Assembly: GCA_002436415.1 (NCBI GenBank)
Contig: DJMA01000028.1
Span: forward strand, 67,628-131,627
DNA length: 64,000 nt
Direction of reading: 5' to 3'
Origin: Bdellovibrionaceae bacterium UBA6502
GTDB lineage: Bacteria; Bdellovibrionota; Bdellovibrionia; Bdellovibrionales; UBA840
Shown: in pieces, positions 1 through 64,000 of the stretch
Layout of the letters: each line of letters begins with the position of its first letter
Position numbering within the stretch: position 1 is the first letter of the stretch
The notes under the pieces: model-generated
Databases searched by the model: none
Told to the model about the DNA's origin: nothing
The model's input: the letters and a program-made list of their open reading frames with translations, nothing else
Made by a program: the position numbers and the translations under genes

Positions 1-1
1 T

Positions 2-469
2 AAAATTGAGAAATACGAATCTACAAAATCAACTTTGGCTTCTTTAAGGAAGGTATCGGACCAGTTAAGCGCCATCCCAAATCCACCAGCCGCACCTGCC
101 AGCTCAAGCCTTAGCAACAGTATAAAATCTATGATCTTAAGTGAAGGAGTCAGCGAAGAACAGATTTTGAGCGCTCAAACTTTTTCAGAAGAGAATACGG
201 GACAATTCAATTCCGTGCCTAAGGCAGCTGAGATCACAGGCGTAAGACTTAGTCTAAAAAAACTGAATATCAAACAAATCACCAGCCTACTCTACAAGGC
301 CCAAAGACAAGCGCGACCTGCAAAGATCACTCACTTAAAAATGAGCCCTGAAGGCTCTGAGGCCGGTTTCTTTAACTTAAACTTTGAAATTAGAGGCTTC
401 AATTTACCCGCCGAAGAAGCTCCACAAGAAGAGCCAAGAGGCAGTCGCCGTTCAAGAAGAAGGAAATAA
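2..469 (+). CDS. C-terminal part of a GspM/PilO-like secretion or pilus assembly protein (5' end outside window)
   Basis: Frame 2 is open from nt 2, with no stop before the track's TTG at 35, so the gene begins upstream of the window. It lies directly upstream (11-nt gap) of a GspN-like gene. The family assignment rests on context and general shape only. Confidence 0.3.
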   Translation, partial: KIEKYESTKSTLASLRKVSDQLSAIPNPPAAPASSSLSNSIKSMILSEGVSEEQILSAQTFSEENTGQFNSVPKAAEITGVRLSLKKLNIKQITSLLYKAQRQARPAKITHLKMSPEGSEAGFFNLNFEIRGFNLPAEEAPQEEPRGSRRSRRRK

Positions 470-480
470 GGAAAACAGCT

Positions 481-1425
481 ATGAAAGAAAAAATTCGTTA
501 TTATTTAAAAGTTTTCGCTGTATCCGTTTTGCCTAGTTATTTAATTTTTACCGTAGCTATGTTCCCTTATAGCGAGTTAAGCAACTTAGTAACCAGTCAG
601 GTAGCTAAGTTAAGCGCTAACCAAGTTATCTTACAATTTAAAGACATGGGATTTCAGTTCATCCCATCCCTTGGCTTGGATTTTCAAGAGGTAAAAGTTA
701 AAGGAAGCATGCTCCCTGAATTATCCATGGAAAGCTTAAACCTAAGTCCTAGCATCAGTGGCTTACTGGCATTCAAACCAGGTGTAAGAATTGGCGCCAC
801 AGGTTTGTATGGCGGTGATCTCTTAGTAAATACCAAAGGGGATGAAGAAAACTCCAAAGGCGTTCTAAAGCACGCGATAGACATTGAGGCCAGTAAAATA
901 CTAATCGGCTCTATTTTAAAAGAGGTAAATATTCCGATCAAAGTAAATGGTGAGTTAAACCTCGATCTAAACGGAGTGATTGATCCAAGTTTTACTGATG
1001 AACCTGATTTGAATCTAGATTTTAATATCAGTCCCTTTAAGCTTTCTGGTGGTAACATTAATACCGGTGTTATGGGAGACATTAGCCTACCTCCTTTGAA
1101 CCTTAAAAAGGCTACTTTCAAAGGAAACTTGAAGGCCAACAAATTACGAATCTCAAGCTTTCAAATCGGTAGCACGCAAGAGGCAGTACAAATTTCTTTA
1201 AAAGGAAATCTAGATCTTCGCTTTCAGCCTGGCCCTGCTGGCCCTAGAGCTCGCCCAGGTGCCTATGAATTGGAAATTGAAATCAATGCCGGGCCTGAGT
1301 TTGAAAAAGACTTTGGCCTCTACCTTGGATTTTTGGAGCAATACAAAAGGCCCTCAGGAAATAGAAATATATATTCTATGAAGCTTTCTGGACTGAACTT
1401 CAGACAGCAACCTAATATGCAGTAA
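481..1425 (+). CDS. Putative type II secretion protein GspN-like (single N-terminal TM helix, beta-rich periplasmic region)
   Basis: 314-aa ORF with ATG start. N-terminal hydrophobic helix VFAVSVLPSYLIFTVAMF is followed by a long repetitive beta-type region. It resembles the Leptospira/Bdellovibrio-type GspN by recollection. The coding call is confident; the function is tentative. Confidence 0.4.
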   Translation: MKEKIRYYLKVFAVSVLPSYLIFTVAMFPYSELSNLVTSQVAKLSANQVILQFKDMGFQFIPSLGLDFQEVKVKGSMLPELSMESLNLSPSISGLLAFKPGVRIGATGLYGGDLLVNTKGDEENSKGVLKHAIDIEASKILIGSILKEVNIPIKVNGELNLDLNGVIDPSFTDEPDLNLDFNISPFKLSGGNINTGVMGDISLPPLNLKKATFKGNLKANKLRISSFQIGSTQEAVQISLKGNLDLRFQPGPAGPRARPGAYELEIEINAGPEFEKDFGLYLGFLEQYKRPSGNRNIYSMKLSGLNFRQQPNMQ

Positions 1426-1560
1426 AAAATTACAGCTTAGTTTTAAAGCAAAACCTATTCTTTTTTTAGGGATAAAACTAAGCATTTTTAGAAAAGTCTC
1501 TTTGTTTGCAATGTTTAGTTTTGCCGATATAATTAAGCAGTAATCCACTAACAAAGAGCT

Positions 1561-2442
1561 TTGATTGTGAAATTTTTTATCACCTTTAGTCTTACAATTT
1601 TAAACACAGTTTTTTGGTGCCTAATTCTATTTTTCTTTACTGGCTTAAAAATAATCATGCCAGGAGGGAAGCTTCGCCAGGCTTGTTCGAGAGCCATCCT
1701 TTTTTGTTCAAAAAACTGGATCGCCTGCAACAACTTTATGATTGATAAAATTGCGGGCGTTGACGTGGAAATAGGCTGGAAAGGAAACATTAGCAAAGAA
1801 GGACAGTACCTTGTAATCGCTAATCACCAGTCATGGACCGATATTTTACTTTTGCAAAAAAGCTTTCACAACAAAGCCCCTTTCTTACGTTTTTTCCTAA
1901 AAAAACAACTCATTTGGCTTCCCTTTTTAGGCCAAGCATTTTTGGCATTAGACTTTCCCTTTATGAACCGATACTCCAAGGAGTATCTAGAAAAACATCC
2001 TGAGAAAAAAGGCAAAGACCTAGAATCAACCATTCGTTCTTGTCATAAATTTGCAAAAATCCCATTTAGTCTCATTAATTTTCCAGAGGGAACGAGATTT
2101 ACGAAAGAGAAATACCAAAAACAAAAACCCAATTTTTCAAAACTTCTCAAGCCAAAAGCTGGTGGTACAGCCTTTGCTCTTGAATCCTTCGAAGGTAACA
2201 TCAGAAGTCTTATTGATGTCACTATTTTTTACCCCGAAGATTCTCCTCATATCGTTGATTTTATGAATGGTAAAATTAAAAGAGTAATCATTGAACTAGA
2301 AGAAAGAAAAATACCTGATCACTTCGGTAAATGTAGTTATTTAAACGATCCTAAATACCGAGAAGAGTTTCAAGATTGGTTGAATCAAATTTGGCTTGAA
2401 AAAGACAATAGATTAAACAAGCTTAAAAACGAGGCAAGGTAG
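1561..2442 (+). CDS. yihG: YihG-family lysophospholipid/glycerolipid acyltransferase
   Basis: HX4D acyltransferase motif (NHQSWTD) and FPEGTR motif. Collinear similarity to E. coli YihG across most of its length (FLKKQLIWLPFLG, RSCHKF, KPKAGG, WLNQIWLEKDNRL). TTG/GTG start region. Confidence 0.8.
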   Translation: MIVKFFITFSLTILNTVFWCLILFFFTGLKIIMPGGKLRQACSRAILFCSKNWIACNNFMIDKIAGVDVEIGWKGNISKEGQYLVIANHQSWTDILLLQKSFHNKAPFLRFFLKKQLIWLPFLGQAFLALDFPFMNRYSKEYLEKHPEKKGKDLESTIRSCHKFAKIPFSLINFPEGTRFTKEKYQKQKPNFSKLLKPKAGGTAFALESFEGNIRSLIDVTIFYPEDSPHIVDFMNGKIKRVIIELEERKIPDHFGKCSYLNDPKYREEFQDWLNQIWLEKDNRLNKLKNEAR

Positions 2443-2668
2443 TCCGGAGCTAAATTTCATTTATAGATGAAATTCCATTTCACTGCCTACTTTGATATCA
2501 TTTCCGGTTTTCAGTGCTGCACTGAGGCTTAAGCGGCAAAGACTTTTTCAATCTTGTTGCCATTCCCCCAGAGATGTCTGATATAAATATATAACAGCCC
2601 CAAAAAGCTAACGGAAAGCTCGCCTTTTTAACAGCTACCGCTTTTTGGTAACAAACAAGGAGAAAAAT

Positions 2669-3097
2669 ATGGCAGGAATTAACAAAGTAATGATCATTGG
2701 TAGACTTGGACAAGAACCTGAGCTTCGTCAAACAGGTAGTGGACAAGCGGTTTGCACATTAAACGTAGCTACAAGTGAAAACTGGACAGACAAAGAAGGT
2801 CAACGCCAAGAAAGAACCGAGTGGCACAGAATCGTAATCTGGGGACGCCAAGCTGAGAACGCTGCTAAGTACTTAGCTAAAGGTCGCCAAGTATATGTTG
2901 AAGGTAAACTTCAAACTCGTTCATGGGAAACTCCACAAGGCGAGAAAAAATACACTACAGAAATCGTAGCTAACAACGTTCAATTCCTAGGTGGTGGAAA
3001 CGCAACAACTTCTACTAGCTCGAATGATTCAAAAGATTTCTCTCAAGACTTTGCTCCTGAGCCTTTCTTTGACAGCAACGAAGAAGTGCCTTTCTAA
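2669..3097 (+). CDS. ssb: Single-stranded DNA-binding protein
   Basis: [22 protein letters not shown]... OB-fold consensus with an acidic C-terminal tip [17 protein letters not shown] at 2657-2662, 6 nt before the ATG at 2669. The track ORF start at 2645 is probably too early. Confidence 0.95.
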
Positions 3098-3122
3098 GGA
3101 ATACTTCCTCTTAAAAACAAAA

Positions 3123-3153
3123 AGACAAGCCCTCATGGCTTGTCTTTTTTTTT
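3123..3153 (+). terminator. Rho-independent terminator after ssb
   Basis: agacaagcc-ctcat-ggcttgtct stem-loop (9 bp) followed by a T9 run. Confidence 0.85.
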
Positions 3154-3179
3154 GATCTTAACAATAAAGATTTTATGAA

Positions 3180-3335
3180 TTATCTAGGCGAACAAGGTAC
3201 ACAGCTAAGATCGTTTTGAATGCTTTGGCCACCATCTTGGAGAACAAATGATTTCTTAGTTTGGTTTTGTGTCAGAACCAAAATAGAAAACAGAGCCATA
3301 AAAAAAACTAGAAAAGACATTCGTTTAAGTGTCAT
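3180..3335 (-). CDS. Small exported peptide (51 aa), hypothetical
   Basis: AAGGAGG RBS 6 nt upstream of the ATG at 3335. Signal-peptide-like N-terminus MTLKRMSFLVFFMALFSILVL. Short mature part ending in LSCVPCSPR (two Cys). Confidence 0.45.
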   Translation of the reverse strand: MTLKRMSFLVFFMALFSILVLTQNQTKKSFVLQDGGQSIQNDLSCVPCSPR

Positions 3336-4025
3336 TTTGACCTCCTTTAAGAGTCTCAGCATATATAAGAGCAAGGCCCGTACCAAGTGACTAGATCCAA
3401 TATATTCATGCTAGAACGAAATAGATTAGATTCCAAGCAAGAACTACTGAATTTATTACAAACTTTTTTAAGCCCCCGGTTCATAATGCACCTCATTAGC
3501 AGTGGCTAGATGCATTTTAACACCAGCTCTTTCTCTCTATTGCATAAAAGCAGTTAAAACTGACACCAGCACGGCTTCATCTACTTAAAACTGGCTTCAC
3601 TGAAGATTGAAAAGTAATTTAAACGGAAGTTCCAGGTTTTGACTTTTAAAAACTTAAAGTGCTACTATAAGAATATATTGGCTATTATCACTTGAGATTC
3701 AATTAAAGCGCTTTAATACGCAATATATTTAATCATTATTAATTTAACTTATATCTAAACGAAAAAATGATCATTTCCTTTTTTTAAACATCTCCCTTAT
3801 AACATACTCACATTAGCCCAGAGGGGGGCTGATGAGGGAAATCAAAAGTCTTATTTTATAGCTGGGTGCCCAATTCTGGGGGGAAGAGGGCACCTGGTTT
3901 AGCTCTAAAAATCTTCGCAGAGAAATAAAGCAGTTCTAGAAAAATCCTAGCCAAAACAATTGCAAATGCCTAATCTGATTCATAGTAGTTTGTTAGTTAA
4001 CAATAGTATTTATCAGGGGGAAGCT

Positions 4026-5306
4026 GTGTCTAATTTAAAAATGACTGGTTTTGGAAATCACTTTGAGTCTGAGGCAATTCCAGGACATTTACCCATTGGC
4101 CAAAACTCCCCACAGCAAGTAAAAGCTGGTCTATACGCAGAACTTCTCACCGGAAGTGCATTCACTCAGGAAAGACAGGCCAATAAAAAAGTTTGGCTAT
4201 ACAAGCTTCGTCCTAGCGTTACTGGTACAAAATTAAAAGAAGTGCATTATGAAAAATTCCAATCTTTCGTCAGTTCTGAATATAACACTCCAGAACAGCT
4301 TCGTTGGCTACCTATGCCAGACTCAGCTCCAAACACAAATTTTTTAAATTCTATTTTTACTATGGTTGCTTGTGGCTCCCCAGGAGAAAGCGGAGGGGCA
4401 ATCCATCATTATAGTTTCAACACTAGTATGAGAAACCAATACTTCTACAGCGCTGACAGTGAGAGTTTATTCATTCCACAAAAAGAAAGTCTAATCATCT
4501 CCACTGAAACAGGGAAGTTTCACATCTCCCCTCTCGAGATACTTATTATTCCTAGAGGAATGAAATTTAAAGTAGATCTCGAAAAAGAAGGCCAAGAGGC
4601 AAAAGGATACTACTTTGAAAACTATGGTTTGCCCATGGGCCTACCAGAGCTTGGCCCCATTGGCAGCTCTGGACTTGCAAACCCAAGAGACTTTGAAACC
4701 GCAAAGGCAGAATTTGAAGAAAAGCTTGGCGAATGTAAGTTAACGCGAAAATTTCAGGGAAGATTTTGGGAAAACACCGTCCCAGACAGCCCCTTAGATG
4801 TAGTTGCCTGGCATGGCAATTATGTTCCTTTTAAATATGATTTAAGAAAATTTAACACCATCAACAGTGTTAGTTTTGACCATCCAGATCCAAGTATTTT
4901 TACGGTTCTCAGCTCTCCTAGTCCAATCCATGGCAAGGCAAATATGGACTTCGTAATTTTCCCTCCTCGCTGGATGGTGGCAGAAAACACTTTCCGTCCA
5001 CCTTATTACCATAGAAACCTCATGAACGAATATATGGGCTTAATCCATGGCACTTACGACGCCAAAGAAGAAGGCTTTTTACCTGGTGGCTCAAGCCTAC
5101 ACTCATGCATGAGTCCCCACGGCCCCGAAAAATTGGTTTTTGATAAAGCCACCAAAGCAAAGCTAGAACCGCAATACTTAGCGGATACAATGGCCTTTAT
5201 GTTAGAGGGTCATCACATTTTTAACCCGACAAAACAAGCCATGGAAGCTGGTTTTAAAGACGATAACTATAGCCAGTGCTGGAGTGGCTTGGATAGAAAC
5301 TTTTAG
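4026..5306 (+). CDS. hmgA: Homogentisate 1,2-dioxygenase
   Basis: TGFGNHFESEAIPGHLPIGQNSPQ N-terminal signature, AELLTGSAFT, and a C-terminal HRN..EYMG / SLHSCMSPHGP iron-site region. The GGGGGA RBS favours GTG 4026. The alternative start is ATG 4041, and the track start at 3960 is unlikely. Confidence 0.9.
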   Translation: MSNLKMTGFGNHFESEAIPGHLPIGQNSPQQVKAGLYAELLTGSAFTQERQANKKVWLYKLRPSVTGTKLKEVHYEKFQSFVSSEYNTPEQLRWLPMPDSAPNTNFLNSIFTMVACGSPGESGGAIHHYSFNTSMRNQYFYSADSESLFIPQKESLIISTETGKFHISPLEILIIPRGMKFKVDLEKEGQEAKGYYFENYGLPMGLPELGPIGSSGLANPRDFETAKAEFEEKLGECKLTRKFQGRFWENTVPDSPLDVVAWHGNYVPFKYDLRKFNTINSVSFDHPDPSIFTVLSSPSPIHGKANMDFVIFPPRWMVAENTFRPPYYHRNLMNEYMGLIHGTYDAKEEGFLPGGSSLHSCMSPHGPEKLVFDKATKAKLEPQYLADTMAFMLEGHHIFNPTKQAMEAGFKDDNYSQCWSGLDRNF

Positions 5307-5668
5307 GCCGGAGAAGAGGTTTCTAAACCCTCTTCATTCCATGCGATCATGCCACCTTGAAGATTGTAGACTTTTGAGAAGCCACTTTCTTTCATATAGT
5401 AAACCACAGAGGCGGAACGTTTCCCGCTTCGACAAACGATTACGTACTCATCTTCTTTATCCAAAGAATGAATGTATTTTTCTAAATCAGGCCCCATACA
5501 CACCAGCTTAGCGCCTTCTACAACACCCAATTCCCCGTTCCACTCCTCTTCAGTGCGAACGTCGATTAAATTAGTGCTCTCTTTTAGTGCATAAACTTGC
5601 TTAGAGGAAACTTCAGGAATACCTTCGGTGGAAACATAACTTTCAGAAAAATTGTCTACTTTTGCCAT
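5303..5668 (-). CDS. Single-domain rhodanese (sulfurtransferase)
   Basis: 121 aa with the active-site loop CRSGKRS and the typical LIDVRTEEEW start of the rhodanese fold. Its end overlaps the hmgA stop by 4 nt (convergent genes). Confidence 0.8.
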   Translation of the reverse strand: MAKVDNFSESYVSTEGIPEVSSKQVYALKESTNLIDVRTEEEWNGELGVVEGAKLVCMGPDLEKYIHSLDKEDEYVIVCRSGKRSASVVYYMKESGFSKVYNLQGGMIAWNEEGLETSSPA

Positions 5669-6016
5669 AGCTAAGTTTATCCCATTTCAGCCCCAGAACA
5701 AAGTAATCTTGCTATATTGCTTAGAAATAAACTCATAAGCACTTAAAATTCCATAGTAAAACCTTTAGTCGTTTTAAGTGGACTCCATCTACAACAACCT
5801 ACACAGCAAGTTCTCCCGCCTTTGTTTTTTAGGCTTTGATGAGGAAATGAAACAGAATGTAATTTGCACCATTAGCTTTCCTTATTGCTTTGGCCATTTT
5901 CATAAAGATATTACCGGTTTAGGCTTGCTTGCAAAGCATTGGATGACATTTCTAGTTTCGAGGAGGATAGTCCCTCTTTTGTTAAACCATTCCTAACTTT
6001 CAAAGGAAGCATCATT

Positions 6017-7102
6017 ATGGAAGAACATATTAAAAGCTTGTTCAAAGCTATTCTCAGTAGCTCAATTCTCCTTCTATCTCTCCAAGGCATAGCCCACGCA
6101 AATGTATTTTGTGACGTATCTGCAGAATATCGCCCAAGAGATCCTAATGCAATTCCTGGAAATCAAGTAGTGATCACAGAAGCACTCAATGGCAAACAAG
6201 AAACCAAGTCTTATGATTTAGTGTATGACTTCATGAAATCAGATCGTGGAGCGGTGTACATTCGTCAGGAAGGTGATCGCCTAGAAAGAATTAAAAAAGC
6301 GAAAGTATACATCGTTTTACTTCACGGTGTGGGAGCCGATTACTCCAACCCTACCTCTATGCTTCATCAATACGAAAACTATTCTGGTTATATTCCACCA
6401 GAAAAAGCTAGAAGCCTTGCTCAGGAAGAAATTGCTAAACACAATTTTCCTCTTGAAGATGTTTACATCGAAATTCTTCCTTTGACAGGAAGTACCTTTG
6501 GTGGAACTCCCCATGAGCGAGTGAAAAACATGAAAATCTATACTCGTCCTATCACTGAGCACATTAAAGAAGTAAAAAAAATAAACCCAAATATCGTAGT
6601 CGCTGGGCACGGAAGAAGTTATGGTTCTACTACCCTAGCCGCTATCTCTCACAGAAACCCTGGTTTGTTTGATAAATTAACTCTAGTCGCTCTAGGATTA
6701 ACCAGCTCTGATAACATTAAGAAAAACACCGAAAGCATGAAAGAACACGACGAAACAGACAGCAATCTTGTGTTGGATTGGGCGTGGTTGAAATGGGCTG
6801 ACAGAATCTTAATGCAAGAGCAATGGTGGAAGTTAAAAGCCGGTCAAAAAGCTTTTGGCGGCGCGAGAACCTTAATCTATGTTGGCGAAAGAGATTGGCA
6901 GGTCAACCGCTCTGAGAGAAGGTCATATCACCAAATGGCATTTGATAACCCGAATGTTCGCTTTGAGATTGTACCAGATTTAGAACACGATGCTACTAGC
7001 ACTAACACCAAACAAAATACCATTGCAAGAGTAGCAATCATTAAAAACATCGAATCCTTGTATAACTTTTTCTCTACAACGGATACATTTGAAAAATACT
7101 AG
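6017..7102 (+). CDS. Exported alpha/beta-hydrolase-like protein, hypothetical
   Basis: AAGGAAG RBS 7 nt before the ATG at 6017. Signal peptide ...LLLSLQGIAHA. Nucleophile-elbow-like GHGRSYGS and a late HD pair. The track start at 5939 lacks an RBS. Confidence 0.55.
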   Translation: MEEHIKSLFKAILSSSILLLSLQGIAHANVFCDVSAEYRPRDPNAIPGNQVVITEALNGKQETKSYDLVYDFMKSDRGAVYIRQEGDRLERIKKAKVYIVLLHGVGADYSNPTSMLHQYENYSGYIPPEKARSLAQEEIAKHNFPLEDVYIEILPLTGSTFGGTPHERVKNMKIYTRPITEHIKEVKKINPNIVVAGHGRSYGSTTLAAISHRNPGLFDKLTLVALGLTSSDNIKKNTESMKEHDETDSNLVLDWAWLKWADRILMQEQWWKLKAGQKAFGGARTLIYVGERDWQVNRSERRSYHQMAFDNPNVRFEIVPDLEHDATSTNTKQNTIARVAIIKNIESLYNFFSTTDTFEKY

Positions 7103-7110
7103 AAAACCAG

Positions 7111-7146
7111 AAAAAAAAGACAAGCACAGTGCTTGTCTTTTTTTTA
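7111..7146. terminator. Bidirectional terminator between convergent genes
   Basis: A8 - agacaagcac/gtgcttgtct hairpin - T9. It serves the + gene ending at 7102 and the - gene ending at 7144. Confidence 0.8.
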
Positions 7147-7590
7147 AACCATCTGTTCAGAATTTTCCAACACAAGCTTTCCATCATCCAGCCAAGCTTT
7201 GGCTTTTCCCATGATTTCCGCCCGAGCCTCTTTAACTTTACTTAGTGCTTGAGGCCCCATCATTTGCATCTCATCTTTTAGCATCTTTTTTTTTCGCGAA
7301 GAAAAAACAGAGAATATCTTGGATTGATAGTCTTCGCTCATTCCTCTTAACGCTAAACATAGCTTTTGATCAGAAATTTCTTTTAAAAAATTAGACAGAC
7401 TTAGGGAGCTAGCAAATGCTAGATCTTCAAATTGAAACATTCGCCTCTCTAGTTCTTCAGCTACATCAGGATCCGTAGCAGCAATTTGTTTTAACAAATT
7501 ATCTCTATGCTCTGGGTCTAAACCAGCAAGGGCTTCTAGAGCATGAGTAACTCCAAATTCTGAAACTTTTGATTTCTTTGCATTAGACAT
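7144..7590 (-). CDS. Stand-alone FliG C-terminal-domain protein
   Basis: 148 aa. MFQFEDL, LCLALRGMSE, SSRKKKMLKDEM and MGPQALSKVKEA align with the FliG_C hallmarks of E. coli FliG (MFVFENL, LIALKGA, SQRAADILRDDL, RGPVRLSQVE). The N- and middle domains of FliG are absent. Confidence 0.7.
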   Translation of the reverse strand: MSNAKKSKVSEFGVTHALEALAGLDPEHRDNLLKQIAATDPDVAEELERRMFQFEDLAFASSLSLSNFLKEISDQKLCLALRGMSEDYQSKIFSVFSSRKKKMLKDEMQMMGPQALSKVKEARAEIMGKAKAWLDDGKLVLENSEQMV

Positions 7591-7691
7591 AAGCCCTTAT
7601 CGGCCTAGGTCTAATTAAAATGTAGGGATATCTCAAATCGAAACAGCGACAAATACGAATTAAATAACAAAGGCAACTTTGTCGTAAAAAA

Positions 7692-8678
7692 TTAATCTAA
7701 AAAACTCACAATGCTTCTGCCGCTATGCTTAGCTTGCAGAATGTCTTGGCAAAGCTCTGGCACTTGCTCTAAGCCTATCACTTGTTTTTCTATTTTTGTT
7801 AAAGCCTGCATAAAGCTCTTATCTGCAAATAGGTCACCCCAAAGATCACGTCTTAATTTCATTGGACTGTTAGCACTACTAACACCTAGCAGATTCACAC
7901 CACGTAAAATATGAGGCATGACCGAGGAACTAAAAAATGCATCACTCGCCAATCCAATGGAAGCAACACTTCCAAAAAGATCTATATGAGAGAGTAGTTT
8001 CGCCAAATACTGACCGCCTAAATTATCGATGGCCCCTGCGTACAAAGCCTTTCCAAGAGGAGTCTCTTTTTTTGCTATCTCTAACTCATCAAATCGACAA
8101 ACTTCGTTTGCTCCGAGATTTTTTAGATACTCGAACTTTTCTTTTTTGGAACTAATGGCAATCACATCATATCCGGCAGATGCCAATAAAATCACAGAAA
8201 AGCTTCCAACACCACCACTAGCCCCAGTCACCACCACTGGTTTATCTTTGGGTAAATCATTTTTTACAAGCTGATGCATTGCTAACTTGGCAGTATATCC
8301 AGCCGTACCAATACACATACAGTCTTCAAGAGATATATGCTCAGGGACTTTTACCAATAAATCTTCGGGTGCATACAAAACACCACACAAACCGCCATCT
8401 CTGGTTTCACCAAAACCTGAGCCATTCACTAATACTTTAGAGCCAACAGGAAAACCATTTGAACTAGAACTTTCCACAACACCAGCTGCATCAATGCCTG
8501 GGATCATTGGATAGGACTTTAAAATTTTTGACTCTCCCAAAACAGCCAAAGCATCTTTGTAATTTATAGAACTATACTGAACGCGAATCTTAAGGTCAGT
8601 ATCATTTAGCTTCTTGGGGCTCAACTCCCCAATATGATAAGTGTTTTTTTCTTTTGATTTAACTAAGATTCCCTGCAC
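7692..8678 (-). CDS. yhdH: YhdH/AcuI-family NADPH-dependent acryloyl-CoA/quinone oxidoreductase (MDR superfamily)
   Basis: SSINYKDALAVLG, PMIPGIDAAGVV and VVTGASGGVGS are collinear with E. coli YhdH. Confidence 0.8.
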   Translation of the reverse strand: MQGILVKSKEKNTYHIGELSPKKLNDTDLKIRVQYSSINYKDALAVLGESKILKSYPMIPGIDAAGVVESSSSNGFPVGSKVLVNGSGFGETRDGGLCGVLYAPEDLLVKVPEHISLEDCMCIGTAGYTAKLAMHQLVKNDLPKDKPVVVTGASGGVGSFSVILLASAGYDVIAISSKKEKFEYLKNLGANEVCRFDELEIAKKETPLGKALYAGAIDNLGGQYLAKLLSHIDLFGSVASIGLASDAFFSSSVMPHILRGVNLLGVSSANSPMKLRRDLWGDLFADKSFMQALTKIEKQVIGLEQVPELCQDILQAKHSGRSIVSFLD

Positions 8679-10239
8679 TTCTTACCCCAATGATAAAATT
8701 AGATCGTTCTAATTCATCTATTACACTAGGGGCTAAGCCTTCAACTTGTCCAGTTTTTAAATACTTTTTTAATGCTAAAAATTCAGACTTTGCCAAAGGG
8801 AAAAAATGGTAGGAGCTTCTACCAGGTATTTTTAAATAAACCACTTCACCAGAAATCCCACCCGTTTCTAAGTTCAAATCACTTAAGTCTTTTTCGCTAA
8901 GATCAATGCACTCTAGGTATGGATGGAAGCTCGCAGCTGTTTGAAACTTATTTTCTGTATATTGGATTTGGTGAAAATTAGATTTTTCTGTGCAGAAAAA
9001 TCCCTCTTTTTGGAAACTAGATAATTCTTGGTGTTCAATGCTCTCTAAAAACTGACAAAACCTCTTGGCCAAGCTGGATCGTTGCCAAAAGTTTTTCGAT
9101 CTTGTAAATGCAAAAACCAAGTTTTCTCTTTCCTGTTTGGCAAGCTTTGCCAAAGACTCCTGAAAACAAACACTCAAATTACTTTCAATAGCATCAATAT
9201 CGTGACCATAAGTTGGGTGAAAATCATAGCCTAAGGCAAAAAACTTTTTAGGAGCTATTAGCTCATATTCTTCATAAAGTTTTTCATAAAAACTAACAAA
9301 ACTATCAATCATGGACTTTGAATCCTGATTTTCTAAAATAGAAAAACCGGCAAACAATTTATCACTTAGTTCTCCTTCACCACAAAGCCTAGCCATCTGC
9401 AATAAGCGCATTGCTAAGTCCTGCTTGAGATACTCAAGGGAATCCATGTCTACTGGTGGAAGATCTTCATTTTCCGTTAAAGCATTAAACAAAACTTCGG
9501 ACTGCCCTAAAAACTCAGAAATATTATGATACACTGGGTTTTTGCTAAAAAACTTCTTAAAAACATTATCAATGAATGGATCTCGTAAACGATCTCGATG
9601 ACTCTGCAAATACAAATGAGCGTCAGAGGCTAAATTGATTCCGTGAAAAATCAATTCGCCACTTGTCTTATTTTTTAAACTGTTCTCGATGCTTCTCTTT
9701 TCTCTTTCAAAAAACTCTCTTGCAGAATTTAATAAATAGGAATCAGCACTTTCAGCTTCATTGTCTTGCAAGCTCAGACAGTCTTGGCAATGTTCAGATA
9801 AAAAACTAGTGGAGCCTTGGTGTTTTTCACACTTCACAGCCCAAGCTTCATCTAAAAAATAGTAAAGCGCTACCGGTAAGCCTTCACTGATTCTCGCGCC
9901 TAATAAAACCTCTAAATCAGTCGCCTGTTTGTGATAGAAAAAACCCAAAAGGTTATGAAGTAACTCATGAGCACTCCATTTAGGATGGTGGCCAGGATGA
10001 AAACTAGCCACCAAACAATCGGTGCGAAAATCACTAAATTTATCCTCGAGCACTGAATAGCCATCAAAGCTCTTGATCGCTTCTTCTGAACTTCCTCCCC
10101 ACACTTCTGGTACAGGTAAGCTATATCTACTCTCAAAATGACTAAAAAAAAGGGAACGCTTTTTCGCTTGATCAAAGACCCATTTAGAATAAGGGGATCT
10201 CAATTGGTCTGATTTAGGAATCCAGTCTAAATTCATCAT
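8659..10239 (-). CDS. Hypothetical 526-aa protein with an HExxH-type motif (WSAHELLHNLLGF)
   Basis: Long uninterrupted ORF with the HELLH motif about 95 aa from the N-terminus. No signal peptide and no other recognisable domain. Overlaps the downstream yhdH start by 20 nt (same strand). No SD upstream (CCTCCT instead). Confidence 0.6.
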   Translation of the reverse strand: MMNLDWIPKSDQLRSPYSKWVFDQAKKRSLFFSHFESRYSLPVPEVWGGSSEEAIKSFDGYSVLEDKFSDFRTDCLVASFHPGHHPKWSAHELLHNLLGFFYHKQATDLEVLLGARISEGLPVALYYFLDEAWAVKCEKHQGSTSFLSEHCQDCLSLQDNEAESADSYLLNSAREFFEREKRSIENSLKNKTSGELIFHGINLASDAHLYLQSHRDRLRDPFIDNVFKKFFSKNPVYHNISEFLGQSEVLFNALTENEDLPPVDMDSLEYLKQDLAMRLLQMARLCGEGELSDKLFAGFSILENQDSKSMIDSFVSFYEKLYEEYELIAPKKFFALGYDFHPTYGHDIDAIESNLSVCFQESLAKLAKQERENLVFAFTRSKNFWQRSSLAKRFCQFLESIEHQELSSFQKEGFFCTEKSNFHQIQYTENKFQTAASFHPYLECIDLSEKDLSDLNLETGGISGEVVYLKIPGRSSYHFFPLAKSEFLALKKYLKTGQVEGLAPSVIDELERSNFIIGVRSAGNLS

Positions 10240-10303
10240 AGGAGGATTCTAAATAAAACAGCTGGTGATTCAAAGATTTATATCGGCAAAAGGAAAGTTT
10301 TCA

Positions 10304-10489
10304 TCATAGATTAAATAGCTGTTGAAAAACAGAGGAATCCCCTACCCAATACCAATCCAAATGAATGCTTCTAGTGCTTCTCTTTAAATCTAGGGCCTTA
10401 CATTCTTCGCCTTTCAGCGCCCCCAATTTAGTGACATATACCCTAACGTTTTTTTGACGAAGTTGTTTTCTAATTTTACATTTAAACAT
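10304..10489 (-). CDS. Small hypothetical protein (about 61 aa)
   Basis: AAGGAAG RBS directly upstream of the tandem ATGs at 10492/10489. Basic protein with no recognisable motif. It could be spurious. Confidence 0.3.
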   Translation of the reverse strand: MFKCKIRKQLRQKNVRVYVTKLGALKGEECKALDLKRSTRSIHLDWYWVGDSSVFQQLFNL

Positions 10490-10675
10490 CATCTCTTCCT
10501 TTTTAAGAACTTACTAGTATTATCGGTTATCTTGAATGAAGTCTGAGTAGATGTTTTGATGATCAAGAAGGCTTTACATTGAACCGCCAAACTGAAACGA
10601 TTCTTAAATTTTCTTCTTAACATTTTCCCAAAAAGAAGGAAAACTAAATAGAAAGTAAATAAAACAGGAGATAGT

Positions 10676-11791
10676 GTGCTTAGGTGGCGAGATGAAATTA
10701 ACAAGAACTTCAATCGAATTGTAATAAAATTAGGTTCCAATTCCATCACCAAAACAAGTGGCGGTATAGACTCCAACAAAATAAAAGCCATTTGTGAAGG
10801 CATTAAAGAACTACACAAAGAAAAAAAAGAAGTAATATTAGTTTGCTCAGGGGCCATACAAACAGCCCGAGGGATGATTAAAAGCAAATCGCAAAGACTG
10901 AGTCAGTTACAAGCTCTAAGCTCCATAGGTCAAAATCAAGTGATCACAGCCCTGCAAAGTGAGTTCAAAACAGAGCAAAGCCCCATTGGCCAAATACTCC
11001 TAACCCATGAAGACTTCAAGAGCTCAGAGAGGTATTTTAATTTACAAAACACAATCAATGAACTCTTAAATTGGAAGGCTCTTCCAGTAATAAATGAAAA
11101 TGATAGCATAAGTTTCAATGAAATTAGCCTAGGTGACAACGATCAACTCGCCGCTTTAATTTCTGAAAACTGTAATGCGGATTTACTACTGCTGCTAACA
11201 GAATCAAAAGGCTTGTACACCGCCCACCCCGACTCGCCTGGCGCAGAACATATTCCCTTTATTGAGTACAATAAAGACCTAAGTTTTATTAAAACCATGA
11301 ATAAAAGCATCGCAGGTCGCGGAGGCATGAAGACCAAACTAGAGGCTGTACGCAAACTAAGCCCTTTAGGGGTACCAGTAATAATCGCTGATTATCGCTG
11401 CCCTTCCCCAGTGCTAGAAGCGCTTTCTAGCTCTGAAACATCAAGCTTTTTTGAAGCGGCCCCTGAAAAACTCAACAAGAAAAAGGCTAGGCTCCTCACC
11501 AGCGTAAAAGAAAACTGCTACATAAAAATAGACAAGGGAGCTGCCCAGGCCTTACAAAAAAACAAAAGCCTTCTCCCGGTTGGTATTAAAGCCGTACACG
11601 GCCGCTTTCAACGTGGCGACGTTGTTAAGGTATTTCATTCTAGAAGCCTGATCGCTCAAGGAATTGCTGAATTTAGCTCTACAGAACTAAGAAAGCTGCT
11701 AAACACCGATCTAAGTGCTGACTACCCCGAGAAATACAACCTACCCTCACGGGTCTTCATCCATAAAAACAATCTCCTTCAAAAAAAATAG
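10676..11791 (+). CDS. proB: Glutamate 5-kinase paralog (kinase + PUA domain), orphan copy
   Basis: IVIKLGSNSIT, VCSGAI, PVINENDSIS, GDNDQLAA, GRGGMKTKLEA and a C-terminal PUA region (LLPVGI...GRFQRGDVV). AGGAG RBS before GTG 10676. A second proB lies at 61412-62557. Confidence 0.85.
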   Translation: MLRWRDEINKNFNRIVIKLGSNSITKTSGGIDSNKIKAICEGIKELHKEKKEVILVCSGAIQTARGMIKSKSQRLSQLQALSSIGQNQVITALQSEFKTEQSPIGQILLTHEDFKSSERYFNLQNTINELLNWKALPVINENDSISFNEISLGDNDQLAALISENCNADLLLLLTESKGLYTAHPDSPGAEHIPFIEYNKDLSFIKTMNKSIAGRGGMKTKLEAVRKLSPLGVPVIIADYRCPSPVLEALSSSETSSFFEAAPEKLNKKKARLLTSVKENCYIKIDKGAAQALQKNKSLLPVGIKAVHGRFQRGDVVKVFHSRSLIAQGIAEFSSTELRKLLNTDLSADYPEKYNLPSRVFIHKNNLLQKK

Positions 11792-11825
11792 GCAGATATT
11801 GCAAAGGCTGTGTTATATTACAGCC

Positions 11826-12713
11826 ATGAAATCCAACTCCCCAGCCTTAAAAACCTACTACAAGATGTCCGTACGACAGTCAGAAATTGGGGACTGGTTG
11901 CGGGAATTTGAAGAGGAACTGAAGGCAAAAAATCTCCCTCAGAAAATTCGTTATTGCTTCGGGGATGAGTGGTATTACATCGAAGGCTCTAATGTGATCG
12001 TCATCCCTTTTTACCTGCATAGCCTTAAGTTTGCTAACTATCTGAAAAGAAAATCCTGTCATGTCGAAGGCTTAACAAAAAAGTCATTCCTGATGTTATT
12101 GCGACATGAGTATGGCCATTATTTTGAGTGCCTTTTTCAAACCAGAAAAAAAGCGGAAAGACGAAAGCTTTTTGGTAAAAACATCAAGTATCCAAAATCT
12201 TATTTACCAAAAGAGGTCAAAAACGAATTCGTATCTCACCTTCCCAACCAATACGCCCAAAGCCATCCTGATGAAGACTTTGCAGAAAGTTTTGCGGTTG
12301 TCTTTAAGAGCGAGGCTTGGCAAAAGAAATACCCCAAAAACAGCGTAGTTTTCAGAAAGCTAAATTACGTAAGTAAGCTTATTCACTCCCACAAAAACCT
12401 GAAGAAGCGCAATTTAGTGAGCGGAGAAATATATCTGCCTAAGCAAAATTACCGCCTTGATCGCTGGATTAAAGAAAACCAAAAGCCAAAAACCAGAGCC
12501 TTTGCTCAATCCCAAAAACAACAAATCAAAAACTTTTTAAGCACTCAGAATTACCCTAGTTTCGAATCTAAGCGCTTAATAGAAGCTCTAAAGCTTGCGG
12601 CCAATGAAAAAAGGCAGACAAATACTAACTTAAAGAGCTTTATGAAGCCTGAGAGCTTATCCCTTGAAATTAAAAGAATTCGCCGAAAAAAAGCTCATTA
12701 CATCTCCATGTAG
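11826..12713 (+). CDS. Putative zinc metallopeptidase (HExxH: LRHEYGHYFE ... EDFAESFA)
   Basis: HEYGH motif plus a downstream acidic EDFAE segment, as in the 'putative zinc-binding metallopeptidase' family. Basic C-terminal tail. The start is uncertain: ATG 11826 is chosen, and the track TTG at 11715 overlaps the proB end. Confidence 0.55.
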   Translation: MKSNSPALKTYYKMSVRQSEIGDWLREFEEELKAKNLPQKIRYCFGDEWYYIEGSNVIVIPFYLHSLKFANYLKRKSCHVEGLTKKSFLMLLRHEYGHYFECLFQTRKKAERRKLFGKNIKYPKSYLPKEVKNEFVSHLPNQYAQSHPDEDFAESFAVVFKSEAWQKKYPKNSVVFRKLNYVSKLIHSHKNLKKRNLVSGEIYLPKQNYRLDRWIKENQKPKTRAFAQSQKQQIKNFLSTQNYPSFESKRLIEALKLAANEKRQTNTNLKSFMKPESLSLEIKRIRRKKAHYISM

Positions 12714-12782
12714 TCTAGTTTTTATCATGATAAACACCGTCGACTATGCCCAAGCTCCCCTGATTCGATCTATACTAATGGC

Positions 12783-13787
12783 ATGAAACGCCTAAAAATC
12801 CTACTTCTATGCCATCATAAATTAATCCCATCAAAAGACCCAAACACCAATTTTAGTGCCTTTGATGAACATGCGACAGAGCAAGGTGTTTACAATGAAC
12901 TTTGCAAAATGGGCCATGAGGTTGAAGTTTTAGGGCCTAAAAAAATAGACGATATCTCAGAAAGCCTAGAAAACTTTCCCGCAGACCTTTGCTTTAATCT
13001 GATGGAAGAATTTGATGGAGACCCACTAATGGACTCCCACATTGTTTCTTACTTAGAAATGCTTAAAGTCGCTTATACGGGAAATGGCCCAAAGGGTTTG
13101 CTGCTAGCTAGAGACAAATCTACCAGTAAAAAAATATTAGAATTTGACGGAATCCCTATTCCGGCCCATTTTGTCGTTTCCTTGGGGGAAGAACTACCTG
13201 AAGAATACTCTGAAATCAATTTTCCTATGTTCGTTAAATCAAGAACGGAAGAGGCCTCCCTCGGAATCTCTCAGGCCAGCATCGTTAGAAATAAAAAGAG
13301 CTTACAAGAGCGAGTAAAATTTATTCATGAAAAAGTACAATCCGATGCTATTGTTGATGAATTCATCGATGGCAGAGAATTGTACCTCGGAATTTTAGGA
13401 AACGAAAATCTCAGCTGCTTTCCTATCTATGAAATGGATTTCGGTCTCCTTGAAAAGCCCCACCAAAAAATAGCTACAGAAAAAATAAAATGGAATGAGG
13501 AATACAGAAAAAGAAATCGCATCGACATCATACCGGCCAAACTAAGCAAAAAACTACAAGATGAAATGAATGAGGCATGTAAAAAAGCCTACCGCAAACT
13601 AGAGCTAAAGTCTTACGCCCGTTTTGATTTACGATTAAAATCAAATGGTGATTTTCGCATAATTGAAGCCAATCCAAATCCTAACATAGCTGAAGACGAT
13701 GAGTTTGCCATTGCTGCAAAAGCCATGGGAATCCAATACTCAGAGCTTCTTCAAAGCATCTGCGATTTAGCTCTTGAAGAGCAATAA
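12783..13787 (+). CDS. ATP-grasp ligase, D-alanine--D-alanine-ligase-like family
   Basis: Ddl-like architecture with an N-terminal Rossmann-like region (ILLLCHH...). Central RDKSTSKKILEFDGIPIP, FVKSRTEEASLGIS and DEFIDGRELYLG. C-terminal ARFDLRL...RIIEANPNP Mg/ATP-site motifs. Confidence 0.75.
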   Translation: MKRLKILLLCHHKLIPSKDPNTNFSAFDEHATEQGVYNELCKMGHEVEVLGPKKIDDISESLENFPADLCFNLMEEFDGDPLMDSHIVSYLEMLKVAYTGNGPKGLLLARDKSTSKKILEFDGIPIPAHFVVSLGEELPEEYSEINFPMFVKSRTEEASLGISQASIVRNKKSLQERVKFIHEKVQSDAIVDEFIDGRELYLGILGNENLSCFPIYEMDFGLLEKPHQKIATEKIKWNEEYRKRNRIDIIPAKLSKKLQDEMNEACKKAYRKLELKSYARFDLRLKSNGDFRIIEANPNPNIAEDDEFAIAAKAMGIQYSELLQSICDLALEEQ

Positions 13788-13998
13788 ACACAACTTAAAC
13801 AAATAATCTAAAGAGATCTCATTGGGACTAAATTTTACTGCCGTTAATATCCTAGCCAAGTATCAGCCAATTTTGTCACTCCCCTCTAACAAAGCTCAAA
13901 AAAGAATTGAAAAAAAGAAATATACTGTAATAAAAATGTCTTTTTTAGGCAATTTAGCGTAAAACCTGGCGTTCAAGTTGCAACTGTAAAAAGGTACA

Positions 13999-15918
13999 AT
14001 GAAGAACTTAATTCGCCTCAATTTTCTAGTCTTTCTTTTCCTAGGAATCGGTTTTAGCGGTCATCTCCAGGCTGGCAAAACCACGCGGGCTTGTGTTTCC
14101 TCAGCAAACAAACAAAATAACGCAAAAATCCGTAGAAAAATCAGCCAACGTGAAATCCAACAAAGATTTTCAAGCTACCTGCCAGAAACAAAATTAGAGT
14201 TTCGTAAAACTTATGAAAGCTTCCAAAACATTGTCCGTTTTGATCAATATTTTTATTCACGCATTCGTCATGTGATGGAAAAGAACTCCAAACATTTTGA
14301 CCGAAAATCTTTTGCTGAACTTTTTGATATCAACGACAAACAAAATGAAGAGTTTTTAGATAAATTTGAAGACCCTAGTGAAAAAAGTATTTTCTTCGTC
14401 CTTGAAAGTTCATACTTAAAAACCCTAAATGATGAAGTTATCGGAAAAGAAGATGCCACTTCATTAAATTTTTTCACGAAAGCTTTATTAATCACCAAGC
14501 TCTTTGAGTTAGCAGCTGATTCCTCTGCAAAATTAAATGACCCCAAAATATTCGACTACTTTTACGATAAACTAATTTCGAAAAAATCCATGAACTTGAT
14601 TAGTTTAAAGCAAAACGATTATAAGAACTTAATGTTGTTTTTTGAAATCAATGAATCTAGTCCAAAAGCAGCAAGAACCAGATCTATACTAAAGCAAGCT
14701 TACAGAGAAAACAAAGAAGAGCTTGAGCTTTTGTTTAACAATGAATTATCAGAGTTGAACGAAGTTTTCCTAGCTAAAAAACCTGGCCACATCAAAGGGG
14801 TCGAAAACCTATACAATGCAGTTACAGCAGATCATTTGTATTTAGCTTTGTCAGTATTGAAAGAAGCTAGAAACTCAAAAGACCCTTATATTTTAAATGA
14901 TTACTCCCATGGACGGATTAGCTTAGACAAACAAAAGCAAAAAAGTTTCAGAGCTTATTTCTTATACAATCAAATCTTACAAAACTTTTTTGCCAAATCT
15001 AGTGATCTTGCAGAGAGAAAAGAAAACTCAGAGTATTACCCGAAACCAATTTTATTCAAACTTTTAAAACGCCTTGCTCCTCCAGATAAAGTCGCTAGAA
15101 AAGACCGCACAGCCGATGTAAACCAAGAATACTTTAACAATATTAAGAAATTAATAGAAAACCATTTTGGTCAAACTCTAGAGATGGAAACAGTTTACGC
15201 ACTAGTAGAGTATTACCACAAACTAGTTCACCTAATTCCATCCATGGGACACAAAAGAACTTCTCCCATCACACCTAAAATTACTCACAGCAGCTTTTTT
15301 ATATCTTTTGACCTAGTCAACGGAAGTGGCTTTGAAATGCATTACGTAGCTAAAGAGTTAGCTGGCGCAAAGAAGTTAAATTTGAATCAAAAAATCCTCA
15401 AAGCAAAATCTGGTGTAGATTACACCACTAAATTTATGAGGACATGGTCAGACCGCATTGAAGAATTATTAAAGAAGGAATTAGCACAAATGGGTATCGA
15501 TGTAAAAATCGATAAAACTGGTGATGATATGCTTGCCATTTTTTCTAGAATCCCCAATCAAAAAGAAATCCATAAAATCAAAGAAGCATTATCCCTACAT
15601 AGAGAAATCTCTAATTTAAGTCGTATTACTATGGGCGTTTACTCACCAAAAGAAGCTATCCTTGATGAGATTTCTGTATCAGAAGGCATAGAAAAACACA
15701 TTGAGAAAAGTTACTATAAATACGTTAGCAAAGACATCCCTCATATGCCTAGATTTATAGTACATAGAAAAGACAAGCAGTTTAACTTAGAATTTCTCGA
15801 AGATGTTTCAGAGAAACAAATGGAACTAATCTTAAGAATTATTAATAATCACGAAGAATTAAGCAAAATAAACATAGAACTTATAGAAAAACCGCCTCAA
15901 TTCGCAGCAGGAGCATAA
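13999..15918 (+). CDS. Large exported Lys-rich hypothetical protein (639 aa)
   Basis: Signal peptide MKNLIRLNFLVFLFLGIGFSGHLQA. Long uninterrupted ORF with no recognisable catalytic motif. Confidence 0.6.
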   Translation: MKNLIRLNFLVFLFLGIGFSGHLQAGKTTRACVSSANKQNNAKIRRKISQREIQQRFSSYLPETKLEFRKTYESFQNIVRFDQYFYSRIRHVMEKNSKHFDRKSFAELFDINDKQNEEFLDKFEDPSEKSIFFVLESSYLKTLNDEVIGKEDATSLNFFTKALLITKLFELAADSSAKLNDPKIFDYFYDKLISKKSMNLISLKQNDYKNLMLFFEINESSPKAARTRSILKQAYRENKEELELLFNNELSELNEVFLAKKPGHIKGVENLYNAVTADHLYLALSVLKEARNSKDPYILNDYSHGRISLDKQKQKSFRAYFLYNQILQNFFAKSSDLAERKENSEYYPKPILFKLLKRLAPPDKVARKDRTADVNQEYFNNIKKLIENHFGQTLEMETVYALVEYYHKLVHLIPSMGHKRTSPITPKITHSSFFISFDLVNGSGFEMHYVAKELAGAKKLNLNQKILKAKSGVDYTTKFMRTWSDRIEELLKKELAQMGIDVKIDKTGDDMLAIFSRIPNQKEIHKIKEALSLHREISNLSRITMGVYSPKEAILDEISVSEGIEKHIEKSYYKYVSKDIPHMPRFIVHRKDKQFNLEFLEDVSEKQMELILRIINNHEELSKINIELIEKPPQFAAGA

Positions 15919-15984
15919 TCCTTTACAAGCCCTCTAAATAGGCTCAAAATAAAACTATCGTTTTTATTTTTTAGGGGGATGCTT

Positions 15985-17925
15985 ATGTCAAATTACAAAA
16001 AAATTCTTGCTATGGATGACTACAGAAAAGACACCCTATGCACCAAAGAGCAATACGAAATACAATACAAAGATTCCATCCACAACAATGATGCCTTTTG
16101 GGAGAAACAAGCCGAAAGAATCCAATGGGATAAAAAATGGTCGAAAGTTTCTGATTGTAGTTTCGATGGAGATATCTCTATCAAATGGTTTCAAGATGCA
16201 AAGTTAAATGTCGCTGTAAATTGTATCGATCGCCATCTTGCCACAAAGGCCGACCAGGTGGCTTTTTTCTGGGAACCAGATTCCCCTGAAGAAGAGTCAG
16301 CCAGTATCACTTACCGTGAACTACACGAACAAGTCTGTCGCTTAGCAAATGGATTAGAAAGCCAAGGCGTTAAAAAAGGAGATCGCGTAACTCTCTATTT
16401 ACCGATGATTCCTGAAGCCGTTTACACGATGCTTGCTTGCGCTCGAATTGGAGCTATTCATAGTGTTGTTTTCGCTGGCTTTTCTCCTGACAGTTTAGCT
16501 GGAAGAATTAATGATTGTGAGTCAGACTTTGTCGTCACTGCGGACGAAAGTGTACGCGGTGACAAAATCACTCCCCTGAAAGCAAATGTGGATGCAGCTC
16601 TTGAAAAATGTCCTGGAGTAAAAACTGTACTTTGCGTTTGCCGTACCGGTGGCGAGGTAAAAATGCAAAAAGGCCGCGATCATTGGTACCATGAATTGGT
16701 GGAAAAAGCAGAGCATCAACACCAAGCCCAAAGCATGGACGCAGAAGACCCACTATTTATTTTATACACCTCAGGCTCCACTGGTAAACCAAAAGGCGTC
16801 TTACACACTTCTGGTGGATACTTAGTTTATGCAAGCATGACTCACCAATATGTTTTCGACTACCAAGAAGGCGATGTCTATTGGTGCGCGGCTGATGTTG
16901 GCTGGATCACCGGCCATTCTTATATCGTATATGGCCCCCTAGCCAACGGAGCTACTAGCGTTTTATTTGAGGGCACTCCTACTTACCCAAGCGCTAATCG
17001 CCATTGGCAAATTGTGGATAAATACCAAGTAAATTCCTACTACACAGCACCCACTTTAATCCGAGCCCTAATGTGTAAAGGCCAAGAGGCTTTGGCAGAT
17101 ACCAATCGATCCAGCCTTAGGCTCTTAGGCAGCGTAGGAGAGCCGATCAACCCAGAGGCCTGGAAATGGTACTTTGAAGAGATTGGCAACAAGAAATGTC
17201 CTATCGTGGATACGTGGTGGCAAACAGAAACTGGGGGAATTATGATCACTCCCCTCCCTGCCGCTAGGGATTTAAAACCTGGCTCTGCAACACTTCCTTT
17301 TTTTGGAATTGAAACAGCTCTATTAGACGAGCAAGGAAAAGAGTTTAGCGGAGAAGGCTCTGGATCATTGGTGATAAAAAGATCATGGCCAGGACAAATG
17401 AGAACTGTCTACGGTGACCATAAAAGGTTCAAAGACACTTACTTTAGCCAATACCCAGGCTATTATTTTAGCGGTGATGGTTGTTACCGCGATGAGGATA
17501 ATTTTCTCTGGATTACTGGCCGGATGGATGACGTAATAAATGTAAGTGGTCACAGAATGGGTACCGCTGAAGTTGAAAGCAGCTTAGTGGCAAATCCTGA
17601 AATTTCAGAAGCTGCGGTGGTTGGTTTTCCTCACGAAATAAAAGGACAAGGAATTTATGCTTATGTGGTTTTAAATGATAACTCTAGTAAAACCCAAGAA
17701 GACGCTAAAGAATTTGTTCAATGGGTTCGCAACGACATCGGCGCCATTGCCGCTCCAGAACACATCCACATAGTTAAAGCTTTACCAAAAACGAGATCAG
17801 GAAAAATCATGCGCAGAATTTTAAGAAAAATTGCTGCTGGTGACACAGAAAACCTCGGTGACATAAGTACCTTGGCTGAGTCAGAGGTTGTAGATGAAAT
17901 ACTAAGCAATCGCCTGACAAAATAA
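15985..17925 (+). CDS. acs: Acetyl-CoA synthetase (AMP-forming)
   Basis: [14 protein letters not shown]-binding motif, [20 protein letters not shown] and the C-terminal [11 protein letters not shown]. The AGGGGG RBS favours ATG 15985 over 15979. Confidence 0.95.
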
Positions 17926-17934
17926 ATCACACAC

Positions 17935-17970
17935 AGAGCGCAAAGACTTGGCTTTGCGCTCTTCTTCCTT
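17935..17970 (+). terminator. Rho-independent terminator after acs
   Basis: agagcgcaaag-acttgg-ctttgcgctct 11-bp stem followed by a T-rich tract. Confidence 0.75.
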
Positions 17971-18000
17971 CAAAATAAGGCTACACAGCCAGGAGAAAAT

Positions 18001-18342
18001 ATGAAGGAAGCTTTCATTTACCATATTGCCGATAAATTTGATTGGGAAAAATCAAACAAAGAATACAGCCATCCAAGTTTAGATTCAGAAGGCTTCATTC
18101 ACTGCTCCACAGGAAAACAACTCATCCCAACCTATGAAAAATACTACACCAGCTCAAGCAATCTTCTGCTTCTCGAAATCGACAGTTTTGCAGTTGGATC
18201 TCAATTGAAATGGGAATTAGCACCGAGCCGCGGAGAAGAGTTTCCACACATCTATTCGCCAATCAAAAAATCATGGGTTCTGGATTCCTACCCGCTAACT
18301 AATGATTTATTAAAGAAATTCGCTGAAAAATTTGGGAACTAA
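18001..18342 (+). CDS. DUF952-family protein
   Basis: 113 aa with the pattern IYHIA...W...Y.P.SL..EGFIHCS...LLLLEID...WE....GEEFPHIY, typical of DUF952. Confidence 0.7.
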   Translation: MKEAFIYHIADKFDWEKSNKEYSHPSLDSEGFIHCSTGKQLIPTYEKYYTSSSNLLLLEIDSFAVGSQLKWELAPSRGEEFPHIYSPIKKSWVLDSYPLTNDLLKKFAEKFGN

Positions 18343-18343
18343 T

Positions 18344-19102
18344 ATGAAAAGAACCGCACTAATTACTGGAGCCACAAGTGGCTTTGGCCTAGCTACCGCT
18401 GGCAAGCTTGCTCAAAATTATCGCCTTGTGATCACCGGCAGAAGAGAAGATCGTTTAGAGAAAATCAAAGAAGACCTGTCTCATCATACCGATGTGTTAA
18501 GTCTATGCTTTGACATTTCCGACTTAGAAGAAACAAAAAAACAAATTAAAAACATCCCCATCGACTTTTCAGAGATTAGTGTTTTAATTAACAATGCCGG
18601 CCTGGCTTTGGGTTTAGAGCCAGCTGACAAAGTAGACTTTCAAGATTGGCAAAGCATGATTAACACCAATGTTACCGGCCTTGCTCACCTAACACATTTA
18701 CTTCTTCCAACACTGAAGCAACAACCTTTAAGTGACATAATCAATATTGGAAGTATCGCTGGTTCATGGCCCTATCCTGGTGGCAATGTTTACGGAGCAA
18801 CCAAAGCCTTTGTTGCCCAGTTCTCCAGAAACTTACGTGCAGATTTACTTGGTAGTTCAATTAGAGTTTGCAATATAGAACCAGGTTTGGCAGAAACCGA
18901 GTTTTCCAAGGTACGCTTTAAAGGAGATGAAGCAAAGGCCAAGGAGGTTTACAAAAACCTAACTCCTCTTTTTGCGGAAGACATTGCTAAACAAGTAAAA
19001 TGGGTCATAGAACAAGATGCACATATCAATCTAAATAGCATTGAAATCATGCCCAGCTGTCAAGCTTGGGGTCCACTTAAAGTTAACCGAGAGAGCGTCT
19101 AA
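18344..19102 (+). CDS. ydfG: NADP-dependent 3-hydroxy acid dehydrogenase, SDR family (YdfG-like)
   Basis: TGATSGFG cofactor motif, NNAGLALG and YGATKAF catalytic motifs. Collinear with E. coli YdfG, including GSWPYPGGNVYGATKAFV and RVCNIEPGL. Confidence 0.85.
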   Translation: MKRTALITGATSGFGLATAGKLAQNYRLVITGRREDRLEKIKEDLSHHTDVLSLCFDISDLEETKKQIKNIPIDFSEISVLINNAGLALGLEPADKVDFQDWQSMINTNVTGLAHLTHLLLPTLKQQPLSDIINIGSIAGSWPYPGGNVYGATKAFVAQFSRNLRADLLGSSIRVCNIEPGLAETEFSKVRFKGDEAKAKEVYKNLTPLFAEDIAKQVKWVIEQDAHINLNSIEIMPSCQAWGPLKVNRESV

Positions 19103-19424
19103 AACCCTTAACGGACGCCCTCTACTTGCGACAAGCTGAACACTTTTCCATTTACTACAAACATTAAAAATGAAGCTAATTTCTAAACAAACTAAGTCCG
19201 TTTCTAATCGCTGTTTTCGTCTCAAAAAGAGCTAAATAAAATACCTAAAGCTGAATAAACAAATCTGCTCCTGTTACTAATAAAATCTAATTATTCTTTG
19301 GCAATTGTTACGACAAACGTCTCATTCATAAACTGAATCTTCGCCGTATAGGAATTATTCTTTTAGAAATGCCTGATCGGATTTAAAATAAAGAGATACT
19401 TCTAAAAGATGAGTTGTACGTTAC

Positions 19425-20822
19425 TTGAAAAAGAGGTTATTAGTGGGAAATATTAAATCCGAAACCATTGCTGTAATTAATCAAAATACCAAAGCCTTCA
19501 TGGCTCACAAAAAAGTCGTTATTCTAGATCATTCTGGCAGTGTTCGCGCTCAATTGGTAAAATTAGTTCAAGAACTTGGGGCAACTAGGTCCAATATCTA
19601 CACCAGTAAATCTGTTGAAGAAGCTAAAAACTTGATCGAAGAAAACAAAGTGCAAGTACTTATCACTGAATATCAGGTTGAGAAAAAAGACTGCCTACCT
19701 CTTTGTGATATGATTATCGCTAATAATAAAGAAAACGAAAGACTTGTTATCTTAGTCACTCAAAATGGCAATCAATCCAGCGTTGCGCAAGCTTTAGAGG
19801 GTGATGTGGACGGCTACATCATCAAACCCTTTGTATACAATTTCATAAAAAAAAGCTTTGAAAAAACCATCATAAAAAAACTCTACCCTAGTAAAAACCA
19901 AAAATTACTCAACGAAGCCAAAGAGCATATTGAGAAAAAAAGTTTTTATTTGGCCGAACCCATTTTGATGGAACTAATAAAAAATCAAAACAAACCAACT
20001 CTTGCTCTATACTATTACGGGGAACTATTTCAAAAACGGGGAGATACGGATAAAGCAAAGCGTTTCTGGGAAAAAAGCCTAGAAGTTCAACCTGGACACT
20101 TTAAGTCTCTGAATGCAATTTATGAGCTTTGTTTAGCAACAAAAGATTTTGACGAAGCATTGTCTTACCTTAAAAAATTAAGATCCATCCTTCCTTTAAG
20201 CCCGAGTCGCTTAAAGCAGCTTTTTGAGCTGTACAGCCAAGGGGAAATGTATTTTGAAATCATTGAAGCCACAGAAGATTTATACAATTTAGACGAGCGC
20301 TCAGCAGATTTAAATCAGGTAGCCGCCGATGCACTCTTAAAAGCCGGGCTTTATTTTGCCAAAGCACAACGTGTGGACTTAGCGCACGACGCCTTTTCAA
20401 AATACCTAATTTTAGAAAACTACAAACTCTCATCCATCGCTGCAGTGATCAATTCTTTGATGGATTCGGAGCAATACAAAATTGCTGAGTTCTTTCTGAG
20501 CAAGGTGCTTCCAGATGACAGAACTAGCCATGATTTTATGGCACTAGATTTTAGAGTAAACTCAGCCGCACAAGGGATTCAATACACAATCATTCGCGGT
20601 ATGGAGTTAACAAAAGCGGGAGTAAACGACACTCATGTTCATAGGTTGTTCATCGAAGCAAACATCAGTGAAGAAAGAATCAGAATGGCTGAGCAAGCTT
20701 TAATGGACGCCAAAAACAATCAGCCTGATCATATGGATTTATGGCAAAGCCTAGAGTCTAAAATCGCTCGACTGAGCAAAGCTGATAATCAAGAAAAGCC
20801 AAACTCCATCATGGCTTCTTAA
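19425..20822 (+). CDS. Atypical receiver domain + TPR-repeat protein
   Basis: The N-terminal REC-like domain (VVILDHSG ... VLITEYQV ... LVTQ ... IIKPF) has Glu where the phospho-acceptor Asp is expected. The C-terminal helical repeats are TPR-like (YYYGELFQKRGDTDKAKRFWEKSLEVQP). The start is TTG 19425 or ATG 19500. Confidence 0.65.
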   Translation: MKKRLLVGNIKSETIAVINQNTKAFMAHKKVVILDHSGSVRAQLVKLVQELGATRSNIYTSKSVEEAKNLIEENKVQVLITEYQVEKKDCLPLCDMIIANNKENERLVILVTQNGNQSSVAQALEGDVDGYIIKPFVYNFIKKSFEKTIIKKLYPSKNQKLLNEAKEHIEKKSFYLAEPILMELIKNQNKPTLALYYYGELFQKRGDTDKAKRFWEKSLEVQPGHFKSLNAIYELCLATKDFDEALSYLKKLRSILPLSPSRLKQLFELYSQGEMYFEIIEATEDLYNLDERSADLNQVAADALLKAGLYFAKAQRVDLAHDAFSKYLILENYKLSSIAAVINSLMDSEQYKIAEFFLSKVLPDDRTSHDFMALDFRVNSAAQGIQYTIIRGMELTKAGVNDTHVHRLFIEANISEERIRMAEQALMDAKNNQPDHMDLWQSLESKIARLSKADNQEKPNSIMAS

Positions 20823-20844
20823 TAGAAATTACACATAAAAACTT

Positions 20845-20880
20845 AAAAAAAAATCGAGTCTTAAAAGACTCGATTTTTTA
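20845..20880. terminator. Bidirectional terminator between REC-TPR gene and rpsN
   Basis: A-run - atcgagtc/gactcgat hairpin - T6. Confidence 0.8.
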
Positions 20881-20909
20881 TAAGCAGAACTAAAACTGAT
20901 GTATGTATC

Positions 20910-21215
20910 TTACCAACTAGATTTAGTTACGCCTGGAATCAAACCAAGGTTACTTAATTCACGAAAAGCAATACGGCTCATTTTGAACTTTCTTAGAACT
21001 CCTCTTGGACGACCTGTGATTTCACAACGATTCACAACACGGTTCTCTAGAGTTAAGCGAGACATATTGTTCATAGTTCTACGAGCAGCCTCTTTTTCTT
21101 CTAATGAAGTTCTTGGGCTTTTCAAAATTTTTCTTAACTCAGCTCTTTTAGCACGAGTGCGACTTACTGCTTCGATTCTTTGTTTGTTTCTTTCAATCTT
21201 GGAAACTTTCGCCAT
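20910..21215 (-). CDS. rpsN: 30S ribosomal protein S14, long (101-aa, Cys-poor) form
   Basis: [13 protein letters not shown]...[40 protein letters not shown] is collinear with E. coli S14. It is not embedded in an spc operon here. Confidence 0.95.
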
Positions 21216-21471
21216 ATCTATTAGATCCTTTTTCCTTAAAATCCGTTAATTCCGCTATTTCGAAGGTCCTTTTATAGATGGAATTACAACTAACTGCAAG
21301 CATTAAATGACAAGCTTTGTTGTAAAGACATTTAATTGGTATTCTAGAGCCTTCTGACTTAATTGTACAAATAACAAGCTTTTTTCAAAAAGGCAAAAAA
21401 ATACTTGCCAGCAATTCAAAAAAGACATAGAACTTCCACTTCGAAAAGAACTTGAATCTGGAGACAGAAAT

Positions 21472-21654
21472 ATGGCAAAAAAGAACACCAAAATCAAAAA
21501 AGTTATTTTAGAGTGCACAGAAGCTCGCAAAAATGGCCAAACACCATCTCGCTATATGACTACTAAAAACACTCAAAAGCACCCTGAGCGTTTAGAGAAA
21601 ATGAAATACAATCCTTTTATTAGAAAACACACCCTTCATAAGGAGATTAAGTAG
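21472..21654 (+). CDS. rpmG: 50S ribosomal protein L33 (Cys-depleted form)
   Basis: [22 protein letters not shown]...[33 protein letters not shown]. Only one Cys remains where Zn-ribbon L33 has CxxC...CxxC. Confidence 0.9.
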
Positions 21655-21698
21655 TATTTTACTACTTAGTTCCTTGTGAATTTTTATATCGCATAATT

Positions 21699-21723
21699 AG
21701 CAGCCCGACTGGCTGCTTTTTTT
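21699..21723 (+). terminator. Rho-independent terminator after rpmG
   Basis: agcagcc-cgact-ggctgct hairpin followed by T7. Confidence 0.8.
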
Positions 21724-22900
21724 ATGCTGCCTTAGAGCTAATACCAAGAGCTGTAGATATTTCATTTAACAGACTGCGATGATTGAAAGGCTTTTTAATT
21801 AAGCCTTGGGCATCCAACTTTCGCATTTGGTCTAAAATTTTCGCTTCTCTCTCACCCGTTAAAAACAAAAATGGAATATTCTTGAGATTAGAGTCTTGAT
21901 TGATTCTACTTTTAACCTCAATTCCATCTAGTTGGTCCATTTGATAGTCACAAATAATCAACTCTGGAGCTTGGTTCTGCATATGCTTCAAAGCCTCGGG
22001 CCCCGATGAAAAATACTGAACATTCACATCTTTTAATTGTTTATCAAAAACATGCTTAGCAAGCTTTAAAATTGCATCTGAATCGTCAATAAATACAATC
22101 TCCTTGATTTGCGTTAGATTGTCGATTCCTGAACTTACGGGACTATCTACTGCATTATCCATGGAAGCGTATTTATTGCTTAACCAAGCCTCTAAGTTTT
22201 CCATAATGTTTCTATCTTTTAATAAGAGCTCCCCTTCAAAATTATGAAACTTTTTCATTGAAGACTCTGAGGTTGAGATAATCAAAACATCGGTAGAATC
22301 AAACTTATCAGGAACAATTTGCATTACAGCATTGTATAAAAGATTCCCCTCAAAGGATCCCATATTTGTACTAAAGAGAATCAAGTCAAAATCCTCAAGA
22401 ACTAGACGGTTTAAAGCCTCAAAAGAATCCGCACTAAAAGAAATATTGAATCCAAAGTTTTTTACGATATTTGAATACAACATCGACATGCTTCGACTCA
22501 TTTCTAAAATCAAACACTTACGAACTTGTTTTAATGAGAAATCATCTAAAAGTTCATCCAATTGATTCACTAATGCCTGTGGACGATTAGGCTCCCAATT
22601 GTATATGTAGTTTCGACATAGATCGATTACCGAAAACATAATTTGAGCAAACTTTTTATCGGACACTACACGTTCATCAACGAGTAAATCCTCCACTTTA
22701 TGGCAAAGAGAGGAAAACTCATTTAACATATACGAACCAGCCGTCCCCTTCATGGAATGCATCAAACCAATGGCCTTACGAATAAGGCTTTCATCCTTAG
22801 TTTTTTCGTACTCCAGAAAAAAGGATTCCATTTCTTCGATTTGTTCCAACAACTCGGAGAGATAAGATTTTTGAATCTGACTAAAATCATCAAAGCTCAT
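21722..22900 (-). CDS. HPt domain - degenerate middle domain - receiver domain protein
   Basis: N-terminal HPt motif (HSMKGTAGSYML). C-terminal REC (VFIDDSD ... LIICDYQMDQLDG ... FLFLTG ... IKKPF). Confidence 0.75.
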   Translation of the reverse strand: MSFDDFSQIQKSYLSELLEQIEEMESFFLEYEKTKDESLIRKAIGLMHSMKGTAGSYMLNEFSSLCHKVEDLLVDERVVSDKKFAQIMFSVIDLCRNYIYNWEPNRPQALVNQLDELLDDFSLKQVRKCLILEMSRSMSMLYSNIVKNFGFNISFSADSFEALNRLVLEDFDLILFSTNMGSFEGNLLYNAVMQIVPDKFDSTDVLIISTSESSMKKFHNFEGELLLKDRNIMENLEAWLSNKYASMDNAVDSPVSSGIDNLTQIKEIVFIDDSDAILKLAKHVFDKQLKDVNVQYFSSGPEALKHMQNQAPELIICDYQMDQLDGIEVKSRINQDSNLKNIPFLFLTGEREAKILDQMRKLDAQGLIKKPFNHRSLLNEISTALGISSKAA

Positions 22901-23214
22901 AGCTTTTCCTTTGCGTTGTTGTATGCTTCTTTAACCTCTTCCCAATATTCCTGCAAATCATTCCAATGAGTTTCTAGCTTTTGAGAGTCACCCTCTTTAA
23001 CAGCTACTTCTAATTGCCTCGAAAGCTCACTCATTTCTGAAAAACCGTAGCCACCACTATCCCCTTTTAAAGTATGAGCAAGTTTCATGGTCGATTCTTT
23101 ATCTCTTACTGAAATCGAGGCACTAAGATCCTTCATGTCTTTTTCCGTAAGATCGATAAAGCTCTCCATAATATCCATTAAATCTTCATCAATTTGAACT
23201 TCAAACTTACCCAT
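22897..23214 (-). CDS. Stand-alone HPt phosphotransfer protein
   Basis: 105 aa with the motif AHTLKGDSGGYGF. A 4-nt overlap with the downstream gene suggests translational coupling. Confidence 0.8.
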   Translation of the reverse strand: MGKFEVQIDEDLMDIMESFIDLTEKDMKDLSASISVRDKESTMKLAHTLKGDSGGYGFSEMSELSRQLEVAVKEGDSQKLETHWNDLQEYWEEVKEAYNNAKEKL

Positions 23215-23216
23215 AA

Positions 23217-26200
23217 CTACGCTACCTCTGCTTCTCTTTTTCCGTATTGAGAAAGACTAGTTAATAAAACATCTTTCTTAATTGGTTTCGACAAATGTTC
23301 GTCACAACCTGCATTTATACTCTTTTCTTTTTCTCCCTGTAAGGCAAAAGCCGTTAAAGCAAGGATTGGTGTTTTTATAATATTGTTTTTATTCTCATAA
23401 TCTCTGATTTCTTTAGTGGCCATATAGCCATCCATAATCGGCATTTGCATATCCATTAAAATAATGTCAAAATTTTCAGTCTTATACTTCTCAAAAGCCT
23501 CTAGACCATTTTCAGCTTCCTGTAAATTTACATTAGACTTTGCAAGATAAAACTTAATTAGATTACGATTTTTCTCCGAATCATCTACTACTAAAACACT
23601 TAATCCAGAAATATCTTTAATCGTACCAGCCTGGTTCTTAATAGAAGTACGAAGCTTGATACCAGTATTGATCTTTTCTTGTACCAAGTTAGATATTTGA
23701 TTTTGATCCAATGAGCCTTCAACAAAGTTTGACACATCATATTTACTAAACAACTGTCTTTGTTCATCACTGAAGTTTTCATTAGAAAGAATTAAAGGTG
23801 CTTTTATGGATCTGTTTCTAATTTCTTGCACTAATTCTTCAGCAGCTAAAATATTATCAGTGGTTTTATAAAACACGCAGTCAATGTCCTTCACAGTATT
23901 TAAAACGATATTTACTTTTTCGATCGAATTTGCATTAATCACTTTTATCTTAGTTTTCTTTAGACTTTCCTTCAAACCAGAAACCTCTTCTTTATCTTCA
24001 CAAATCAGTAATAAATTGCCTGTGGTATTCGGGTCCAAAACACCTTTCAAAGTACTGTGCCAATCACGGTACTTGATGGGTTTATTGATTATATTGCTAA
24101 CTCCCAACTTTTTCAGCTGCAATATTTGAGCATTGCTATTGTTACTATTTTGCAAAAATAAAAATCGATCCATAGGCTCTTTGGTTTTATTTAATTCTAC
24201 CAATACCTCAAAGCCATCCATTTCTGACATTCCTTGGTCTATCACGACTAAATCATAAGGATTTTTATCAAGTTTTCCCTTGTTGAACTGTTTTTGAGCT
24301 TCAGAAAGTTCATCACAAAAATCTACTTTCGCATTTACTCTTAAAAAGTATTTGTTGAAAAACTCTTCATAAAAAGCATTTTCAGAAACGATTAAAACAT
24401 TAATGTCTTTCACGTTTAAAGACTCTAAGCTAGTGCAAGGACGATTGGATTTTTGCAAACTAATTTCAAAATAAAAATGGGAGCCTTTATTTAACCGACT
24501 CTCTACATGAAGCTCACCACCCATCATTTCTACTAGCGTCTTAGTGATATTTAAACCTAAACCCGTTCCACCAAATAAACGAGTGGTAGAACTATCGGCC
24601 TGAGTGAAGCTTTCAAATACGTGGGCTAACTTATCACCTGAAATACCTATACCAGTATCTCTAATTGAAAATCGAAGTTTAGCCTCTTGTGCGTCATCAC
24701 TCAAAACATCGATTTTTAATGCCACTGTTCCAGAGCTGGTAAATTTAATCGCATTACTTAAAAGGTTCATTACAATCTGTTTTAGTCGATAAGGGTCACC
24801 CATAACTTCGCTTGGAAGTCTTCGGTCAAAATCATATAAAATCTCAATTCCCTTTTCATGCGCTGTATGGGAGTGTAGATCAATCACTTGGTCTAGAGAG
24901 TTTTCTAGGTCAAAAGAAATGCTTTCTAATTCCATCTGCCCTGACTCTACTTTAGAGAGGTCTAAAATATCATTGATGATTGCTAATAAACTATCGCCAG
25001 AGTCTCTAAAGTTTCTGACATAGCGTAACTGCTCCTCATTTAATGGAGTTTCAATTAATAAGTCAGCCATTCCTAAAATAGAATTTAGTGGTGTACGAAT
25101 TTCATGTGACATATTGGCCAAAAATAAACTCTTGGCCCGATTTGCCTTAGTGGCTGTCTCCATTGCGGCCTTTAGTTCTTCTTCACTATTCTTTCGCTCT
25201 TGAATGTCTTGTAAAAATACAGAATAAAATTTGCTTCCATCAATTTCCAATTGCCCCAAACTAATTTCTACTGGAAAAACATCATTTGGATTTCTTAATG
25301 CATTCATTTCATAAGTTACAGAATAGGATAAATCCTCTATATTAAACTTTTGAACCTCTTTATTACCTACCTTACTAACCCCTTTTTCGAATAGCAAAAC
25401 ATCAAACATATTTAAATTTTCAAATTCTTTTAGGCTGGTTTTAAAAATAGATTCCACCGCACGGTTGGCGTTGTATAACTTTCCACTTTCATCAAAAGTA
25501 AGGATGGCATCAGCAGTATTGTTCAAGATCGTATGAATGGTACTTTCTTTTTCTTGCAACTCTTTTTCGAACTGAATAATCTGAGTAATGTCAGTTAAGA
25601 CGATCATTTTACCGTAGACATTATCTGATGAATCAACAAGAGGCTTAGAATAGTAATAAGCATATCGCTGTTCATCATTCCTAGACACAGCCAACTGCCC
25701 TCTACCAAGACGTTCTGGTTGAAAAAACTCATGCTGAAAGATCTTTCTTCCCGGTTCGTCAAAAACCTCACATAAATCTTTTATGTCTAGATCATCTGTG
25801 TTTTCTATTCCAGTAATATTAGAGGCTGTTTGGTTAAAATACGTAATTCCCTTTTCTTTATCATATAAGATAATACCAACAGGAGCCGTTTCTGTTAAAG
25901 CCTGAAACTGTAATAGACTTTTGTTATAACTATCACTAGAGAGTTTAGCCGCAGTAATATCCTCAATAGATCCAGCAAGCCTTAAGGCTTTTCCTTCCAC
26001 ATTCCAAACGGCTTGTCCCTTGAGACGAATCCACACCTCTTCATCGCTAAATTGTTTTATGAGTTTAAAGCTCACATCAAGGGGCTCATGTTTTTTAATA
26101 TGATCTGATATACTTTGTTCGGTGGCTGCTAGATCTTCTGGATGAATTAGGTCGTACAATAAATTTTGGGTTGGCACAACACCTTCATCGATTCCACATA

Positions 26201-27419
26201 TTTCTTTAAATTTTTTCGACCAATAGAGCTTATCATCACGTAAATTCCAATCCCAAATTCCAACCGAGGAACCATAAACAGCAAGTTCATAACGCTCTTC
26301 GCTTTCTCTTAGACGAGACTCAAGAACTCGTTCCTCGGTAACATCCCAGTTAGCACCTACCATTTTTTCAGGCTCGCCTTCAGGGCTCAAAAAAACACGA
26401 GCTTCTGCCTTGATGTATTTCACTCTGCCTGTTTTAGTTTCAATTCTAAACTCATAGCGAAAATCTTGCTTAGTCTCTACGGATTCGTTTAAAACTTCTT
26501 CTACCAAAAATAGATCTTCTTCACTTAAAGCTTCCGCCCAGGCCTCATAGGCATTTTTAAAATTTCCTTTTTTTACCTCATAGAGTTCAAACATTTTATC
26601 GTCCCACTCTAAGTAGTTAGTCTTAAGGTTCCATTCCCAAATTCCAATACCACTACTATAAAGCGCCAAACTCAAACGACTTCGATACTCACTCAATTGT
26701 TCGTTCAGATCTTTTTCAGATGTTATATCTTGGTAAGTACCAATGATTTTTTTCTCATTCTCTAGATTTGTATCTAACTTTGCTTTCGTCCGTAACCATT
26801 TGATCTTTCCATCAAGGGTTTTAATACAGAGTTCAGCGTCAAAAGAATTTCCATTGTTTTTTACGCCATTAAAAAATCCTAAAAAAGCGGATCTAGATTT
26901 ATCTTCAAAGAAATTCAACTGATCTTCGAACTCCACAGGAACCCCTGGAGGAAGTTCAAAAATATTAAATGTCTGATTCGACCAAACTAACTTTTCCCGG
27001 TCTAGATCAAATGTCCAACCGCCTAAATTTGCAACCTCTTGTGTGTCTTGAAGCAAAGTTTGAACTTTTTTAATCTCCGAGGTTTCGTGAGCTATCATAA
27101 AAATTTGCTCTTCCACCAAATAGGCATTCCAGCTTAACCATAAAAGCTTACCGTCTTTACGGATAAATCTTGTTTCAAAGTTTTTAACCTTTTCGCCTTG
27201 AATAATTCGAGAAAACATCTCAATGGTGATCACTTGATCTTCCGGGTGCAAAAACTCAAGCAGTGGTTTTTCATACAATTCTTCCTCAGTGAACAAAGTG
27301 GTTTCTTCCCATACTTCATTCACTCTCAGCAAAAAACCCTCTTTATCGCATACTGCAAAGAGGTTTAGGCTTCTGTTAAAAAATTCCGAAAAATCTATGT
27401 CTTTTGTTTTCACATTCAT
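23217..27419 (-). CDS. Multi-PAS hybrid sensor histidine kinase (1400 aa) with three C-terminal receiver-type domains
   Basis: Repeated PAS/PAC blocks (W.W....L.WS, DIT..K). HisKA H-box SHEIRTPLNSILG. HATPase G-boxes DTGIGI and GGTGLGLNI. REC with VVIDQGMSEMDG, a degenerate REC, and a terminal REC (VLVVDDS...ILMDMQMPIMDG...LSKPI). No obvious TM segments. Confidence 0.9.
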   Translation of the reverse strand: MNVKTKDIDFSEFFNRSLNLFAVCDKEGFLLRVNEVWEETTLFTEEELYEKPLLEFLHPEDQVITIEMFSRIIQGEKVKNFETRFIRKDGKLLWLSWNAYLVEEQIFMIAHETSEIKKVQTLLQDTQEVANLGGWTFDLDREKLVWSNQTFNIFELPPGVPVEFEDQLNFFEDKSRSAFLGFFNGVKNNGNSFDAELCIKTLDGKIKWLRTKAKLDTNLENEKKIIGTYQDITSEKDLNEQLSEYRSRLSLALYSSGIGIWEWNLKTNYLEWDDKMFELYEVKKGNFKNAYEAWAEALSEEDLFLVEEVLNESVETKQDFRYEFRIETKTGRVKYIKAEARVFLSPEGEPEKMVGANWDVTEERVLESRLRESEERYELAVYGSSVGIWDWNLRDDKLYWSKKFKEICGIDEGVVPTQNLLYDLIHPEDLAATEQSISDHIKKHEPLDVSFKLIKQFSDEEVWIRLKGQAVWNVEGKALRLAGSIEDITAAKLSSDSYNKSLLQFQALTETAPVGIILYDKEKGITYFNQTASNITGIENTDDLDIKDLCEVFDEPGRKIFQHEFFQPERLGRGQLAVSRNDEQRYAYYYSKPLVDSSDNVYGKMIVLTDITQIIQFEKELQEKESTIHTILNNTADAILTFDESGKLYNANRAVESIFKTSLKEFENLNMFDVLLFEKGVSKVGNKEVQKFNIEDLSYSVTYEMNALRNPNDVFPVEISLGQLEIDGSKFYSVFLQDIQERKNSEEELKAAMETATKANRAKSLFLANMSHEIRTPLNSILGMADLLIETPLNEEQLRYVRNFRDSGDSLLAIINDILDLSKVESGQMELESISFDLENSLDQVIDLHSHTAHEKGIEILYDFDRRLPSEVMGDPYRLKQIVMNLLSNAIKFTSSGTVALKIDVLSDDAQEAKLRFSIRDTGIGISGDKLAHVFESFTQADSSTTRLFGGTGLGLNITKTLVEMMGGELHVESRLNKGSHFYFEISLQKSNRPCTSLESLNVKDINVLIVSENAFYEEFFNKYFLRVNAKVDFCDELSEAQKQFNKGKLDKNPYDLVVIDQGMSEMDGFEVLVELNKTKEPMDRFLFLQNSNNSNAQILQLKKLGVSNIINKPIKYRDWHSTLKGVLDPNTTGNLLLICEDKEEVSGLKESLKKTKIKVINANSIEKVNIVLNTVKDIDCVFYKTTDNILAAEELVQEIRNRSIKAPLILSNENFSDEQRQLFSKYDVSNFVEGSLDQNQISNLVQEKINTGIKLRTSIKNQAGTIKDISGLSVLVVDDSEKNRNLIKFYLAKSNVNLQEAENGLEAFEKYKTENFDIILMDMQMPIMDGYMATKEIRDYENKNNIIKTPILALTAFALQGEKEKSINAGCDEHLSKPIKKDVLLTSLSQYGKREAEVA

Positions 27420-27569
27420 GATAGCTTCTTGTCGGCAGCTCTTTATAAGGAGATTAGACCTGTTCTAAGAAGATACATAGCAAAACTTGTTCAATATTGA
27501 GAATTGTACATTAATGTTAAAGTTCCTTGGTTTTTTAAACCGATAAAGTACTGAGCACGGAGGAATGCT

Positions 27570-28283
27570 ATGAAAAGAATTTTACTAATTGAAGACTCTA
27601 AAAAGACACAACAACTGATTTTACACAGTTTAGAACGAGAATTCGAGGTTTTCATAGCAGAAACTGCCTCAGAAACCCTTCACTACTGTAGGTCTCAAAA
27701 TCCAGACTTAATTCTACTAGACATTAATTTAGGAATTGATTCAGGCTACACAATACTTGAACAATTAAAGGTAAACCGCTTGATAGATGAGACACCCGTT
27801 ATATTTTTAACCGGTGAAGAAAGCATCCAGAATAAAGTAATCGCTTTTAACCTAGGTGCCGATGACTATATCACAAAACCATTCGATCCTACCGAGCTTA
27901 ACTTAAGAATCAAAGCTCGCTTAAAAGACCATGGCTCAAGAGATAGTAAAACCATCAGCTTTCAAGGCATAAACATTGATACCAACACTCTCACTGCTTA
28001 CGAATTAAATGAGCAAGGCAAGCGCGAGAACCTAGATCTATCCCCTACTGAAATTAAACTTTTAGTTTTCTTCATAGAAAACAAAAACCAAGTGTTTTCG
28101 AGAGAACAAATCTTTCACAAAGTTTGGGGCGATAACTGTTACTATTTAGACCGAACCATCGATCGCCATATATCTAGTTTGCGAAAAAAGATCGGCAAAT
28201 GGGGCGACTGCATTCGAACGATTTATGGGGCCGGTTATATGTGGGATACGGCCCATTACACAAGTAGTTTTAAGGCTTCCTAG
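27570..28283 (+). CDS. OmpR/PhoB-family response regulator (REC + winged helix)
   Basis: ILLIEDS, LILLDINL, FLTG and ITKPF, then a winged-helix output domain (LSPTEIKLLVFF...REQI...VDRHISSLRKKI...IRTIYGAGY). GGAGG RBS. Confidence 0.9.
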   Translation: MKRILLIEDSKKTQQLILHSLEREFEVFIAETASETLHYCRSQNPDLILLDINLGIDSGYTILEQLKVNRLIDETPVIFLTGEESIQNKVIAFNLGADDYITKPFDPTELNLRIKARLKDHGSRDSKTISFQGINIDTNTLTAYELNEQGKRENLDLSPTEIKLLVFFIENKNQVFSREQIFHKVWGDNCYYLDRTIDRHISSLRKKIGKWGDCIRTIYGAGYMWDTAHYTSSFKAS

Positions 28284-28818
28284 TCTCCATTAAGATATTT
28301 TCAGCCTTTGAAAATAATTGTGAATAACTAATCGGCTTTTGCCAAACATCAATTAATCGAAAGTATTTGGTTTCTTTTACATGAATGTTTCTAGACTCTA
28401 AGCCACTATAAATTACAACAGGGATTTTAGAGTTTTCTAGATCAAGGTAATCATCATCCTCATGCAAACGCAATAAGAGTTCATCCGCTTTTTCTAAGGT
28501 AGAACTTCCGTCTAATCCATCCATCATCATGTCTAAAATTATTAGATCCACATCCGTCTGCATTAAAGAATTGATCGCAGCATAACCGTCAAACGACACG
28601 AAGGTATTGCATCCCAGATTATTAAAAATCTTATTTAAAGTAGATATAGCTCGCATACTATCATCGATGAGCAAAACCTTTTTTAAGTCTTTCTTACTAA
28701 GCTCTTCTTCATATTTCTTCACTGCATGGTGCTCAAAACCAAGCTTCCCCTCAGGTAAATCTTGTTGCCACGGTAAAATTAGATCTAGCTTGCTCGCCAT
28801 AACTCCCCCTATTTTCAT
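28270..28818 (-). CDS. Single-domain response regulator with N-terminal extension
   Basis: VLLIDDS ... LIILDMMMDGLDG ... VVIYSG ... WQKPI. The start may be ATG 28800 (MASKL). Convergent 14-nt overlap with the OmpR-type gene. Confidence 0.75.
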   Translation of the reverse strand: MKIGGVMASKLDLILPWQQDLPEGKLGFEHHAVKKYEEELSKKDLKKVLLIDDSMRAISTLNKIFNNLGCNTFVSFDGYAAINSLMQTDVDLIILDMMMDGLDGSSTLEKADELLLRLHEDDDYLDLENSKIPVVIYSGLESRNIHVKETKYFRLIDVWQKPISYSQLFSKAENILMETRKP

Positions 28819-28990
28819 AGTAAAATTATCTCAAAATAAGTTTACTAGAATATGAATTTGAAGTTACAGCTTGGTTACAAACAATAAAAATCTTGGATCA
28901 AAATGTTACAAAAGACCTTAAAGTTTAGTTTTTCTTAAGCTTTTTAATAATCATGGTTTTATGCCGATAACTAGATAAAGGGAGTGAATC

Positions 28991-29704
28991 ATGGCTAGAA
29001 TACTAGTAGTGGACGACAGTGAACAGTCTTTAAATCTTCTGAGAAAAATGCTCAGCGATGAAGGGCATGAAGTTCACTTAGCCAAAGAAGCCTTTGAGGC
29101 AATGGACTACTTAGATCGCTTTGCTTTTGATCTGATGCTTCTAGATGTTAATATGCCATTTAAAGATGGTTTTAGTACATTAAAAACCCTAAAAGAGACC
29201 ATTCGCTATAAAATGATGCCCATAGCAATGATTACCGGTAGATCTGAGCCAAGAGACGTTAAGAAAGCCATTTCTCTGGGAGCAGATTCTTATATCGTTA
29301 AGCCTTTCGAAAAAACTGATATAATTCCAAAGCTAAATAAGCTTCTTAACAAAGAGACTACAAAAATCAGTTATCAACTTGAGCTAAGCAACACCTCTCC
29401 GTTTGCTGGTGGTGCTTTGTGTATGTCCTCTGAAATCAAAATCCAGGAGATTACTGACAGCTCAGTAATGATCCTAACCGACATGCCTCTTCAACAAGAT
29501 AAAGATATACTTTTCAACTGCCCGGTTTTTGAAAGGCTTGGAATCCCAGCGCAAAAAATGAAAATCAGTACCTGTAAAAAACAAGAAGATAAAATGTTTT
29601 GCGCAAGGTTAATTTATAAAAGCATACAGCCAGAGAGCATACAAAAACTCAGAAACTGGATCTTGTCGCAAAAAAATGCCAAACGACTCGAGAACGCTGG
29701 ATAG
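28991..29704 (+). CDS. Response regulator with uncharacterised C-terminal domain
   Basis: REC: ILVVDDS, LMLLDVNMPFKDG, MITGR, IVKPF. The C-terminal part of about 110 aa is beta-rich and possibly PilZ-like, but no RxxxR motif was seen. Confidence 0.75.
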   Translation: MARILVVDDSEQSLNLLRKMLSDEGHEVHLAKEAFEAMDYLDRFAFDLMLLDVNMPFKDGFSTLKTLKETIRYKMMPIAMITGRSEPRDVKKAISLGADSYIVKPFEKTDIIPKLNKLLNKETTKISYQLELSNTSPFAGGALCMSSEIKIQEITDSSVMILTDMPLQQDKDILFNCPVFERLGIPAQKMKISTCKKQEDKMFCARLIYKSIQPESIQKLRNWILSQKNAKRLENAG

Positions 29705-29709
29705 ATTAG

Positions 29710-30303
29710 ATGAGCGTCTCCTTTCATAAAGAAAAAGCTAGAGTCGTACTTACAGGCGGCCCAGGTGGTGGTAAAACTACTGCTGCAGAATTATTAAAAA
29801 GAGAATTCAGAGAAGAAGTGGTATTAGTTCCTGAAGCAGCTACACTATTGTTTACTGGGGGATTTCCACGCTCAAAAGACCCTTTAATTTTAGAGGCAAC
29901 TCAGAAAGCTATATATGAAGTACAAAAGAGCCTTGAAGATGTACAAAAGCTTCACTACCCAGGTCGTCACCTATTATGCGACAGGGGTACGCTAGATAGC
30001 GCAATATATTGGCCTCACGGCCCTGAAAATTTTCTTGAAAAAATGGGTTCCAATATTGATGCAGAATTAAATCGCTATTCAGCTGTTGTATTTTTTCAAT
30101 CTGCAGCTGTGGGTAACTCTGCCATTGATGATGGGAACCCAGTACGAAATGAGAACCTTTCTGAAGCAAAAGAACTAGACCGACAGCTTTTTGAGATTTG
30201 GTCAAAACACCCAAACTTTTACCACATTCCCCATGAAAATAGCTTTTTTGAAAAAATCAAAAAAGCTTTTCATCAAATTGAAAAAATTTGTAAGGAATAT
30301 TAG
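29710..30303 (+). CDS. P-loop NTPase (AAA_28/NadR-like ATPase family)
   Basis: Walker A GGPGGGKTT near the N-terminus, Walker B-like LLCDRG, 197 aa. 5-nt gap after the preceding gene. Confidence 0.6.
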   Translation: MSVSFHKEKARVVLTGGPGGGKTTAAELLKREFREEVVLVPEAATLLFTGGFPRSKDPLILEATQKAIYEVQKSLEDVQKLHYPGRHLLCDRGTLDSAIYWPHGPENFLEKMGSNIDAELNRYSAVVFFQSAAVGNSAIDDGNPVRNENLSEAKELDRQLFEIWSKHPNFYHIPHENSFFEKIKKAFHQIEKICKEY

Positions 30304-31316
30304 AATACTCTAGTGGGTTTTACCAAAAGAGCATCCGCAAGATTAACCTTAATGGCTTTTACTTTCTTAATATTCAAAGCCTTCATATAGCCTGTTACCA
30401 AAGCCAAATTGCTAATTTCAGTACTAGCGTACTTGCTATCGATTTCTTTGTCGCTTAAGTTAGATCGTTTTTGCAAAGCTAAATCAATGTCCTCAGAACT
30501 ATACTCATCAGAGCCAACTTGGTTTCGAATGGAATAGTAATGAACTCCTCCGACACCAATCACTTTTCGATCTGAAATGATTGATTTCATTTTTTCATTT
30601 ACATCTTTTGCCGCAAAATCCTTTGCCTTCTTAACGGCTTCTAGGCTTGTAATTGGCCCTAAGGGATTGGGAGAATTAATCTTTGATACCGATTTATTTT
30701 GAAGCTTAGAAATGATCATTTCTTTAAATCCAACCGAAGCCATTTCCCCTAAGTAAGTGGGGAATTCTTCCTTGTCTTTGCTAATCATTTGCATGCTTCC
30801 GCCACCAATATCCCAAACCACAGCCTCGTCCTCTTCTAATGAAAGACGATCAACAGCTCCCCAATAAGCTAGCTGCGCTTCCTGATCGTTGGAAATTACT
30901 TTTATAGTCAGGCCAAGTTTTTGAGAAATCTCTTTAATAAAGATTCGGCCGTTATCCGCCTTACGAAAGGCCGAGGTTGCTACTCCATTGATTTCCGTAG
31001 CTCCTAGGGCAAGCGCTTTTTCTTTTAGTATTGAAAGTTCCTTTAAAGCTTTATCGTAAATTCTTTTTCCTAAGACATTACGGCTAGACTTCGCAAGGGA
31101 TTCTTTAAACTCAATGTTCACGCTATCATCGAATAGAATTTCTGAAATTTGGTTTTTGCAGGTGTCGACATTTGCCACTTTCATTTTTGTAGAACCAGAG
31201 CCTACATCCAATGCGGCTCGTTTTATAAAACACTCAGGCTTGGATTTTTCTGATAAACTTGAACACGATACAAATACAATACTTAATAATGTCAGAAAAA
31301 CGATTTTAGTTTTCAA
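30300..31316 (-). CDS. Ppx/GppA-family (ASKHA) phosphatase with lipoprotein signal
   Basis: Lipobox ...SIVFVSC at the N-terminus. ASKHA phosphate-1 motif AALDVGSGSTKMKVA and a later WDIGGGSMQ motif, typical of Ppx/GppA. Confidence 0.7.
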   Translation of the reverse strand: MKTKIVFLTLLSIVFVSCSSLSEKSKPECFIKRAALDVGSGSTKMKVANVDTCKNQISEILFDDSVNIEFKESLAKSSRNVLGKRIYDKALKELSILKEKALALGATEINGVATSAFRKADNGRIFIKEISQKLGLTIKVISNDQEAQLAYWGAVDRLSLEEDEAVVWDIGGGSMQMISKDKEEFPTYLGEMASVGFKEMIISKLQNKSVSKINSPNPLGPITSLEAVKKAKDFAAKDVNEKMKSIISDRKVIGVGGVHYYSIRNQVGSDEYSSEDIDLALQKRSNLSDKEIDSKYASTEISNLALVTGYMKALNIKKVKAIKVNLADALLVKPTRVF

Positions 31317-31328
31317 TGATGTCTCCTG

Positions 31329-33767
31329 CTATTTTGCCGATCTCCTACAAGAATTTGGCTTATTTTCGTTTAATCTTAGTTCCTGTCTAGAGGATGTAGT
31401 AACATCTTTAGGAGCCTCTGCTGCTGCACTAGAAACACCAATGGCTACACTAGCCACCGCAACCGCCTTGGCCGCTTTTCTAGAGACTGCCTTTAACGAC
31501 CTAGCTGATGCCATGAAAGCGGATTTGCTCATTTTAAATGTGCCTTTTCCAGCCCACATCATGCCCTGGCCTAATTGCTTGATAGTATCAAGTCCCTCTT
31601 TGCTAGTCTGAACAAAGGCAAAAGAGGCTAAGTCTAATGCTGCATTACTGGTTTTTAAAACTGGTTTAACCACTGGAAAATTAACCGCAGTTTCATAAGT
31701 CATACGAGCGGACACATCAAAGTATGGAATCTTCGCCAGAAGATTGTAACCGCCCTTTAAAACAGTTTTTAAATAAGGAACACGACGAATGATCGCGTTA
31801 CTAGAATCTTCGAACTTAGAATTCTCCCAAGCCTCTCTGTACTGAAGGGCGTACTTTTCAAAGTCTTTTAAAGAACGACCTCTATGATCACTTATGATTT
31901 CGCCCTTAGAATTTCTTTTAAATTGATCACGATAAGTTAAGTAGTATTCCTTGATACTAGCATTTCTCATTCTTGATTTTGGCTTTTTGGCCTCATTTTG
32001 AATTTGATTATATAGACTGCCCTTTAGCTTTCTAAACTGTCTATCTACATATGCCATGGTAATTTTGTGGTAAATCGGCACTACCCCAGGATAAGCGATC
32101 CAGCCAAATGGAATATTATAAGCTGCAACCACAAAACTAATGTTTAACAAGTGCATTAACTTAAAAACAGTTCCATAGAGTTGATAGAGCTGCGTATCCA
32201 CACCGGTTTGTTGAATTTTTGTATCGATATTCTTTCCACCAAACCATGGAATTTCAAAGTTTCCGTAACTTAAGCCAGCTGCTTTTCTAAAGCGCGGAAT
32301 TTCCATAGACCAAACTTTAAATGGTCCTTTCATCACCATATTGGCAAAAATGGTAACCCACAACCACATCATTTCACCCATCTGTTCGCCACCAGCAAAT
32401 GGGAATAAAAATTCTGGGCCGTAGTACAAACTACCAAACAAGGCACCATAAGAAAGTGCGATCCCCCAGCTTTTGATGTTTCTAGCAAGAGGTGAACCAA
32501 TATAAGCCCAGTTTTGATATAACTTAGTTAAAGTACCGATGATCACACCAAAATAAAGCGAAGAATATGCAAGGGCTTCGATCTTTTCAGGATTAGGTTC
32601 CATCCCTGGGATCATTGTTTCGGCATAACCTAAAGCGTGAGTAATACCGAACTGTAAAAAACCAGAAAATAAACCTAAAAGGTAATCACCCGTCAAAAGA
32701 ACCTTTAACTTCTTTAGACCAGGCTCCTGCCAGTACTCATCATTCATTTGAGGTTTTTCCCAAATGGAATACCAGTAGTTTTTCCAGTATTCGCGATCTA
32801 GCTTAGAACGAGGTCTTTCAAAGCTTTCTGTTTCAACATGACTGCCATTACGAACAAAAATAAAAGTGATATCTCTGCCGAAAGCATTAGCTAGGAAACT
32901 ACTGCTTTCTTGCACAACAGGTGCTTTAATATAATTTTTCCACCAAGGACGTTTCTTCAACTCCCCAGCGTCTTCTGTTAATACGTCTTTAAGAATATCA
33001 TCCACTTCTGGATTTACATGCTTCTCATCTTTGTTAGCACCTGACAGAATCAGCTGACTTGCTTTAAACTTTCTAATTTCAAAGGAGATTTTTTTTCTTC
33101 TTAATAACTCTCTATCAGATAGTTTCTCACCAAACTCATCATGACTAACTTCTAGCTGGTCTAAAGGAATTTGGTCTAAATCAAAAATAAAGTATGCTTT
33201 TTGCGTTTTATCAGAAACGATTCTCGCAAAAGGAACAGCAAATTCACCAGTGCCTAAAGCGGTGTACTCAAATCTTCCTAAGTTTTTTACTTCCCCAGAA
33301 ACGCTTAATTTTTCATTTCTTGAGGCAATATTTCTTCGAAGTTGTTCGCGACCAATTTTATCCGCCCACTTCTCTTCTTCTTCCTTCATGACACTAAGAA
33401 TTTTCATTAAATCTTTTGCGTCTTGCGCTGGCTCTTTAAAATAGGTTTCAGCAATTTGCTTGTGTTCTTCGGTGAAGAGATCATCGAAATTTTCTAAATT
33501 CTCGATGTCCATACCTTCAGGGAGATTTAATATTGGTAATTGAGAGCTTCTTGAACTTTGCGCGAAAGCAGTGCTCGCTGGAATCATTCCCAACATCAAA
33601 CTGAAAATAATTAAGAAACTTGTAAAATCTCGAAAAAAGTTAAGCGCAAACCTTTTCGTTTTCAAAGCAATCCCCCGGTCATTTCCACTAGTAAAACTAG
33701 ATAAAATTTTGCTTTTATTTATTCCCTTTAACAACACACCCATTACCACTCCAGCTCTCACACACAC
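31329..33767 (-). CDS. Large polytopic membrane protein, hypothetical (812 aa)
   Basis: N-terminal signal/TM, soluble Lys/Glu-rich segment, central block of several hydrophobic helices (GLFSGFLQFGITHALGY, LYFGVIIGTL, MWLWVTIFANMV ...). Ala/Val-rich C-terminal tail. The exact start is uncertain. Confidence 0.6.
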   Translation of the reverse strand: MCVRAGVVMGVLLKGINKSKILSSFTSGNDRGIALKTKRFALNFFRDFTSFLIIFSLMLGMIPASTAFAQSSRSSQLPILNLPEGMDIENLENFDDLFTEEHKQIAETYFKEPAQDAKDLMKILSVMKEEEEKWADKIGREQLRRNIASRNEKLSVSGEVKNLGRFEYTALGTGEFAVPFARIVSDKTQKAYFIFDLDQIPLDQLEVSHDEFGEKLSDRELLRRKKISFEIRKFKASQLILSGANKDEKHVNPEVDDILKDVLTEDAGELKKRPWWKNYIKAPVVQESSSFLANAFGRDITFIFVRNGSHVETESFERPRSKLDREYWKNYWYSIWEKPQMNDEYWQEPGLKKLKVLLTGDYLLGLFSGFLQFGITHALGYAETMIPGMEPNPEKIEALAYSSLYFGVIIGTLTKLYQNWAYIGSPLARNIKSWGIALSYGALFGSLYYGPEFLFPFAGGEQMGEMMWLWVTIFANMVMKGPFKVWSMEIPRFRKAAGLSYGNFEIPWFGGKNIDTKIQQTGVDTQLYQLYGTVFKLMHLLNISFVVAAYNIPFGWIAYPGVVPIYHKITMAYVDRQFRKLKGSLYNQIQNEAKKPKSRMRNASIKEYYLTYRDQFKRNSKGEIISDHRGRSLKDFEKYALQYREAWENSKFEDSSNAIIRRVPYLKTVLKGGYNLLAKIPYFDVSARMTYETAVNFPVVKPVLKTSNAALDLASFAFVQTSKEGLDTIKQLGQGMMWAGKGTFKMSKSAFMASARSLKAVSRKAAKAVAVASVAIGVSSAAAEAPKDVTTSSRQELRLNENKPNSCRRSAK

Positions 33768-33792
33768 CCAAAAAAAGAACTAAATTTTTCTA

Positions 33793-33820
33793 CAAAAAAA
33801 GGCACCACAAATGGGTGCCT
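33793..33820 (-). terminator. Rho-independent terminator after phnD-like gene
   Basis: On the - strand: aggcacc-catttgt-ggtgcct followed by T7. Confidence 0.8.
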
Positions 33821-33825
33821 AACAA

Positions 33826-34803
33826 TTATTTTTTCTTAATAAGTTGCATAACGTCGAAGTCAGACTCCTGGAACATTTTGCGAACAGGCTTATAATCTTC
33901 GTCGTTCGCTTTAACCATGCCAGTAATGCTATATAACTTCATAAGTACATCTTTGCCCGATGGAGTTTTAACGTATTCGATCACTCCCTCTTGCAAGGCT
34001 GTTTTAACTTTCTCGTAAAGTTCCTTGTCTTTGTAGAGATTGTCACGGATTACCCATGGAGCATTTGGAATGTCACGAGAGAACCCAATGATTTTAACCT
34101 TCTCACCGACGTCCGGAAATTGCGTCATAATGCGCTTACGAGCATCCATGATTTTTCCATCTTCTGGTGGAGAGTAGTAAGTAGCACCAGCATCAACCTG
34201 ACCTTGGTAAACCATGGTAGCTACCGTGTCGTGACGGCCTGCGAAGATTTCTTCGCCAAGTTTGATACCTTTTTCTTTAAACATTATAGAAGGAAGAATG
34301 TATCCAGAAGTACTTGCTGGATCTGTATAAGCAAATTTCTTCCCTTTAAGATCTTCAATGGAGTTAATCCCAGAATCTGCTCTCGCAAGAATTTGCGCCT
34401 TGTAAGAAGTCTCGTCATGTCCACGAACTACCTTTAACAAAGCCTCACTAGGATATTTTTTCTTATCTTTTAAAAGAATGTAGCTAAAAGTATTTAGGGC
34501 TGCGAAATCAGCTCTACCCGTTCCGAAAGCTTCAACAACAGCGATATAAGAAGTAGGTACGCTTGATTTAATGTAAAAACCTTCATCTTTACCATAGAGT
34601 CTTTGGCTTACGAATTTTTCGAGGAATCTAGAAACATCTTTAGCATTTAAAGCGATTTCACGAGTGTCATCCGAAGGGATGAAAAACATTTTTAGTGGAT
34701 TTGACTTAGCACCGACTTTTTCTTCTTTACGCGTACAAGAAGCTAAGCTTCCCAACGCCAAACTACCAGCAAGAGCTATGGTAGCGATTCTTTTAAAACT
34801 CAT
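33826..34803 (-). CDS. phnD: Phosphonate/phosphite-type ABC transporter substrate-binding lipoprotein (PhnD family)
   Basis: Lipoprotein signal MSFKRIATIALAGSLALGSLASC. PhnD-like blocks (FAALNTFSY, FAYTDPASTSGY, HDTVATMVYQGQVDAGA). Start moved to ATG 34803, because the 51 upstream codons of the track ORF have no signal-peptide logic. Confidence 0.8.
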   Translation of the reverse strand: MSFKRIATIALAGSLALGSLASCTRKEEKVGAKSNPLKMFFIPSDDTREIALNAKDVSRFLEKFVSQRLYGKDEGFYIKSSVPTSYIAVVEAFGTGRADFAALNTFSYILLKDKKKYPSEALLKVVRGHDETSYKAQILARADSGINSIEDLKGKKFAYTDPASTSGYILPSIMFKEKGIKLGEEIFAGRHDTVATMVYQGQVDAGATYYSPPEDGKIMDARKRIMTQFPDVGEKVKIIGFSRDIPNAPWVIRDNLYKDKELYEKVKTALQEGVIEYVKTPSGKDVLMKLYSITGMVKANDEDYKPVRKMFQESDFDVMQLIKKK

Positions 34804-35116
34804 AACACACACCCTTATTTTGATAACAGCGCTTTTTATGCACCGAGACAAAACCTTAGTCAATTTATCGACAAGCTCTTTATAAGGAATACTGCCCCTA
34901 AAAGTAAAGAGCAGATAAAAACTTCTTATCTTTCTGGTAATCATTTCAAAAAGCATTAGAATTGATAGACAAAAACAAATGATTTTAGTGGGTTGTCTAA
35001 GCTAGATTCGTTTATAAATATTGAAAATAATAAGAATTTTACCGGATAAGACTTGTAATTTTTTATCAAAAACCAGGTCTTATATTACAACAAGCAATTT
35101 GCCAGCAGGAGGCTAT

Positions 35117-35893
35117 ATGATTTCGTTAAAAAACCCTATCCTCAGCTTTTTGAGTTTCTTCTTATTTTTTACCAGTAATTTAATGGCCCAAGATTTCTTT
35201 AAGACGGAAGACTTTCATTTTGCCTTGGGTGCAAACTACACATCTTTGAGTCAAAAACGAGGCATTATAACCAACAAAGGATATCTAGTTCTTCCACTTT
35301 ACTCCATCAACCTATTTAATCCAGATCTAGTTCTTGCTGGATCTTCCCTGTATTTCAAACAGAAACTCTCAGATAGCCAGGCGCTGCGTTTTCGGTTCCA
35401 GTCAAATGCGACCGGAGATCATCCTCTCTACTACACCACCGAAAAAGAAGAAGAGCGAATTCGCAGAGAAAAAACCTCAGAACTATCTTTTTACTATGAG
35501 ATTTCAAGTGAAGAAAACTCACACCTTAGAATTCAATACAGTAAAGACCTAAAGGCTCATAAAGGCGCTTATGTCGAGCTATACACTCACCTAAGTTTAT
35601 TTGATCTTTACACCAAAAACTCAAAAAGACTGGCTCAACTAGGTATTTTCGCAAGCATTGGTGGTGGTGATAAAAAACACAACGAATACCTGTATGGCGG
35701 AAATTTTGATTCTTTTCAGGAGAGTAATTACCAGATAGGAATTGCTATATTGAGCCCCGATGTGATTGATCAATTCTGGCCCACATTAAAAATTACGAAA
35801 TTTGGCTTACTAGGCGAAGCAAAATCAGGTTCTTATGTTGATGAAACGGATGGCATTAGCTTAGAGATTTTACTAGCCAAAAAACTGTTTTAG
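35117..35893 (+). CDS. Outer-membrane beta-barrel protein (possibly MipA/OmpV-like)
   Basis: AGGAGG RBS before the ATG at 35117. Signal peptide ...FFTSNLMA. Alternating amphipathic beta pattern and a C-terminal aromatic residue (KKLF). Confidence 0.55.
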   Translation: MISLKNPILSFLSFFLFFTSNLMAQDFFKTEDFHFALGANYTSLSQKRGIITNKGYLVLPLYSINLFNPDLVLAGSSLYFKQKLSDSQALRFRFQSNATGDHPLYYTTEKEEERIRREKTSELSFYYEISSEENSHLRIQYSKDLKAHKGAYVELYTHLSLFDLYTKNSKRLAQLGIFASIGGGDKKHNEYLYGGNFDSFQESNYQIGIAILSPDVIDQFWPTLKITKFGLLGEAKSGSYVDETDGISLEILLAKKLF

Positions 35894-36103
35894 CCTTCAA
35901 CACAAAAGAAATCAATTGGGCGAGGAAATTGTACCAAGATAATAGAATACAAATCAGTTGTCTTTCGGTGGGAATTCTTCGAGCATTTTTTTAAACGACT
36001 TCAAATAAGAACTAAGACTTTAAAGCCCGCGGATTAAAATCCATTAAAACACAATTTAGGCACAAGAGATAGATCCATAAAATCCAAACTTAGTGTTTTT
36101 ATC

Positions 36104-36134
36104 AAAAAAAAGACCTCTTTGAAGAGGCCTTTTA
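36104..36134. terminator. Bidirectional terminator (OMP gene / phnE)
   Basis: A8 - cctctt/aagagg hairpin - T4, located between the + gene ending at 35893 and the - gene ending at 36156. Confidence 0.6.
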
Positions 36135-36155
36135 TAAAAGATCAATTTTAAAAAC

Positions 36156-37184
36156 TTATTTGATACTTTCTCTAATTTTAGAGGAAAGAAAATCCATCAG
36201 CCAAACAACCGCAGCGATGATAATAATCAAAAGCCCCACTTCATTCCAACGCGCTAAACCTTGGAACTGCATTAGAAGAGTACCAATACCACCACCACCA
36301 ACAAGACCGATTACTGTGGCCATACGAACGTTGATATCCCAACGATAGATAGTGAAAGATAAAAATGGTAAAATCACCTGTGGAACCACACCATACCAAA
36401 TTACCTGGATTGGGTGAGCACCTGTAGCTGTCATTGCCTCTAGAGGACCTTCTGAGATATTTTCAATTTGCTCAGAGTAAAGCTTAGCTAAGCTCGAAAC
36501 AGAGTGAATCATCAATGCAAGCATCCCGGCAAAAGGACCAATCCCCACCCATACAGAGAAGATAATTGCCCAAACCAAAGGTTCAATGGAACGAGAAACG
36601 TTTAAGAAAAAACGAATCACATAATAAACAGTTAAGCCAAAACCAGAACCGTTCATCAAGTTTCTTGCCGCGAAAAAAGACAACAAAAATGCAAATGGCA
36701 AAGAAAAGGCCGTTGCAATGAAGGCCATATAAATGGTTTCGATTACAGCCAAGATACCTTGATCCAAAACTTCAAAGTTAGGATTTAAAAGGGCCGTGAA
36801 AATACGAGTGGCACCTTGAATCCCTGCTTGGCTAAAAAATTCGTAAAAACTAAGTTCTGTTACTAAAACACCAACATAGAATGTTACTGCCAAGATCACT
36901 AAACCTAAAATGGCATAAGGCTTTTGCCCAATCCCACGAGCCTTTGAAGTGTCGTATTCTTTTAGAAACATTTTACCAATAGAAAGTTTCGAAACGCGGT
37001 TTAAAATTAGACCAAGAATCAAACCAATTAGTAGAACCACACCAAAGCTGGCCCAATCAATTCCATTTTCCATCGTATGACGAGTGAAAATAAAAGAATC
37101 AATACAAAGTACAAGATAAGAAGCTAATAAAAAGTCGATTAATAATGTTTTGAATGCAGTAGATTTTTTCTTCATTTCAGTCAC
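36156..37184 (-). CDS. phnE: Phosphonate-type ABC transporter permease (PhnE family)
   Basis: Polytopic, with the characteristic PhnE C-terminal half (EAMTATGAHPIQVIWYGVVPQV, RWDINVRMATVIGLVGGGGIG). Confidence 0.85.
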   Translation of the reverse strand: MTEMKKKSTAFKTLLIDFLLASYLVLCIDSFIFTRHTMENGIDWASFGVVLLIGLILGLILNRVSKLSIGKMFLKEYDTSKARGIGQKPYAILGLVILAVTFYVGVLVTELSFYEFFSQAGIQGATRIFTALLNPNFEVLDQGILAVIETIYMAFIATAFSLPFAFLLSFFAARNLMNGSGFGLTVYYVIRFFLNVSRSIEPLVWAIIFSVWVGIGPFAGMLALMIHSVSSLAKLYSEQIENISEGPLEAMTATGAHPIQVIWYGVVPQVILPFLSFTIYRWDINVRMATVIGLVGGGGIGTLLMQFQGLARWNEVGLLIIIIAAVVWLMDFLSSKIRESIK

Positions 37185-37952
37185 CTAGTTGATCGTTACT
37201 TCTACAGCTTGTTCGCCATAAATACGTTTAAACCAATCTTCATCGATTTCGGAAGGGCTACCTTCAAACATTTTCTCTCCACCCTTAAGAGCCACAACGC
37301 GAGTTCCGTACTCTCTTACTAAAGATAGAAAGTGAAGATTACAAATCACTGTAATTCCATATTGTTGTTGAATTTTTCTTAGGTACTCCATCACTGAATG
37401 AGAAGTTGCTGGATCTAAGGAAGCCACTGGCTCATCGGCAAGTAAAACTTCAGGATCTTGCATCAATGCACGAGCGATTGAAACACGTTGTTGCTGACCA
37501 CCGGAAAGATTATCTGCACGATGCATTTCTTTTCCTTTAAGCCCAACCACTTCGATCAATTCTAAAGCCTTCTGACGATCAGCATCTGAGTACATATTGA
37601 AAACAGACTTAAAAATACTGGTACGAGATAATGTGCCGGTAAGTACGTTTTCTAAAACAGATTTTCTAGGTACTAAGTTAAAGTGTTGGAAAATCATTCC
37701 GATCTTAGAACGATATTGTCTAAGCTCACGGCCTTTTAAACTAACCACTGATTTACCTTTAAACTGAAGGTCTCCACCGGTTGGCTCATGAATTCTATTT
37801 AAACAGCGAAGCATTGTAGACTTACCTGAACCAGATAAACCAATGATCACTAAGAACTCACCTTTGTTAACATCGAAACTAACCCCTTTTAGGGCGCGGA
37901 CTCCATTGGGATAAGTTTTTTCTAACTTATCTAATTTAAATAGATTTTCCAT
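37185..37952 (-). CDS. phnC: Phosphonate-type ABC transporter ATP-binding protein (PhnC family)
   Basis: Walker A GLSGSGKST, signature LSGGQQQRVSIARAL, Walker B LLADEP. The stop abuts the phnE start. Confidence 0.9.
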   Translation of the reverse strand: MENLFKLDKLEKTYPNGVRALKGVSFDVNKGEFLVIIGLSGSGKSTMLRCLNRIHEPTGGDLQFKGKSVVSLKGRELRQYRSKIGMIFQHFNLVPRKSVLENVLTGTLSRTSIFKSVFNMYSDADRQKALELIEVVGLKGKEMHRADNLSGGQQQRVSIARALMQDPEVLLADEPVASLDPATSHSVMEYLRKIQQQYGITVICNLHFLSLVREYGTRVVALKGGEKMFEGSPSEIDEDWFKRIYGEQAVEVTIN

Positions 37953-37969
37953 ATTTTCCTCAGTAGGAC

Positions 37970-38773
37970 TTAACTCAGTTTTATAATGTGGTTGAATATA
38001 TCTTCATTTTTCAAAACGTCCAGTATTCTTTGGCTTTTCGCATCAAGGCTGTCTAAAAATTTTGCATAGCTAGGTCCGTCATACTTCCAAATTGCCGGAT
38101 CTAGCCAAATTTGTTCAGGATTTTGCAGATTTTTATAGTCAGGATTGATTTGTAGATCCTCGCTAAATACTTTGAAACAGGATAAAACTGAGCGAATGAT
38201 CTTTTCTCGTCGAGCTTCCTTATTGGGTTCACATTTAGGGGCAAGATCCAATCCACCTTTTTCCACACGTTTTTGAATATTTTCTAAATGCTGCTTAAGA
38301 TCTTTCGGAAGGAAATAAAATCCATCAACTTGGTAAGCAAACTTTCGAGCCTTCATCATATAGTAAACTCGCTGCAAACTAACATTGGTAATATCTAGTA
38401 AAATGGATTTACTTTGCGAGAGAGCTTCATCGAAAAGAAAATCAATTTTTTTAAAAACCACATCTCTCAACTCTGGTGCAAACACATGCTTTGCATCCCA
38501 AGGGTCTGGCTCTTGGTACTCCCCTCTCAATAACATTTTTTGATTTTTATCTTTTGCCTCTTTTAATATCTCTTGTCTTATATCATCACTACTTATTGTG
38601 ACAAAGTGTTCAGAATACTGCTTAAGATAAAAGGACTTTCCAGATCCGGGAATACCAATCGTTAGGAGAAGAAACTTTTCCTTAGCCAATTTTTTAGATT
38701 GGAAATATTGCTCTACTTTTTCTTGATTAGATATCACGAAGAATCTTGTCTTCCATTGCTGGATGATAAGCAA
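37970..38773 (-). CDS. P-loop kinase-like protein (AAA_33/polynucleotide-kinase-like N-domain + unknown C-domain)
   Basis: Walker A GIPGSGKSF about 40 aa from the N-terminus. The C-terminal part of about 100 aa is unassigned. An alternative GTG start at 38737 would overlap the upstream stop (coupling). Confidence 0.6.
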   Translation of the reverse strand: MLIIQQWKTRFFVISNQEKVEQYFQSKKLAKEKFLLLTIGIPGSGKSFYLKQYSEHFVTISSDDIRQEILKEAKDKNQKMLLRGEYQEPDPWDAKHVFAPELRDVVFKKIDFLFDEALSQSKSILLDITNVSLQRVYYMMKARKFAYQVDGFYFLPKDLKQHLENIQKRVEKGGLDLAPKCEPNKEARREKIIRSVLSCFKVFSEDLQINPDYKNLQNPEQIWLDPAIWKYDGPSYAKFLDSLDAKSQRILDVLKNEDIFNHIIKLS

Positions 38774-39512
38774 GAAGTTTTCGGTTTACTTGATAATTTT
38801 CCGGTTGATAATAAGTAGGCGGGTTTTCATTTTCAAAATAAAATTTACCGCCCGCTTCCGTCAATATTACCGCAGGTGCACAAATATCCCATAGCCCAAT
38901 TAAGTTTCGAAAATTCGCATACACATGAGCCTTGCCAGTGGCAATTTGAATTACTTTTAAGCCGAATGATCCCATTTCGGTAAGCTTTGAGATTTTGATT
39001 CTTTCTAAATAATCTAATTCAGCCTGGTCTCTATTACTGAACGAAGCTAAGCCCACACTCTCTTGGATCTCAAAATCAGTACTAAGAAGAAGTTTTTCTT
39101 CTTTCCTTGTGTTAAAATCAAAAACAATAGATCCTTCGCCTTTTTCAGCATAATAGAGTTTATTTTGAGAAGCATGAAATACAAATCCCAAAAGAACTTC
39201 ATTTTTTTGACTTAATCCAATTTGTACAGCCCACTGACCATTTTGTTTGATAAACTCTTTGGTTCCATCTATAGGATCAACATACCAGGTAAACTCGGAC
39301 TCTTTTAAATCCTGCTCTTCTTCCCCTACTATATTATGCTGAGGAAAGTTTTTTCGTAAAAAATGATTTATCACTCGATTAAGCTCTTCATCATAACGAG
39401 TGACTGGTGAACCATCCGCTTTGTCATGAGCATGCATTTTACTAAGATCCCAAGACTGAATCCTAGTTTGTAATACCTTTGCAAAATCTATGAATAGTTC
39501 TTTGTATTTCAC
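38727..39512 (-). CDS. Inositol monophosphatase / CysQ-family phosphatase
   Basis: Metal-site motifs GEEE, WYVDPIDGTKEF and WDICA, typical of the IMPase/CysQ superfamily. Confidence 0.8.
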   Translation of the reverse strand: MKYKELFIDFAKVLQTRIQSWDLSKMHAHDKADGSPVTRYDEELNRVINHFLRKNFPQHNIVGEEEQDLKESEFTWYVDPIDGTKEFIKQNGQWAVQIGLSQKNEVLLGFVFHASQNKLYYAEKGEGSIVFDFNTRKEEKLLLSTDFEIQESVGLASFSNRDQAELDYLERIKISKLTEMGSFGLKVIQIATGKAHVYANFRNLIGLWDICAPAVILTEAGGKFYFENENPPTYYQPENYQVNRKLLAYHPAMEDKILRDI

Positions 39513-39853
39513 TGATCCCCCGGAAATGCTTTCTAAGGTATAGCAAAACTATATTTCATTTGCAAAGTGATTCCACCAAGCCAAACTCGTTGGCTCGCAT
39601 TAAAAAGAAAGCACAAATAAATCCAATAACAGGCAAACAATCTGTCTTAACTTTGCTAAATATTTTTGAATTGACCACATTATAAACACATTGAAATAGC
39701 TCAGCTATATTGCAGTGACACAAATGCCAACGGCTTTAAAACTGAATCATAGCACTAATTAAAAAATCTAGCTTTTTAAAAGTAAGATTAGCTAATCGCA
39801 AAACGAATCAGCTAATCACGAAGCGAGAAAAAGTAATGAAATCACTTAATAGA

Positions 39854-40525
39854 CTATCGAACTTCAGTAGCTGGAAAAACCTCATCCAATGAGCCTAACC
39901 AACTTGGAAGACTTGAGTCTGTACCTAAGGCGCTTAATCCTTCATAAACCTTGCGCACTCTTAATTTTACTGCATTTCGAAACTCATGAATTTTACCCAA
40001 ATATTTAGATTCACATTCTAAACCAGACCAGTAATGTTTTGTATTATAGGCTAAAAACTCCATCCCCACTTCTAAACCAGATTCGCTTCCCGCATCTACC
40101 AATAACAATTCCTCCTCGTCCTTGTTGATCTTATCCACAACCAGCATAGAAAAAGAATTGTCTAAGTTTTCTTCCAATCGTTCCAAAGCCAACTTACTTG
40201 CTTTTTTTGTTACCATGGCAATGGGAGTTTTACTAAAGTAGTAATAAGAGTTATTCACCCAGTTTAAAAAATCAAGGTCTCCGGCAATCCTTCTTTTTGT
40301 TTCTTTTCCTGAAGCAGAAGCAGTTGCCAAAATTTCAAAACGATTGGCATCGATGGCATTTAATTGTAAATCGATAGAGCTTGATTTCATTTTTATGTTC
40401 GCATTGGCAAGCTTATAGTCAGAGAAACCTAAGTCAAAACGAAAACCAAAATGCAATCCCATTTGGCTTTGGATGTCGAAGGCTAAAATATTGCCATCAA
40501 CAAAATACTTTGGTCCACCAATCAA
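39854..40525 (-). CDS. Hypothetical protein (223 aa from a TTG start)
   Basis: The ORF is open from 40600 but has no ATG/GTG before TTG 40525. No signal peptide from that start. Last gene of a three-gene same-strand cluster. Confidence 0.45.
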   Translation of the reverse strand: MIGGPKYFVDGNILAFDIQSQMGLHFGFRFDLGFSDYKLANANIKMKSSSIDLQLNAIDANRFEILATASASGKETKRRIAGDLDFLNWVNNSYYYFSKTPIAMVTKKASKLALERLEENLDNSFSMLVVDKINKDEEELLLVDAGSESGLEVGMEFLAYNTKHYWSGLECESKYLGKIHEFRNAVKLRVRKVYEGLSALGTDSSLPSWLGSLDEVFPATEVR

Positions 40526-40595
40526 ACAAGATCGAGTCTCAGTCCGAAGGCAATTGTAGCGAAGACGATGACCTAGATGAGGATCCTTTTTATAA

Positions 40596-41690
40596 CTAGT
40601 CTAGTGTGAAGCTTTGATCCGCACGATATTGAACTTGATCATCTAACTGGGTGATTAATTCAAACTTAGAATCCTTTAGTGACCAAAGTTTTAAATCTCC
40701 ATTTTTATGAAGACTTATGACTCTAGAGTCACTTACTACGTACAGTTTTAATATCCTATCTTTCCCATAAAAACCCGCTTCTGTTGAGTAGCCTGTAGTA
40801 AGATAGCTATTCAACTCATTGTTCTTTGAATTTACAAACAAGAACTGAATTTGCTTAGAGCTAAAAAGTGTGAAATTTCGAGGCGAAAGAAACTGAAAGT
40901 CAAGGGGGTCCATAGGATTTTGGGGCTTCAAGCCTTGAAGAAGAATTGGCTTTGCCTTTGTGTTTTGCCAAAAATAAATTCGATTATCTTGATGGGAGCT
41001 GATAAATTGCTTTCCATCAAAAGATCTTAGCTTTAACAATCCACTTGGTAACTTCATGATAGATTCTCTGTCAATCTGCCATTGACCATCGCGGTAAACA
41101 GCTCTTGAAACTACAGACTCTGAGGAAGCGATCACGATGATATTGTGTTTTACCCAATACACTCGAATTTCCTTAGCATTTTCATAAGCTGTGTGTTTTA
41201 GACTCAGAGTATGGGTCCTTTTTTCATCTTTTTCGTTTTGGGCTACTTTAAAACTAAGATTAAAATTTTTAGAATCAAAACTTGCCGCTATTAATTGAGA
41301 ATTTGCGCCTTTGCTAGTTCTGTAAGAATCGGATACTTTTTTCTCCGACAAATTAGAAAATACAAGATCGGGCATTTGCAAATCCTTGGCAAGCACCCCT
41401 CTTTTTTGTAGGCTTCTATGCAACAACAACTGTCTCAAACTAACAGATGCGCGGTCTATGCTTTTCATGTCGTAGTGATTAGACAGTAAATTCATTAAAT
41501 GATTATCAAAGGCTTTTTGATTGCTTTCACTCCTAAGAGAACTTGAATACATTTTTTCAAGAAGTTTGAAGTTGTGGACTCCGATGCGATAAGCCACTTC
41601 ATGAGTGCTTATATAGCAATTCCCAACAGATGCATCAGCAAACTGAAAGGACAAGAAACTAAAAATAATCAAACATAGATTTTTAAGCAT
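40596..41690 (-). CDS. Exported hypothetical protein (364 aa), possibly beta-propeller-like
   Basis: Signal peptide MLKNLCLIIFSFLSFQFADA. Recurrent short beta motifs ending in W (IYFWQN, LKLWSL). Its ATG overlaps the upstream stop by 1 nt. Confidence 0.55.
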   Translation of the reverse strand: MLKNLCLIIFSFLSFQFADASVGNCYISTHEVAYRIGVHNFKLLEKMYSSSLRSESNQKAFDNHLMNLLSNHYDMKSIDRASVSLRQLLLHRSLQKRGVLAKDLQMPDLVFSNLSEKKVSDSYRTSKGANSQLIAASFDSKNFNLSFKVAQNEKDEKRTHTLSLKHTAYENAKEIRVYWVKHNIIVIASSESVVSRAVYRDGQWQIDRESIMKLPSGLLKLRSFDGKQFISSHQDNRIYFWQNTKAKPILLQGLKPQNPMDPLDFQFLSPRNFTLFSSKQIQFLFVNSKNNELNSYLTTGYSTEAGFYGKDRILKLYVVSDSRVISLHKNGDLKLWSLKDSKFELITQLDDQVQYRADQSFTLD

Positions 41691-42610
41691 TAAATATCTT
41701 CATCCAATCTTCGAAAACGCTCCAAAAGTTTATAGGCTTCTTGAAAGCTCAGCTCAGAATTAAGAACACGATCTACAAGCTTTGAAGAAAACAAATAGCT
41801 TATAGATTCGATATTAAACTGGGTATGAATGAGAAGCTGATATTCAATGGCATTTTTGTAACTTTCCATAAATTGAAAGTCTTGCTCCGAAGTGATTTTC
41901 AACAAGTTCCATTTTGCTAACTGTCTTTCAAAACCCTTTTTCTCCACACGGTTGAGATAACGCATCTCTAGGAAACTAGAAAGATTAACCACATAAGAAG
42001 ATAAGCTCTCTAAGTGCTCTAACTCTTCTAGGTAGAAGTCTTCCCGACTTTCTCTTCCCGTTAGCAAAGCTTCAATTTCAAGAAGTGGATTTAATTCTTC
42101 TGATTCAATCTTTTTCACAAGTTCGTCTAGCATCGCCAATCGATACTCTAGACCTAAAGCAAACTTTTCAGCCAAAAGATCAAATATGTATTTCGTTAAA
42201 TTAGGGTCTTTATATTTTTTCCCGATCTTAATCCAAAGCTCTAGACTCCTCCTGTCTTTCACGAACTCAGGAGCTCTTTCAAGCCAGTTTATCCAATTCA
42301 TTGCAATGGCCTTACCGGATCTATCTGTACTTTTAAAGTAGTTATAGGTATCTACCAAATCTGAAGATCCTAATCTTTTTTCAAGCTGATATTGAACTCT
42401 TTCAAACTCAGATAGACTAGTTCGAATGTGATTCGAACGCACTAAATCAGGGCTATTTTCGTTTGAATAATTTTTTGCCTCCAAGATTTTTCCAATACCC
42501 ATCTTCATGCTTGCATCAAGACTAGCTGAATCGATACAAGAAGCATTACCTGCAAAAACCAATGGACCAAAAGAAAATATAACCAAAACAACTGCAACAT
42601 TCAAAAACAC
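41690..42610 (-). CDS. Exported helical hypothetical protein (306 aa)
   Basis: Signal peptide MFLNVAVVLVIFSFGPLVFA. Helix-rich Glu/Leu/Lys composition. First gene of the cluster. Confidence 0.55.
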   Translation of the reverse strand: MFLNVAVVLVIFSFGPLVFAGNASCIDSASLDASMKMGIGKILEAKNYSNENSPDLVRSNHIRTSLSEFERVQYQLEKRLGSSDLVDTYNYFKSTDRSGKAIAMNWINWLERAPEFVKDRRSLELWIKIGKKYKDPNLTKYIFDLLAEKFALGLEYRLAMLDELVKKIESEELNPLLEIEALLTGRESREDFYLEELEHLESLSSYVVNLSSFLEMRYLNRVEKKGFERQLAKWNLLKITSEQDFQFMESYKNAIEYQLLIHTQFNIESISYLFSSKLVDRVLNSELSFQEAYKLLERFRRLDEDI

Positions 42611-42905
42611 GAACTCATCCTCTTTTACTATTTATTTTATTGATAGATTTGATTTTACTAAATAATCTGTAGAAAGAATATTTTTTGAGATGAGTTTTAT
42701 TTGCCTTTGAAATACTTGCAGAGCTGTCAAAAAACTAGTCTCTTATTTAAAGCAAAATCAAAGAATCATCTTCGTAAATCCCCTTAAAAGAATTCACCCC
42801 TTGAAATAATAAATTTAGACGATTGAGCTAATAACAATAGCCCCGCCCAATCATAAAAATTAAAACTAATCCTTACCGAAAAGTCTTTAGAATTACTTCC
42901 ATTGA

Positions 42906-42942
42906 TTTATTTTTATCAATAATTCTTATTGATAAAAATAAA
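42906..42942. promoter_or_regulatory. Perfect 17-bp-arm inverted repeat (candidate operator)
   Basis: tttatttttatcaataa-ttc-ttattgataaaaataaa. Every position pairs. It lies in the 498-bp divergent intergenic region between the exported-protein cluster and the halogenase-family gene. Confidence 0.5.
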
Positions 42943-43028
42943 ATTAGAACTTCGCTTATGCGCTTCCGCCTTGACATTACCTACTCTGCCTAAGCTTTGT
43001 AAATTAAAGCCAATTAAAAACCAAATCG

Positions 43029-43047
43029 CTGTAAACTCTGTTTACAG
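43029..43047. promoter_or_regulatory. 8-bp-arm inverted repeat ctgtaaac-tct-gtttacag (candidate operator)
   Basis: Perfect arms, about 60-70 nt upstream of the halogenase-family start codons. Confidence 0.35.
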
Positions 43048-43108
43048 ATCAAATTTACAATGAATCTAGCTTATATCATTAACTTAAGGCATAGTTGCCC
43101 TGAATAAC

Positions 43109-44743
43109 TTGAAGCAAATGAGTGAACAAAGAGTAAATATGGATTTAAACCAACTAATCGATGAATGTTTTGACCTAAGCTTCTTAGGAACTGAAAACTT
43201 CGCAAGAACCGACTACAAATCAATTCTCTTACTCGGTGGTGGTACGGCTGGCTATTTGAGTGCCTTGGCACTTAAAAAAACTCATCCCTACTTAGACATT
43301 AAAATCGTTGAGTCCTCAAAAATTCCAGTCATTGGCGTTGGAGAATCCACAACTACAGAAATCATTCCCTTCTTGCACCACTTTTTAGGAATTGATCCTG
43401 TCGATTTTTTTCAAGAGGTAAAACCCACTTTTAAATTGGGAATTCAATTTGATTGGGGTAAGAAAAATGAAAGGCCTTTTCATTTTAATTTTTTTGCGGG
43501 TCATCTTTTTGAAAACCTTCACTACAAAAATCACACCGGAAGCTTTAATTGGCCAGCCCAATTAATGTATGACAAAAAGTTTCCCGTGATAAGCACTGGA
43601 GACGGTGGTTTTTATTCTCTCTTGAACTCCATTCCTTTTGCCTATCACCTTGAAAACCGAAGTTTAATTACTTATTTAAAAAAGAAGATCATAGAAAACG
43701 ACATAGCCATCATTGACGAAGAAATCACAAGTATAGAACGAGATAGCGAAGGCAATCTATTAAGTCTAATCACAAACTCAATGGAAAAACTTGAGGCTGA
43801 CTTTTTTATTGATTGTTCAGGCTTTCGCTCCAAGCTTTTGGGGGATGAATTACAAGAAGACTTTATTAGTTACGAAGACAGTTTATTTTGTGACAAAGCA
43901 ATCACTTTTAATCTTAGCAATAATATGGATCCTGCTCCCTATACCGAAGCCATAACAATGAACTGTGGATGGTGCTGGAGAATTCCTCTTAGAAACGAGG
44001 ATCATCTTGGCTATGTGTTTTCGTCGAAATACCTTAGTGAAGAAGATGCCATCGAGGAAATTAAAAATAAATTTAATCCAAATTCTGAACAAAACTTTAA
44101 AGTAATTCCTTTTAAAACAGGTCGTCATAAAAGAGCTCTGGTAAATAATATGATGGCCATTGGTAACAGTTACGCTTTCATAGAACCCCTTGAATCTACT
44201 GCGATTCAAACACTTGTTCAGAGCATTATGATTCTTTGTCGACTGTTTCCTAAAAACAACAATGATCAAATATCAAAGGATGCGATTAATAAAGAAATTT
44301 CCGAAAACTGGGATTCTTTTAAAGCCTTCCTTGCGGTTCATTATAAATTTAATGAAAAACTTGATACTCAATTTTGGCAAGAGGTTCGACAAAGTGTTTC
44401 ACTCGACAGAGCTGAAAGTATAATTTCTCTCTACCATCAGAAAGCCCCTTTGTCTTATACCCATTTCGGCAATAACCATGGCTATACAGCCTTAGAAAGC
44501 CTAGTGTTTAATAGCTACAGCTACGATAGCTTACTAATGGGACAAGGACTTCTACCAAATTCTCAGCCCAAACCAAGGTTCTCCAAAGAAGAGCTGGAAA
44601 CAAGATTAGAGTCCTACAAAAAAATGAGTGAAATTGCATTCTCTCAAAAGGAGCTTTTTGAAAACCAGGAGCTATTTATAGAAGGAATATGGCAAGAGCT
44701 TTTCGCTAATCCTGATAGCTGGATAAACGAAACAAATGTTTAG
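43109..44743 (+). CDS. Flavin-dependent tryptophan-halogenase-family protein
   Basis: GGGTAGY dinucleotide motif, GVGESTT, FKLGIQF (position of the catalytic Lys) and the family WxWxIP motif as GWCWRIPL. The start is ambiguous (TTG 43109, ATG 43118 or 43139). Confidence 0.8.
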   Translation: MKQMSEQRVNMDLNQLIDECFDLSFLGTENFARTDYKSILLLGGGTAGYLSALALKKTHPYLDIKIVESSKIPVIGVGESTTTEIIPFLHHFLGIDPVDFFQEVKPTFKLGIQFDWGKKNERPFHFNFFAGHLFENLHYKNHTGSFNWPAQLMYDKKFPVISTGDGGFYSLLNSIPFAYHLENRSLITYLKKKIIENDIAIIDEEITSIERDSEGNLLSLITNSMEKLEADFFIDCSGFRSKLLGDELQEDFISYEDSLFCDKAITFNLSNNMDPAPYTEAITMNCGWCWRIPLRNEDHLGYVFSSKYLSEEDAIEEIKNKFNPNSEQNFKVIPFKTGRHKRALVNNMMAIGNSYAFIEPLESTAIQTLVQSIMILCRLFPKNNNDQISKDAINKEISENWDSFKAFLAVHYKFNEKLDTQFWQEVRQSVSLDRAESIISLYHQKAPLSYTHFGNNHGYTALESLVFNSYSYDSLLMGQGLLPNSQPKPRFSKEELETRLESYKKMSEIAFSQKELFENQELFIEGIWQELFANPDSWINETNV

Positions 44744-45432
44744 CTCTTTAGTTTTGATTTTAATTTCTTTTTAAGCTTGCGTCGGTTTCTTTTAATAAAT
44801 TGTTGGGCTTCATAAAATCGCAATCGAGATAAATTACGTTTTTTAGAAATGAAGTTAGATTCTTTCTTACGAAAGTAATGAGTATCCTCTACTCTACGAA
44901 GACTGGAAATCGCATAATCTGATTTCAATAGCTCCCAGGTGAACTGTTTCACACCTTGCCATTTGTAATCATGCATTGCTATCCAAGCCCCTTCTTTTAG
45001 CTTAGGGAAGTACAATTCAAAATCTGACTTTACATCTTTGTAGTCATGGGAACCATCAATCCAAAGCATATCAATTGCCTCTGGCACCTCATGAATGGCC
45101 TCCACGGATTTTTTACGAAGCACAGAAACTTTAGAAGCATCACAATGAGCATTAATGTTTTTCAAAAAGTCCTCATAGGTATCCACTTCACCAAATTCTT
45201 CCTCATGTTCATGACTTCCGGTGAATGGATCTATGGCGAATACTGTGGCGTCAGGTCGACTTAATTGTAATAAAACCGTTGATTTCCCCTTCCATGAGCC
45301 AATCTCTACAATTACAGGCCTAGAAGGTAGTCGCTTACTTAAACGAAACAGTAAAGAAACAACGGGTGGATTAAGCCACCCGTCAATGAAACCTACTATT
45401 TTTTGAATTTGGTAAAAACGAAAAGAACTCAC
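44740..45432 (-). CDS. Class I SAM-dependent methyltransferase (Methyltransf_24-like)
   Basis: Motif I VEIGSWKGKST, AIDPF, WIDGSHDY. Very basic C-terminal tail (KRNRRKLKKKLKSKLKS). Confidence 0.7.
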   Translation of the reverse strand: MSSFRFYQIQKIVGFIDGWLNPPVVSLLFRLSKRLPSRPVIVEIGSWKGKSTVLLQLSRPDATVFAIDPFTGSHEHEEEFGEVDTYEDFLKNINAHCDASKVSVLRKKSVEAIHEVPEAIDMLWIDGSHDYKDVKSDFELYFPKLKEGAWIAMHDYKWQGVKQFTWELLKSDYAISSLRRVEDTHYFRKKESNFISKKRNLSRLRFYEAQQFIKRNRRKLKKKLKSKLKS

Positions 45433-45938
45433 ACTTCTCTACGAAAATAAGCATCAAGACGAAGCTTCATTTGATGAATTTCACTTTGAATTTCTTGCCC
45501 AATCACCCTGCAATCATCAATGGCTTTTTTTGAGCCTTTCAGCATTTTATTAAATCGCAAATCTTCCTTACGCTTTCTCATAAATTTACGGGCACCTTCA
45601 ATAGAAAATCTCTCTACATGAAGTAGGTGCTGAATCATTAAAGCTAATTCAATGTTTTTGCGAGTATACATTCTTTGGTTGTTTTGACCTTTGCTGGGAC
45701 GCAACTCTTCGAACTCAGTCTCCCAATACCTTAAAACGTATTGTTTTACACCAACGAGCTCGGCCACTTCGCCAATCTTAAAGGCTAACTTATTAGGAAT
45801 ACTATTCCATTTTTGAATAAAGGCGTCTTGACGAAAAAAATCAGGGATATCTTTCGGATCGGTGGAATTAATCCCGCCTGTTGCGCCTATTTTTGATAGT
45901 CGTTCCGCTTCTTTAAGAAGCTGTTTTGAAGAATTCAT
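45429..45938 (-). CDS. MerR-family transcriptional regulator
   Basis: HTH FKIGEVAELVGVKQYVLRYWETEFEEL. The position downstream of ihfA matches the conserved pheST-ihfA-merR arrangement. Confidence 0.85.
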   Translation of the reverse strand: MNSSKQLLKEAERLSKIGATGGINSTDPKDIPDFFRQDAFIQKWNSIPNKLAFKIGEVAELVGVKQYVLRYWETEFEELRPSKGQNNQRMYTRKNIELALMIQHLLHVERFSIEGARKFMRKRKEDLRFNKMLKGSKKAIDDCRVIGQEIQSEIHQMKLRLDAYFRREV

Positions 45939-45998
45939 AGTCTCTCGTCACTTTTTGAAAAGTCTTAGTTGTTAATTTGGATCAGAGATTTAATATTC

Positions 45999-46334
45999 TT
46001 AATCTTCGTCTTTTAAACCAGTGATATCTTCACCATTAAGCATAGCTTTTAAAACTTGGCTTGGACGGAAAGTTAAAACTCGTCTCGCAGAAATTTCAAT
46101 TTGCTGACCAGTTTGCGGGTTACGTCCTTTTCTCGGCTCTTTCTCTCTAACTAGAAAGTTACCAAAACCAGAAATTTTGACCTTATCACCACGCTTTAAA
46201 GTGTCCTTTAAAGTGCCAAAACAAAGTTCTACAAGTTCACTAGCTTCCTTCTTGGAAAACCCAATGCGCTCATAAACTTTCTCTACGATATCTGCTTTGG
46301 TTACTGTCGAATTACTAAGGTTTTTTCCCGCCAT
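45999..46334 (-). CDS. ihfA: Integration host factor subunit alpha
   Basis: VTKADIVEKVYE...ISGFGNF.VREKEPRKGRNPQTGQQIEISARRVLTFRPSQ is collinear with E. coli IhfA. Context is downstream of pheT. Confidence 0.85.
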   Translation of the reverse strand: MAGKNLSNSTVTKADIVEKVYERIGFSKKEASELVELCFGTLKDTLKRGDKVKISGFGNFLVREKEPRKGRNPQTGQQIEISARRVLTFRPSQVLKAMLNGEDITGLKDED

Positions 46335-46613
46335 AGCTTTTATCCTTCCATGCTGCTACCTGCAAAGTTTCACTAAGTAAAGCCTAGCAAGTACCTGAAA
46401 ACTTTCAAGTTTTTTATATAGCCCTCAATAAAAACTGCTTATTTAGGCTAGTTTTTTGGCAATTCATCTTATTTTCTAGTCTTTTGCCGAGGGCATTGAC
46501 CTAAATTCCTAAAATCTCACGAGTATTTAAAATTGACTTGAAATTAGCCTAAGTTTGCAGTGCTTCTGACAAAAGTAAAAACCTAGGAAGTATTTTTGTA
46601 TCAGCTTTTGAAA

Positions 46614-46660
46614 ATACTCTCTTAGCTTAACTTCCAATATTTTCAAAAGCACTAAGGCAC
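46614..46660. promoter_or_regulatory. 13-bp-arm inverted repeat (gcttttgaaaata ... tattttcaaaagc)
   Basis: Perfect arms separated by 21 nt, about 55 nt upstream of the ATG at 46717. Confidence 0.3.
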
Positions 46661-46716
46661 TAGGAAAAACTCTTTTTAAAGCTTATAGCTAAGCTAGCAA
46701 AAACTAAGGAGATTTA

Positions 46717-47013
46717 ATGAGTAAGATTCTATTTACAGCCATTTTAAGCCTCAGCCAGTTCAGCTTTGCCTTTCAAACACCAATGCAAACTAGCGCTAAG
46801 ATAAACACAATGCTGATCGAGACTTTAAAATCAGATAGTTCGCTGTCATTTTATAGTATTTCAAAAATTAGCATCCATGACGATATGCTTAAAGTAGAAC
46901 TTCTTGATACCCAAGGAAATTGCAAAGCTCTTCCCTACGAATTAAAAAGAAACGAATTAGGCGCTACAAGCATTAAATTGATGATCGATGCCATAGCGAT
47001 ATGTGATCAATAA
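46717..47013 (+). CDS. Small exported hypothetical protein (98 aa)
   Basis: AAGGAG RBS. Signal peptide MSKILFTAILSLSQFSFA. Two Cys in the mature part. Confidence 0.55.
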   Translation: MSKILFTAILSLSQFSFAFQTPMQTSAKINTMLIETLKSDSSLSFYSISKISIHDDMLKVELLDTQGNCKALPYELKRNELGATSIKLMIDAIAICDQ

Positions 47014-47046
47014 AAAAAGGCTGAGGGTGTTTTCCTTAGCCTTTTT
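47011..47046. terminator. Bidirectional terminator (small gene / pheT)
   Basis: A7 - ggctgagg/ccttagcc hairpin (one G-U pair) - T6. Confidence 0.8.
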
Positions 47047-47058
47047 TATGAGTAAGTT

Positions 47059-49488
47059 TTAGCGGACGTTTACACCTAATTTAGAACTAACCGTTTGAAT
47101 GATCTTCTCTTGGAGAGCGCTCAATTGCTTTTCTTCAAGAGTCTCATTTTCATCTTGAAAGTACATTCTAAATGTCAGGGATTTTTGTCCCTCTTTCAAG
47201 GAACCACCTTCAAACTGATCATAGACATAAACTTCTTTTAATAACTTACCAGAAGATTTCTTGATCAAGTCAATGATGCTATCTGATCTTACAGCTCCAT
47301 CACAAACAAAAGCTAAATCCCTTTCAACCATTTGCATACGACTCACGCCGCCCACACGAAAAGCCTTAGGCTGTCCACGAAGCAAAGCATCCAATTGCAA
47401 TTCTGCAAATACGATTGGTTCTTTAGTTTTTAAAGCTTCTTTCATTCTTGGGTGTAGCTCACCAACAAAGCCTATGATTTTTCCTTCAAAAAACAGAGCA
47501 GCACTTCTTCCTGGGTGCAAGAAATCTGGAGCATCTGCCTCTTGCTTCCAAGACCATGACTTTGCCCTTAACTCCTTTAAAAGAGATTCAATGCTCTCTT
47601 TTAGTTGCAAAACCAAAGGCGCTTTCTCTTTTTTTGTCCACAAATCAAGAGTCTCTCCCCAAGCAGCAAAAGCCAATCTAGGATCTTGACCAAATTTAGA
47701 GTCTCGACCAAAAGCGTATCCAATCTCAAACAATTGACCCTTGTGTCGACCATATCTAAAGTTATGCTCCACATTCTTCATCAAGCCTGGCAATAAAGAA
47801 GTACGCATTACCGAAAAGTCTTCATTTAGTGGATTTAAAATCTGAACAGGCTCTGGATTTGCCGTAATGCCGTAAGCCTTTAACTTGTCTAGATCTCCTA
47901 AAAAGCTAGAAGCCTTCAACTTATTTTCAAAGTTGTAGTTTAAAGCTTCCGTAAAATTTTGTCCCACAAGAAACTCTCGCAAACTTCTTTGCAACTCATA
48001 ATCTTTTTCATGAGGCGTAGGTTCAAGAGCCAATTCTGGCATTTTTTCAGGAATGGCATCATAAGAATGAAGCCTTGCATATTCCTCAACAATGTCTTCT
48101 TTTCTTTCAATATCCACTCGGTACAAAGGAGCCGTCACACGATATGACTGCCCTTCTTTCACTGGCTTTAACTTCAACTGAGCCAAAGCCTTTTCAAAAC
48201 TCTCATCATCCACTGGCATACCTAGTCTTTGGCTAATGTAATCACTAGATACAAGGAAAGACTTGGCCTCTAAGCCTTTAGGATAGAAGTCATGGATATC
48301 GCCATACAACTTCCCACCGGCAAGTTTTTGAATCAGATGACAACAACGATCTAAAACGAAAGATATCCCCGAAGGGTCTACTCCGCGACTAAAACGATAG
48401 GCTGAATCGGTTTCGATTCCTAATTTTCTTGAAGTTTTACGAACACTTTCAGGCTTAAAGTAAGCACACTCGATGAACAAGTTTGTTGTATCATCCTGCA
48501 CACCAGAGTTTTTTCCACCCACTACACCAGCTAAAGCAACCGGACGTTCCTGATCGCGAATCACTAACTCAGAACCATCCAAAGTATATTCAGTTCCATC
48601 TAAAGAAGTGAATTTCTCTCCAGCCTGAGCTTTATCAACTAAGATAGAATTTCCTTTTATCTCTCTTTGGTCAAAAGCATGTAAAGGTTGGCCCATCTCC
48701 ATCATTACATAGTTGGTAACGTCTACGACATTATTGATTGAATTTAAACCAATGGCTTCCACTCTAGTTCGAAGCCAAGCCGGACTTGGAGCTACTTTTA
48801 CACCCTCAATAAATCTACCCGCGTATCTTGGACAATTTTCAGCGTCTTTAACTTCTAATGAAATGCATTCTTTAGTCGATAAACCAGCTTCAACTTGCAA
48901 CTCGTTTTCGGGGTATCTTAAGTCTAAAGATAAAAGATTTGAAAGCTCTCTTGCTAAGCCAAAATGACTTAAGCAATCGGCGCGATTCGGTGTAACTTTT
49001 AACTCAAACAAAATATCATCAAGGCCTTTATAGAGAGAAAACTTCTCTCCAACAGGTGCATCTTCCGGTAAAATCATAATTCCAGAAGATTCTTCACTAA
49101 GACCAAGTTCTTTTTCAGAACATAGCATTCCAGAGCTTTCCACTCCACGAATTACAGATTGCTTAATGGCAAAATCACCTGGTAACACAGCTCCAGGAAG
49201 AGCAACCATCACCTTGTCACCTTGTTTATGATTTTTAGCTCCACAAACAATTTGCTGAACACTTCCCGAACCAGTTTCAACCTGACAAACCGTTAAACGA
49301 TCTGCATCGGGGTGTTTATCTAATTTTAAAATTTGACCAATCACAATGGAAGCGTATCTTTTACCAAGATCACTAACTTCTTCCACTTCCAAGCCTGTGT
49401 TCGTTAAAAGGTCAGCAAGCTCTTGTGGCTTTGAAAAATAGTTTTCGATATTTACGTAATCGTTAATCCACTTTAGGGAAATTTGCAT
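47059..49488 (-). CDS. pheT: Phenylalanine--tRNA ligase beta subunit
   Basis: 809 aa. N-terminal MQISLKWINDYV, tRNA-binding domain (HPDADRLTVCQV), B3/4 and B5 domains, and a C-terminal FDXACB-like domain. Confidence 0.95.
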   Translation of the reverse strand: MQISLKWINDYVNIENYFSKPQELADLLTNTGLEVEEVSDLGKRYASIVIGQILKLDKHPDADRLTVCQVETGSGSVQQIVCGAKNHKQGDKVMVALPGAVLPGDFAIKQSVIRGVESSGMLCSEKELGLSEESSGIMILPEDAPVGEKFSLYKGLDDILFELKVTPNRADCLSHFGLARELSNLLSLDLRYPENELQVEAGLSTKECISLEVKDAENCPRYAGRFIEGVKVAPSPAWLRTRVEAIGLNSINNVVDVTNYVMMEMGQPLHAFDQREIKGNSILVDKAQAGEKFTSLDGTEYTLDGSELVIRDQERPVALAGVVGGKNSGVQDDTTNLFIECAYFKPESVRKTSRKLGIETDSAYRFSRGVDPSGISFVLDRCCHLIQKLAGGKLYGDIHDFYPKGLEAKSFLVSSDYISQRLGMPVDDESFEKALAQLKLKPVKEGQSYRVTAPLYRVDIERKEDIVEEYARLHSYDAIPEKMPELALEPTPHEKDYELQRSLREFLVGQNFTEALNYNFENKLKASSFLGDLDKLKAYGITANPEPVQILNPLNEDFSVMRTSLLPGLMKNVEHNFRYGRHKGQLFEIGYAFGRDSKFGQDPRLAFAAWGETLDLWTKKEKAPLVLQLKESIESLLKELRAKSWSWKQEADAPDFLHPGRSAALFFEGKIIGFVGELHPRMKEALKTKEPIVFAELQLDALLRGQPKAFRVGGVSRMQMVERDLAFVCDGAVRSDSIIDLIKKSSGKLLKEVYVYDQFEGGSLKEGQKSLTFRMYFQDENETLEEKQLSALQEKIIQTVSSKLGVNVR

Positions 49489-49502
49489 TTTTCCAGCTCC
49501 TC

Positions 49503-50537
49503 TTAAAACTGACCCAAGAAGTCCATATCATTTTCATTAAACAAGCGGATATCCCTCACACCGTACTTAACCACAGCAAGTCTTTCGATCCCCATTCCAA
49601 AAGCAAGACCTTGCCATTTTTCTGCATCCAGCCCAGCTTCTTTAAAAACATTCGGATGAACCAAGCCGCAACCTGCCACTTCAATCCAACCCGTGTGACC
49701 ACACATTCGACAACCTTTTGCATCACAAACCGCACAAGAGCAATCCACCTCAGCACTAGGCTCAGTAAATGGGAAGAAACTTGGGCGAAGACGAATTTTA
49801 ACGTTTGGCCCAAAAAACTCTTTGGCAAAATACGCCAATATGCCCTTTAGATCCGCCATTGAAACTTCTTTATCTACTAAGATTCCTTCAATTTGATGAA
49901 ACATCGGTAGGTGACTTACATCATAATCAGAACGGAATACAGCTCCGGGTCCCAATACTCTAAGAGGAAGACTTTCATTCTCTAAACTATGAATTTGAAT
50001 GGGTGAAGTTTGAGTACGAAGAACATGTTGTTCATCGATATAAAAAGTGTCTTGCATATCACGCGCTGGATGATCTGCCGGAATATTTAAAGCTTCAAAA
50101 TTATAACGATCTCTTTCGATCAAAGGTCCTAAGCGAACGCTAAAACCAATTCTAGAAAAAATATCCACCAATTCATCAATGACCATATTGATTGGGTGTT
50201 TCTTGCCTAAGCGCATTCGGTTACCTGGTAAACTCATGTCTATGCGCTCATCTTCAAGACTAGCATTTAACTCTTTTTCTTTTAGTGCATCAGTGAGTTC
50301 TTTAAACAGATCTTCCAGAGTGTTTTTTACTTCATTTACCAACTGACCAAACTTAGGACGCTCGTCTTTGCTAAGCTTGCCCATTTCTTTCATGAGCTCT
50401 GAAAAACTACCCTTTTTACCTAGGTATTTTACTTTTTGGTCGTATAGATCTTTACTGGAAGTTGCGGCTTTAAATGCAGCAACGGCTTCTTCTCGAATCG
50501 CTTGCAATTTATCTTGTAACATAGCGTAGATATTCAT
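49503..50537 (-). CDS. pheS: Phenylalanine--tRNA ligase alpha subunit
   Basis: Class II motifs ([38 protein letters not shown]). Confidence 0.95.
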
Positions 50538-50607
50538 TTATTTAAGGAAAAAGAGCAAGGTTCATTGCCCTGATTCCCTTAAATTACGCTATGTGTAAGA
50601 AAGCAAT

Positions 50608-51513
50608 TTAGTAGTGCCAAGGATACTTAGAAAAATCTTTAGGGCGCTTCTCTACAAAAGAGTCTCTACCCTCTTGGGCTTCTTCAGTACCATAAGCCAA
50701 TCGAGTTGCTTCACCGGCAAAAAGCTGTTGGCCAACAAGGCCATCATCTAACAAGTTAAAACCAAATTTTAGCATACGCATAGCGGTTGGACTTTTAGAG
50801 TTAATCTCACGAGCCCACTCCAAAGCAGTGTCCTCTAGTTTTGCGTGTTCAACCGCAATGTTTGCCATTCCCATATCCACTGCCTCTTGGGCTGAGTAGT
50901 TTTTGCCTAAAAAGAAAATTTCTCTAGCTCGCTTTTGTCCACATTGTCTCGCCAAATAAGCAGAGCCATAGCCACTATCAAAAGAGGCAACATCTGGATC
51001 GGTCTGTTTAAAAACAGCATGCTCTTTACTAGCTATGGTCATATCACAAACAACATGCAAACTATGACCTCCACCGACAGCCCAACCAGGAACCACTGCA
51101 ATCACTACTTTTGGCATAAAACGAATCAGTCTTTGAACTTCTAAAATATGGAGACGACCTAACTTGGCTAAATCCTTCTGACCATCCTGACCTTCGTATT
51201 TATAGCCGTCTTTGCCGCGTATTCTTTGATCTCCACCTGAGCAAAAAGCCCAACCTGCGTCTTTTGGACTAGGACCATTGCCTGTGATCAAAACACAACC
51301 AACATCACTAGTTATGCGAGCGTGCTCTAGAGCTTGAAACAATTCATCCACAGTCTTTGGGCGAAAAGCATTTCTACACTCAGGACGATCAAAAGCAATG
51401 CGTACACAGCCCTGATCTTTCGCTCGATGATAAGTAATGTCCTCAAAAGAAAAACCAGGAACTTCATCCCATAATTCTGGATTAAAAATATCAGATACTT
51501 TTTCTTTAGACAT
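50608..51513 (-). CDS. menB: 1,4-dihydroxy-2-naphthoyl-CoA synthase
   Basis: Collinear with E. coli MenB (FCSGGDQ, VAGWAVGGGH-type block, GSFD.GYGS, EEAQEGRDSF.EKR.PDFSK). Confidence 0.9.
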   Translation of the reverse strand: MSKEKVSDIFNPELWDEVPGFSFEDITYHRAKDQGCVRIAFDRPECRNAFRPKTVDELFQALEHARITSDVGCVLITGNGPSPKDAGWAFCSGGDQRIRGKDGYKYEGQDGQKDLAKLGRLHILEVQRLIRFMPKVVIAVVPGWAVGGGHSLHVVCDMTIASKEHAVFKQTDPDVASFDSGYGSAYLARQCGQKRAREIFFLGKNYSAQEAVDMGMANIAVEHAKLEDTALEWAREINSKSPTAMRMLKFGFNLLDDGLVGQQLFAGEATRLAYGTEEAQEGRDSFVEKRPKDFSKYPWHY

Positions 51514-51931
51514 GATCGGTCTCCTTAGCAGCTTGCTTATTTAAAATATTATTCATTTCTGCCTCATTGCTTTCAAAAAAATCCATTTGATGCTGACCGT
51601 GGATTACCGGCCCCAAAAAACAAAGGGCGTAACAAAATAGAAAATAAATTTCGATAAAATTATTGGGCACTATGCCACCTATAGAAAAAATCACCGGAGT
51701 GGCGAACAAAGGAACCAAAAATATCCAGAGAAAGTTTTTTTGGTGGGCTTCGCTGGACTTTGCATGAATAAAAGCATTACAGGAAGGACAGCTGGTAAAT
51801 TGGTCATCCCCTTTGCCTCCCCTTTTTCTTGTTGCGGAAAAAAGAAATAATGGCATTTTTTTGCTACATTTTGGGCACTTTGCTTTTTTAAACATAAGAA
51901 AACATATAGTACACAATTTGTATTCAGTCAC
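51506..51931 (-). CDS. Membrane protein with N-terminal zinc-ribbon-like Cys pairs
   Basis: CTIC...CPKC and CPSC motifs followed by two hydrophobic helices. 8-nt overlap with the menB start. Confidence 0.5.
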   Translation of the reverse strand: MTEYKLCTICFLMFKKAKCPKCSKKMPLFLFSATRKRGGKGDDQFTSCPSCNAFIHAKSSEAHQKNFLWIFLVPLFATPVIFSIGGIVPNNFIEIYFLFCYALCFLGPVIHGQHQMDFFESNEAEMNNILNKQAAKETDHV

Positions 51932-52243
51932 CTCGGTTTTAGTGGATTCTAAATAGAAAACAAAACTCTTTAGCCCGAGGCAAGGCTAAAAAACATAGGC
52001 TTAGCCTAGGTTTAATTAAAGGGGGCAGTTTATAATTTATTAAAGTAAGACATTCACAAACTAATTCTTATGGAATCCATAAGGAAGGCGAAGGCAATCC
52101 AAGATATTGGAATATTGCCACCAAGCTAGCCAAAAAGAGCTTCTTCAACACATCGCAAATAGTTTTTTCTCTCGTTCAAAAGGATTCGGTGATATAAAAA
52201 TTGCAAAGATTGCAATATTATTCGCAAACAAGGGGGAAGCGCG

Positions 52244-52981
52244 ATGATAAAGTATGTATTTGCAAGTTTACTGCTTTTGCAAACTGGTGGGCTATGGGCC
52301 GAGACTTACCAGAAAAGAGATGATGGATATTTTAAAATTAAAAGCTTTAGCATAATTGAAATCAGTCAAGACGAACAGGAACTTCATTACAACAACTTAA
52401 ACAACAGACCACCCTTTTACCCTTTGCCAGTTTTTCCAATCCCAAAACCTACGCAGCCCAGTAATGATCCTAAAATCCAAAAAAGTCCAATCTCCGTAAT
52501 TGGGGACTTTATTAGTATTGGCGCAAAAATTTGGAAAATCATTGAAGCCAACAGACCGGTTGTTGATATCAATACTAATTACTACAGCGTTTTACCAAAA
52601 ACAGTTAGCTCACCCAGTGAGTTAAGTGGTTGGTCGAAGCCCGAGCAAAGAACATTCATGATCACTTACGAAAATTTGTTTGGCATGGAGGTTGTTAAAT
52701 TCGTTTACCGAGTTTTTTATAGTCATTCAGGAAGTCTAAATGGCAAGGGAGCCTATATCGCCAATGCTGGTATTATTCCTACTCACTTAGAGCTTGCTTG
52801 GGGCTACAATTTTACCGCATTTAATCAGATAAGTCTTCCGACAAACATTGGTAGCAAAGATCAGCCTATTGCAAATATTGAAATGTCTTTAAACTGGAGC
52901 ATCGAAACCGTAGTCAAAGCCGAGCACCGTAGAGTGATCGCAGTGATCGATGGAACTGGTGCCATGGAATTTTACCAGTAA
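52244..52981 (+). CDS. Exported hypothetical protein (245 aa)
   Basis: GGGGGA RBS. Signal peptide MIKYVFASLLLLQTGGLWA. No recognisable domain. Confidence 0.55.
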   Translation: MIKYVFASLLLLQTGGLWAETYQKRDDGYFKIKSFSIIEISQDEQELHYNNLNNRPPFYPLPVFPIPKPTQPSNDPKIQKSPISVIGDFISIGAKIWKIIEANRPVVDINTNYYSVLPKTVSSPSELSGWSKPEQRTFMITYENLFGMEVVKFVYRVFYSHSGSLNGKGAYIANAGIIPTHLELAWGYNFTAFNQISLPTNIGSKDQPIANIEMSLNWSIETVVKAEHRRVIAVIDGTGAMEFYQ

Positions 52982-52982
52982 A

Positions 52983-53011
52983 TAAAAAGGCCCACTAAAA
53001 AGAGTGGGCCC
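52983..53011 (-). terminator. Terminator after rhodanese-like membrane protein gene
   Basis: ggcccact/agtgggcc 8-bp GC-rich hairpin. The T-run is present only on the - strand (cttttt). Confidence 0.7.
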
Positions 53012-53031
53012 ATCGCTCTAACAGGAGCGTT

Positions 53032-53421
53032 CTAGGAAAAAATTAAAGTCATAGATACAATATAAACACCACTAAACAGCATCATCACTAAGCTTAAAAA
53101 TAAAACTGGTGGGTTCAATCTTATGTTGCCAAAAATCACTGGATTGGAAACATATGGATTCCCCTCAGCCACCCAGCGATCCATGCCCCCTTCATAGATC
53201 TCAACTTGTGGATGCCATTTTTGTGACCTTAAAAAACATTTCATTTCTTCTGCTTTTTTAATGTCGTCACTCATGATGACTAGTTTCTCTGGTTTGATTT
53301 TTTTAATCTCTCGTAAACTAGGAGTGTCAGCCAAAAGTTCTTCAGGAGAAATTCTAAGACTCCTTAGATTATGCCTTCTCAAATAATCTTCTTCACTCCG
53401 AATATCTACGATCATCGACAT
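53032..53421 (-). CDS. Rhodanese-like domain protein with C-terminal membrane anchor
   Basis: IVDIRSEEDY start of the rhodanese fold. C-terminal hydrophobic helix VLFLSLVMMLFSGVYIVSMTLIF. No clear CRxGxR active-site loop, so it is possibly catalytically inactive. Confidence 0.55.
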   Translation of the reverse strand: MSMIVDIRSEEDYLRRHNLRSLRISPEELLADTPSLREIKKIKPEKLVIMSDDIKKAEEMKCFLRSQKWHPQVEIYEGGMDRWVAEGNPYVSNPVIFGNIRLNPPVLFLSLVMMLFSGVYIVSMTLIFS

Positions 53422-53586
53422 ACATTCACTCCCTTCATTGACTATTACCCGATTTTAACAAGCTCTAGATTCAAGGAAAATGCTATTTTGCATTGTTCTT
53501 GAAAGCGTAAAAAGCTTGTTTCAAATCAAGTCATTGCATAATCTTATTTTATTAAATATTTTAAAGTTAAAAAACGAGGAGCAAGA

Positions 53587-53979
53587 ATGAAGCTATCCTA
53601 TGTAATTTTATACGTGGAAGATGTAGTGAGATCTGTTGATTTCTATAAATCTGCATTTGGTCTTAAACACAAATTCACCCATGAATCTGGTGACTACGCT
53701 GAAATGGATACTGGAAGCACAAGTTTAGCCTTTTGCAAACACCAATTAGCAGAACAGATCATCAAAGGCACTTACCACAAAGCCTCACTAAAAGACAAAG
53801 CCCTAGGTAGTCAAATTAGTCTGGAACCTGAAGATGTAAAAACAGCCTACCAAACAGCAATTGAAAACGGAGCTTATTCAATTAGCCAGCCTGAAGTCAA
53901 AGAATGGAACTTTGAAGTGGCAATAGTTCGTGACTGCGACGGTCACATTATTGAACTAGCTAAAAACTTAAACCCATAA
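53587..53979 (+). CDS. VOC/glyoxalase-family protein
   Basis: 130 aa. MKLSYVILYVEDVVRSVDFYKSAFGL is the typical N-terminal beta-alpha-beta-beta-beta module. GGAG RBS. Confidence 0.75.
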   Translation: MKLSYVILYVEDVVRSVDFYKSAFGLKHKFTHESGDYAEMDTGSTSLAFCKHQLAEQIIKGTYHKASLKDKALGSQISLEPEDVKTAYQTAIENGAYSISQPEVKEWNFEVAIVRDCDGHIIELAKNLNP

Positions 53980-53994
53980 CCAAATTTAAAAGCT

Positions 53995-54425
53995 AGGTTC
54001 AAATCTGGCGGAAAAACTCAAACATTAAGATGGTCTTTGAAAGTCGTCAAAATTGGTTGCGGGAGCCAGCGGTGCTGAGAAAAGCATTATTTGCTTTTCG
54101 ATGACCGCAGTGAGCGGCCAAAAGCTTATTAAGCTTTTGGCGTCTAGCGAACCACAAACAGTAGGTTCAAATCTGGCGGAAAGAAAGAACGCAAAAAAAA
54201 GACCATCTAAAAAAGATGGCCTTTGAAAGTCGTCAAAATTGCTTGCGGGCGCCAGCGGTGCTGAGAAAAGCATTATTTGCTTTTCGACGACCGCAGTGAG
54301 CGGCCAAAAGCTTAACAAGCTTTTGGCGTCTAGCGAACCACAAACAGCAGGTTCAAATCTGGCGGAATGAAAGAACGCAAAAAAAAGACCATCTAAAAAA
54401 GATGGTCTTTGAAAGTCGTCAAAAT

Positions 54426-54439
<14 letters not shown>
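53995..54439. repeat. Tandem 186-bp repeat array: two full units, one truncated unit, and a third unit that merges into the 3' end of the tRNA-fMet gene
   Basis: ctttgaaagtcgtcaaaatt occurs at 54035, 54221 and 54407. aggttcaaatctggcgga occurs at 53995, 54163 and 54349. The two full units (54035-54220 and 54221-54406) differ by 8 substitutions and no indels in my manual alignment. The last 14 nt of the tRNA, including CCA, recur at 54054-54067 (exact) and 54240-54253 (2 substitutions). Confidence 0.9.
54387..54407 (-). terminator. Rho-independent terminator of tRNA-fMet (copies in each repeat unit)
   Basis: On the - strand: gaccatc-tttttta-gatggtc followed by T8. A second copy at 54201-54221 has one stem mismatch. 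The third copy (around 54026-54034) is degenerate. Confidence 0.8.
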
Positions 54440-54502
<63 letters not shown>

Positions 54503-54668
54503 AAAGCAAAGTATGAAATATTGGGCTCAGAGTCAAGGAAGTTACTATCTTTTTTTTGGCTGCTGTAAATACATGCGAAATTTGAAATTAGCTTACGATA
54601 ATCACTATCATACTTTGACCAAAGCAAGGAATCGTGGAAGATTGCAGTTGTTCAACAGGGAAAATTCA

Positions 54669-55271
54669 ATGGCAAAACTTTACTTTAGATACGGAACCGT
54701 CGGAAGCGCGAAAACTTTAAACCTTTTAGCTGTGGCACACAATTACCAACAACAAGGTAAAAAAGTTTTATTAATCAAACCAGCTTTAGATATCCGTTTT
54801 GGTAGAGCCCTTATTAAAAGTAGAGCTGGCTTAGCAAAAGAAGCCCATATGTTAATTGAAGAAGGCCAGCGAATTGTCCTACCCACTGAGCCTATAGACT
54901 GTATTTTAGTAGACGAAGCACAGTTTTTGAGTAGTGAGCAAATTGAAGACTTACAAAAAATTGCTAGTCTCGGTGGGATTCCTGTTATTTGCTACGGATT
55001 AAGAGCGGACTTTAAAAGCGAATGCTTCGAAGGTTCCAAAAGATTACTCGAGCTGTCCGATAGTATCGAAGAAGTAAAAACAACTTGTAACTTTTGTGAC
55101 CGAAAAGCAATTTTTAATCTCAAATTCATAGACAACAAAGCAACGAAAACAGGCCCTCAAGTAGATCTTGGAGCTGAGGAAAAATACCTCCCTGCCTGCA
55201 GCAAATGTTATCATGACTTTTTAGAATCAAATAAAGAGTTAAGCCCTAGTAAAACAGATTTAAGCTTATAG
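54669..55271 (+). CDS. tdk: Thymidine kinase
   Basis: MAKLYFRYGTVGSAKT P-loop, VDEAQFL, and a C-terminal Zn ribbon (CNFCDRKA ... CSKCYH). The track ORF start at 54402 runs through the tRNA gene and is rejected. Confidence 0.9.
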   Translation: MAKLYFRYGTVGSAKTLNLLAVAHNYQQQGKKVLLIKPALDIRFGRALIKSRAGLAKEAHMLIEEGQRIVLPTEPIDCILVDEAQFLSSEQIEDLQKIASLGGIPVICYGLRADFKSECFEGSKRLLELSDSIEEVKTTCNFCDRKAIFNLKFIDNKATKTGPQVDLGAEEKYLPACSKCYHDFLESNKELSPSKTDLSL

Positions 55272-55413
55272 TTTAGAGAAAATTTCTCTTCGACAGTTAA
55301 CTTGTTTTAAATTGATTTAGGCAGAACCTAAGAAGCTTCTGCAGAATCCAGCTCTATAATCCCACCTGCAAAAACTTCTCTGTAAAAAAATTAATGATCA
55401 AAAAGATGGCCTC

Positions 55414-55845
55414 TTACAAAACCTCTAAAATAGCATTACAAGTATAAGTATCTACTAGCTTAAGTTTTTTTAGATCATGTTTTTCTCTGATGATATTCAG
55501 CTTTTGGTTTTCAACATCATAGTTAAAAACAGTACTTAACATGATATTTTTATAATAGTCGATATGACCTGTTCTCGATTCAAGACCCTCATAGCAACGA
55601 AAAACATAAAGTTTTTCACCAAGTTCATCTTGTAAATAACTAACATCCTGGTCACAGATTGTTACATCAAAATTTCCTTCAATGAAGGCTTTCGAATATT
55701 TTCCTTCTTCTAAAACCGCTGTGATTTTCCAAACAAAATTCTGACAGCTTTTTGCTTGCGCTATTCCGCTAAGTTCAAGAAGAACAGTAACAATTATCAA
55801 TGCTTTCAAAAATCCCGTTTTTAAATTTATAAACAATATTCCCAT
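55414..55845 (-). CDS. Exported hypothetical protein (143 aa)
   Basis: Signal-like N-terminus ...VTVLLELSGIAQA. Four Cys. No recognisable domain. Confidence 0.5.
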   Translation of the reverse strand: MGILFINLKTGFLKALIIVTVLLELSGIAQAKSCQNFVWKITAVLEEGKYSKAFIEGNFDVTICDQDVSYLQDELGEKLYVFRCYEGLESRTGHIDYYKNIMLSTVFNYDVENQKLNIIREKHDLKKLKLVDTYTCNAILEVL

Positions 55846-55932
55846 CAGAATGTCTAGCTATCAATGAAAACTATATAGAAATACTTCTCCTCTTGCAGCA
55901 CACCATAAATTACCTTAACCTATTAATAAGAT

Positions 55933-56838
55933 ATGAAAAGCTTTAAATATTATGTTGCATTCACATTGTTATCCGTAGTTTCTTTTGCAGGAACTTATCA
56001 ATTTCCTAGCACTGGAATTGTTATTAAAACGGATACCGCCTTATACACAGATCCTAAAACAGGTGGTTTTATTCCCGCAGATCGTAGCTTTCAGTTTTTA
56101 GCTTTTGAATACGATATGGAACAACCCAACAACCTAAGTATAAGAGCCTTTGAAGAAACCTGGAAGAAAGCGGGTCAGAGCATAGACTCAAAAACTCCCA
56201 TTTTTAGCCAGGGCTATTGGGGAATGGATTTTAAAGGGCATATGAAAGACAAAGAAGGTCGCACTAGTTATTTTAGAAACTACGTTTTCGGAGACTTTCT
56301 TAAAATAGCGCAACTAGGTTTTGTCTGCGCTAAACTAGACAGTAAAGAACAATGCAAAGGATCAGAAGAGATCATTAAAAACTTTCAATGGAAGCATAAA
56401 CCAGAACAAAGACTCTTAGGCCTTAAATCAAAAATGAAAGTCCCAGAGGATTTCAAATTGTATATGCGTGTAAAAACAAAGTCAGGCCCTGTTTTTATGT
56501 ACACACGATTCGCTCAACCAATGAATGAAGACAAAGTCCCTACCCTTACCTTTGCGGTTAACAAAGGTAAAATAGAGGTTAAAGACTTTTTAACGAAGTT
56601 TGCCAAAAACATTGAAATGACAGGCATACAAGTACAAACCGCAAAGCTGAAAGCCAAACGCACAAAAAAAGATTTTTTATACTCCTGGGGAAAACGATCC
56701 GGTCAATCTCAAAACTTTTATGTAAGTTGCGGGAACCTGGATGAAAAACAAAATTACTTCTTGATGGTATGCGCAACAGGCGATGATTCTAACTACACCA
56801 GCCTCCATACCGCTTTAAGCAAAATGGCCAGCCAATAA
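55933..56838 (+). CDS. Exported hypothetical protein (301 aa)
   Basis: Signal peptide MKSFKYYVAFTLLSVVSFA. No recognisable domain. Confidence 0.55.
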   Translation: MKSFKYYVAFTLLSVVSFAGTYQFPSTGIVIKTDTALYTDPKTGGFIPADRSFQFLAFEYDMEQPNNLSIRAFEETWKKAGQSIDSKTPIFSQGYWGMDFKGHMKDKEGRTSYFRNYVFGDFLKIAQLGFVCAKLDSKEQCKGSEEIIKNFQWKHKPEQRLLGLKSKMKVPEDFKLYMRVKTKSGPVFMYTRFAQPMNEDKVPTLTFAVNKGKIEVKDFLTKFAKNIEMTGIQVQTAKLKAKRTKKDFLYSWGKRSGQSQNFYVSCGNLDEKQNYFLMVCATGDDSNYTSLHTALSKMASQ

Positions 56839-56842
56839 AAAA

Positions 56843-57814
56843 TTAATCCTCTGTGTCTTCCAAGTGAATGTCGTCAACATCGGAAGCATCGATTTGCAAC
56901 TCAATGTCTTGGTAGCGATTGGGTAAAACCGTCAATTGAGTTTGCACCAAATCTTTTAGCTTGCGAATAGAAACCAAACCTTCATCCTCTTTTTTCCAAA
57001 GAGCGTACAAGCGCATGCGAATCGGTTCATCCATTTCAAAAAACTTTAAATCAGGATATTCCTTCAAAGGATTTTTCGGCAAAAACATTACACATCTTCC
57101 ACGCTCACATAATTTAGTTACATAATCTAAGTGGTCCGAAAAAATTTTCTCACGAGGAACAATGCCGTTCTTGCGCAAAGACTGCATGATGGCTCGATTT
57201 AAACGCTTATCCCAACTACTCTCCACAAATGGGATGTTCTCTAAAACAGCGTCAAAGCTCTTAAAACGATCCCACAACTCTTTCGCGCAACAAAACACCA
57301 AATCAAAAGAACCAATTTCTTCGGAAACAATGGCTTTGCGAGAAGAAGGCCTTACACTAATGGCCCAATCGATATTACCTTTAATTAGATTATCCACTAT
57401 GACTGCATGCTCTGATTGTCGAATGGTGTTCACTGTACCAAACTCCGCATACATATCCCAATACTGAGAAGCAAATTCGGTGGCTAAATCAAAAGAAACT
57501 GTGTCCTCAATGCCAATGGTCACTGGGTATCCACCAACCACCTCATCGGTAAAAAGCTCAAGAAGTTTTGAACCTTCCTCAAAAATCCCTTTTGTGCGAT
57601 CAAAAACCTGCTGTCCCTCTACGGTTAAACTTAAGCCCTTAGAGCTTCTGTGAAACAGCTGCATCTCTAAAACTTCTTCTAACTTCTTTAGTTGCGCAGA
57701 AATAGTTGGAGAAGCTACACCAAGGCGCTGTGCCCCGTCTTTTAGAGACTGCGCTCTTGCAACCTCATAAAAACTATACAAGTGATTCCAGTTTACATCT
57801 TTAAGCCGTTTCAT
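56843..57814 (-). CDS. LysR-family transcriptional regulator (NhaR-like N-terminus)
   Basis: HTH NWNHLYSFYEVARAQSLKDGAQRLGVASPTISAQLKKLEE resembles the NhaR-type start. Start set at ATG 57814 (MKRLKD), because the track start at 57874 adds 20 non-conserved residues. Confidence 0.8.
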   Translation of the reverse strand: MKRLKDVNWNHLYSFYEVARAQSLKDGAQRLGVASPTISAQLKKLEEVLEMQLFHRSSKGLSLTVEGQQVFDRTKGIFEEGSKLLELFTDEVVGGYPVTIGIEDTVSFDLATEFASQYWDMYAEFGTVNTIRQSEHAVIVDNLIKGNIDWAISVRPSSRKAIVSEEIGSFDLVFCCAKELWDRFKSFDAVLENIPFVESSWDKRLNRAIMQSLRKNGIVPREKIFSDHLDYVTKLCERGRCVMFLPKNPLKEYPDLKFFEMDEPIRMRLYALWKKEDEGLVSIRKLKDLVQTQLTVLPNRYQDIELQIDASDVDDIHLEDTED

Positions 57815-57912
57815 ACTGTTATTTAAGCGTAGATTAGCTGAGAAAACAAGAAAAGGCGCTCGTTGAATAAACAACTAGCGCCCTTTTTATTTTTAAGCTC
57901 TTTAATCTGCCT

Positions 57913-59334
57913 CTAAGAAGCTCTTTGAACTTGGTTTATTTTTGTTTTTGCTAAAACAAAATAGCAAATTAATCCAATGAGTATTCCAGGAGCAATTTCA
58001 TACATCAAACCACCTAGACCGGCTTGCTGCCACGCAACCGTTGCCAATAAACCAGAAACAATCATTATGATTCCCGTTTTTTCAGAAACTTTTTTACCAA
58101 TGGCATACACAAATAGTAATGGTCCAAAAGCAGCACCTAAAATTGACCATGCAAATACCACAAGCTCAAAAACATTCTTAGTTCCCCATAGGGCAATTGC
58201 TAATGCGATTAAGGTTACAATTCCTGTGATGATTTTTGTTCCCTTCAAGCCAATGTTTTTAGCCGGTAAAATGTCTTTTGAGAACGCAGCACTACAGCTA
58301 ATGATTTGAGAATCTGCCGTAGACATAGTTGCAGAAAAGATACCCGCTAATACCACACCCACTAAGATTTCTGGCAATAGGTTTTGACTCATCAAAGGCA
58401 ATGCTAATTCGGCATCAAAATTTGCAGCATCTGGCAATACAAGCCTTGCCGCTAATCCTGCACCCACTGTAATTAGAAAGAATGCCAAGAACCATACATA
58501 ATAGTAAATTTTTGTTTTCGTCATATTTTCGGCATTATCAATAGTCATAAAACGAATCATGATATGTGGCTGACCAATCACACCGATTCCGGCAAACAAC
58601 CAACCAATCACAAAAAGTATCGGACCGGTAATTCCACCGATTTCAAGTCCGGTAGGTGTTAAACTTAAATACCCAGGCTTAACGGCATCTAACTTGGTCA
58701 CAAATTGAGACCAACCTCCAACTTCACTAACCCCAACCACAAACAACATTACCATGGCCACTGCCATTACAAATGATTGCGCAGTATCAGTCCAAATCGA
58801 TGCACGAATTCCACCAGACATGCAGTATAGAAACACTATCACACTACCGATGATCGCTCCCGTTGCGTAATCCCAACCAAATAAAACATGAAGGGCTTTA
58901 CTACCCGCTTTAAACTGAGCGGCAGCATAAACACCCAAAAGAACGACAGTCAAAATACCTACGATAAAGCGTAAACGCTTAAAGTTGGTACCGTTTTGCC
59001 AACGAGCTAAAACTCCACCAAAGCTAAGTAACTTTTCCTTACCAGTAACTTGACGTAATTTTTTGTGCACGAAAAAACTTATTAGGAAGTCACCAAAAAC
59101 CCAACCGAGAGCTAGCCAAATCGACTGTAAGCCACTCATATAGGTATAACCAATCATTCCGATGAACATATAACCACTGTTATTCGTAGCTACTGCTGAC
59201 AATGCCGCCATCCACGGTGGAATACTTGATCCAGCCAATAAATAATCAGAACTATCTCCCTTGCTTTTAAAAACAGAAGCAACTCCAATCAAAACAAAGA
59301 CTAGAAGAAAAAATAAAAAACTATAAACAACCAT
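57913..59334 (-). CDS. putP: Sodium:solute symporter family transporter, PutP-like (proline?)
   Basis: About 12-13 TM helices. GQPHIMIRFMTIDN, SWTDTAQS-like IWTDTAQS and YEIAPGILIG blocks align with E. coli PutP. Adjacent to proC. Confidence 0.65.
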   Translation of the reverse strand: MVVYSFLFFLLVFVLIGVASVFKSKGDSSDYLLAGSSIPPWMAALSAVATNNSGYMFIGMIGYTYMSGLQSIWLALGWVFGDFLISFFVHKKLRQVTGKEKLLSFGGVLARWQNGTNFKRLRFIVGILTVVLLGVYAAAQFKAGSKALHVLFGWDYATGAIIGSVIVFLYCMSGGIRASIWTDTAQSFVMAVAMVMLFVVGVSEVGGWSQFVTKLDAVKPGYLSLTPTGLEIGGITGPILFVIGWLFAGIGVIGQPHIMIRFMTIDNAENMTKTKIYYYVWFLAFFLITVGAGLAARLVLPDAANFDAELALPLMSQNLLPEILVGVVLAGIFSATMSTADSQIISCSAAFSKDILPAKNIGLKGTKIITGIVTLIALAIALWGTKNVFELVVFAWSILGAAFGPLLFVYAIGKKVSEKTGIIMIVSGLLATVAWQQAGLGGLMYEIAPGILIGLICYFVLAKTKINQVQRAS

Positions 59335-59371
59335 CTACATTCCTTTTCTTTTATAGGTTTAATTTAATTTT

Positions 59372-60187
59372 TTAACGAATTTCACTTTCAATGGCCTTTT
59401 CAATCTCTAAAGATCTTTGAAAAGCCCTCTCCACCCCAGTTTTTATATTTTGACCAATCGAACTAGATCGAAATAAATCAATGGCTTCGATGGTCACCCC
59501 TTTTTTTGACGTTACCTGTGCAATTTGGTCATTTAAACTTAAAGTAGAGGCTTCCATAAATAAAGAAGAGCCCTTAAACAACTGAATTGCCAATTGTTTA
59601 GCGGCGTCTTTATCTACGCCCCAATCCAATAATTGTTTTTCAAAGATCTCTGCTAAATAGTAAACATAAGCAGGGCCTGAAGCCGTCAGCACTGTCAATT
59701 GGTTAAACTCTGTCTCTGATTTACATTCAAAAATCACAGAAGAGCCTTTTAGTAACTCAGAAAAGTCCGCCATTTTTTCTTTTTGTAAACCATCACTGGC
59801 CAACAACAAACTGATGCCTTCTTCCACTTGCATGGGCATACTTGGCATTAATCGAATCACATTTTTACTTTTCAAGGCCATCTGTATTTTTTCAATTGGC
59901 ACAGCGGCCATAATAGACACCAAAGTCAGTTTACTTAAATCTAAGCCTTCAAGCTCTTTTGCTAAACTTGAAAATTGTTGTGGCTTACAAGCAATCATTA
60001 AATAATCCACTTTTTCAAAATCTTGCAAAGAACTTACTACCGCTCCTTTAACCTCTTGAGCTAAGTTCTTTGCTCGAACTTGGCTTGGCGTATAGGTTAA
60101 AAACTCTACCTCTGGATTACTCTTATGAATTCCAATCACCACGGCACTTGCCATATTGCCACAGCCAATCACTCCAATTCTCATCAT
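59372..60187 (-). CDS. proC: Pyrroline-5-carboxylate reductase
   Basis: IGVIGCGNMASAVV Rossmann motif and a C-terminal VTSKKGVTIEA dimerisation/active-site block. The start abuts the proA stop. Confidence 0.9.
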   Translation of the reverse strand: MMRIGVIGCGNMASAVVIGIHKSNPEVEFLTYTPSQVRAKNLAQEVKGAVVSSLQDFEKVDYLMIACKPQQFSSLAKELEGLDLSKLTLVSIMAAVPIEKIQMALKSKNVIRLMPSMPMQVEEGISLLLASDGLQKEKMADFSELLKGSSVIFECKSETEFNQLTVLTASGPAYVYYLAEIFEKQLLDWGVDKDAAKQLAIQLFKGSSLFMEASTLSLNDQIAQVTSKKGVTIEAIDLFRSSSIGQNIKTGVERAFQRSLEIEKAIESEIR

Positions 60188-61434
60188 TAACTCCTAATGT
60201 GTCCTTCACCTTCAACCACGAAACGGGAACTAGTCATTTGCTCTGCTCCCATTGGACCGTATGCATGTATTTTCGTAGTAGATATTCCAAGTTCAGCCCC
60301 AAGGCCCAACTGACCACCATCATTAAATCTGGTAGAGGCATTGATCATCACACAACTAGCATCCACACAACGTAGGAATTTCTCACTGTTTACTGCGTCT
60401 TCTGTAACGATGGCTTCAGAATGTTTACTACCATGTCTCGCGATGTGCTCGATGGCATGATCCATATTTTCGACGCTTCGGATGGACAATATATTTGCTA
60501 GGTATTCCGTATCCCAATCTTCACTATTTGCCAGCTTCAAGTTTTTATCATTCGCAGCAGACTTAAATTCTTCATCCACTCTCAATTCGGTGTTCTTGTC
60601 TTTCAACTTCTGAACCAACTTAGGAGCAAAGTCTTTTAAAACCGATTTATGAACCAAAAGAGTTTCGATGGCGTTACAAACGCCTGGTCTCTGAGTCTTT
60701 GCGTTAACCACCAAGTTTAGAGCCTTTTCTAGATCGGCCGCTTCGTCAATGTACATATGGCAAAGCCCCTTATAATGCGCGATCACTGGCATTTTTGCTG
60801 TATCGCTTACGTATTGAATCAAGCCTTCTCCACCACGAGGAATCACCACATCAATGTATTGATCTAACTTCAAAAGCTCTTCTACATTTTTGCGATTATC
60901 AGAAGACAAGACTTGAACTAAGTTTTTATCGGTAAACGGGGAAATGGCCTGGGAAATGATCTTTCCTAAAATTTCATTGGAATGCTTCGCTTCTTTTCCG
61001 CCTTTTAAAATGATTGCATTGGAGGATTTAATGGCTAAGGCAGCACAATCCACCACCACATTGGGACGGCTTTCGAATATCATTAAAATGACTCCAAGAG
61101 GAATTCGCTGCTTTTTCACCATCAAACCGGCGGCATTTTTTTGTTCTTCAAAAAAACTACCCACAACTTGTTTTTGTTTTGAAATTTCACGAACACCATC
61201 CATCATTTGCAAAATTCGATCTTTGCTTAACTCCAAACGATCTATCATCGCTGCTTCTAAATTATTTTCCTTGGCTAGCTTTAAATCCTTTTGGTTCTCA
61301 CTAATGATTTCATCCATATTATTTTCTAAGTGCACCACCAAACTCTCAAACATCTTCTCTTTGATGCTTTCTTCTTTACGTAAAAACTGTGTCGCCGCAT
61401 GTCTTGCTTGCTTAGCTAACTCTTTCATCCTCAA
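60187..61434 (-). CDS. proA: Glutamate-5-semialdehyde dehydrogenase (gamma-glutamyl phosphate reductase)
   Basis: FESRPNV, KGGKEA, catalytic VCNAIETLLVH, HGSKHSEAIVT, NASTRFNDGGQLGLGAE. Confidence 0.95.
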   Translation of the reverse strand: MRMKELAKQARHAATQFLRKEESIKEKMFESLVVHLENNMDEIISENQKDLKLAKENNLEAAMIDRLELSKDRILQMMDGVREISKQKQVVGSFFEEQKNAAGLMVKKQRIPLGVILMIFESRPNVVVDCAALAIKSSNAIILKGGKEAKHSNEILGKIISQAISPFTDKNLVQVLSSDNRKNVEELLKLDQYIDVVIPRGGEGLIQYVSDTAKMPVIAHYKGLCHMYIDEAADLEKALNLVVNAKTQRPGVCNAIETLLVHKSVLKDFAPKLVQKLKDKNTELRVDEEFKSAANDKNLKLANSEDWDTEYLANILSIRSVENMDHAIEHIARHGSKHSEAIVTEDAVNSEKFLRCVDASCVMINASTRFNDGGQLGLGAELGISTTKIHAYGPMGAEQMTSSRFVVEGEGHIRS

Positions 61435-62557
61435 TTCCTTCCTTGTTTATAACTAAATTTAAATGGTGGACCACTTGGTTTGAATTTTGATAACCTAAAA
61501 TATTTTGAATATCATCACTGGTGTAGCCCATGATCTGTGAGATCTCATCATTTCCGTATTCACAAATACCAGTGGCAAAAAGTCTATTTTTGTAACGAAT
61601 ATCGATACAGTCCCCTTGATAAAACTCCCCTTCCACCTGAACAATTCCTTCTGGTTGCAGAGGTTTATTCTCACTCAATTTTCGATAAGCAGTTTCATCA
61701 ATCTCTATAAAACAATTTGGCTTTTTAGTGGATAACATCCAAGCCTTTCTATCTTCAGGGTCATATTGATTTTGCGGAGAAAAATAAGTTCCAATCTTTT
61801 TCGTCAGTGGATCTACGATGATTCTCTCGGCATCTTTTGAACTAACAATTGCCTTAATGCCTAAAGGAGTAATTTTAGAAATGGCCTGAACCTTGGACTC
61901 CATTCCACCTCTACCGATACTGGTTTTACCTTGAAAGTTAACCTGTGATAAATCACAACTTAATGTTACGCGATCAATCTTTTTAGCACCTTCTTTGGCT
62001 GGATCTTTGTCAAAAAGCCCATCCGTAGAAGTAATGATTAATAACAAATCCGCATTTACCATTTGCGCAGTCTGTACCGCTAAATGATCATTATCACCTA
62101 CCGTAATTTCTGTATAAGAAATGGAATCATTTTCATTTAAAATTGGCGTAATTTTGTTTTTTAGTAAAACAGATACATTGGCTTTGGTATGAAGAAAACG
62201 TTTTCTATCTCGAAAATCATCGTGGGTTAATAGGATTTGAGAACATAGCTTTTGGTTTTCTTCAAAAATTCTTGAGTAGGTATTGATTAATTTAGGTTGC
62301 CCTACAGAACTCGCTGAATGCATTAACTGAATTTTATCTGCTTCTGGCATATACTTATTTAGAAATGCTTTCCCAAGAGCCACCGCCCCTGAACTCACCA
62401 AAATCACTTCAACGCCTTGATCTACGAGATCTGAAATATCCTCGACGATCTTGCGAATCTTCCTGGTGTCTAGCTTACCGCTTTTTTTAGTGATGGCATT
62501 ACTTCCAACTTTGACTACAATTCTTTTTAATCCCGACAATTCATTACGAAAAATCAT
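61412..62557 (-). CDS. proB: Glutamate 5-kinase (kinase + PUA), operonic copy
   Basis: IVVKVGSNAIT, VSSGAV, PILNENDSIS, GDNDHLA, GRGGMESKVQA and a PUA region (LQPEGI...GEFYQGDCI). 23-nt overlap with proA. Confidence 0.95.
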   Translation of the reverse strand: MIFRNELSGLKRIVVKVGSNAITKKSGKLDTRKIRKIVEDISDLVDQGVEVILVSSGAVALGKAFLNKYMPEADKIQLMHSASSVGQPKLINTYSRIFEENQKLCSQILLTHDDFRDRKRFLHTKANVSVLLKNKITPILNENDSISYTEITVGDNDHLAVQTAQMVNADLLLIITSTDGLFDKDPAKEGAKKIDRVTLSCDLSQVNFQGKTSIGRGGMESKVQAISKITPLGIKAIVSSKDAERIIVDPLTKKIGTYFSPQNQYDPEDRKAWMLSTKKPNCFIEIDETAYRKLSENKPLQPEGIVQVEGEFYQGDCIDIRYKNRLFATGICEYGNDEISQIMGYTSDDIQNILGYQNSNQVVHHLNLVINKEGIEDERVS

Positions 62558-62876
62558 TACACTCTCTTTGCTGTGTTAGGTTGTTGTCATTATCGGTGAT
62601 AGCCGTAAATAGCTATATGATAATTTTGCCAAATTAGGATATACCTAATCTGCAAACCAAAATTAATCTTGTTAAAGACAGAAAAAGTAATAATCACGTG
62701 CACTTAAAAGACTTTCTTTACAAGTAACTTATAGTAGACTTAAAATATGAATTGCAAAATATTCGGTTTTATAAAACAAATATATTTACTTAATTTCAAA
62801 AAATGCCAAGTCATTTTAGCTTTATTCCCTAACATAAATTGAAGTTTTATTATAGCTTAGCGGCTAGGAGTTTTTT

Positions 62877-64000
<1,124 letters not shown>

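Follow-up and report, generated by a model that had tools for sequence, protein, structure and literature searches.

At the locus considered here, a VOC/glyoxalase gene (53587-53979, plus strand), a tandem repeat array, a tRNA gene and the tdk gene follow each other in the window, i.e. in the whole 64,000-nt stretch of DNA that was analysed and that is identical to a marine Tara Oceans scaffold. Its exact protein matches carry annotations to Bdellovibrionota / Pseudobdellovibrionaceae MAGs. ARAGORN and the Rfam tRNA model (65.2 bits) agree that the only tRNA gene at the locus is a tRNA-Met(CAT) on the minus strand (54426-54502). Judged by eye against the established identity rules it is of the initiator type: the anticodon stem contains three G-C pairs, and the pair A11:U24 is present. 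A C1xA72 mismatch is the usual state in bacterial initiator tRNAs; in this gene position 1 is a U that pairs with A72, and the mismatch is absent. Just upstream of the tRNA 5' end, inspection by eye found a promoter-like element (TTGACT, a 15-nt spacer and CATACT; 54508-54536, minus strand), which a consensus scan had missed because of its 15-nt spacer. In the sister species described below the same region differs by one substitution, which the alignment places 4 nt upstream of the -35 hexamer. The element presumably drives the whole transcription unit of tRNA and repeats. Elsewhere in the window there are two glutamate-5-kinase-like ORFs with AA_kinase and PUA domains (10676-11788, plus strand; 61412-62554, minus strand), the second of which adjoins proA-like and proC-like ORFs.

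According to Tandem Repeats Finder the array is the sole tandem array of the 64-kb window (54027-54439, period 186, 2.2 copies, 95% matches, no indels), and its repeat matches were reached in none of 100 shuffled sequences. No further copies of the unit were seen elsewhere in the 64 kb. A first-pass annotation, made from the sequence alone, had described a 20-mer recurring at 54035, 54221 and 54407, i.e. with a 186-bp period, an 18-mer recurring at 53995, 54163 and 54349, and 8 substitutions without indels between the two full units; all of these figures proved exact when they were recounted. The same is true of the repeats of the tRNA end: its final 14 nt (TGGTTGCGGGAGCC on the plus strand) stand at 54426 and, without change, at 54054, and recur with 2 changes at 54240-54253. 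The unit core is indeed richer in GC than its surroundings (0.45-0.51 vs 0.27-0.42 in the flanks), as had been remarked on the same occasion.

The anatomy of the unit is best described in the sense of the tRNA. After the CCA of the tRNA there follow a 19-nt trailer, a terminator, a C/U-rich linker of about 15 nt, an inverted copy of the T arm, three hairpins and finally a direct copy of the tRNA end, CTGGC-TCCCGCA-ACCA, which corresponds to the 3' strand of the T stem, the 3' strand of the acceptor stem and the CCA; the trailer and the terminator then repeat. The likeness of the direct copy to the tRNA reaches 14-16 nt (CTGGC vs CCGGC), and the copied CCA is itself variable, reading AGCA in unit A and in one of the other strains (L005). 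The first segment (54369-54425, minus strand) comprises the tRNA 3' trailer (ATTTTGACGACTTTCAAAG), terminator 1 (hairpin 54384-54410, T8) and a short linker. Terminator 1 has an 11-bp stem, a hairpin free energy of -14.8 kcal/mol and a U8 tract. The core of unit A (54251-54363, alignment columns 16-128) is predicted by RNAalifold and pair counts to form a closing helix around three hairpins. The 5' strand of this helix is the inverted T-loop/T-stem copy found by inverted-repeat search and alignment (54350-54363; GCCAGATTTGAACC on the minus strand), which is the reverse complement of the T-loop and of the 3' strand of the T-stem of the tRNA. At its 3' end unit A has the 14-nt tRNA-end copy that carries 2 changes (GGCGCCCGCAAGCA, 54240-54253).

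Beyond unit A lie a second trailer copy, terminator 2 (hairpin 54198-54224, T8) and a linker (54183-54239), then the core of unit B (54065-54177, including an inverted T-arm copy at 54161-54177) and, as the 3' end of unit B, the unchanged copy of the 14-nt tRNA end (GGCTCCCGCAACCA, 54054-54067). A covariance model matches unit A at 54240-54378 with 174.5 bits and unit B at 54054-54192 with 177.4 bits, and the z-scores of the folds are -3.3 and -4.3, respectively. The statement that each unit carries the tRNA trailer and a hairpin followed by T8 was borne out by a terminator scan, which found intact minus-strand terminators at 54410-54384 and 54224-54198; thus one of the two 11-bp-stem T8 terminators stands after the tRNA and the other after unit A. 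The truncated distal copy, noted before as abutting the VOC stop, is seen here as a partial unit (53994-54053, minus strand) that adjoins the stop codon of the convergent VOC gene and contains the trailer, a broken terminator hairpin and a third inverted T-arm copy (53996-54009). This third hairpin was destroyed by an 18-nt deletion.

What the first reading of the sequence had overlooked is that the recurring 18-mer contains an inverted copy of the T-loop and T-stem of the tRNA. In the window this copy agrees with the tRNA in 15 of 17 bases, a value that was equalled in 2 of 500 shuffles. The sister species and other strains have it as an exact 14-mer (GCCGGATTTGAACC). The inverted and the direct tRNA pieces pair with each other and so close a predicted four-way junction of about 113 nt, which leaves ...UCCCGCAACCA single-stranded on its 3' side.

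VOC, array, tRNA and tdk are contiguous in every strain examined and in a sister species (L013, MAG XB_MAG598), the Tdk of which is 95% identical at the amino-acid level and which has VOC, the unit, tRNA-fMet and tdk with one core. The relatives had been recommended as a check on whether the unit always accompanies this tRNA, and it does so throughout the strains and the sister species; neither an island nor an empty site was found at the locus in 10 or more assemblies and the sister species. Two cores are present in the window, L009 and L066, and one core in L005-L008, L010 and L013, i.e. the window has two full units and a partial one, and the one-copy strains and the sister species have one full unit and a partial one; the one-copy alleles come from short-read metagenome assemblies, in which 186-bp repeats can collapse. 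However, the L005 type was found in four samples and is also distinct by its intact distal terminator. The distal terminator hairpin is intact in L005-L008 and in L013, and the 18-nt deletion is present in the window, L009, L010 and L066; since the distal terminator is lost in the lineage of the window, any transcript of unit B would continue there antisense into VOC. The haplotypes of the unit among assemblies of the same species look recombinant, and variants of the terminator loop are common to both repeat copies within one genome and differ between the species. The layout of flank, core and flank is older than the split of the two species.

We note that this tRNA is a frequent breakpoint of the assemblies. 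L065 stops at the CCA and L004 (1-60) in the T arm, L067 and L068 have foreign DNA beyond the tRNA (metagenome assemblies are often chimeric at tRNA-fMet), and in L066 a partial and a full tRNA start are separated by an N gap, in which a second tRNA copy could be hidden. Among more distant Tdk homologues, L002 (77% identity) has no upstream tRNA, L003/L014 and L073-L075 are not syntenic, and in L004 (Tdk 68%) the tRNA adjoins tdk and the contig stops in the T arm. The comparison is therefore one of two species.

Between the window species and L013 the repeat unit is 88-90% identical and its core 89-91%. The third-codon positions of tdk and of the rhodanese gene are 62% identical in each case, those of VOC 42%, and the spacer between the rhodanese gene and VOC is 62% identical. 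At the neutral rate, 14 or fewer differences in 139 nt would have a probability of about 1e-13. This level of identity points to clear purifying selection on the unit. The VOC/glyoxalase gene itself (671-1063 in L013) is at 64% amino-acid identity, as compared to 95% for tdk, and it is far more diverged than the rhodanese gene also, which suggests relaxed selection or replacement.

From the six distinct units RNAalifold predicted 39 pairs, and all of the 234 cells (234/234) are paired. Variable columns of the six-unit alignment are found at 7 of 78 paired and 13 of 61 unpaired positions. All substitutions within the predicted stems keep the pairing (7/7); two pairs show compensatory double changes (C-G to U-A and C-G to A-U), and three pairs show one-sided changes, all of them A/G opposite U. 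A shuffle control equalled the observed pairing values in 11 of 500 trials, with two species being compared. A conserved reading frame was sought in six frames and none was found: L013 has a stop that breaks the antisense frame, and nearly all substitutions in the one sense frame that is open are non-synonymous. The protein-coding reading was rejected in all six frames.

The simplest alternative is that a 186-bp stretch was duplicated in tandem by slippage or unequal crossing-over, that the unit has no function and that its hairpins are incidental. Copy number does vary among the assemblies, the copies are homogenised within each genome, and the unit has no promoter, no Rfam match and no other copy in the window, all of which agrees with such a duplication. 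However, a unit without function would not be expected to stay at 88-91% identity where neutral sites have fallen to about 62%, nor to have every stem substitution preserve pairing, twice by compensation, and the flank-core-flank architecture predates the species split. We consider this explanation unlikely.

Which strand would carry the function is a separate question. The orientation of the terminators and of the tRNA 3'-end copies is that of the tRNA. No cell is broken in the sense consensus, as against 4 of 240 in the best antisense consensus, and reading the same helices on the opposite strand costs 1-4 pairs per sequence. Taken alone as strand evidence, the three one-sided changes have p of about 1/8. 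The antisense folds are at least as stable (alifold -48.5 antisense vs -44.5 sense). On balance there is modest evidence that the functional strand would be the tRNA sense. The plus strand, or the DNA itself, might instead be functional, e.g. as a stabiliser or terminator in the 3'-UTR of VOC, as protein-binding palindromes of the REP kind, or as an RNA that is antisense to the tRNA trailer. The plus strand folds as stably or more so, palindromic hairpins fold on both strands, and no terminator of VOC precedes the array. Against this, no plus-strand hairpin is followed by a T-run, four pairs that are G.U in the tRNA sense turn into A.C (variants fixed in L005 and L013 are among them), VOC is poorly conserved (64% amino-acid identity) next to a well conserved unit, and REP families, unlike this unit, have further copies, of which there is none in 64 kb. 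A function of the plus strand or of the DNA is in our view decidedly improbable.

Duplicated tRNA 3' ends call to mind integrated elements, and the array could be an att-site scar, or a tandem miniature element that targets tRNA-fMet, with the duplicated tRNA ends as attL and attR. Integrated elements typically have such ends, crossover often takes place in the T-loop region, and the unit contains sequence derived from the T arm. Yet the direct repeats of about 100 bp flank just some 90 bp. A Pfam search for integrases and transposases found none among 30 ORFs, which agrees with the earlier remark that the window has no integrase, and the integrase-bearing island between the tRNA-end repeats of related strains, by which an ordinary scar would have been recognised, was found neither in any strain nor in the sister species. 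Distant BLAST searches of phages and plasmids and a pattern scan of IMG/VR gave nothing. The core is moreover conserved above the neutral level, and a scar would not stay 90% identical with compensatory changes. An att scar is very improbable. The first-pass annotation had raised this reading together with that of a decayed array of tandem tRNA-fMet genes, the bodies of which were replaced or mutated beyond recognition. A period of 186 bp would accommodate a tRNA (77 nt) with trailer, terminator and promoter, the tRNA end, trailer and terminator are kept in each unit, and L066 gives a hint of a second tRNA start across its N gap; but the similarity of the core to the tRNA in the same sense is at chance (151-351 of 500 shuffles), the sole tRNA-derived internal piece is inverted, the core is conserved rather than decaying, and ARAGORN and the Rfam tRNA model (E up to 10) are silent within the units, so we give decayed tRNA genes hardly any credence. 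A tRNA-like gene on the plus strand, where the T-arm copy is in the plus sense, was rejected, there being no cloverleaf, no ARAGORN or Rfam match and an A.G mismatch in the would-be T stem.

Database searches assigned the unit to no sequence family. The Rfam scan returned only tRNA matches, both at the locus (E up to 10) and in the whole window (gathering score), and the weak matches to RNAI, SprD and others were rejected as noise; the cmscan that had been advised earlier thus gave no family for the unit. A 21-mer that is invariant in the core had no match in an exact DNA scan of 185,579 species genomes, and in the species representative either the locus is missing or this 21-mer is different. 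A covariance model built from six units found no further copy in the window and 15 related loci. A metagenome search with the pattern GATTTGAACC, 80-110 nt, CYGGCNCCCGCAA gave 43 matches, all of which were rejected as unrelated; they are mostly tRNA-Pro loci, and two are tRNA-Met loci with a chance match upstream. Among these loci a motif, TTGCGGGNGCCRG, stands about 40 nt upstream of tRNA-Pro(CGG) in L027, L028, L030 and about 25 others, and these soil metagenome contigs share a divergent tRNA-Pro(CGG)/tRNA-Gln(TTG) pair. The motif is the reverse complement of a tRNA-fMet-like 3' end, and its region is probably the conserved promoter region of one clade.

The layout of the array is, in spite of these results, a described one. 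In E. coli, 22 tRNA-linked repeats (TLRs) are known at 10 loci, with 1-5 repeats per locus; the units are about 150-180 bp long, lie immediately downstream of a tRNA or rRNA gene, in the same operon and orientation, and have as their last 18-19 bp the very sequence with which that gene ends (PMC8144298). They are reported only in E. coli and related Enterobacteriales, and most of the E. coli TLRs are without a known function (PMC8144298). The repeats at tyrT/tyrV are attributed in the citing papers to Egan & Landy 1978 and Bosl & Kersten 1991 (cited in PMC8144298 and PMC3318445). [quoted passage not shown] We know of no description of TLRs outside enteric bacteria.

In a direct check of the E. 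coli K-12 tyrV locus we found a 178-bp repeat in 3.1 copies, the array overlapping tyrV by the final 19 nt of that gene. The repeated CCA is exactly where the annotated rttR ends, and in the predicted fold of rttR an inverted copy (GGGGAAGGAU) and the tRNA-end copy close a helix around three hairpins, with a ...CACCACCA tail. The likeness to RtT (rttR, RF00391) is conspicuous: in both cases tandem units (178 bp in E. coli, 186 bp here) stand directly 3' of a tRNA in the same sense, each unit ends in a copy of the tRNA 3' end including the CCA and is followed by the same trailer, the copy number is multiple and fractional (3.1 in E. coli, 1.5-2.4 here), and an inverted copy pairs with the direct copy to give a three-hairpin junction with a ...CCA tail. 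There are differences also. The repeated tRNA end is 14-16 nt here and 18-19 in E. coli, the tRNA is fMet in Bdellovibrionota and Tyr in Enterobacteria, each of the present units is provided with a canonical intrinsic terminator of its own, and there is no Tpr-like conserved ORF. Above all, there is no similarity in sequence or by covariance model: the RtT model had no match in 53500-54700 at E up to 10, nor in the window or L013 at its gathering score (45 bits), three E. coli units used as a control scored 134-138 bits, and BLAST against 5,426 E. coli genomes found no match to the unit. Since no homology to E. coli RtT was detectable, the functional analogy with it is one of architecture only. 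The layout fits that of a TLR and the RtT model and BLAST are negative, so the element is a TLR by description that stands outside the enterobacterial RtT sequence family. The previous remark that the array belongs to no described family thus holds for curated sequence families, as Rfam gave no match, and fails for the layout, which is that of the E. coli TLRs (PMC8144298). As a side observation, the trailer ATTTTGACGACTTTCAAAG (54407-54425, minus strand) and the E. coli tyrV/TLR trailer TCACTTTCAAAAG (L072, 1424-1444, minus strand) share ACTTTCAAA, which could be due to chance or to a common 3'-processing signal.

Two further groups of RNAs invite comparison. RrA, RrB and RrF are TLRs that lie between the dual terminators T1/T2 of rrnA, rrnB and rrnD, and they arise when transcription reads through T1, in the case of RrB the T1 of rrnB (Stenum et al. 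2021, PMC8144298). The module here resembles them in standing between two intrinsic terminators 3' of a stable-RNA gene and in ending in a copy of the 3' end of that gene, whereas their upstream gene is a 5S rRNA and they show no sequence similarity to the unit. RrA, RrB and RrF bind Hfq and CsrA via GGA motifs, while the hairpin loops of the unit contain, as judged by eye, no GGA. 3'ETS-leuZ is an sRNA sponge made from a tRNA 3' external transcribed spacer (Lalaouna et al. 2015, cited in PMC8144298). It is likewise an RNA from the 3' flank of a tRNA (a putative one in our case), with a level tied to tRNA transcription, but it precedes the terminator and has neither a tRNA 3'-end repeat nor a tandem arrangement.

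Our preferred reading, to which we give a probability of roughly 0.6, is that the array is a TLR-type element, i.e. a structured non-coding RNA module of about 113 nt in the sense of tRNA-fMet and immediately downstream of it. Of the readings offered by the first-pass annotation this favours the tandem small-RNA gene that shares the 3' end and the terminator of the tRNA. Its transcription, strand and processing, and any role in trans, are inferred.

The way in which a TLR-type module may work can be sketched as follows. Neither a scan nor inspection by eye found a promoter for the unit (the trailer contains TTGACG, which lacks a -10 hexamer at a spacing of 16-19 nt), and since the module has no recognisable promoter we propose that its transcription would start at the tRNA-fMet promoter and read through terminator 1, as in the case of RrB between rrnB T1 and T2. 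Terminator 1 appears to be competent, and read-through may therefore be low. The transcript would stop at the next terminator and its 3' end would be trimmed by the machinery that matures the tRNA, because the module carries the same 3'-end, trailer and terminator signals as the tRNA; a similar proposal, that the repeat directs 3' processing like that of the upstream RNA, has been made for the E. coli TLRs, and transcription and processing into a discrete RNA were shown for rtT and RrA/B/F (PMC8144298). The expected product is a discrete RNA of about 125-190 nt, the abundance of which, given a shared promoter and tRNA-type 3' maturation, would follow the transcription of the initiator tRNA. 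The exposed C/U-rich linker and the UCCCGCAACCA-trailer segment are candidate interaction surfaces. The direct repeats of about 100 bp, composed of the 14-mer, trailer, terminator, linker and inverted T arm, may drive unequal homologous recombination and gene conversion, which would account for the presence of one or two copies and for the homogenised repeats within genomes.

A more speculative extension, which we regard as a long shot, is that the TLR layout arose independently in Bdellovibrionota and in Enterobacteria under selection, and that the RNA mimics the 3' half of a tRNA, engages the tRNA-handling machinery and so tunes or reports the maturation or supply of the initiator tRNA. Such a mimic would display a helix resembling the T stem and, after it, the acceptor 3' strand and ACCA in unpaired form. 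Its partners might be RNase E, the 3' exonucleases, the CCA-adding enzyme or, with the RNA acting like an external guide sequence, RNase P.

The E. coli TLRs were first described in 1978 and are still without an established function. A TLR-like layout is now found in another phylum, on another tRNA and without detectable homology to the E. coli TLRs, and the occurrence of the same layout in a second phylum, together with the signs of purifying selection, argues against an accident of enterobacterial history. If the unit were not expressed it would be merely a conserved curiosity of one marine lineage. As a TLR-type module, on the other hand, it would be a second, independent system in which the role of such RNAs can be asked. 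It also suggests a search rule: one would look in the roughly 250 nt downstream of a tRNA for another copy of its last 14-19 nt that is paired with an inverted partner. If the mimicry of the tRNA 3' half were true, it would provide a general mechanistic rationale for TLRs.

What the first reader, a model, noticed from the sequence alone, without database searches (positions are those of the whole stretch)
54250..54364. Each repeat unit encodes a compact multi-helix fold; the substitutions between copies favour the + strand as the sense strand
In unit B the non-tRNA segment folds on paper into nested helices with almost no unpaired linkers.
- H1: cgccag 54250-54255 pairs with ctggcg 54359-54364.
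- H2: gctg 54260-54263 pairs with cagc 54345-54348.
- H3: 8-bp hairpin gaaaagca/tgcttttc, 54265-54285.
- H4: gacg 54286-54289 pairs with cgtc 54327-54330 and encloses two abutting hairpins.
- H5: ccgc/gcgg, 54291-54303.
- H6: 8-bp ccaaaagc/gcttttgg, 54304-54326, with a 7-nt loop.
H4, H5 and H6 together form a tight three-way junction.

Unit A (54064-54178) has the same fold. Of the 8 inter-copy substitutions, two fall in the H6 loop (ttattaa versus ttaacaa). Two fall in helices H2 and H4. On the + strand these two give G-U wobbles (gatg/cgtc and gctg/cagt). On the - strand they would give A-C mismatches. That argues weakly, from only two data points, for a + sense functional RNA. In contrast, the strong hairpin+T8 terminators are oriented for the - strand. 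The conflict is itself worth resolving.

The 7-nt H6 loop has a U at loop position 2 and a purine at loop position 6 on either strand, which is anticodon-loop-like, but it sits on an 8-bp stem.
Basis: inference. Interest (0 to 1): 0.65.

Follow-up and report, generated by a model that had tools for sequence, protein, structure and literature searches.

The report
Conserved hairpin module behind initiator tRNA
Just downstream of the initiator methionine tRNA gene of an uncultured marine predatory-type bacterium lies a 186-base tandem repeat whose hairpin-rich core is far better conserved than neutral DNA, so it is probably a new small structured RNA, but which strand is used and what it does remain unknown.

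Summary
Both strands fold much better than shuffles (z -5.3 and -4.7). The 115-nt core sits in a 186-bp tandem repeat (2.2 copies) abutting tRNA-Met(CAT) on the - strand. Each unit also carries the last 14-15 nt of the tRNA, its trailer and its - strand intrinsic terminator, plus an inverted copy of the tRNA T-arm.

The same locus occurs in marine Bdellovibrionota MAGs with 0, 1 or 2 units.

In a second species the core is 91% identical. By contrast, tdk four-fold sites differ at 53% and a neighbouring spacer is only 62% identical. Three base pairs (H6, H4 and a GAACC/GGUUC hairpin) changed compensatorily. A constrained structured element is therefore supported, though from only five sequences and one species pair.

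- **+ strand argument:** it does not hold. New substitutions give A.C on + and G.U on - at three pairs, against one or two the other way.
- **H6 loop:** it is a triloop on an 11-bp stem, not anticodon-like.
- **Homologues:** there is no Rfam match, no copy elsewhere, and none in phages or plasmids.

My best guess is a tRNA-strand, terminator-bounded read-through RNA. This is unproven.

The parts
53994..54014 (.). Copy 0 of the inverted T-arm-like motif (TAGGTTCAAATCTGGCGGAAA). It marks the left edge of the array, 14 nt after the glyoxalase stop codon.
   Evidence: D3 (3 exact copies, 0.01 expected).
54027..54067 (-). Leftmost S segment: the right half of the terminator hairpin only (the left arm and A-tract are deleted in this allele), the trailer, and a copy of the tRNA-Met 3' end (TTGGTTGCGGGAGCC).
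   Evidence: D2; comparison with the intact S0 in L001 and L007.
54064..54178 (.). Unit A core (hairpins H3, H5/H4, H6, the GAACC/GGUUC hairpin and closing stem H1).
   Evidence: model R1 hit at 171 bits.
54188..54224 (-). Intrinsic terminator of unit A's S segment (11-bp stem at 54198-54224, T-run).
54239..54253 (-). Degenerate copy of the tRNA-Met 3' end (TTGCTTGCGGGCGCC, 2 changes; the CCA reads GCA on the - strand).
   Evidence: D2.
54250..54364 (.). Unit B core, the stretch in the finding.
   Evidence: model R1 hit at 172 bits.
54265..54285 (.). H3 hairpin (GAAAAGCA/TGCTTTTC, 8 bp). Stems are invariant in 5 variants and only the loop varies.
54286..54330 (.). H4 (54286-89 with 54327-30) enclosing H5 (54291-94 with 54300-03) and H6 (54303-13 with 54317-27, 11 bp, triloop). 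H4 shows the series C-G / U.G / U-A. The third pair of H6 changes from C-G to A-U.
   Evidence: (I13).
54335..54354 (.). GAACC/GGUUC hairpin that uses part of the T-arm-like motif. The extension pair 54341-54347 changes from C-G to U-A in the second species.
54350..54363 (+). Inverted copy of the tRNA-Met T-arm (GGTTCAAATCTGGC; 13 of 14 to the tRNA here, 14 of 14 in L001 and L007).
   Evidence: I7 (0 of 500 shuffles as good).
54374..54410 (-). Intrinsic terminator directly downstream of tRNA-Met (stem 54384-54410, T-run).
54426..54502 (-). tRNA-Met(CAT), probably the initiator. Its last 14-15 nt are the right end of the repeat.
   Evidence: The initiator hallmarks (GGG/CCC in the anticodon stem, A11-U24) were read from the sequence and judged from general knowledge.

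Best explanation
The finding is the core of a clade-specific, selectively conserved, hairpin-rich non-coding module of about 115 nt. It is embedded in a 186-bp tandem repeat that arose by duplication of the 3' flank of the initiator-type tRNA-Met gene. Each repeat therefore also carries the last 14-15 nt of the tRNA, its trailer and its intrinsic terminator.

Most likely mechanism (inferred, not shown):
- The module is made as RNA from the tRNA strand (-) by polymerases that read through the tRNA terminator.
- Transcription ends at the next copy of that same terminator.
- This would give a structured RNA of about 190 nt whose level is coupled to tRNA-fMet transcription, working like a tRNA 3'-external-spacer RNA.
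- Its target or partner is unknown.

Copy number (0, 1 or 2 in public assemblies) changes by unequal recombination between the 91-bp S segments.

Shown: the repeat anatomy, the terminators, the cross-species constraint and the compensatory pairs. Inferred: transcription, strand and function.
For: Anatomy
- 186-nt period, 2.2 copies.
- The unit comprises the core, a - strand terminator, the trailer and the tRNA 3' end.
- The array abuts tRNA-Met on the - strand.

Constraint (window species versus L007 species)
- Core 91% identical, S 90%, tRNA 100%.
- tdk four-fold sites differ at 31 of 58; glyoxalase at 23 of 31.
- The rhodanese-glyoxalase spacer is 62% identical.
- The degenerate leftmost motif copy has decayed in L007, while the copy attached to a core has not.

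Structure
- Compensatory changes occur at H6, H4 and the GAACC hairpin.
- Seven of 10 between-species core substitutions fall in stems, and none breaks a pair on the - strand.
- In 100,000 random placements, P(at least 2 compensatory pairs) = 0.004 and P(no broken pair) = 0.0006.
- Fold z-scores are about -5.
- Unit GC is 0.48-0.51 in a genome of 0.36-0.40.

Strand
- Strong hairpin+T8 terminators occur only on the - strand.
- The terminator stem and T-run are kept in both S copies of L001 and L007, with species-specific loop changes.
- G.U rather than A.C occurs on the - strand at three pairs.

Recombination
- The single S of L002 is a left-S0/right-S1 chimera of the L001 allele.
- The L022 unit is an A/B mosaic.
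Against: - There is no expression data.
- No sigma-70-like promoter occurs in the array on either strand, and a strong terminator lies between the tRNA and the first unit, so - strand expression needs read-through.
- H4 has a C.A mismatch on the - strand in unit A and in the L001 unit.
- With flanks, the - strand ensemble is poorly defined (MFE frequency 0.002; centroid differs), whereas the + strand MFE equals its centroid.
- In the window allele the terminator that would end unit A on the - strand is half deleted.
- There are only 5 distinct unit sequences from 2 species. All three compensatory pairs come from one lineage, and the shuffle controls are not extreme (11-19 of 500).
- One assembly lacks the unit, so it may be dispensable.
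- Part of the structure tested was chosen with the L007 sequence in view.
Confidence: 0.4

Rival explanations
1. + strand RNA. The module would be part of the 3' UTR of the convergent VOC/glyoxalase mRNA (53587-53979, +), made by transcription that runs past the stop codon into the array.
For: - H4 passes through U.G on the + strand in unit A and the L001 unit.
- The + strand fold with flanks is lower in energy and better defined (-69.7 kcal/mol, z -5.3, MFE equals centroid) than the - strand fold.
- In the window allele the first terminator hairpin after the glyoxalase gene is half deleted, so + strand transcripts would enter unit A.
Against: - A.C mismatches occur on the + strand at H1 (L001, L007), at the last pair of GCGGU/ACCGC (L001, L007) and at the GAACC hairpin extension (3 of 5 variants).
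- H2 is broken in L007.
- On the + strand the terminator hairpin is followed by only TTTG, and no + strand terminator or promoter is called.
- Two of 7 between-species stem substitutions break pairs on the + strand, versus none on the - strand.
Confidence: 0.25
2. A DNA-level element or by-product with no discrete RNA function. It would be a minisatellite of the tRNA 3' flank whose hairpins act as extra terminators or an insulator between the convergent tRNA and glyoxalase genes, or as paired palindromic protein-binding sites (AAAAGC-N7-GCTTTT, twice, 40 bp apart).
For: - Copy number is 0, 1 or 2 among assemblies.
- Each unit adds a terminator.
- H3 and H6 share the same 6-bp half-site.
- No promoter is found.
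- Both strands fold equally well because the hairpins are palindromes.
Against: - The compensatory change in H4, whose partners are 40 nt apart and not part of a palindrome, fits single-strand folding rather than a dimer-binding site.
- Unpaired linkers (GCTGAG, AGTGAG, TCTAGCG) are also invariant.
- 91% conservation is far above neutral DNA.
- The hairpins inside the core are not followed by T-runs.
Confidence: 0.2
3. A scar of site-specific integration at the tRNA gene. The units would be what is left of one or two small integrative elements, each flanked by a copy of the tRNA 3' end (attL/attR).
For: - There are direct repeats of the tRNA 3' 14-15 nt.
- A T-arm-derived sequence, the usual crossover region of tRNA-targeting integrases (general knowledge), lies at the other end of each unit.
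- Presence or absence differs between strains.
Against: - No integrase or any conserved ORF lies between the repeats.
- The repeat extends 77 nt beyond the tRNA and includes its trailer and terminator.
- The T-arm copy is inverted.
- There is no match in phage, plasmid or viral collections.
- The core is under constraint and sits at the same locus in two to three species.
Confidence: 0.1
4. A tRNA-like RNA: a cloverleaf-shaped four-way junction with an anticodon-like H6 loop and a T-loop.
For: The + strand MFE is a four-way junction. A genuine T-loop sequence is present.
Against: - The tRNA covariance model finds nothing in the units even at E up to 10, and ARAGORN finds nothing.
- The core has no similarity to the tRNA body.
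- H6 is an 11-bp stem with a triloop.
- Covariation favours GAACC/GGUUC pairing, which consumes the T-loop.
- The CCA of the copied 3' end is mutated in unit B and in L001.
Confidence: 0.03

Closest known systems
tRNA 3' external transcribed spacer RNAs (3'ETS-leuZ of E. coli, an sRNA sponge; reviewed in PMC8166272 and named in papers listed)
   Same: Non-coding sequence immediately downstream of a tRNA gene on the tRNA strand, ending in an intrinsic terminator. Its expression would be tied to the tRNA promoter.
   Different: Here a strong terminator separates the tRNA from the module. The module is tandemly repeated and carries a copy of the tRNA 3' end. Neither co-transcription nor any pairing partner has been shown.
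Tandemly duplicated sRNA genes, each with its own terminator (for example LhrC1-5 of Listeria, PrrF1/2 of Pseudomonas; from general knowledge)
   Same: Near-identical structured units repeated head to tail, each ending in a terminator. Copy number differs between strains.
   Different: No promoter is recognisable in the unit. The unit boundaries derive from a tRNA gene flank.
Partial tRNA 3'-end duplications at integration sites of prophages and genomic islands (an sRNA next to such an attR duplication is described in PMC3861185)
   Same: Direct repeats of the last 14-15 nt of a tRNA gene, and presence or absence among strains.
   Different: There is no integrase or cargo. The repeat includes the trailer and terminator. 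The intervening 95-115 nt are conserved and structured.
REP/BIME palindromic units and MITEs
   Same: Intergenic palindromic hairpins in tandem, polymorphic in number, at the 3' ends of convergent genes.
   Different: It is confined to a single locus. There is no other copy in 64 kb or in any fetched locus, and there are no terminal inverted repeats or target-site duplication.

Membership tests
tRNA / tRNA-like (Rfam RF00005, clan CL00001) | Match to the tRNA covariance model or a cloverleaf found by ARAGORN | tested here: not met
   cmscan at E up to 10 over 53900-54600 hits only the real tRNA. ARAGORN finds one gene only.
tRNA / tRNA-like (Rfam RF00005, clan CL00001) | 5-bp anticodon stem with a 7-nt loop | tested here: not met
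   H6 is an 11-bp perfect stem with a 3-nt loop, and only the 3 central bases vary.
tRNA / tRNA-like (Rfam RF00005, clan CL00001) | T-arm that forms as a hairpin with a GTTCRANYC loop | tested here: inconclusive
   The sequence is present. However, its stem has an A.G mismatch, and covariation supports the competing GAACC/GGUUC hairpin.
Any described RNA family (Rfam 15) | Score at or above a family's gathering threshold | tested here: not met
   Only tRNA passes. The best other hits reach 14-25 bits against thresholds of 41-100.
Independent sRNA gene | Intrinsic terminator at the 3' end | tested here: met
   Two - strand terminators, each an 11-bp stem plus T-run, one per unit.
Independent sRNA gene | Own promoter | tested here: not met
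   No sigma-70-like site in 53994-54425 on either strand. Manual inspection found only weak -10 candidates.
Independent sRNA gene | Stable transcript | not testable with these tools
   No transcriptome data are available for these uncultured MAGs.
tRNA 3'ETS-derived RNA | Lies downstream of the last tRNA on the same strand | tested here: met
   if the - strand is the sense strand.
tRNA 3'ETS-derived RNA | Lies within the tRNA transcription unit (no terminator in between) | tested here: not met
   A strong terminator at 54384-54410 lies between the tRNA and unit B.
Integrative-element att scar | Direct repeat of the tRNA 3' end | tested here: met
   Three copies of TTG[G/C]TTGCGGG[A/C]GCC (D2).
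Integrative-element att scar | Integrase or element genes between the repeats, or similarity to mobile elements | tested here: not met
   No conserved ORF. No match in phages, plasmids or viral contigs.
REP/BIME/MITE | Many dispersed copies in the genome | tested here: not met
   No further copy in the 64-kb window or in 20 sources searched with model R1. The rest of the genome could not be searched.
Neutral minisatellite (VNTR) | Head-to-tail copies with variable number | tested here: met
   Caveat: short-read assemblies may collapse the repeat.
Neutral minisatellite (VNTR) | Evolves at a neutral rate | tested here: not met
   The core is 91% identical, against 62% for a neighbouring spacer and 47% at tdk four-fold sites.

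The most novel reading that the evidence does not exclude
The module could be a regulator or parasite of the initiator tRNA itself. On the - strand each unit carries a 14-nt sequence that is perfectly antisense to the tRNA-fMet T-arm in L001 and L007. On the + strand each unit carries 15 nt antisense to the tRNA 3' end including CCA. An RNA from either strand could therefore pair with the precursor or unfolded initiator tRNA and tune its maturation or abundance. Alternatively, the module could be a minimal self-duplicating element that targets this tRNA flank.
Probability: 0.07. Interest if true: 0.75.

Novelty: new member of a known kind. Interest (0 to 1): 0.4.

Why it matters
If it is expressed, this would be a new structured RNA family, absent from Rfam and confined to a poorly known group of uncultured marine Bdellovibrionota. 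It would be physically and probably transcriptionally tied to the initiator tRNA gene. It would also show how duplication of a tRNA flank can give a new RNA a ready-made terminator.

Practical points:
- The repeat breaks short-read assemblies at this locus.
- Gene callers have been misled into extending the thymidine kinase ORF across the tRNA gene.

The evidence rests on five sequences and no expression data, so for now this is a candidate worth a metatranscriptome check rather than a discovery.

Tried and rejected
- **Rfam:** gathering thresholds on the whole window and E up to 10 on 53900-54600 returned only the tRNA.
- **Homologue hunting by DNA pattern:**
  - CCGCAGTGAGCGGCCAAAAGC in genome contigs: 0 hits.
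  - GACCGCAGTGAGCGGCNNAAAGC in metagenome contigs: 0 hits.
  - The same pattern in viral contigs: 0 hits.
  - GCTGAGAAAAGCAT-N5-TGCTTTTCGA in viral contigs: 0 hits.
  - The double-hairpin pattern AAAAGC-N7-GCTTTT-N15-27-AAAAGC-N7-GCTTTT gave 17 metagenome loci (L027-L043), all unrelated repeats on inspection, and 0 viral hits.
- **blastn of the unit** against phages and plasmids: no match.
- **Synteny walking from tdk homologues**: the next relatives (77% identity or less) lack the tRNA and unit.
- **Synteny walking from glyoxalase homologues**: only one further species (L045) shares the locus, and its contig stops in the repeat.
- **Decayed tRNA with hairpin insertions:** rejected. There is no similarity of the core to the tRNA body or to the tRNA upstream region beyond chance.
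- **Small protein:** rejected. The + strand ORFs lack ATG, and their stops and frames differ between variants.
- **Dispersed REP-like element:** rejected for the sequence available.
- **Replication terminus or skew switch:** none.
- **Recent recombination tract as the cause of conservation:** unlikely. The spacer next to tdk and the left flank are divergent while the core is not, and the substitutions respect the structure. It is not excluded.

Full report
**What is in the sequence**

The stretch 54250-54364 is the core of the second copy of a 186-nt tandem repeat. The repeat spans 54027-54439 with 2.2 copies and 95% matches. It ends inside a tRNA-Met(CAT) gene on the - strand at 54426-54502.

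Read on the + strand, each unit has two parts.
- A hairpin-rich core of about 115 nt.
- A 91-nt segment I call S. S holds, in order:
  - AGGTTCAAATCTGGCGG plus a purine-rich spacer;
  - a hairpin with an 11-bp stem that, on the - strand, is followed by a T-run (a terminator-like site);
  - a 26-nt trailer;
  - TTGGTTGCGGGAGCC, the reverse complement of the last 14-15 nt of the tRNA including CCA.

GGTTCAAATCTGGC is an inverted copy of the T-arm of the same tRNA (I5-I7; 0 of 500 shuffles score as well). A third, partial copy of S lies at the left edge (53994-54067). In this allele its terminator has lost its left arm.

The array sits between a VOC/glyoxalase gene on the + strand (53587-53979) and thymidine kinase (54669-55271).

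**Check of the observation**

- The units differ at 8 of 186 positions, 5 of them in the core.
- The two H6-loop changes and the two wobble-giving changes are as described.
- Folding is far better than for shuffled sequence on both strands. Unit B gives -49.3 kcal/mol (z -5.3) on + and -46.0 (z -4.7) on -. Both strands fold well because most of the energy comes from perfect palindromes.

- They pair GCGGU (54255-59) with ACCGC (54290-94) instead of forming H5 and H4.
- They form a GAACC/GGUUC hairpin (54335-39 with 54350-54) instead of H2.
- H6 is an 11-bp stem with a 3-nt loop (I13). Only the three central bases vary among variants, so the anticodon-loop resemblance falls.

**Relatives**

Exact-protein look-ups placed the locus in marine Bdellovibrionota / Pseudobdellovibrionaceae MAGs and Tara Oceans assemblies.
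- Within the window's species, assemblies carry 2 units (L017, identical to the window).
- Others carry 1 unit (L001, L003, L005 and L022).
- L002 carries 0 units.
- The single S of L002 is a chimera of the left and right S of the L001 allele. The L022 unit is a mosaic of units A and B. This is what unequal recombination between S copies would give.

Many contigs end in the repeat, so assembly collapse could mimic some of these counts.

A second species (L007 = L019) has tdk 95% and glyoxalase 65% identical in protein. It has one unit at the same place. A third species (L045, glyoxalase 74%) has the left edge of the array before its contig stops, and it keeps more of the core's 3' end there.

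Nothing similar was found elsewhere.
- Two genome-collection scans, two metagenome scans and three viral scans were negative.
- Phage and plasmid BLAST found no match.
- Rfam returned only the tRNA.
- A covariance model built from the five variants found only the known units in the window and 19 loci.

**Evidence of constraint**

Between the window species and the L007 species:

| Region | Result |
|---|---|
| tdk four-fold degenerate sites | differ at 31 of 58 |
| glyoxalase four-fold sites | differ at 23 of 31 |
| rhodanese-glyoxalase spacer | 62% identical |
| unit core | 91% identical (10 differences in 115) |
| S | 90% identical |
| tRNA-tdk spacer | 86% identical |
| tRNA | 100% identical |

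The conserved block is not a uniform recombination tract. The spacer next to tdk and the left flank are divergent.

Seven of the ten core differences lie in stems.
- Four of them form two compensatory doubles: the H6 third pair (C-G to A-U), and the extension of the GAACC hairpin (C-G to U-A).
- One turns the U.G of H4 into U-A, completing the series C-G / U.G / U-A.
- The other two give G.U on the - strand.

With ten substitutions placed at random, at least two compensatory doubles occurred in 0.4% of 100,000 trials, and no broken pair in 0.06%. There is one caveat: part of the structure was chosen with these sequences in view.

The stems of H3 and H5 never vary. The shuffle controls of the pair counts are only moderately unusual (11-19 of 500), as expected with five sequences and one diverged lineage.

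The unit is also a GC island (0.48-0.51 against 0.36-0.40). I conclude that a folded, selectively maintained element is likely, but it is not yet proven by R-scape-grade statistics.

**Which strand**

With the new variants the score is mixed.
- The + strand is favoured at H4 (U.G versus C.A in unit A and L001) and at H2 in unit A.
- The - strand is favoured at H1 (L001, L007), at the last pair of GCGGU/ACCGC (L001, L007), at H2 in L007 and at the GAACC hairpin extension (three variants).
- For the covariation-supported fold, the figures are 95.8% and 97.4%.
- With flanks, the + strand fold is somewhat lower in energy and better defined.
- The only terminators point to the - strand.
- No promoter-like site lies in the array on either strand.

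The strand is unresolved. I lean to the - strand for three reasons. Every unit ends there in a conserved copy of the tRNA terminator. The module is conserved as a block with the tRNA, its terminator and its promoter. And no between-species substitution breaks a - strand pair.

**Most likely mechanism and rivals**

- **Best guess (0.4):** the module is transcribed from the tRNA strand by read-through of the tRNA terminator and ends at the next terminator copy. This would give a structured RNA of about 190 nt coupled to initiator-tRNA transcription. It would work like a 3'-external-spacer RNA, though it fails the membership feature 'no terminator in between'.
- **+ strand 3'-UTR element of the glyoxalase mRNA (0.25).**
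- **DNA-level repeat:** extra terminators or paired AAAAGC-N7-GCTTTT sites with no discrete RNA (0.2).
- **Scar of a tRNA-targeting integrative element (0.1).**
- **tRNA-like RNA (0.03):** tested and not met.

**Comparison with the known, and novelty**

It is not a member of any Rfam family.
- It resembles tRNA-flank-derived and tandemly duplicated sRNAs in layout.
- It resembles att scars in carrying the tRNA 3' end.
- It resembles BIMEs in being tandem palindromes.
- It fails at least one defining feature of each of these.

I file it as a new member of a known kind: a lineage-specific candidate structured sRNA. The notable feature is that its unit boundaries, 3' end and terminator were copied from the initiator tRNA gene. 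Interest is moderate (0.4). The constraint signal is real, but the sample is tiny, the organism is uncultured and nothing is known of its expression.

Noticed in passing
window 54402-55271 (+): Several public assemblies call thymidine kinase as a 289-aa or 232-aa protein (P0001, P0122, P0123, P0125). The extension starts at an ATG inside the terminator hairpin and reads across the tRNA-Met gene. The real start is 54669 (a 200-aa protein, as in NCBI MAF92682.1).
   Followed up: partly
L004, L006, L018, L023-L026, L045; L017 2417-2715: Public contigs very often end in or next to the 186-nt repeat, and one scaffold has an N gap inside the tRNA. The repeat breaks short-read assemblies, so the copy numbers 0/1/2 could partly reflect assembly collapse.
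   Followed up: partly
L026 697-837: In this 837-nt contig the unit is followed by the truncated-terminator flank (GGCGGAAAAACTCAAACATT) that normally lies to the left of the unit. This is either a loop in the assembly graph or a further arrangement of the array.
   Followed up: no
window 54426-54502 (-): The tRNA-Met has initiator hallmarks (three G-C pairs at the base of the anticodon stem, A11-U24). However, it has a U1-A72 pair instead of the usual bacterial C1xA72 mismatch. This was judged from the sequence and general knowledge only.
   Followed up: no
window 54669-54728 (+) versus L007 1590-1649: The first 60 nt of tdk are 98% identical between the two species, with 1 of 20 third-position changes against 6-12 of 20 in the rest of the gene. 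The 24 nt just upstream of the ATG are divergent. This is an unexplained patch of synonymous conservation.
   Followed up: partly
window 54266-54284 and 54306-54324 (also 54080-54098, 54120-54138): H3 and H6 share the same core, AAAAGC-N7-GCTTTT, 40 nt apart. This suggests an internal duplication or a common binding partner. No other exact copy of the motif occurs in the 64-kb window.
   Followed up: partly
window 54503-54595 (-): The 90 nt upstream of the tRNA are about 96% identical between species. They contain TTGACT-17 nt-TACTTT just before the tRNA 5' end, a likely tRNA promoter.
   Followed up: no
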